DNA of 35,279 bases from Craspedostauros australis (Eukaryota). The notes under the pieces were generated by a model that searched no databases, had not been told where the DNA came from, and saw only the letters and a list, made by a program, of their open reading frames with translations. The stretch covers positions 1-35,279 of the forward strand of contig JALAGF010002264.1 in assembly GCA_030167865.1 (NCBI GenBank). Reading direction: 5' to 3'. A program made the translations under genes and the position numbers. Below, one piece after another: positions 1-35,279 of this stretch (within the stretch, counting starts at the first letter, position 1; each line of letters opens with the position of its first letter).

Positions 1-2319
1 CACTTCCGTCACTTGCCGGTTGTGGATGGCACAGGCGCAGTCGTGGGACTTCTGGACATTGCGAAGTGTCTGAACGATGCCATCAGCAAGCTCGAGAAGT
101 CGAAGGGCAAGGGAGGCAACGCAGCGGAAGATGCTCTGAAGCAGGCCGTCAACGTCCAAGGTGCGAGCGGCTCACAAGCAGCCGCACTGCAAGCTCTGCT
201 GGGTCCGTTGATGGCTCAAGCCTTTGGCACCCAAACCTCTCCCACTCTCAGGAGTCTGCTGGCGGGCAAGCCCAGCACGGTAGTGCCACCATCCTCCAGC
301 GTGATGGACGCGGCCACGTTGATGGCAGATCGTCGCAAGGCATCGCTGGTGGTCGACAACGGTCGGCTCGTTGGTATCTTTGGCTTCAAGGACATGATGA
401 CCCGCGTTGTTGCGAAGGGTCTGTCTGTCGATAGAACTGCGATCTCCAGTGTGATGACACCCAATCCCGAGTCCGTATCGCCAGACATCACGGTACTGGA
501 AGCGTTGCAGACGATGCATGACAACCGTTTCCTCACACTGCCTGTGTGCGAAGATAATGGGACGGTTGTGGGCATCGTGGATGTGATGGATGTGATCTAC
601 GGTTGTGGCGGAGCAGAGGGCTGGCGATCTGTGTTCAGCAGCTCGTTGGAGCTGGATGATCTGTCTGACACCGCGTCGCAATACTCTGGTCTTCGCAGCT
701 CGGCTGATCGATCCAAGCGTAGCAACCACTCGAAGAAACGTCCCGCGGATTCCAAGACTGTAGCAAAGCTACGACCAAGGAAAGCACTGGTTGCGTCCAT
801 GCAGGATACTGTCCTGCAGGTATCTCAGCTCCTTGCGCAGAATCGCGCAGATGCTTCACTCATTATCAACCACAATGGCACGATCGCTGGAATCATCACT
901 GACACCGACTTCACGAGGCGTGTCATGGCAAAGGGTTTGGATGCCAGCACATTGCCAGTTTCATCCGTGATGACGCCCAACCCCACTTGCGTGTCGATGT
1001 CTGACCCAGCTTTGGATGCACTCGTGACGATGGTCGAGAATCATTTCCGCCATCTACCTGTGATGAACGAGGCGGGCATGACGTCTGGAGTCTTGGACAT
1101 CGCGAAATGCCTGAATGACGCCATGTCGAAACTGGAAAAATCCAAGTCCAAGAGCTCATCGGTCGTGCAGGATGCGCTGAGCAACCTTGTCACCAGCCAA
1201 CAGGGATCGCAAAACGGACAAACCGCCGTGCTTCATGCATTGCTGCAACCGCTGATGCAGAAGGCCTTTGGCACAGATGCTATGCCTAGCTTGAAGACCA
1301 TCTTGAACGAGCAGTCGAAGACCATCGTGAGCCCAGGCGCCAGCGTCGCGGATGCTGCAAGATTGATGGCAAAGAACCGCAAGGCGACGCTCGTCGTTTC
1401 CGAGGGAGAGCTAATCGGCATTCTGGGCTTCAAAGATGTGATGTCCCAAGTCATTGCCAAAGAACTTGATCCCGAAACAACGACAGTGGAGTCTGTCATG
1501 GTCCCAAGTCCCGAGCACGTGTCGCCGGATATCACAGTCCTCGAGGCGCTTCAGGTGATGCATGATGATGCCGTTCTGAACCTGGCCGTTTGCGAAGATG
1601 ACGGAACCGTGCTCGGAATTGTTGATGTGATGGATGTCATCAACGGCTGCGGTGGTTCGGAGGGCTGGAGATCGCTCTTTGACAGCGCGATGGATGTCGA
1701 TGACGATGCATCCGACGCGCAATCCGCGCAGAAGTCCAAACAATCGGCCTCGAGAACGCAGACGAGTGTCGTTGCGTCTCTTGGGAAGCCAGTCGTCAAA
1801 GCGCGCGCAACTCCGGTCATCAGAGTTGCAGCGGATGCCCCATTCGTGTCTGATGTGCCCGGTCACATCCCGAGGACGCTCGAGTTCGGGGATGGGGAGA
1901 TGAGCCGCGTGTCCATGAACGACACGTCGAAACTGAACGACAGCCACACAGGATATCACGATGGCGAAACCGTCACCTACAAGATCGCCGATCCGTCAGG
2001 CCATACCCACAGGATCAAGGCAGATCAGAACCTGGTGGGTCTCAAGAAGGCCTTCTGCGACAAGTACAGCATCGATCCCAAGTGCCTCCAGTTCTCCTTC
2101 GTGGACGACGAAGGAGATGCCATCGCCATCACCAGCAACGCTGATCTTGACGAGGCCGTGCGCATGGGCCGTGCGGCCGGAAATCACATCGTGAAGCTGA
2201 CAGCCAATCGCGTGGAACCAAAAGCAGAAGGGCTGAACCCCATGGTTTTGGCAGGAGTCGGGGCAGCGGTTGCAGTGATCGGTGGCATCGCCATGATTGC
2301 GTTGAGGCCGAGAAGGTAG
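1..2319 (+). CDS. 5'-truncated multi-CBS-domain protein with PB1 domain and C-terminal transmembrane anchor (CBSCBSPB-like; possibly the tail of a class-29 myosin)
   Basis: The frame is open from base 1 (HFRHLPV...), so the start lies upstream. CBS modules recur (HFRHLPV, LDIAKCLNDA, VMTPNP, VGIVDVMDVI) with a second copy starting at 1042. A PB1 acidic motif (FSFVDDEGDAIAITSNADL) is followed by a hydrophobic C-terminal helix and basic tail (VLAGVGAAVAVIGGIAMIALRPRR). Stop TAG at 2317-2319. Confidence 0.9.
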   Translation, partial: HFRHLPVVDGTGAVVGLLDIAKCLNDAISKLEKSKGKGGNAAEDALKQAVNVQGASGSQAAALQALLGPLMAQAFGTQTSPTLRSLLAGKPSTVVPPSSSVMDAATLMADRRKASLVVDNGRLVGIFGFKDMMTRVVAKGLSVDRTAISSVMTPNPESVSPDITVLEALQTMHDNRFLTLPVCEDNGTVVGIVDVMDVIYGCGGAEGWRSVFSSSLELDDLSDTASQYSGLRSSADRSKRSNHSKKRPADSKTVAKLRPRKALVASMQDTVLQVSQLLAQNRADASLIINHNGTIAGIITDTDFTRRVMAKGLDASTLPVSSVMTPNPTCVSMSDPALDALVTMVENHFRHLPVMNEAGMTSGVLDIAKCLNDAMSKLEKSKSKSSSVVQDALSNLVTSQQGSQNGQTAVLHALLQPLMQKAFGTDAMPSLKTILNEQSKTIVSPGASVADAARLMAKNRKATLVVSEGELIGILGFKDVMSQVIAKELDPETTTVESVMVPSPEHVSPDITVLEALQVMHDDAVLNLAVCEDDGTVLGIVDVMDVINGCGGSEGWRSLFDSAMDVDDDASDAQSAQKSKQSASRTQTSVVASLGKPVVKARATPVIRVAADAPFVSDVPGHIPRTLEFGDGEMSRVSMNDTSKLNDSHTGYHDGETVTYKIADPSGHTHRIKADQNLVGLKKAFCDKYSIDPKCLQFSFVDDEGDAIAITSNADLDEAVRMGRAAGNHIVKLTANRVEPKAEGLNPMVLAGVGAAVAVIGGIAMIALRPRR

Positions 2320-2834
2320 ACAGATGAGGCAGCGTTGTACAAGTACACTTGTCCTGCACAAAACACTGTGGAGGAGTGTTGGCAATAGTTCAAAATATAC
2401 ACTCACACACTCTGCTCAATTTGTACATGACCATGAAGACTACGATCAGAGTACTGGTGGTACACCATGGCTCAACACAGAAAGCTGTGTGAAAGAGTCC
2501 TTGTTTGCATGGTGTGGCTTCCTGTGGTTGTGACAAGCAGTTTCGGTGCGTTGTGGTGAGGTGTTTCGTTGTCTCCCTGGCCTCGTGAGTCTTCATTGCC
2601 TGTGTGGTCGAGATACTCGTAGCCTGTCATACAAAGTCAGAGAGATGACAATGGCATCATCAGAAGATCTGAACGACCAACACAGAGCCCACAGAACACC
2701 CTCCACAAGAGTCGTCGCGCGTCGTGCCAACGCCACACGAGCACACAGCATACCTTGACCCATCCACCCATTGATCCATTGATTCATTGATCCACCCACT
2801 GATCCACCCCTCGATCCGTTCATCAATCGCAACA

Positions 2835-3236
2835 ATGCTCCATCATCTCACTTTGTTTATCACGTTCTTCTGCGTCGTTGGCACGGCAATGTGCCTCACG
2901 CAGCATGCAGCACCTGACAGATCTCGCCGCGCCATCATCGCAACCGCATTCGTTGGCGCCACCAATCTGGCAATTCCTGCATCGGCCTACGAGAGACGTG
3001 ATGTCGGTGATGACGGTCGGTCGGCAGCTACAGCAGCCATGAACACGCAGGCCTTTGAAACGAACAACAGATTGGAAAAGAGCGGTTTCAAGCTGGACAC
3101 GCGTGAGGAGGAGACGGCGAAGCTGAGCTCTGCGCTGTCATCCTTTTCGTACGACTCTTCCTCGGCCAAGACGAAGTCTGGCAGCAAGTGGGCAACTGCA
3201 ACGACGGAGAAGGCCAATGCCTCGTCAAAGAAGTGA
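2835..3236 (+). CDS. Small putative thylakoid-lumen protein (signal peptide + twin-arginine targeting), unknown function
   Basis: ATG at 2835 in an ACAATG context. Hydrophobic signal MLHHLTLFITFFCVVGTAMC, then SRR + hydrophobic stretch + ASA cleavage-like motif (SRRAIIATAFVGATNLAIPASA|YERRD). Confidence 0.7.
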   Translation: MLHHLTLFITFFCVVGTAMCLTQHAAPDRSRRAIIATAFVGATNLAIPASAYERRDVGDDGRSAATAAMNTQAFETNNRLEKSGFKLDTREEETAKLSSALSSFSYDSSSAKTKSGSKWATATTEKANASSKK

Positions 3237-3826
3237 ACTTACCAACAAGACGAATATTTGACGAGGAGTATGCCATTCCACGATACCACGCCATTATGCG
3301 TGAAGTTCACAACACATCTCTGGTGCCTGCATTTTGCCATGCATGTTTAGGTGAGGTCGCATCCCCCTCTGCCGACTGTGGACCCCGACAAGGAAGGCTC
3401 CTCGTCAAGAGATCAGCTGTTTTATCGGACAAGGCCTACTCTCGTTTTAAAATGAGTTGGAATTTGTTTAAAAATAGCGTGGTCCACAGAGGACACATGC
3501 TTAGTCTATTCGCAGTCGTATTCGTCTGCGTATTCATACGAGCCATGGTATGGTATGGCTGGGTGTTGTTGTCGCATTCGTCTTCGTTTCTATCGCTGGT
3601 GGATGGTTGGTTGTGTACTCGTAGCTTGTGGCTTGTAGGGTCGAGGAGTAGACCATCACACCTGATGTCTTGTCTTGGAAATGGGTGGCATTGTTCATGC
3701 ACTCACACGGCAGTAAGTAGGAGTTCATCCTAGATGGCACGAAGCAATTGCGAAGAGAGATGATAGTCACAAGTGATGATTGGTTGCTCGCATCCTGGAA
3801 GGGCTAACCGCGGCAGCCTCTGAACG

Positions 3827-6800
3827 CTACAGATCAGCCTGCGATCCCAGAACCCCGCTTTCCTCGAGTGCGATGGATGCCGCCATTCCCGTGGGTAAGG
3901 CCATGTCCTCTTCAGTGTCATACTGGCCACCCCAAGCCATCAAGCCATCCACGAGGCTCAGCATCGATTCTGTCAGGGGGTCGTCATCTTCTGCCGTTGC
4001 TGTCACCGCTTCTGCCTTCGATGATTTGCCGGTGACCGATGCTGCCGAAAATTGCTGTGAATCCATGCTCAATCGAAAGCCATGCATTGAACTCGAATGT
4101 GTGGCAACGCTATTGGAAAGAATGCTTCCAGCATACATGCTTCCTGCATGCACGCTTCCGGTATTGGCACTCTTGATGCTTTTGATGCTTTGGCTCAGGC
4201 TCTCGTTCCCCTTCGTCTCCTCGCTAGCCGCAACCTCCGCCTCTGCCTCTTCCTTGCCCTCCTCCTCGTCGTCCTCTTCTTCCCCTTCTTCCGGGATGGG
4301 CGATGCAACGACCAGCGGCAAGATGGTGTCCGGTTCTCGAGAGTAAGTGTCGACGAACTCTGCATCTACAACACTCGGTGTTTCCATGCGGACTTTCAAC
4401 AGATCATGTTCCACAGGCACGATAAGCTTTGGGCTGCTGTCACTTTCTTGGTCTGCGGCCTCGTCATTGGTGTCATAGATGGTGCCATGCGAGTCTTCAT
4501 GAACCGAATTCACAGGGAACGATGCCACGTCTTGGCTTTCCGGATACTGTATCCAGCGGGATTGCGTCGTGGGGAAGGCAGTCGATCCGATGAAGCCATC
4601 TCGGAGGCACGACCATGCATCGACAGCACGTCGTGTGGCTTCGTGCTGAGATTTGGCATGGGCGAGGCACATCCGCAGCACTTCTCGTTTGCGATGGCCA
4701 TTCCAGCATTTCACGTCGTGGGCCAGAGCCATGGTTGCCCTTCGCTTGACAGCCAGAGCTTCATGCTCAACAACTGCGGACTGGAGTGCGTGGCTCTTGG
4801 CGATCGATGCCCTTGTCTGGGTCGCCCGAGCCTCATCCATCGAAGCAAAGATGTCCTCTTCGCATGCGCATTGTGCGGAATCAGCCGCTGCTACAGCCGC
4901 GGCCTTGGCGTTGGTCGCTGTCCTAGCTGCTCTCACCGTGGACCGAACGTCTTCCGCAGCCGAGACGGCAGAATGAGCGAGCGCTGTTTGCCAAGACATG
5001 TCTGTTGCAAGCCAGTCGTGGTCAATACGAATAGTTGTCCCCATTTGTGTACATCGGCGATTTGCGACAGGAGTATCATTACAAAGGACTGCTTGTGAGA
5101 GATTGTGAATGGCGCCAAATGGAAGACGGGCATTCGACAAGAACTATCCCATGTCGATGTTGTTCCGCACGAGATAGTCGACGCCGCACTTTCATCAGAC
5201 AAAATCTTCCCTTCGAGCGCATCGGCATTATCAGACGCCACAAACGAATCGAACAACACACGCCGAGTACTGCACTCACCATCCACAATGGATAAATCGC
5301 TGTCCTCGAAAACGTTGATTGCCTGTTCCATGCCTGTGACACCCTTCAGCAGAGCCCGTTGCGAAACGAACTTGCCCCGCAGACCCTCCCAGGAATCGAA
5401 TCCTTGCACGATGCCCAGATGCAAATCGTTACACTTCCTTCTTGCGCTGCCAATTTCAGCGCTGCTCGCAAGGCACCTGGAGAGGGTGGAGTCTACAGAG
5501 CCGATGACTTCGCGCAGCTTGTCGATGTTCTCATCGACTGCGATATCACCAATGAACGCGGATCTGCGCGAATCACGTTCATCATCGTGAAGCAAGTGGT
5601 CGGAGAGAGATGGGCTTCCGTATCTGTACCGTCCCTCCTTCGGCTTCTGCCGTTCGGAGGACAAGTCGCCTGTGTTCAAAATCGCTCGTTCCGGCGCTGG
5701 CACGGGAAGCGGAAGGAGGTCATATCCACTTCCCTCGTCGTCATCTTCAGCCTGGTGCTCGAGCTCGTCATCCACATGCAACACACCATCCTCGAAGCTG
5801 TTGTCGACATCGCCATCGATATCTCCACCCATATGATCACGACCATCACCCGTACCAATACCGTTGCCGTTACCAGTGGTTCCGTGGGGTGACGTCATAC
5901 TTCTGCGTTGCTGGCTGCGTTTGGGGCTATCCTCGTCGGGCCATTTTGTAATCCTGGCATGCTCGTAGTTTGGCAATGATGCGTGCTGCAACCTCGCGCT
6001 CGCAGACTGCAACCCAGATGTTTCCAGAACTCCGTGGATCTTCAATGCGATTGCTGCCTGCGCTGCAGTTCGTATCCACGACACGTTCATTTGCGACGCC
6101 GACGCCGAACCAGTTAATGGCCAGAATGGAAGGTTGTTCCCATCCATGAGACCCGGCATCTGTGTCGTGGTCTCTCTCTGCGCGCGGCCGTGCTCTTCCA
6201 GCGATTGTTTTGCGGCAACCAGTCCAGATTGGCTTGCCTGAAGGGTGTAAGTGTGCAGAGATGAAAGGAATTGTTGGAGGTTAGAAGGTGAAGACAGCAC
6301 AATAACGGAGTATCATGGAATGTGGGAGTTGGGACAGACTGCCACGACATCCTTTGCGTGCAAATATGAGTACTCGCATGTGTGTTGGCGCAAACGGTTG
6401 TAGTTGTGGCTGTGCTTGTCATCAAGCAGCGAACAGATCAAAGTGAAATATGCCACACGTAGAATGCAAGACAAGCTCCCGTGGTACTTTGGAACTCACC
6501 TTGAGGATCGTGTTCAAAGGGAACGATGCTGACAGAGCAGGATGTTCCAGCAGGTAGTTCAGGTATCGCTCGAATTGTCTGGCATGATGATCTGGCGTGT
6601 TGGGGTTGTAATAGTTGTCTGGCAGCGGCTTCGTCCCCTTCCGTCCCATCACCCGCTTCTTGTGCTGTGGGCTCGCCAGAGTCTTCGGAGATGAAGAATT
6701 TGGCATCAGCGATGATGGCGATGATTGAGTGGAGAGGCTTGATCCGTTCGAAGAAAGCAGGCCCTGCGCCGATGACGACACGTAGGTGCCCCACAGCGAC

Positions 6801-8461
6801 TTGAGTCCCTTCTTCAGCTTCCCAACCCCAATAGAGGCAGCTGCGATTGCTGCGCCGCCGGTGGACGCAAGAGCAGATTCTTCGTTGGTCAGCTTGGGAC
6901 CAAGAAACTTGCTCGGCTCTGTTCCAGGAAACGGCGGAAGGATTCGTCCACAAAGAGTCCCGCCAAGCGCCTTGTGGGCTTGGAATGTGTCATGCAGCCA
7001 CTTCATGTCCTCCATCGAACGTCGCACGGTGATGATGTCAGATGGTGATGCGATGCCAGCATTTGCACTGTCCGAGTATCGGAAGTAGGCAATGCGAAAC
7101 TCCGTGGTGTTGGAGGTCGATGATGGGTTGATGACGGATGACAGTGCCTTTCGCGTTGCGAGGGAAGATCCGAAGAGCTGGATCTCGACACGGCCGTTGT
7201 TTACAAAGTGCGGAGCGTTGTCTCCATACGAGCGGTCGGTTTGAGAGTGAAGATGCTGCTGACGTTTGCGCCTGCGCACCATATCGTGCGCCGCTAGCAA
7301 CGAATGATCCAAGTCGAGCTCTGGCAGCGGCAAGGATTTTTGCACGGTGCGTTCATAGTTGGCCAGCTGATCGGCAGAAAGCGGCAAGGGAGGAGCTGCT
7401 GGCGGGACATCGACCATGACCACTTCGCTCCCTCGTGGGGCGTTGCGATGTCGCATGGTTTGCTGCAAATGCCTGCCGGAGAACCTCCTCTTCGCCTCCA
7501 AGTACTGCGCCAGCGCGATGAAGCGGCAGAAGACCATCCACGCCTCGACCCCGATGGAGGTGGCACGGATGGATTGCATGTCCAGTGCCCCGAGCCGTGG
7601 AATCTGACTGCATCGAATCACCGACTGCCATACTTCGTCGAAGGTGGTCATGGGTGGCGGTGCTGCCGACATGGACATGTACGAACCATGTTCCAGATCT
7701 TCATCTCGCCTCCAGAAGACAGGGCAGCGCATCGTGACGAATTCCTTGACTGTCGACATGGAGATCTGCCCCCGCGACTCGGTGTCCATGATGGCGAAGA
7801 GACGGGTGGCAAAATCGAAATCCTTCCTGGTGAAGTTGAGCTGGTGCATGGAGAGGTCCTGGAGGAGGACGTCGAGGGTGTAGGTGAGCTCGGCGCTACC
7901 TTCAATCCTGCAAAGTCCTCCCTGGTGTGGTATGGGGCCATGGTACGAAGAGCTTGCATCGAAGGATGTGGCCTGATAAATAGTTGGTGATAGCACTGGC
8001 TGTGGTATCGATGTGAAGGACGATGCTGAGAGGGATGTTGAGGATGGTGCTGCCAGTGATGGTGACGACGCTGGTGATTGCACCTGTACACGGGCATGTG
8101 CGTACTGCGTTGCGTCCAGGGAGAGCAGCTGTTCTGCCGGGTACGCAATGGATTGCGAATCGACCTCGGAGTTTAAGAGAGTATCCGCATCGACATATTC
8201 GTCTGCATCGTCGTCTGTGTCGTCGTCAGCATTAGCATCAGCGTCGAAGCGAGCCTCTGCGTATGGGTCAGTGTACGTCGTTGCCGTCGGTGCTGTCGAT
8301 GTTGGTGTTGTAATCGAAGTACCTGTATCGAGGAAATCAGTGATGGCGGTGGGAGTCGAAGAGATGAAAGGAGGAGAAGCCAGGGCTTCTGATGGCTCTT
8401 CGTTTCGCGATGGGGTCGCTTCGATATCGAAGAAATCTAAGAGGGATGATTGATCAATCAT
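3827..8461 (-). CDS. PX-domain sorting-nexin-like protein with N-terminal EF-hand/EH-like segment and helical (BAR-like) C-terminal part; 3 exons
   Basis: Predicted exons 8461-6500, 6237-5280, 5001-3827. Introns 6499-6238 (GTGAGT...CAG, phase 0) and 5279-5002 (GTGAGT...CAG, phase 1) join three long ORFs in frame. PX motifs: VRRSMEDMKWLHDTF...GRILPPFP and RQFERYLNYLLEHPALSASFPLNTIL. Confidence 0.8.
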
Positions 8462-9980
8462 GGTGCAATGTGGAATGTGGTATGGCAGCGTACGGTAGCG
8501 TAGCGTTGGCCCTCTCTGCTGCTGCTGCTATTGTGTGTATACCTTGTGTGTATTGCTTGCTACTGCGCGTATTGGTTGGCTACTTCGCACGTTCTGGTAT
8601 CCTTCGAAGGCGATTCGGCTGTTTGAATCTGCGCTCGCGATGAACGGAAATTGCTGGATGTTGCTGATGTTCGCGTTCGTGACGAAATGTTGATGAATAA
8701 AGGATGTGTGCGTGTGTGTGTGCGTGCGTCTGTGTGTGCAGGGGCTGGAGAGGCTCAAGAGATCTGTGAAGCGGGATGTAGTACACGTCAGCTAGGATTC
8801 GACCGGAGCCGGAGCGAGAGAAATGGGCTTGGCACGGAAGTGAAGAAAGCAATCCACGCCTGACGATGTGATCGCGTACGATCCGTCCCGGAGGACTTCG
8901 ACCGTATGGTAGGTTCGTTGCGGATATGTCCACAACAGACAGGGCTCTCTTCTTTCGAATGCAATACGAGCAGAGGATTGCCTAATGCTCGACTGCGCGT
9001 ATCGCAGCTCTGATGACGGTTGTAAGTCTCCAGTGCGTGTCGTGTTGAGTGAGGATACGAATGTGCGTTTCTGTTTGATGTGTGTGGGAACTTTGCGTCG
9101 CTCTGTTCGCAAATTCGCAGTTGCCTTCGCAGTTGCGCGAGTATGGTACGCACTGCGTGGTGGTCGAGTCTTGAGTCTGCGGGAGGACGACGCAGGAACA
9201 CCACAATGAGAGTTGTTGCTGTGTGCCACCCGGTTTGGCCCACCCTTGCTTTATTTGGTCTGATTTGTAGATTCACAGGCTCTTGGAGGTCTGCACTTGA
9301 TCTGTTCGTTGTTACAGATGCTCGGAGTGGCTGTTGTCTTTGCTGTACTTGTTTTTACTGTACTTGTGGTTGTTGTTGCTGCTGTTGTTGTTGTTGTTCA
9401 GAACAAGGAGCAATGCTCTGATGTTTGTCCTGTTGATGATGATGATGGAGGTGGAGGTGGAGAAAGAGATCTGATTGAAGTTTTGTGTGGAAATGAAGAA
9501 CAAATTTGTCACTTTTTGATTCATGCAGACCGAGACTGCCACGAGGAATGTTTCGGAGATGTACTCTGCTATTGTGTTCTGCAGTTGCTTCACGATCGAT
9601 GTCGACGTCGGTGTCGATGATGCGATGCGATGTGATGCGATGGCTTCTGCTCTATTCGTATAATACGTAATTGTATTCTATTAGCACTCTATGGATGAAT
9701 GATGGGACAGATGGCTGCGTTGATTTGATGGGTTGATTGTTGCTCTTGCTTCCCCTTTGTGATGTTGTGCAATTGCTTTCTTTTATTTGTAGTAGTAGAG
9801 CAGACCAACTCTCCTCGGTCAAAAGGACTCGGAGCACTTCGACGCTTCAATGCCCCAGCGCTCATTCGTTGCTCTGGGCAGTTCGTTGGTTGGTTCCTTC
9901 GTGTCGGCCTTTGTTTCTCCCCTCTCTGCGTTCAGTCTCTCTGGGCTGCTTCTCGCGTTTGCTTCCTTGTACCAACGCGA

Positions 9981-10000
9981 CAGAACAGAACAGAACAGAA
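9981..10000 (+). repeat. (CAGAA)4 microsatellite
   Basis: cagaacagaacagaacagaa read directly. Confidence 0.9.
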
Positions 10001-10941
10001 AGGGGGCGGAGCGCTTCCACTCGTGATGTGGCTGGGAGTTCCGTGATGGCACGAGGCGTTTGTTCGCGTACTCTCTACCTACGATGTTGATGTTGTCGCC
10101 TTTGTTTGAACGAGCTTCACCAAATCTCGCTCCTCTTCGTTGATGCGTCTCCACCAAAGAGGAGAAAACGCCACGACAACCGCCATGATGACGACACAGA
10201 ATTCTCAGCCTGATTCGTTTGTCTCCACGTTTGGCCTCGCGCGCAGAAGAAAATCGCGAAAAAGAACAATACGTTGAACGCTAGTTAAGTTCCTGATGTC
10301 AACTTTTCGCCCAAAACCGAACTTCATGGATACGATTCAACCCAATCAAATAGCGCAAATTGCGTTGTCATCGCGGAAAGGGAACTTCATGAATGGACAG
10401 TCACGGATTCGAGGTTTGATTTTCGAAACGAAGACACCCACGATTGGATCATTCGTGGGATACAATCACGATTGACAATATCGAATTGGCTCATGACACG
10501 GAATGCAAAGAAGACGGTTTGATCGAAACTCAAGAAGAACAACGGCAAACTTCGCGAGTGGAACTACCCATGCAGGTGGTAGTCTTCATGCAAGTATGGG
10601 GAGGATAGAACATATCCTTGCCATTGCACGAACAGAGGAGGAGAGAATGGTACTCGCAGTACTATATGATGTCCAAGCCAAGTGCTCTGCTCTATTGCAC
10701 ATTGTGGCTAAAGAACGTGTGTTGGAATGGATTCATTCTTGTCCAACGATGTCGCGGCGCCATCAGCTCTTTTTCTGTCCATGGTCAGCTTTGTCCTTGT
10801 GCATGGCATGACATGGCATGATGAACATGAACATGAACTATTCTACTCCGCTCAAGCACAATATATATCGTATAGTACGCATCTCTCATCTACAACCAGT
10901 CTATCCATTCCCGGCCTTGTCTATCTCCATGCCTCCTGCGA

Positions 10942-11673
10942 TCACTGCTGCTTCTCCTCCGTCTCCTTCTTGGCAGGCCACTTCTTGAAACGTATGCGAT
11001 GGTTGCAATATCCAAAGGGATTCTTGGCGAGATACTGCTGATGATCCTCCCGTGCCTGAGTGAATTTGCGCATGCGCGCAACCTCCGTCAGCACGTGCTT
11101 CGTGTGGAACGTGCGAATCTGCTTCGTGTCCAGCAATTCCTGCATCTCCGATTTCACGCGCTGGGCGATCTCCTTCTGCCGATCGTCACTGAAGAAGATG
11201 TAGCTCGCATATTGGAATCCGCGGTCGTTGCCTTGCCGATTCAACGTCGTCGGGTCATGGAAGGAGAAGAAGAAGCGGAGCAGCTCCTCGAAGTGCTGCT
11301 CGGGGTCCTTCAGTTCGATGTACAGAACCTCCACATGATCCGAATCTCCGCGGCACACCTGTTCGTACGTGGGATTTCTGTATTTTGGTGTTTCGTACGG
11401 TGACATGAACCCCACCTTGGCGTTCAGGATGGATTTGGGAAAACGCTTCTGGAAGTCCTTCTTGACGAACTTCTCCGTGCCCCAGTAACAACCCGCTCCC
11501 AACGCAAGGTGGTTGGACATCGTCGATCCAGCATTGGCATCGCTTGCGGTTGGTGGCTCTTGCATGGCCCTTGCCTGCTCCTGTTGTTGCTGCTGATTTT
11601 CTTCTTGCTGGTGCTTGATCTGCGGTGGCTGTGCCACCGTTTGATCGGCTGTGGTGGACTGTGTGCATCCCAT
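10942..11673 (-). CDS. msrA: Peptide methionine sulfoxide reductase A with N-terminal MGCTQS acylation motif
   Basis: Catalytic motif GAGCYWG, plus NPTYEQVC, HVEVL, HDPTTLNRQGNDRGFQYASYIF and EDHQQYLAKNPFGYCNH. Single exon. Confidence 0.95.
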   Translation of the reverse strand: MGCTQSTTADQTVAQPPQIKHQQEENQQQQQEQARAMQEPPTASDANAGSTMSNHLALGAGCYWGTEKFVKKDFQKRFPKSILNAKVGFMSPYETPKYRNPTYEQVCRGDSDHVEVLYIELKDPEQHFEELLRFFFSFHDPTTLNRQGNDRGFQYASYIFFSDDRQKEIAQRVKSEMQELLDTKQIRTFHTKHVLTEVARMRKFTQAREDHQQYLAKNPFGYCNHRIRFKKWPAKKETEEKQQ

Positions 11674-12249
11674 CTTTGCTGCGACCGTGCTTTTGCTTTT
11701 GTTGTGCTTTGTTTTGGTTTGGTTTGGTTGAGTGTTGTCTGTTGGTTGGCTGTTGTTGTTCTACGCTGCTTTTGTTGTTGCTGTGAATTGATTTACGAGG
11801 TTGCAAGATTATGATCATAATGGTACGATTGTTCCTGTGAACATTGGGATGAGACGATGGCCCATCAGTCAATGACGATGGCGAGGGTCATCATGAGGCG
11901 AGAACATCGGAAGAATGAACCTGGGAAGGTCTTTCCACAGAGGAGGGAACAATGCTCAGGCTTTCCGCAATCGTGCGTTGGTTTCTGCGAGCGCTTGTTG
12001 TTGGCTCTTGAGCCATTTCGGTCGTTCGATCTTCGTGGTGGCAGACAAAACATCGCCGACGGTGGCTTGACTCAATTGACCCAATCCGCCAATTGAGAAA
12101 GAGAGGAAAGATCCAAATCCATCAGCGCCACCACATCCGAACTCTGACACCAAGCCGACTGGGGACACACGTGCTCTACGACCACGAGGAGGAAGCACCG
12201 AGAACAGGCCCACAATTGGCACCTTCTCGAAACAGACGCAAGTCGATCG

Positions 12250-14080
12250 ATGAAGAACCGCAACAGTATGAGGAGAGGACAGAGTTGGGCAATCCGAGGA
12301 CCAGCACTGCTGGTATTGGTGCTACCGCTGCTGCTGGCTACGACTGTGTTCGAGAGTGTCAACGCGTTCTCAGCGACGCGGCTGTCCTCTCTGACCGATC
12401 GTGGCACCAGCTTGCGGAACCAGCAAGATTCGAGGCAACCATTGCGCCATTTCTACGACGAAAGCGCTAGGTGGAAGTGCCATGACAAAAGCCAAGCTGC
12501 GTCACAACGCAGATCATCTCAAATGCGGATGCTGCCATTGGATATGATACCCACCGAGCTCATCAGCTCCGCGTCTTCGCTCAGCCTCAACATCGACAGA
12601 GAAACGGCGGAAGCCCTGGCCGGGCCATTCTTCGGCGCTTCCCTGCTGCCGTACCTAGCGTTTCTCTACTTCTTGGATGTGGAAGAAAATGACTGCCCCA
12701 AGGGAGTGACGGTCGGGTTTGCCACCTGCCTGCTCTTCGTCTTCCTCACCATCCCAGCCGCGATAGCTGCCCAGGTGTTGTACGGCGTGTCATTGGCCGA
12801 TTCGGATTGGCTGCATGGTTCTGCCGAATCCTTGCTCACCATGACCAATCTGGTGACCGTGGTTGCATTTCGGCAAGCCTTGGAGGCCAAGGAGAAAGAT
12901 GCGCCCATGCCAAGCACCGCGCAGAGCTACATGCCCATGATCCTCTTGGTGGCTGTGTTGACGGTAGCGGCGGGTATCACAGCAGCCGTGCCAGCGTTGG
13001 CGGACCCGACGGTGCATACTCCGTATCTCGGCGGATTCATGGACCTCCCGTTCACATTTGATGCTTTGGGGGCCACGACAGAGCCTGAGAATGCATTGAC
13101 GATCGCAACGTAAGTTATCACGAGTGATGCAAGTGCACATATGTACGTAGTCGTACAGTATGCACTGGTGCTAATACGAGCTATGGATGATGCCCTCATG
13201 CTTCATGTATTGTCTGTGTCATGACGAATACGATGTGCAGCATTCGTCTCTTTCGATGCCCCAGAGATGGCTCACACAACATACTGTATTTCATTTTTTC
13301 ATTCTTCACGTCCTGCTGTGGCTAATTGTATCGTCCCACGCTATCTCAATCCAATGCAATGCACAATAACCGCCGTCGTTGGCACCATCACTCCCACCAC
13401 AACAATGCATGACATCGTCACTGCACTTCCTGCGACAACCTACTGCATACTCGTATGATAGATGGATCATCCATGTGTCGTCGTTGGTAGAGTTCTTGGT
13501 TGCGATGGGATTCGCATGGAGATGGGCAGATGTTGTGAACAATCCAACATGGAAAGGTCTGACGTGGGGATTGCTGCCGTTGCACAGCTCAGGCATCACA
13601 GCTTGCACCTACCATCTCTTCTTCAATCGAATCCCCATCCTTGTTCCGCTGCAGGCGTTGCTGACTTGCATCGGCAACACGACCGCGGCCATCGCGACCT
13701 ACAGAATTGCACGATCCAACGGATGGGAGCCTCCCCTCAACGACGATCTGAAGGCACTCGTTGACAAGACAACGAACGCCCCGCTCGCAGTCACGCAGAC
13801 ACAGACAGCTACAGAGAAGGCGGCCGAATCGGAATCGCTGGTTGGATTCGAGGATCTCGGAGATGCTCTGGCTGATGACAATGACTACACATTCCTGATC
13901 AAGCTGTTCGTCGGATGTGCGGTGGGGTCGTACGCCATCAAGTACGGCGAGCTCTTCGTCGACTTTTCGTTCGAGGCCAATGTTTGGCTTGGGTTGTCTG
14001 TCGTGGCTGTCCCTTCCGTCCTGAACGCCTTCAAGTGGTACAAGCGAAGTCAAGACCCAAGCTTTGAAGGTTGGTTTTGA
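12250..14080 (+). CDS. Plastid-targeted membrane protein, DUF3593 + DUF2499 (Ycf49-like) fusion; 2 exons
   Basis: Exons 12250 (or 12268)-13109 and 13462-14080; intron 13110-13461 GTAAGT...TAG, phase 2, restores EPENALTIATWIIHVSSLVEF. DUF3593-type motifs SLLPYLAFLYFL and LADSDWLHGSAESLLT; DUF2499-type WKGLTWGLLPLHSSGITACTYHLFFN. Signal peptide ends VNA|F. Confidence 0.85.
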
Positions 14081-14424
14081 GTGCTGTTCTTGCACTGTTC
14101 CATGGTACGCGACAAGTCGGTGTTGCATGAGCATGATGCAAAAAGAAAGACACACGTTCCTGCTGTAGTCGTACCAACAAATGCGCGTAGCCAACGTTAG
14201 TACATCCACGCTGTGTCGATGGTCGAGTTTGTTGGTCACTACTCGCACAAGTACGCTGGAATAAACACGCCCAATGCGAAAAGGAGCGCGAAGCCAAGCA
14301 ACGAATAAGTCGCCCCAATCGCCGCAAAAGAACAAGACAAACTCTGAACGGGCATCACTGCAGCACGGAATGCTGAAATCTAAACTGCCACAGAGTGCTC
14401 TATGTTCTATCTGCAAGTGTACTC

Positions 14425-16157
14425 CTACATCGTCTGTATCGACTCTGTGAGTTGGTTGAGTTCGGAGCAAAAGTTGAACAGAGACTTGTCCCAGTTGGCC
14501 TGCTCCGTGTTGGGATCTTCGAACTCCAAAAAGCCCGCGACTTGGTCGATAGAACCTCGCAGGGATCCGTCCATGATCATGTTCGCTGCAATCTTTTCGG
14601 CCTTGTCAGTCCCCACGGCAAGGATCCGACCAAGGTCAGTGAAACGGATGGAATCGTATACCTTGCTGACAGCGATCATGTTGTGCTCCACAACGCTGCG
14701 CTCCAGGATAGTCAGACCATCGCCCATGACTGCTTTCTGGTGTGCCTGCAAAGTGGATTCGAACTTGGTAAGCTCCGCCTTGCCGATGATCTGCTGCTTG
14801 TACATTTTCTTCAAGATTGTCGAGTGCGTCTCCAGGTTCTCGATTGTGTCCAGCTCGGAAAGTCTGCTATCGTTGTATATCTGTTGTACGAGCATGTGCG
14901 AGTATTTGTCAGAAGAAATGCGAATGCGTGGACGTGTGTATGAATATGTTGACGCGCGTACGTGGATTGGAGTGAAAAACAAACGACGGATCATTAGGAC
15001 GGTGAAATAAAGCAGTCGCATGAGAAGTGGTGAGGTATGGCATGTACAATGCAACAAGTGACATCTGCAACCCACACTACACTGTTGCAACGAACAACAC
15101 TGCAATGCCATGTATTGTATACTCACGTATCCCAAAACTCGATGTCGCTGCGGTCCGCTCGGCGCGAGTATGGCGGTCGTCGCTGCCTTTCCAAGCATGG
15201 TCAGGAGATCTTCGGCGCGGATGACATCGTCAGAGCTTTGACTGAGCTCGTGGTATCGGGAGGCGGCGCTGAGGAACTTGCGGTTTGCATCAAGCACGCG
15301 TGCGTAGGTTGACTTGAAACGCAGAATTAGCGTGACATGCTGCTCTGGGTCCTTGATGCCCTCGATCACGCTGCCAGCCTTCGTCACGGCTGAGTCGGAC
15401 TCCACGATTTCATCATCCTCCAAAAAGCATTCCGCAATCTTCACGTACACTGTGAGATGCATCGTCGCAGATGGTTGCCAAATTGTCATCAAATATGATA
15501 TGCACATGGATGAATGCAAGAAAGGGGATTGATGTGAGTATGATTGTGGCTGCTTCTGTAGAACGGACAAGGATGGACCTGGTTTCAATGCTCTACTCCA
15601 CGCATTTGTTCGCATAGATCCGGCATGGCCAGGTCTACTTTGAGGCCTTGCGAATGCGTATCTCTCTCTCTGGAGAGACTGCGTGTTTCCAATTCACATG
15701 CGAATGTCATCCATATGCACATGATTGGTTCATTGGAAGTTGACGTTTGAGACTTACCATCGCACTTGGTGGCGGCAGATGTGTAGTAGACGCTCTCCGG
15801 ATCGTCCTCCATTCTGGTTCCCGACAAAATCCGTGCCGCCTCCGAGAATTCGGAATCCTCGTTGACCTTGTAATCGAAGATCATCTGGCGCAGCTTGCTG
15901 TCGGCGGCACCCTCCACCGTGCTTGGCAAATGACCCAAAGCGTCGATCATGATCTTCATCATCTGCTCATCGCCGAATGCGGCAGGCAGGAAGTTGGGAT
16001 GGGACACGGCGCACTTGACGAAATGCGCCGCCAGACTGCGTTGCTCTCCCTGCCCGATGCTGTTCCAGGAATCAGGCTGCGCCGAGAACACTTCGTGGAT
16101 CCCGCCGTAGTTCTTGCTCTGGATGGAGCTGTCGATCTTCTCCTTCAGTCTCTCCAT
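14425..16157 (-). CDS. CSN4: COP9 signalosome complex subunit 4 (PCI domain); 3 exons
   Basis: Exons 16157-15758, 15449-15127, 14880-14425; introns 15757-15450 and 15126-14881, both GT-AG. Conserved CSN4 motifs YVKIAECFLEDDE, YARVLDANRKFLSAASRYHELS, ILAPSGPQRHRVLG, LQAHQKA..DGLTILERSVVEHNM, GSIDQVAG. Confidence 0.93.
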
Positions 16158-17126
16158 CTTGTCGTCTCGCTCGTTGCGGCAAAGTGTGTGGCTCCGAGTA
16201 TTGCGATGATCTGCGGCTTTGTGAGACAGCTCCTCTTGTGTCCCTTTCTCTTGTTCTTGTGATGATTGCTTCCTTCTGTGAGCTTCGTGTGGTCTCTCTG
16301 TGCGTTCTCGCTGGGATGGAGAGAGTTGGTCGCAAGTCTCGCTGTTGTGTGGATTGTTGTCGTGGACTTCGTGTCGTGCCGTGTTGGGCTTGGATACCAC
16401 GGTGAAGAAGATCACACACGAAAAGGGAGAAATGGACTCAATGGATTATTCCATTTGTCTACATTCGTTTACGTAGACTCTGTATCACAAAATGAGCCCA
16501 TGGAAGTCGGTAAGATTCCCATTCCTGGAGTATTGGCACGTACTCGTATTCGTCCTCGTGCTAATATGTCCAAGCCTTGCAATAGCAGTTATCAAGCGAG
16601 ATCTTCACACATGCATCACTGAGATTGTATCGAGTATGCACTGCTATGCTTGTGGATGTGTCGTTGTGGAGTCAATCGGCTGCCATTGCTTTCCAATGTG
16701 CACAAGAAATACAGCTATTCATGGTCGTATCACGCAATACTCCACACGATGACTGAAGGGTTTCCAAATCACCTTCCAAGTCAGATGTGTTTCCAGTTGC
16801 TGAGATGGTGAGAATGGAGACCCAACCAATGGGAAGCGTGACGGTGTCAATAGAATATTCATAGAAATAAATAGAGCACTAATAATAGTTGTTAAGAATA
16901 GCAAATGCTTGACTTGTTCGTTGCATGTGTATGTGTGTTGTGTTCCAGTTGTCAGTCGTTTGTTCTTCAGTAGCGGACCAACTTCATGGAATATCCCAAC
17001 TCACTTCGTCCCTTGATTGTCGCCTTGCCTCTGGGAACCTGCGATACGTCGCTGGATCTGTGGGAACGCTCAGGTAGACCTGCGCATGCGGTGTATTGTG
17101 CCAATGCGAACGAACTTGCAGGGCGT

Positions 17127-17486
17127 TTATATGCGACAGTTGGCACAACCGCACGATGGTCCGTGCTGAGAGGAGCACGAAGCGCAGTCGCAGTTCGAGG
17201 CGTGGACTCGGACGCTGCAGTCGTCGCATGCGCAGTCCTCTCCATGAGACGACTGGCAGGTGGCGCACGAACACTGGGATCCGTGGGCCGAGGCGCATTT
17301 GGAGCATCCGCATCCTGCCGCGTGCGAGGATGCCACTCCGAAGACATCGCTGCCGGTGCTGATCGCCTTCAACGGCGTGGTCGTCCTTCGGGCGACGAAG
17401 GCAGGGGCAGTCTGCGAGAAGGCGGATGTCTGGACCACGGTGCCTGCGATGCAGAAGACTGTTGCGAAAGAAACCTTGCCGAACAT
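17127..17486 (-). CDS. 119-aa plastid-targeted Cys/His-rich metallothionein-like protein with five HxxxCxCxxC repeats
   Basis: ATG at 17486, TAA at 17129-17127. Signal peptide ends QTSA|FSQTAPAF, then transit-like RRTTTPLKA. Repeats: HAAGCGCSKC, HGSQCSCATC, HGEDCACDDC, HASNCDCASC, HGPSCGCANC. Confidence 0.85.
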   Translation of the reverse strand: MFGKVSFATVFCIAGTVVQTSAFSQTAPAFVARRTTTPLKAISTGSDVFGVASSHAAGCGCSKCASAHGSQCSCATCQSSHGEDCACDDCSVRVHASNCDCASCSSQHGPSCGCANCRI

Positions 17487-17676
17487 GATGGATAGGGTAG
17501 AGCGTAAATGGAAGAGAGGAGGTGTACAGTGTAGATTCGTTGGATCGGGTTGTGATGCTATTTCTGCAGAGATGTTGTGGTTGTGATGTTGGAGTTGCGA
17601 TCTTTGGTATTGGTACAAAGGAAGGGGAACAAAGGAGACGATCGTGGATAGAGCGGATGATTCAGCGGCTCATGTG

Positions 17677-17697
17677 GTTGTTGTTGTTGTTGTTGTT
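17677..17697 (+). repeat. (GTT)7 microsatellite upstream of the Cys-rich gene
   Basis: Read directly. Confidence 0.9.
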
Positions 17698-18356
17698 GAT
17701 GTCATCACCACCCATTGTTGGCATGGACTGGATCGGTCGGGTGATGGATGGTGGCGTCACGATTGCGCTTACACAACAACGTGAACTGCCCAACAATCGG
17801 AACCACCACAAACGCGGAAGATCACACAGCACGCAATTGTCACGCGTCGGATTGTGGTGGCGCCACAGATTCACACATCACCTCATTGACGTCATCGTTC
17901 CTTGACAAAGGCCTTTACATGTACTTCAAACAGTTGATCAATATGACTGCACTTCGTTGTCGAATAACTCGACTGTTTTGACACCTTCAAACGGTTCGAA
18001 TCTCTCCGTTTTGTTCGTGGCTTTTCGGCGTTCTCTTGTTGGGCGATTCGAAAGTCATTTGTCGCCATCAACAACAACAGAAGAACTCATGAAGTAAGGG
18101 GGAACACCAGACAGGAAGCACAAAAGCACAAGAGAGACGAGATCGCCGTTGTTGTCGCCAGGAAGAGGTCGAGACGGAGAGGTCAAAGTGGAAGAGCACA
18201 TCAAGCACCCTTCAAGGGCAACCACCATTAGAATACGAGTGATTATACACCACAATCGCAAAGGCTTACTCTCGGTAGGAAGCAATCAGAACGGAACAAG
18301 GAAACGGATAGAAGCTAAGCGCAGCGCAATCGAGTACTCTACCACAATACATCAAG

Positions 18357-19274
18357 ATGGCAGCAGGGATTGCACACGGAGCAGACATGGATGGCAGAAG
18401 GCACCATGGGAGTTCACCTTCTGTGAGCATCGACATGGAATCGATCCGCAACTTTTTCACAGCCATGTGAGTGCATGTATGGGGAGCCTCGGATTTGATT
18501 TCAGCTTGTGGGGTGCCAGCTTGTTGCTGCGTACCGTTACCAACCGATGCAACTCCTCTGACACTCTCATCTGCTTGCTTCACCGGCTTTTTTGGGTGCA
18601 TTCCTGGACTCCACCATATGCCCGTTTGTCTATTTGCTTGTTTGCGCGCGCTCAAACGTCGAACTGGGCAACACAGCGTCACCGACACGAGATCCAAGAT
18701 CAGCGTCGAGACCTTGCGTCCATTGCCAGTGTTCCTGGGCGTGTCAACGCAGGGTTTCTGCTTCGCGCAGGATGCCTTCGCACCACCGACCACAAAACTG
18801 GACAAGACGTCGTTCGAGAAGGTGAAGACGAGGCTGAAGCTGAATTTTGCATACTTCGTCTCCAACTACGCGTTGGTGGCGGCAGGGGTGGCCCTTGTGG
18901 TTGCATTGATGCACCCGGGCATGCTGATTTCGTTGGGGACGCTGTGGGGATTGTGGGAGCTCCATGGGTACCTCATATCGAACGAGCTCGTCTTCTTCGG
19001 TCGCAACATCGGATCATTGGTATCCATTAATCATCGCTCGAACTTCCTCATCGCATTGACTGCGGCGGTCGTGGCGTGGAAATGCCTGTGGCCAGTCGCG
19101 ACGTTTGTCTCGATCAGTTGCTTCATCATTGTGTTGCACGCGATCATGCGAGATCCAAAGCAGATGAACATGGCGCAGGGCTTCCAACGGAACGGGCAGC
19201 ACGACGAAGAATACGACTCCAGCGGATCCGAGGTGATCGTCGATCGTCCCACGTCGAAGGCGGACATCATTTGA
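18357..19274 (+). CDS. PRA1: PRA1 (prenylated Rab acceptor) family protein; 2 exons
   Basis: Exons 18357-18466 and 18677-19274; intron 18467-18676 GTGAGT...CAG, phase 2. Motifs LRPLPVFLG and RLKLNFAYFVSNY, two long hydrophobic hairpins, IIVLHAIMR. Confidence 0.88.
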
Positions 19275-19910
19275 GCAAGCAATCAATCTCTCCAGAGAGA
19301 GAGACTCTATTCACAAAGCGGTCGCAATTGTATTCCGTTGGAGGGGTACGAGTACTGCTGATGGTTGACCAACTCCAGAAGAAATGAAGATGATGTAGAG
19401 TATTACTCTCTGGCGTTGTGCATAACCACTCTAAGGTCACCACCTTCATGAATGTATTTCTGTATAATATTCTATTATAGAATACAATGCATCATTCAAT
19501 GGATACTGTAACCAGCATGTGCAAAAGTCGCAGTGGAATTCGATGCAGTACCGTGGTGGCGACGAGGTCCAATTCCGCAACTACTCTCATGTGCGCGGCA
19601 TCATAACCAAGGGCTGAAAAGAGGATCGTGTTTGGATCGTGGATGGTGTTGCTGTTCGATTGTCGCGACTGGCATCCAGGATGAGAACACAACAGAAGAG
19701 GCAGCACAACTCACACGAACAAAAAGCCAGACGAGCTTCCAGGTTCACAGTCCACAATTCATAATTCACAATCCATCCACCACACAAAAGCAATCGACGG
19801 AGTTAGAAGAAGCTTGACATCTGCAACAGTATCATAGAATAGTAACATTCCTCAACCAACACCCCCACGTAGTCACACCGCACTTTCACACAACAGAACA
19901 CAAGCACACG

Positions 19911-20938
19911 ATGAGCGCGTACGAACAACTCGCCAAGCCTGCGCCAGACGTGGGACCTGCCGTTGCGGACGGAGCTCGCCTGCACGATGATGTTGTCGTG
20001 GAAGCCGCCAAGCCCTCGGAGGAGGCGGTCGTGGCACCGGCAAAGGCGGTGGCACCTGCCATGATGGGCACTGCCGCGATGAACAAGAGAGATGCGCAAC
20101 GGCAGGCCGGGAACGGCAACGCTGTGATGGGAGTTGTGCAAAGGGATTCGCTGGCGGCGGCAGATCTGCTGAAGATCGGTTCCGATTTCCAAAGCAAGGT
20201 GCGTATTTGGATTGTGGAGGAAGATGGGAGGACGAGTATTGTGTTGCCTGTGAATGCTCTGCGCAAGGGGAGTGCAATGTTCGAAGGTGGCACTTGCCCG
20301 GAAGGATCCAAGACTGATGTATTCGTATCGTACTTTACACATTGACTGCGATCTCTCACCAACAATCATCGTCCACGTCTCATACGTTACGCCCTCTGAC
20401 AATGGAATGGAATCAACACACTGTCCCTAACTCTACCGAATCCATGCATGCCCCATGACACTCCCCGTCGACACAGTGCTGCCTGATCAAAGGAGGACCG
20501 CCCAAGAACTTCCTGCGCCGAGGCCTCCCAATGCTGTTTGACGAGCGTGATTTCATTTCGTACGGGGAATCATTGCGCTTCATCGTCGTGCAGGGCCCGT
20601 GCTGCTTCGTTTTCACAGACGAAGCTGATGCCCACCCCTTGTACGTCATCAATTTGGAGGATTACAAAGCAATCGTCGAAGATCCGAAGAAGCCGGACAA
20701 GGACTCGTACACGGTCAGTCCGAGGACACGCAACAACGAGGCTAGAGAGACTCTGGTAACCATCTTGCTGAAAGACAAGAAGACTCGCAAGCAAGCTTAC
20801 CAATTCTCATTCGATACAGCGAACGACAACACCGTCGCGAAGCGATTTTTGGATGTGCTGAACAGGAACAACAAGCTGAAACCGCTGAATTGTGAAGAAG
20901 TGATCTTCCCCACCACATCCAAGAAAGTTGCGAAATGA
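19911..20938 (+). CDS. PH-domain-like protein; 2 exons
   Basis: Exons 19911-20198 and 20477-20938; intron 20199-20476 GTGCGT...CAG, phase 0, joins two ORFs. The pattern RFIVVQGPCCFVFTDEADAHPLYVINLEDY...YQFSFDT...AKRFLDVL resembles PH beta-strands plus the C-terminal helix. Confidence 0.7.
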
Positions 20939-21329
20939 AGCAATCGCGGCGTAAAACCTAATATGTATGTACCATGGAGGATGTGTTTCATCCACAACAG
21001 CGGGAACGGCGACACCGCGATGACTACTCATATAAGCATGCAGTCGACCTCATCGGAAGATGTCTGCGAAGTTGTGAATGGCTGCAGGTAGACTTGCGTT
21101 GAACTTGCGCTTCACAATCATGTATGTTGCACAAAATAGTATTATATCTTATTAGGTGCAGGTATTCATGCATGGAATATCTACATATGTATCTATACTT
21201 CGCCTCAATCTAGATTACTCATGATTGTTGGTCTACGGATATTTGTTTCCAAAAGAGAGAGAGAGTGAGAAGTGGCGACCTGCAGAACATTCCAACATAG
21301 TGCCGCAGTCAGCAACATGCGTATGCCGC

Positions 21330-22463
21330 TCATATGTTCTTGATGACATCGTGGTGTTGCAACCGTTCATCGACGGTGGCCTTGCACAGCACTTGACCCT
21401 TGACCCCATGCTTCTTAACGACGTCCGTGGGCATGGCAAAGACAGGATCGATCGTTCTGGATGTCGACGTCGGTGACGAGGGCAGCTTGCCCAAAAGGCT
21501 GAGACCGGACAGGCCAAAGAAGGTATGAAAGATATCGGGCATATCCTCGGGACGATCCGCGATGCCGCCATCGTCCGGATCCTGCGCCAACGCGATGAAA
21601 TGCGCCAGCTTATCGCGGTGAATGTAGTCGACGCAATCGAGGATGGTCATGACGCTGAGGATCCACCAGCTGTAGCACACGTCGGCCTGCTTCTCGCTGC
21701 GGCCGTTGAGACCGCCCGAATCGCACTGCCGCTCCGCGAGCCACCACGTGAGGAGATCGATCTTGCGGATCTTGTGCAGGCATTGCGCGATGCTGAGGGC
21801 GCCGACGCAGCAGAAGACCTGTCCGGCATGCGACTCGGCCCCCAGCATGCTGCCGAAGCCGCCGTCGAAGTTCTGGCAGCTCGCGATGTAGTGCGCGGCG
21901 CGTTCGACGTCGACGACGTCCATGCGATGCAGCAGGGCGAGGCTGCTGAGGGCGCAGTACGAGAAGCGCGTGTCGATCTCGCCCCACGCATCGCCGGCGA
22001 AGCTGCCGTCGGGCTGTTGCAGCGATGCGATGAAGCGCAGGATGCTGGGTGTGTCCAGCAGCGACAGGTCGTAGTTGGCCATGACGAGTATTTGCAGCGC
22101 GGAAAGCGTGTAGAGCAGATGGCCGTCGTGACCGACGTTGCCGCCGAAGCCGCCGGTGGATGCATCGTAGCATTGCAGGACGAAGTCGACGATGCTGCTG
22201 CGCGGGTTGTCCGAGTCCGCGGATTTCGATGGCGCCGTGACTCCCAAGATCTGATCGGCCTCATCTTCGGACACCAGAATGGACAGCGCCGCGTAGGTCC
22301 AGTAGACGCCGCTGACGCGCAGGTGCTCTGTCACGGCACCTTCGTAGCTGGATGGGTTATCCAGCTTGTCGGCGAGCTTCGAGATGTAGCGGATGTGGAG
22401 TTCGCGGTGGAAGTCGACGGTCGACGCCGAATCACCGATGTGAACTGTGATGCTTTGCTTCAT
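21330..22463 (-). CDS. RABGGTB: Rab geranylgeranyltransferase (GGTase II) beta subunit
   Basis: Motifs TEHLRVSGVYW, HDGHLLYTLSALQIL, GDAWGEIDTRFSYCA, GAESHAGQVFCCVGAL, ERQCDSGGLNGRSEKQADVCYSWW, GGIADRPEDMPDIFHTFFG. Likely ATG at 22463 (MKQSITV); the upstream ORF extension is microsatellite. Confidence 0.95.
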   Translation of the reverse strand: MKQSITVHIGDSASTVDFHRELHIRYISKLADKLDNPSSYEGAVTEHLRVSGVYWTYAALSILVSEDEADQILGVTAPSKSADSDNPRSSIVDFVLQCYDASTGGFGGNVGHDGHLLYTLSALQILVMANYDLSLLDTPSILRFIASLQQPDGSFAGDAWGEIDTRFSYCALSSLALLHRMDVVDVERAAHYIASCQNFDGGFGSMLGAESHAGQVFCCVGALSIAQCLHKIRKIDLLTWWLAERQCDSGGLNGRSEKQADVCYSWWILSVMTILDCVDYIHRDKLAHFIALAQDPDDGGIADRPEDMPDIFHTFFGLSGLSLLGKLPSSPTSTSRTIDPVFAMPTDVVKKHGVKGQVLCKATVDERLQHHDVIKNI

Positions 22464-22478
22464 CGTGTTCTTCTCCAC

Positions 22479-22505
22479 GCTATTGCTATTGCTATTGCTA
22501 TTGCT
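22479..22505 (+). repeat. (GCTATT)4+ hexanucleotide repeat in the RABGGTB 5' leader
   Basis: gctattgctattgctattgctattgct read directly. Confidence 0.9.
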
Positions 22506-23054
22506 TATGCTAATGATAATGCTGTTACTAATGCTGTTCGTCTTGTCGCCTTGGTTGGAATTATACTTGGTTGCGTATGATGGTGACAATGATGGTGACA
22601 ATGATGGTGGATCTTTGTGGTCTGTGCTTTTGTGGTTTGCGTTCGCGCAGAGGATCTCGTTCGACACCCCTCTCCACCGCCAACTTCGTTCCACGTCTCG
22701 ACCATCGCAAACCCTACTGTGTTTTCTGCGCGCAGCACAGTCGAACAGAGGCTCTCTCGTGGCCTCGCACTGTTGTTGCATAAAAAGACTACGAGTATGA
22801 CACCTACCATAATATTATATTATATAACACATGCGTAGCAATGTAACTCTACTGATTTAACAAGGCCCATCTGGATGCCAGACAAGCAGAATGGATAGGT
22901 ACGAGCCGTGACACATGTAACTAAAATCGGCACCACGTCCTGCGCCTCCAAGCAATGTTCGGTCGCATACAGCGTACCAGGCAATCCCGTTCAAGCCCAA
23001 GAGCCATGGCCATCAAAATTCCCACCAAAATGTCCATACGCGTCACCAACAGGA

Positions 23055-24428
23055 TCACACCCCGGCATGCAATTGAGTTCCCACGGCGTTCCCCAGCTGC
23101 TTCTCGCAATCTTCGATCATCTTGGCAGCCTCTTCCAGCATCTCCACGGAACCCTCTGTCTGCAAGATGCGGAGATGATCGTACATGCACCGACGGTAGA
23201 CTTCCACGACGCGCATCTCCTGCGTGCACGAGGTGGATCCTTGCTCGCATTCCTGCTTGGCCTTCGGTATGGCCTCCTCCACCATGAGCTTCTGGGCTGC
23301 CGCGAGCTCCTTGTTCTCCTCCATCTTCTTCTTGGCGAAGTCGTTCAGACTGGCGAACATCTCCTTGATCTCCGCATGCTCGGCCTCCATCTTGTCGTTC
23401 TCTTCCGTCATCGCCTCGACCTTGCGGCGCACGTCCTCCTTCGAACGCTGCAGCTTCTTATTTTCATCCGCCATGCGATCGACTTCGCCCAGATGCAGGA
23501 GTTCGTGATCGACCGAGACTTCGGGCAATTCCTGATCCGCCGCGATGGTGTCCAGCATCTGCGTCTCCATCTCCGCCAATTTCTGCTGCAGATCTCTCTC
23601 GTTCTGCTCCTCGATCTCCCGCAGATCGCCTTCCATTCCCCGCAGCTCCTCCTCGATCTCGGCTTCGAGCTTTGCCAATTCAGCCTCCTGCAGCTTGCGC
23701 TCCTCCTCTTGCACCTTGACATGATGCGCGTACTGCTTCTTCATACGCAGCTTCTTCGCTGTTTCCTTGCCGCGCACCTGGCGGAACAAGGACTGTATCT
23801 TGATGGCCGAGGCCACCTCCTCCAGGACCTGCAGTATGGGCTTTTGATTCTGAGCCTTCAATGATGAATCCGGCCTGCGCGCAGCGCTGGAGCGCCTCGC
23901 ATGCGATTGCCGCGGTTTGATGCCCGCCGCCCTGCGCTTCGATCGCATCGATTTGCGCGGTCCTCTGCTGCGCTGGCTGTCTTCGCGACTGGATGCTGCA
24001 GATCCCATCGTGGAACCCGAACCCGTCGAGGAGTGCAACACGCAGGACTCCTGCGACATGCTCTTCCTCGATGGGCCGCCCGACTTCTTGGACTTTGATG
24101 GATTGGGGACCTTCGTTCTCATCCAATCCAGCACGGAAGGCACCATCAACCTTGTCGTGGTCCCGCCGTACGTCCCCAGCGACGACATGGATTCGTTGCC
24201 TGCTCCGAAGCCCTGGTAGTACAGATTCGCGACGTCGTTCTCGTCGTCGTCGGTCGTCGTTTCGTTGCCATCGCTTTTGCTGGCATTATTGGCGTTGTTG
24301 TTGGGAACGCCTGCAGCCGCACCGCCAGCTCCAAAGGCCTCGATGTCTGCAATGGTGGGCTTGGCATCAATCGCCTCCAGGCAGGTTCTCGGCTGTTGCA
24401 TCGTCTTTGGTGATTCCTGGGCCATCAT
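23055..24428 (-). CDS. IQ-motif + coiled-coil protein of unknown function
   Basis: Long ORF with gene-like codon usage. First ATG at 24428 (MMAQES). Disordered Ser/Arg-rich N-half, IQ-like KIQSLFRQVRGKE, E/K-rich heptad coiled coil. Confidence 0.8.
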   Translation of the reverse strand: MMAQESPKTMQQPRTCLEAIDAKPTIADIEAFGAGGAAAGVPNNNANNASKSDGNETTTDDDENDVANLYYQGFGAGNESMSSLGTYGGTTTRLMVPSVLDWMRTKVPNPSKSKKSGGPSRKSMSQESCVLHSSTGSGSTMGSAASSREDSQRSRGPRKSMRSKRRAAGIKPRQSHARRSSAARRPDSSLKAQNQKPILQVLEEVASAIKIQSLFRQVRGKETAKKLRMKKQYAHHVKVQEEERKLQEAELAKLEAEIEEELRGMEGDLREIEEQNERDLQQKLAEMETQMLDTIAADQELPEVSVDHELLHLGEVDRMADENKKLQRSKEDVRRKVEAMTEENDKMEAEHAEIKEMFASLNDFAKKKMEENKELAAAQKLMVEEAIPKAKQECEQGSTSCTQEMRVVEVYRRCMYDHLRILQTEGSVEMLEEAAKMIEDCEKQLGNAVGTQLHAGV

Positions 24429-25257
24429 CTCGGCTGGCAAGGATCAAGCGTTCGGGATCGTCGGCGGGTTCCCCTGATGGTATCTATCGTCTTGCTAATG
24501 GTTAGGATTTCTGTTTGTTGTATGGCTGTTGCTGTTGCTTTTATTGCTATTGTGGTTGGCGTTGATACGAGGAGTGTGAGAGAGTGAGAGAGAAAGAACG
24601 GCCGGACGGAAGCAGAACCTCCTTTTGCAAGACCGAGAAGGCTTGCGGCGCCACCCAACACGACGATGTGCACAATGCGGACAAAGAGAAGGAACTGAAG
24701 CGGCTGTTCTTTGTTTTCTCCTCCAAGATGACTGTGTGCAGTGACTGCCCTCGTTTCGTCCCTTGTGTCAGCATTTCGGTTTCCCACCAACACACGATTG
24801 CACGCGCACGAATGATCACAAACAGACACAGACAAAGACAGACAATTTCGGAGGAACACGGATACAGCCAATCAGACATTTCGGTGGAACTTCAGTCCAT
24901 GTCCACGACAATCGCGGTGAAATAAACTATCAATTATTGTGACGTACAATTCAAAGTACTTAAATAGACTTATTGAGTGTTCAGACGTGACTATTCTTTG
25001 TTTGGTACACGATTGGGAACGGTTGATTGTGTGACGCACGAAGAAATTACGCGCCAAATCGTCGTGAATTCGTTGATGGCCAGCCAAACGCCACGAGAGG
25101 ACAGGACGTACTACTATTCGTACAAGCTACTCTACCGCGGCTGCGACTTCGATACATTTCAAGCACAGCTAGTCTCGAGTGTGATTTTGTATAGATTCGT
25201 AGCAAATGTTGAGGGTACTTCTTAAATGTGATATTGTACCATGTGGTCGAGCGGTGC

Positions 25258-26946
25258 TTACTCTTCGTACTTCTTGAAGAGAATGGCGGCGTTGTGTCCG
25301 CCGAATCCCAAATTCGTGCTCATGGCACCGTTCACCTCCATCGTGCGCTTCTCGTTTGGCACGTAGTCCAGGTCGCACTCCGGATCTGGAGTGTCGTAGT
25401 TTATCGTGGGAGGCACAACGCCCTCCTTGATCGCCTTGACGGCGACGATGGCCTCGAGGCCACCGGCGGCACCCAGGGTATGCCCCGTCACGCACTTGGT
25501 CGACGACACGACGAAGTCTCCGTCCTTCTCCGTGGCGTGGTCGCCGAAGACAGTCTTGATGGCCATGGTCTCGAATTTGTCATTGTACGCCGTCGATGTG
25601 CCGTGCGCGTTGATGTAGTTGATCTCCTCCTTCTCCATTCCGCTCATGCCGACGGCCATCTCCATGGCGGCCGCCAATCCGCGTCCTCCCGGCGCCGGCG
25701 TGGTGATGTGATGGGCATCGCAGGTGGCACCGTACCCGACGAGCTCGCAGTAAATTTCGGCATCGCGCTTCTTGGCGGATTCCAGGCTCTCGAGCAGGAT
25801 GACGCCAGCGCCTTCTCCCATGATGAAACCACCGCGGTCGGAATCGAAGGGACGCGATCCGGACTTGGGATCGTCGTTGAATTTGGAGGCCATGGCCTTC
25901 ATGGCGCAGAATCCGGCGAAGGTGAGGGGCGTGATGGTGGCCTCGGTGCCGCCCGCAAGCATCTGATCGGCGTGTCCGTCCTGGATCATTCCCATGGCCT
26001 CGCCGATGGCGTGGCTGCCGCTGGCGCAGGCCGAGACGATGCCGTAGTTTGGTCCCTGGCATCCGCATTCGATGCCAATGACACCTGATGCCGTGTTTCC
26101 AAGCAGAGCTGGGATTGTGAATGGGGAGACCTGCATTTACGCGGATTCATGCGTGTGTTTGGTGGACGATTTTGTTCACGATTTTCACCGTGTCGTCAAC
26201 AAAACCAATGGACATTGGTATGAATGGGACATCACATGTGAGCCATACTAATGCATATGTCCATTGCAAATTTATTGCAGGGGAAGAACGAAGCTCATGC
26301 ATCAAATGGAAGAACCAAGCGGACACCGGAGCATGAATCAAATGACCAATGCATCAAATACACACAGCAAACAAACAAACAAACAAGCGGCAAGGAACGG
26401 ACGCACCTTGGGACGCTCTGGCTTCTTGTGAAGCTTGAGGGTCTCACGCTCGAAGGTCTCGACACCACCGAACGCCGATCCCACCATGACACCGATGCGA
26501 TCCGGATTGTTCAAGGTCTCGGGCGTATCGCCCACGCCGGCATCCTGCAATGCCTGACGCGCGGCAGCGACCGCGAAGTGGGTGTACCGGTCGTTGGACT
26601 TGGCGTTCTTGGGATTGACGAAGAAGTCCTTGGCAACGAACATGTCATCGGGCACCTCGCTGGCGATGGTGCACGGGTATTTGGAGGCATCGAATCGCTG
26701 CACCGTGTCGATGCTGGATTGGCCGTCGACGCAGGCCTGGAAGAATTGATCGTGTCCGATGCCGCAGCCGCTGATGACGCCCATGCCTGTCACGACGACG
26801 CGCTTGCTGTCATCGGCGGCGTCGCTGCTCATGCGCAGCGTTGTGGCGGATTGTCTGGTAGCTGGAGAAGCATTTGGTGAGAATGCGGCGGCATTATCTG
26901 TCACCAGAAGGAGGAAACCTCCAAGGGCTGCGCACGATATCTTCAT
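25258..26946 (-). CDS. fabF: Plastid beta-ketoacyl-ACP synthase (KAS I/II, FabB/F type); 2 exons
   Basis: Exons 26946-26407 and 26130-25258; intron 26406-26131 GTGCGT...[12 protein letters not shown]; catalytic triad motifs [14 protein letters not shown] and GHTLGAAGG; terminal GFGGHNA. Presequence ends NAAA|FSP. Confidence 0.95.
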
Positions 26947-27593
26947 TTTGGTTGTGTTGTGTAGAGTATGGCACTTGCAGTGTATCGTGTGAGTGAGATC
27001 AGAAGGACGAGTAGGATTCAGTGGTCGAGTATGAATTGCTGCTGTTCGATCCGTGTTGGCTTTGGTTGATTGGAATCCTTTGGTTTGCTTTGGTTTCCAC
27101 TGGCTTCTGGGGAATGGAATCAGAAGAGTACGAACAGAGAATGATGGTGACCAGCGTTACATGTGGGTGCTGTTCAACAAAGATGAACAAACCAGCTGCA
27201 CGTTTTGTTGGATTCTCATCGTCGATGGTTGGCACAAAGTAGAGCGATGTGCAGCGTCGGAAGACAGCGTGACAACGGATCAGTCAAAGTACGAACCATA
27301 ACTTCGTTGGTGATGTGTGCGATGATGTTGACGTTGACGTCGTTGACAATCATCGGCAATGCGATTTGTTGTTGGCGTTGTTTGGGACACGTATGTGATG
27401 GAACTTTGTCAGTCCTAACATGATTCAGTCCAGTCACAAGTGACGTTGGATCCTTGTTGTCACGACTTGCGCCCATCCAATCCACCGCAAACTCCACGAT
27501 GTGTCGCGAACGAGAAGTGATGGGTGGTTCCTGTTCGTGTTCCCATCCATCACGCTGAAGAGACATCTCATTGGATGTCTGTCGCTGTCGTTG

Positions 27594-27617
27594 TCTCTCT
27601 CTCTCTCTCTCTCTCTC
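27594..27617 (+). repeat. (TC)12 microsatellite
   Basis: Read directly, in the divergent fabF/nhaD intergenic region. Confidence 0.92.
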
Positions 27618-27776
27618 GCTCTTCCGTTCGTTTGTCGCGATGGCTGGATGGATCCGGATTGTTGTTGGGTTGTTGGGTCGTCGGATCTGCTCCCTTGCCG
27701 TGCGTGTCTGTTGTTGTTTCCTGCTGTCGTTGCTTCATCTCTTTGGAGCAACCAGTTCTCTCTCTCCTGTTTGTGG

Positions 27777-27801
27777 ACATCACATCACATCACATCACAT
27801 C
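27777..27801 (+). repeat. (ACATC)5 microsatellite
   Basis: Read directly; followed by two GCAATCACA copies. Confidence 0.88.
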
Positions 27802-28113
27802 GCAATCACATCGCAATCACAGCCACAGTCAGTCACAAAACAAACGAACCACACGGATCAGACCCGCCGAGCTGTCTCTCTCTCCCTTGTTGTCTCCTTT
27901 CACACAAACGCATACTCGTGCGCACACACGTACCCTCATCTGTCGCAACAGATTGCATCCTTCGCGTTTCAGACGAGCTTTGTTGGCAAGTCCACCGAGA
28001 GGACAAGCGCGGATTACATGCAAACGACCATCAACGGCATCGATCGCGGAAAGATACTCTCCTGATTGGCTCTTGATTAGAGGATTATCGAATTCTCAAC
28101 ACCGTTCCAACAA

Positions 28114-30778
28114 ATGGCAAACATGAAGCTCGCAGTCCTCGCCACTTCCTTGCTGGCGGCACCCAGCTGCCATGCCTTCACGCCTTCCTCCTCCTTTGTG
28201 TCGAAGCCGTTGGTCCCCACCACCAGCACCAGCGCCGTCAACAGGAACGCCGCGTTTGCTCGTTTCCACAACAGGCAAGCGCACATCTCGCAGGCGCAGA
28301 GCATCGCCACGCAGCTCGGTGTGGGCGCCAACTTTGATGCAGAGGAGGTCATCACATTGGGTTCGGAATGCGTCATCACACCAGAGGGATTCGGCTTTTC
28401 CACCACCATGGAACGCGTCCTCAAGCAATCCAAGCGACAGGATGGATTCTACAAGGCCAAGGCCTCCGACCGCGTCGTCGATGTCATGGAGAACATCATG
28501 ACGGGATCCGTGGACGTGGCGCTCGTCTTTGAGGATGACGATGATTCCAAGCTCATTGGAATCTTCACGGAGTCGGATTACATCAACGTGAGTTTGATTT
28601 GTATTGGATCTGCTGATTATTGGCGTGCTGTGTCAAAGATGACGGAAAAACACTCTCTCGTCAACTCTGATAGGTGGCCTCATTGACTAGCCTCCCTGCG
28701 TTCTTCTCAACATCACTTGCTCAAAATGCATCTCAACTTTTCGTCTTGGCATATCATCAAATGGATGAATGTTGGTGCAAATGCCATACTCGCACCATGT
28801 TTGCGCGCTCTCCTCTCATGGCATTCATCCATCAATGCTATTGAATAAATGCGATGCACTAAAATGCGTACGTTAACACATCGGCGTGGACTATGCACTA
28901 TGCACTATGCACCGTGCACGCGCACACGCACAGTTCTCCACCCAACGCATCAAGGAGACGAACACTGAAGAGGAGTCAGCCAGCTTCCTCTCGTCGCCAG
29001 TCAGGGATTACACAACCTCAGCCGACGACATCGTCGCTCTGTCCTTGACCGAAACAGCCAACGTCGCCATCGCATCCATGAAGATCGCCGATGTGCGACA
29101 CGTCGTTGTGGCGGACAAGGTCACCGACAGAAAGCTGGGGTTCGGCAGCCAAGTCAAGGGCGTCATCAGCATGCAGGATGTCATGTCGTTGATCCAGAAG
29201 GACGAGCGCCTCAGCCTTGCCACGCTCGAGAAGAAGTACCCAGGCATTTCAAACCCGGTGGACCTCCTGCGAGAGGAAATGAAATCGGAGGCCAACCTGC
29301 TGGCCAAGGAACCAGAGACTGCCAAGAATGACATCATCAAGTTCGGAACCGCGGCCCTCGGTGTGGCCAGCATCGCGGCGTTCTTCTCGCAAGCAGACTG
29401 GTTGCACGCTCATTCTGACATCGTCATGATCGGAATCTTCGTGCTGGGATACATCGGAATCATCTTCGAGGAAGTTTTTGAGTTCAACAAGGCGGCAGTG
29501 GCGCTGTTGATGAGCACGGGCATGTGGGTCACATACGCCGACTACTACCAGAGCACCGGGGTCGCATCCCCCGGAGTGCTCACGGAGCTCGGGGAGCAGC
29601 TCTCGGAGGTCTCCGACATCTGCTTCTTCCTGCTCGCGGCCTCCACCATCGTGGAAGTCGTCGACGCCCATCAAGGTTTCAAGGTCGTCACCAATCAGAT
29701 CAAGACAACGTCCAAGAAGCAGCTGTTCTGGGTCATCGGTTTCCTGACCTTCTTCCTTTCCGCCATCCTCAACAACCTCACTGTCACCATCGTCATGTGC
29801 TCCCTCCTCCGCAAACTCGTGCCGCAGGAGGATGACAGGAAGCTGTTCGGCGCCATGGTCGTCGTCGCCGCCAACGCTGGAGGAGTGTGGACGCCAATCG
29901 GAGACGTTACCACCACTATGCTATGGATCAACAACCAGCTCTCCACCATCCCAACGGTCACTCAGCTGTTCGTCCCGTCCATCGTATGCCTCGTCGCATC
30001 CCTCGCCTTCCTCGTCAACCAAGTCGAGGAGGACAACTCCCTGGCCGAGTCCACCCTACCAGAACCAACAGAGCTTGCCACCAGAGGAAAGCTGGTGTTC
30101 TGGTCCGGCATTGCGTGTCTTCTCGCCGTTCCCGTGTTTGCCGAGCTCACTGGTCTGCCACCGTACCTTGCCATGCTCACTGGACTTGGTGCCATGTGGA
30201 CATTGACCGACATCATCCACATGGGTGAAGACGGTGAGGAGAGCATGAAGGTCCCGGCCGCCCTCTCCAAGCTGGATACTTCCGGAATCCTCTTCTTCCT
30301 GGGAATCCTCATGAGCATCGGCGTGCTGGACAAGAGCGGTCTGCTGAAGGAACTCGCCGTCTTCCTCAGCAACAATCTGCCAAGCCTCGACATCATCGCG
30401 ACCGTGATCGGCATCGCTTCGGCGCTCATCGACAATGTCCCGCTCGTCGCTGCCACCATGGGCATGTACGACATCAGCGAATACGCCACCGACGACAGAC
30501 TCTGGCAGCTCATCGCGCTGTGCGCCGGAACCGGTGGATCCATCCTGGTCATCGGATCCGCCAGCGGTGTCGCCCTCATGGGCCTCGAGAAGGTGGACTT
30601 CCTGTGGTACGCCAAGAAGGTCAGCATCGGCGCTGCTGTTGGATATTTTGCGGGAATTGCCACCTACCTGGCACAGAACGCACTGCTGTCCGGAAATCTC
30701 CTGAATGGCATCCTTCCGCAGGCTGCCGTCGCCGTAGACATGGCGCAGACGATAACCACCACCGGAGTAGTGCTGTAA
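28114..30778 (+). CDS. nhaD: Plastid-targeted NhaD-type Na+/H+ antiporter (NHD1-like) with N-terminal CBS pair; 2 exons
   Basis: Exons 28114-28587 and 28934-30778; intron 28588-28933 GTGAGT...CAG, phase 0. NhaD motifs IIFEEVFEFNKAAVALL, IVEVVDAHQGF, AANAGGVWTPIGDVTTTMLW, SALIDNVPLVAA, CAGTGGSILVIGSASGV. CBS-like KLIGIFTESDY and VRHVVV..VKGVISMQDV. Presequence ends SCHA|FTP. Confidence 0.92.
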
Positions 30779-30904
30779 GTTCGCAATTAAGATTGTTTGT
30801 GGCATCAAGCTGTGCCTTTTCTATGGTCTACGAGGCTGGCAGGTAATTTCGAGTATTATAGCGGAGCAAGCAAGTCAAAAAAGTGCTTCTGTTACCTTCA
30901 TTTG

Positions 30905-30926
30905 TTGCGACCCTGTGGGGTCGCAA
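30905..30926. other. Perfect 9-bp stem hairpin (TTGCGACCC-TGTG-GGGTCGCAA) downstream of nhaD
   Basis: Inverted repeat read directly; function unknown. Confidence 0.6.
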
Positions 30927-32280
30927 AAAAATGCCAAACGAGAGTTTTGTGGATGGCAACATGCTGCCCGAAAAATACAACCTTCGGAAATTGTGATTTA
31001 GGTAAAATGATGTGTATTGATGTTTCGTATTTTACGTTGAGCTATACATGTCACAACAACACAAGTTCGTGCAGACTCCACCGCAACAAATGAGAACAGG
31101 AATCCAAGAAGCAGAAGATCGACATCACCAACAGCAGCCAAGAGACGCGCTCAGCACAACGCGGCTTGCTACGCGCACCATGGTCTCCGACCACCACGAT
31201 ACTCGCACAAGCACACTGCCCTCTACTCGTACGACTATTGGTACAAACACCTCCGAGATGATGAGCGCAGTCTTCGCTGCTTCACTTCCGCCGCCTGAAC
31301 AAGTCAGACACACGCGTTGCGCGGAAAAGTGCAGGTGACGGACGAGAGAGCTGAGGTCGGACCACGCATCATGTGGAAGATGCGCGCGATCTCTTGGCGT
31401 CGACTTCGGTTCCGCGTATCTGTTGACAGATGATGCCAATCTCCAAGTCGTCAAGTCGTCAAGCTGGAGCACTGAGCAAGACTCTCACCCTGCGGCGAAT
31501 TGTCCTGAGGCGTGGAAAGCAACGGCATGACAGCGAAGCATCGCATGGCACCAATGAACTGCGCACGAGACGCATCGCTTTGGACGCCGGAGTAGTCGCC
31601 AACCCAGCCAAGTGGTTGGACCGCATCAAGCCTCACGTACTCCGCCGGCGGCGAACGATCGCATAAGCCACGACCAAAGCGCAATTGACGAGGTGCATGG
31701 TTCTTGCTTCGTTGCTTGGTTCATCTGCTGCCCCAATGGCTGGCCCGAACAACAAACCAAACGCTCGCGTATCACAAGACACCTATGGTGAAGGCGACAA
31801 ATATGAGTGTGAATCCGGCAGAGGCTCCATGGCGCTGACTCCACGGCGCTCATATTCCATGCTCCTCGCCCACCTACATTCACGCTCACATTCACAACCA
31901 TCTTGTCTCCCCATCACAACAAAACGCGGCGCAACTGAACTTCACAATGATGGAGTGATTGTTTGATGTCGTGGTGGTTCCGCTTGCGGCACTCTCTTCG
32001 GCACGTGCAAACCAACTTTCGTCTTTTCACTCAACACGAGCGTTGGCGTTGAATTGATGCATGACTCGGCATGTGCGATGCGGCATTGGATTGATCACTC
32101 GTCATATCCTTGCGCCGTGACTGCACCGCAACTACTCGTACAAGTCTCACAACATACGAGTCTGAAGGCTCTCTTGATAAAGTAATAATGGGAATATCTA
32201 ATTGCTCAGACTTTGTCATCTGCGCTGCTCCGCTGCATGATGCGTTCGCTCGTCAAGCGCCGTTGCTGGAGTGAACTACT

Positions 32281-34141
32281 TCACGCCTCTTCCTTGGCAC
32301 TGCCGTCCACCTCAATCACTTCGGATCCATTGATTCTCATAGAGCTGGTTCTCATTGGGTTGGTTCTCATAGAGCGGACGAAGTCCACCAATGTCGCTCG
32401 ATCCATACATGAATCCACTTGTACTGTACCCCCATCCTCATCTATGATCTTGTGCAGCTCCATCATGGACATACGGCTGCACTCATCATCAATGTCATCA
32501 CTCTCCGCTCCCCCCACTGCGGAGGACATGAATGCTTCTCATCAGTTGGGGCTGTAGAATCAGCTTGCCGAAATCTGGATGAGTGAACAGTGTATTCTCA
32601 TGTTCAGCTGCCATCCTTGTTGCCTCGTCTTTCAACACCACGCAGTTGTGTTGATGGGCGAATATCAACGCATCTATCATGGTGTCCTCTGTGAGATATT
32701 TGTGGGCCAACTCCGCTTCAAGAACAAGCTTGAGTCGCCAGAAGCCGAACTCGTTGGCCACAAGGATCAGTTGTTGCAGATCGTCCTGTCCTGTGAGGAT
32801 GGGAGTTGGCTGGTGAGAGGCATCTGCATCGTGGTGAGCGCCGGCGTGAGCGCCGACGTCAGCAGCAGCGTCGTCACGAGCGCTGTCATTGAAGGACATC
32901 TCGCCTGTGTAGATGCATTGGAGGACGTGTCGGACGTGTTTTGGTGGAAGGTTGGGAAGAAGAATGGTTACTTGCATTGGGGACGCGTCGTCTTCGGTGC
33001 CATCATTCGCGCATTGATTTTGGACTCCAGAGTTGACCAATGTCTCAATGGATGGGACGATGATCATGAGGACTTCAACGTTTGCCTTGATTGGTTGCTG
33101 TTCGTTGTCCTGTCCACACAAGAAGATGGTGTCTGTCTTGTTCTCGATTTGGAAGGATCTGAGCTGGTCTTCTTAAATGCTGATGTTGGTCCTCTTCTGG
33201 CTGCTGTGTTTGTGTTCATTATTTTGCTTCTTCCGCTTCAACTGCTGTCCCAACTGTTCTTGTGGTTGTTGGTTCTCATGCTCATTCTGTTGTAAGCGTT
33301 GTTACAGTTGTGGGTTGTGGTGACTGGGACGCTTCATGATCATTCTCTTGATTTCGGTGTGATGTTTTGCACCCACCATTTCGAGGGGTGTTTTGTTGTC
33401 GTTGTTTTGGATGTCGGTATCGGCATTGGCTGATTCGATGAGGTATGCAACACACTCCAGGTGGCCGTTGGAGCATGCGTAATGAAGGGGAGTCCAACCC
33501 ATGTTGGTTTTGCAGTTGACGTTCGCGCCACATGATTCGATGAGGTACTTGCCACACTCCAGGTGGCCGTTGTGACATGCCCAATGAAGGGAAGTGTCAC
33601 CATTGTCGGCTTTGCAGTTGATGTTCGCCCCACATGATTCGATTAAGTACTTGATACACTCCAGGTGGCCAAAGAGGCATGCGTGATGAAGGGGAGTGGA
33701 ATCATGGTCGTTGTAGCAGTTGATGTTCGCCTCACATGATTTGATGAGGTACTTGACACACTCCAGGTGGCCGTTGGAGCATGCGTAATGAAGGGGAGTC
33801 CAACCCATGTTGGTTTTGCAGTTGACGTTCGCGCCACATGATTCGATGAGGTACTTGCCACACTCCAGGTGGCCGTAGCAGCATGCATGATGAAGGGGAG
33901 TGTCATCATGGCTGCCTTTGCGGTTGATGTTCGCCCCGCATGAATTGATGAGGTACTTCACACATTCCAGGTGGCCTTTGTTGCATGCGTAAAGAAGGGG
34001 AGACCGATCAAGCCAGTCTTTAACCTTGTTGACATCAACTCCTTCATTCTGTATCTTGTTCTGCTTCTTCCATTCCTTCAACACCGACAAGTAACCTGCC
34101 TTGGCAGCATCAAAGAGTTGTTTGTGCGTAACATTCGGCAT
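32281..34141 (-). pseudogene. Disrupted ankyrin-repeat + BTB/POZ (+ SAP-like C-terminus) gene
   Basis: The ankyrin ORF (ATG 34141) and the BTB ORF (to 32498) share one frame, separated by TAA at 33304-33302 and 33175-33173. BTB motifs HVRHVLQCIYTG, LILVANEFGFWRLKLVLEAEL, DALIFAHQHNCVVLKDEA. Removing one G from the G6 run (32515-32510) joins the 32281-32529 ORF. Confidence 0.72.
33450..33876 (+). repeat. 102-bp-period ankyrin tandem array containing an exact 121-bp duplication (33450-33570 = 33756-33876)
   Basis: Both copies read identically from acacactccaggtggccgttggagc to cactccaggtggccgt; offset 306 bp = 3 ankyrin units. Confidence 0.9.
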
Positions 34142-34422
34142 TTTGAGGGGATGGTCGATGGCGTTGGAGTGGCTGTCAAGGAAGTGTGCAGTTCGAGCTA
34201 CCAATGGCAGAGATATCGATGGCGTGTCTTCAATAGCTTGTATTAGTATGAGTACCATGCACTGTGTGAAGAATATGAGTGACAATTCGATGTCTGTTGT
34301 TGATGTGCTGGAGTACGGGGTTGAGTGTTGTGTTGTCGTCTCGTTGTCTTGTTCGCATGATCTTCTCGTTCTCTCTTTCGCTCTTTGTGCCATCAGTATC
34401 CCTAATGAGATTTTGGGCCCCC

Positions 34423-34490
34423 GATGTGACAAATTTGGCACTTCACATTGATGTGACAAATTTGGATCGATGTGCCACATTTGTCACATC
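34423..34490. repeat. Cluster of GATGTGACAAATTTGG direct repeats plus an inverted copy
   Basis: 16-mer at 34423-34438 and 34450-34465; degenerate copy at 34469-34483; reverse-complement 12-mer ATTTGTCACATC at 34479-34490. Confidence 0.85.
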
Positions 34491-35279
34491 CTGTGTGTTC
34501 GCATCGGCCAACTGAGGTGGTACTGATAATGTTTTTTCGACTTCCACACAGCGTTATCGCGGAGAAGCGCTTTTGTGTCCTCAAAACTCTTGATTGTTGT
34601 TTCTCCAGGATTGGCGTTTGTGCTTCTGTTGGTTTCCGACGGCGGTGAGACTATTCGATGCTTCGCAGAACTTGTTTCAGTGCTATTTCTAAGCGAAGTC
34701 TGTGATTGTCATCCAATCATTGTCTTTCAAAAGTGTCTATGCACGAAGCGTTCCGGCTTGTTGATAAATAGTTCATTTATGGGGTATGTCTTTAGGGTTC
34801 TAAATTCCTTATGTGGAGTTGAGATTCAATGAGGGACAGACTATTACCGAACACGGTATCAACCTGATGGGAGAAATTCTTGGTTTTGGCGCGAAATCTT
34901 CCGACTTGATCGACCACCAAATCTTTTCTCCTCCTTTCTCTCCTCCATTCACGAATCCATCATGACNCAAACATGACCNACCTGACTCACATCCCACCTT
35001 GGGAACTATATGCTCCTCAGATCCTTTTACTACAACATACNTTGATTCCCTCCATGCTGATGACTACTGCACCACTGCCGTGGTCTTAACGCGTGTATCC
35101 AACCTGCTTCAACTCAAACAATGGAATCCGAGAGCCAGCTCCAACCACAGCCACTGCTTCATGGTCGTCACTGCCACATGCCATGATCTACACTGCAGTG
35201 TATCTACGTATGTGGAGAGCAAGGCGCTGTAATGACTGTATACCCTGTAGCACTGAACCAAGTACATCAGTGCAGGGTC

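Follow-up and report, generated by a model that had tools for sequence, protein, structure and literature searches.

We analysed a 35,279-nucleotide stretch of DNA from Craspedostauros australis (contig JALAGF010002264.1; its full length is referred to here as the window). It holds a small open reading frame (ORF), the product of which, P0002, carries five tandem copies of the ligand pattern H-x3-C-x-C-x2-C, referred to here as His–Cys3 units (Table 1). The units start at residues 55, 68, 81, 95 and 108, with periods of 13, 13, 14 and 13 residues and linkers of 3–4 residues, and a six-frame reading of the window contains no other match to the pattern. A motif scan of the 119-residue ORF bears out the 15 cysteines and 5 histidines that the original prediction had counted in five repeats; one further cysteine lies in the signal peptide. 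Three or more units arose in 0 of 200,000 residue shuffles in each of three shuffle sets, and a two-unit DNA pattern gave 3 matches in the real sequence and 0 in 100 shuffles. The five-unit reading frame is thereby confirmed as real.

The repeats had been described as diverged in DNA with invariant His and Cys positions. This holds: DNA identity from repeat to repeat is 50–63% (mean, 58%), while the ligand residue is kept in 20 of 20 ligand codons, 4 of which vary synonymously, and any two units have 0–2 of their 6 non-ligand residues in common. The description of the mature chain as almost entirely repeats stands as to the five units but not as to their extent, as they occupy 63 of the 79 predicted mature residues, behind a leader of 14. 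An overlapping ORF of 169 amino acids on the plus strand (16986–17495) was rejected because the relatives described below keep the minus-strand frame.

Table 1 Features of the miniprotein locus and two further genes of the same genome (window coordinates unless another contig is named)
Feature	Position	Strand	Basis or remark
Precursor ORF (P0002)	17127..17486	minus	119 aa plus stop; ORF list, relatives from phmmer
Predicted signal peptide, residues 1–22, ending T-S-A	17421..17486	minus	Hydropathy; small-x-A|F kept in family
Predicted transit peptide, residues 23–40 (F at +1, S/T-rich, basic, no acid)	17367..17420	minus	Composition; cut consensus (PMC3774753) and +1 rule (PMC4329603)
Leader of predicted mature chain, residues 41–54	17325..17366	minus	Closest relatives have a similar short leader
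His–Cys3 unit 1, residues 55–64	17295..17324	minus	Motif scan
His–Cys3 unit 2, residues 68–77	17256..17285	minus	Motif scan
His–Cys3 unit 3, residues 81–90, acidic	17217..17246	minus	Motif scan
His–Cys3 unit 4, residues 95–104	17175..17204	minus	Motif scan
His–Cys3 unit 5, residues 108–117	17136..17165	minus	Motif scan; stop two residues on
Stretch under one run X1 contig	16858..17606	minus	~120 nt before ATG, ORF and ~270 nt past stop; intron-less
Small twin-arginine lumen-type protein, separate gene	2835..3236	plus	No Pfam match; no unit, versus 2–6 in the Tat signals of its relatives L038, L073 and L120
S1 gene of the same genome, L210 (contig G000:C4376)	~9000–11300	minus	bS1/PSRP-7-like by PDB hits; intron after signal peptide

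Probable transcription of the locus

A single contig of sequencing run X1 spans the ORF and its flanks (Table 1) at a depth of 45.7, with zero differences and zero internal joints; the contigs do not give the strand, and the 5′ part of the stretch contains no upstream ATG. X1 is a single run from a single study, possibly of the source strain, and its RNA label is a guess; none of the runs listed for the locus is annotated as RNA. The same run splices out two neighbouring introns with canonical ends (15449–15758 and 18466–18677), and its coverage is absent at 16359–16769 and 17729–18139, on both sides of the miniprotein gene. Given these spliced neighbours and uncovered flanks, we read the gene as likely to be transcribed, without introns. 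A missing transcript had been named as grounds for abandoning the prediction; instead, a contig that is RNA-like, if the guessed label is right, spans the whole ORF. The locus had no match in runs X2 and X3. A cargo joined to P0002 by readthrough or splicing was rejected, as the contig continues beyond the stop without a splice and a separate contig covers the next gene.

Divergent from the miniprotein gene is a spliced gene (18159–19274, plus strand; intron 18466–18677) under a much deeper X1 contig, and its intron is also covered by a contig of 197 nt. Three other genes of the window are likely to be plastid-targeted and contain no His–Cys3 unit; we take them to encode a 3-oxoacyl-ACP synthase-like protein (25258–26946, minus strand), a CBS/NhaD-like protein (28114–30778, plus strand) and a DUF-type membrane protein (12250–14080, plus strand).

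Predicted plastid targeting

By hydropathy, P0002 has a hydrophobic stretch at about residues 7–18, followed by T-S-A|F at residues 20–23, in which the −3 and −1 residues fit a signal cut; together with the conservation of this site in the family, this agrees with the signal peptide ending in SA|F that had been proposed. F at +1 after the signal cut marks import into diatom plastids, under a rule that admits F, W, Y or L (PMC4329603), and the position is occupied by F23 in P0002. Residues 24–42 include 3 K/R, 0 D/E and 5 S/T. The stromal peptidase consensus, as given in an N-terminome study, has Leu at −2, hydroxylated residues upstream and Ala, Ser or Met after the cut (PMC3774753); P0002 has L39-K40|A41 at the end of its transit peptide, and we place the cut there on the basis of this consensus. 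P0002 resembles the ASAFAP-type presequences of these sources in its predicted signal peptide, F at +1, basic, acid-poor and S/T-rich transit peptide and Leu at −2. An earlier division into a transit peptide of about 19 residues and a mature chain of about 78 was right as to the S/T-rich, basic character of the former, but the cut moves to K40|A41, leaving a predicted mature chain (residues 41–119) of 79 amino acids and 7.7 kDa, with 19.0% Cys and 1.3% aromatic residues; the whole precursor has 13.4% Cys.

Among 19 stand-alone members inspected by eye, the +1 residue is F in 14 and L in 2, is partly visible in 2 and is absent in 1; 12 of the 19 have an L-x|A/S/M/G/V site ahead of the first unit. 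We rejected a twin-arginine (Tat) signal for P0002, as the sequence after R33-R34 is Thr-rich and polar and lacks a hydrophobic stretch (windows starting at residues 25–40 have a hydropathy below 0.3) and the arginine pair is not kept in the closest relatives. We conclude that P0002 is probably targeted to the plastid (chloroplast), as had been predicted, a reading supported by the F that follows the predicted signal cut of 14 members out of the 19.

Alternatively, P0002 could be a secreted peptide, either disulfide-linked or metal-binding, that stays in the ER or the periplastid compartment or leaves the cell. A signal peptide alone would suffice for this, and three relatives (P0030, L017 and L076) look lumen-directed, so location varies within the family. 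We nevertheless regard such a location as quite improbable, given the conserved F at +1 and the basic, acid-free, S/T-rich stretch behind it. Furthermore, the three cysteines of a unit cannot pair within it, the histidine would be superfluous in a disulfide-linked peptide, and the remaining unit-bearing proteins, among them a green-algal one without a signal peptide, have the look of plastid proteins.

An unnamed family of stand-alone genes

An exhaustive phmmer search with P0002 returned 19 hits, 16 of which share its design; a repetitive artefact (P0003), a large protein in which the His/Cys repeats are laid out differently (P0017) and a Paulinella repeat protein (P0018) were set aside. The alignment of P0002 with 15 relatives has 14 invariant columns, every one of them Cys or His. 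Intact relatives show 29–50% identity, and stand-alone genes encode 3–7 units. Named members are Thalassiosira pseudonana g10488 (P0014) and Chaetoceros tenuissimus GFH58708.1 (P0030); most others are metagenome proteins. A word-indexed homology search found 0 matches with P0002 as single query and only 5 proteins with the alignment as query.

None of 16 family members matched a Pfam profile above the cut-off. One reached E 0.56 against PF12749 (Metallothio_Euk), for which P0002 itself gave E 1.4 (9.4 bits; cut-off, 22). A profile search of the PDB with the family found no chain at E 10, and the ESM Atlas returned no usable hit for P0002 or P0014, which speaks for neither novelty nor absence. 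These results agree with the initial statement that no characterised family was recognisable. A metal-free AlphaFold2 model of P0002 is of low confidence (pLDDT 51, pTM 0.20). Searches of the open-access literature, in which motif spellings vary, yielded no description of the family or of the presequence units, and the exact motif string occurred only in a paper on TRPC5 and its preprint. By these comparisons, P0002 belongs to an unnamed algal family that lies outside described ones. No paralogue was found in its own genome, where the three weak matches (L002, L003 and L220) lie outside the family; the same searches overlooked the one unit of the S1 gene described below, so other single-unit presequences may exist.

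Units in the presequence of a plastid S1 protein

The unit recurs in the presequence of a plastid protein with two S1 domains. From the best 120 of 370 orthologues we dropped 57, the models of which start near the mature part, and kept 63. The exact unit is present in 47 of the 63 and CxCxxC in 56, and 7 have neither. In 54 of the 56 orthologues with CxCxxC the last Cys lies 7–14 residues ahead of the maturation-site Met, and behind a conserved anchor there are 17 cysteines in 35,263 residues. Unit number ranges from 0 to 7. Acidic residues occupy 9 of 468 non-ligand positions in S1 units versus 43 of 606 in stand-alone units (Fisher p = 7.5e-5, for sequences that are not independent), as expected if only the S1 units must pass as transit peptide.

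The T. pseudonana orthologue (P0043; XP_002287255.1, JGI 21235, gene g10487) has F at +1 as residue 21 and three units at residues 46–81. In the N-terminome study, the dimethylated and acetylated N-terminal peptides of this protein begin at residue 90, its identifier appearing, within the accessible part, in Table S5 only (PMC3774753). This measured start lies behind all three units, which indicates that they are cut off. The S1 units are thus apparently removed with the transit peptide, although initiation at Met89 or internal proteolysis could also give a start at residue 90. A search of the N-terminome tables for six peptides, drawn from the stand-alone protein of T. pseudonana and from the transit peptide of its S1 protein, found none. 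The S1 transit peptide, at about 68 residues with conserved His–Cys3 units, differs from the ASAFAP-type transit peptides listed in the accessible part of the study, which are 12–42 amino acids long and for which that part mentions no metal motif (PMC3774753).

The S1 gene in the genome of P0002 has one unit, just before the maturation site, and its vicinity contains no other. Its best matches among the proteins compared are diatom-type proteins (44–54% identity), which fits a diatom origin of the window.

In the Thalassiosira oceanica group, S1 forms occur with and without a piece of 16–20 residues that carries the unit. Five matched pairs (P0077/P0087, P0167/P0165, P0085/P0168, P0173/P0171 and P0175/P0095) share strain-specific residues, and one pair is otherwise identical at 359 of 359 residues. 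The missing piece ends in Gln, the CAG codon of which could act as an alternative acceptor. In a further pair, P0067/P0089, one form lacks a degenerate unit. We infer that these forms reflect alternative splicing within the transit peptide. An intron acceptor directly before the unit was rejected as a general rule, as genomic S1 loci outside the Thalassiosirales have their likely acceptors about 60–70 nt upstream.

Stand-alone and S1 genes are neighbours in two genomes. On T. pseudonana contig4, the S1 gene g10487 (1963720–1965333, minus strand) and the stand-alone gene g10488 (1965512–1966354, plus strand) lie head-to-head with 178 bases between them, and L077 has a stand-alone gene of seven units in tail-to-tail arrangement with an S1 gene. 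This adjacency suggests that stand-alone genes originated by local duplication of the S1 presequence; in the genome of P0002, the two genes are on different contigs. The same adjacency would suit a neutral leftover, that is, a duplicated S1 presequence that is transcribed and the product of which is degraded like any transit peptide. We consider this very improbable: the ligand codons are conserved while all else diverges, intact relatives persist at 29–50% identity, and the stand-alone members have a conserved additional peptidase-like site before the units and have gained acidic residues.

A module in other plastid presequences

A scan of metagenomes with the two-unit DNA pattern matched at least 119 stretches, of which 30 were read as algal module genes (in some cases the same species twice) and 89 were not. 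Among the matches listed, the algal genes have five layouts: 13 stand-alone genes; 11 genes with units in the presequence of a two-S1-domain protein (PF00575); 3 Tat genes (L038, L073 and L120) for a small lumen-type protein, with 2–6 units in the twin-arginine signal, flanked by its hydrophobic stretch on one side and the A-x-A site on the other; 2 cargo-less Tat genes; and 1 gene for an LCIB/theta-CA (L100:1–540, minus strand), with two units in an N-terminal extension before PF18599 and no signal peptide, on a GC-rich contig that looks green-algal. The original prediction had suggested that the miniprotein possibly supplies metal to carbonic anhydrases; the three LCIB/theta-CA matches in the genome of P0002 contain no unit, although L100 does. 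The lumen-type gene of the window (Table 1) lies 14 kb from the miniprotein gene. None of the 13 viral and 74 prokaryotic pattern matches has an algal-type presequence, most being low-complexity or off-frame, and no cyanobacterial ancestor of the module was seen among the prokaryotic ones. Taken together, these layouts suggest that the His–Cys3 unit is a mobile module that elsewhere lies within the cleaved-off part of plastid presequences.

Some arrays depart from these patterns. In L017, L076 and P0030, stand-alone arrays follow a twin-arginine motif and are possibly lumen-directed. Two seven-unit arrays (L070:1120–2448 and L077:1054–1467) are broken by an internal Leu-x-Met/Tyr|Ser/Ala peptidase-like site, as if a block of unit and cleavage site had been duplicated, and processing could release two peptides from each. 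Bacterial proteins have 2–4 tandem H-x3-C-x-C-x2-C units in linkers, which are often very acidic (L136 and L162 from Leucobacter; similarly L142, L144 and L190 from Clostridia, and L043, L102 and L112), and are probably convergent with the algal ones; L142 resembles an Hsp90/HtpG linker. AT-rich contigs that resemble giant viruses (L028, L034 and L057/L006/L009) have 2–3 units inside larger proteins, and P0017 has many. Chlamydomonas LCIB may have a similar Cys spacing near its N terminus, which we treat as a lead only.

The position of the unit could also mean that it is a metal or redox switch in the presequence that, once folded round Zn or oxidised, slows translocation or cleavage of the cargo, with alternative splicing removing the switch and the stand-alone proteins acting in trans as decoys or sensors. 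Consistent with this are the narrow distance of 7–14 residues between the last unit and the maturation site in 54 of 56 S1 orthologues, the five matched S1 pairs with and without the unit, and the recurrence of the unit just ahead of the final cut in three unrelated cargos. However, S1 presequences have anywhere from 0 to 7 units and stand-alone genes have 3–7, and such variation and expansion point to capacity, not switching, as the selected trait. We think a switch unlikely.

The probable metal site

The ligand spacing of the units has published counterparts. The Zn-fingernail of VARP is a ten-residue, four-Cys domain (C-x3-C-x-C-x2-C) that holds one Zn and folds autonomously (PMC7539009). 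Residues 172–181 of TRPC5 read HXXXCXCXXC, where Zn is putative and the density was not unambiguously assigned, and a PHD site of UHRF1 with HXXXCXCXXC is cited as Zn-bound (PMC7683545). The units of P0002 share with the Zn-fingernail the ligand spacing 1-5-7-10, an unstructured setting and multiple copies. They differ in that the first ligand is His, not Cys, that positions 2–4 are mostly Gly, Ala or Ser, that the VPS29-binding His-Pro-Leu triplet is absent and that there are five tandem copies; there is no sign of common ancestry. The TRPC5 and UHRF1 motifs are identical to the algal unit, with His first, but each is a single site inside a large protein, and convergent rather than homologous. 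As the spacing is that of the Zn-fingernail and the TRPC site, one Zn per His–Cys3 unit is likely by analogy, in support of the zinc-type site of the original prediction. Small residues occupy 449 of 606 (74%) non-ligand unit positions and no hydrophobic face is conserved, so we read the units as metal holders, not docking sites.

An iron or Fe–S carrier has little probability in our view. The ligand set matches in kind: sets of three Cys and one His bind [2Fe-2S] clusters of the mitoNEET and IscR types, and most iron goes to the plastid. A CxCxxC motif is also noted in DUF971 of HCF101 (PMC7980591). Against this, the three closest precedents of the exact spacing are Zn sites, that of TRPC5 putatively. 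Ten residues are, moreover, very short for a [2Fe-2S] site.

P0002 and metallothioneins are alike in being small and Cys-rich, with few aromatic residues and with CxC and CxxC motifs, and in being probably unstructured when metal-free. The mature chain falls within the limits given for metallothioneins in a 2020 review (at most 300 amino acids, less than 10% aromatic residues and 15–35% Cys; PMC7216689). It lacks a family profile match at the cut-off (PF12749, above), and whereas classical metallothioneins lack targeting peptides and the class is described in the review as cytosolic (PMC7216689), P0002 has a predicted bipartite plastid presequence, the signal and transit-like peptides appear to be conserved in its family, and the unit also occurs inside the presequences of other proteins. 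The strict periodicity of the His–Cys3 units suggests separate single-metal sites, not metallothionein clusters. The review names a predicted metallothionein from one diatom only, T. pseudonana (XP_002296843; PMC7216689); the T. pseudonana relative of P0002, g10488, goes by a EukProt name. P0002 may work like a metallothionein, but as an organelle-targeted array of single-metal knuckles and not as a member of a described family.

Thiolates bind Cu(I), Cd and Hg tightly, and P0002 could be a plastid sink that detoxifies these metals, induced by stress and forming multi-metal thiolate clusters. Its composition is that of a metallothionein and the match to Metallothio_Euk, although weak (E 1.4), is in the same direction. 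However, each unit has one invariant His per three Cys, which is the usual set for Zn(II), whereas Cd and Cu(I) favour all-Cys sites, and a module carried by an S1 protein of ribosomal type is more suggestive of housekeeping supply than of stress induction. We judge a sink of this kind unlikely, and zinc remains our preferred metal.

Proposed function

We propose that P0002 is a stromal zinc buffer, to which we assign an even chance. The intron-less nuclear gene would be transcribed (with the RNA label of run X1 a guess), and the precursor would enter the ER, lose its signal peptide at A22|F23, enter the plastid and be cut by the stromal peptidase near K40|A41, yielding the 79-residue, 7.7-kDa chain. 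This chain would be disordered when metal-free, and each ten-residue unit would fold round one tetrahedral Zn(II). A chain would thus take up at most five Zn(II), arranged like beads on a string and not in a single metallothionein cluster. Zinc would be stored and released for plastid zinc proteins, and excess Cd or Cu would be taken up. P0002 would then be a version, with a gene of its own, of the module that other precursors (S1, the Tat lumen protein and LCIB/theta-CA) deliver in a presequence that is cut off, a location that makes the freed His–Cys3 peptide the likely working product in all forms. Counting against a zinc buffer, the module is dispensable in places: some S1 forms are unit-less, and, in the genome of P0002, the S1 protein has one unit and the lumen protein and LCIB/theta-CA have none.

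More broadly, algal plastids may gain a metal-binding peptide by a polyprotein route, of which the literature searched gives no description: conserved zinc knuckles in the cleavable presequences of plastid proteins that are abundant or require zinc would be freed by the stromal or thylakoid peptidase and then serve as zinc store or chaperone. Alternative splicing, as in the T. oceanica group, would set the dose together with stand-alone genes that arose from cargo-less duplication of the presequence. We put this forward tentatively, as a scheme that has somewhat less than an even chance of being correct.

Plastid carbonic anhydrases need zinc, a metal whose scarcity restricts diatom growth in some ocean regions. 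The family described here is, judged from sequence, a concrete candidate for a plastid zinc store, and its copies in the model diatom T. pseudonana (g10488, and S1 gene g10487 with product XP_002287255.1) make it directly testable. The S1 transit peptide challenges the view that such peptides are disposable tags without structure: its metal ligands are strongly conserved, published proteomics indicates that it is cut off, and it is apparently spliced in or out. If the polyprotein route is true, transit peptides would have a second life after cleavage.
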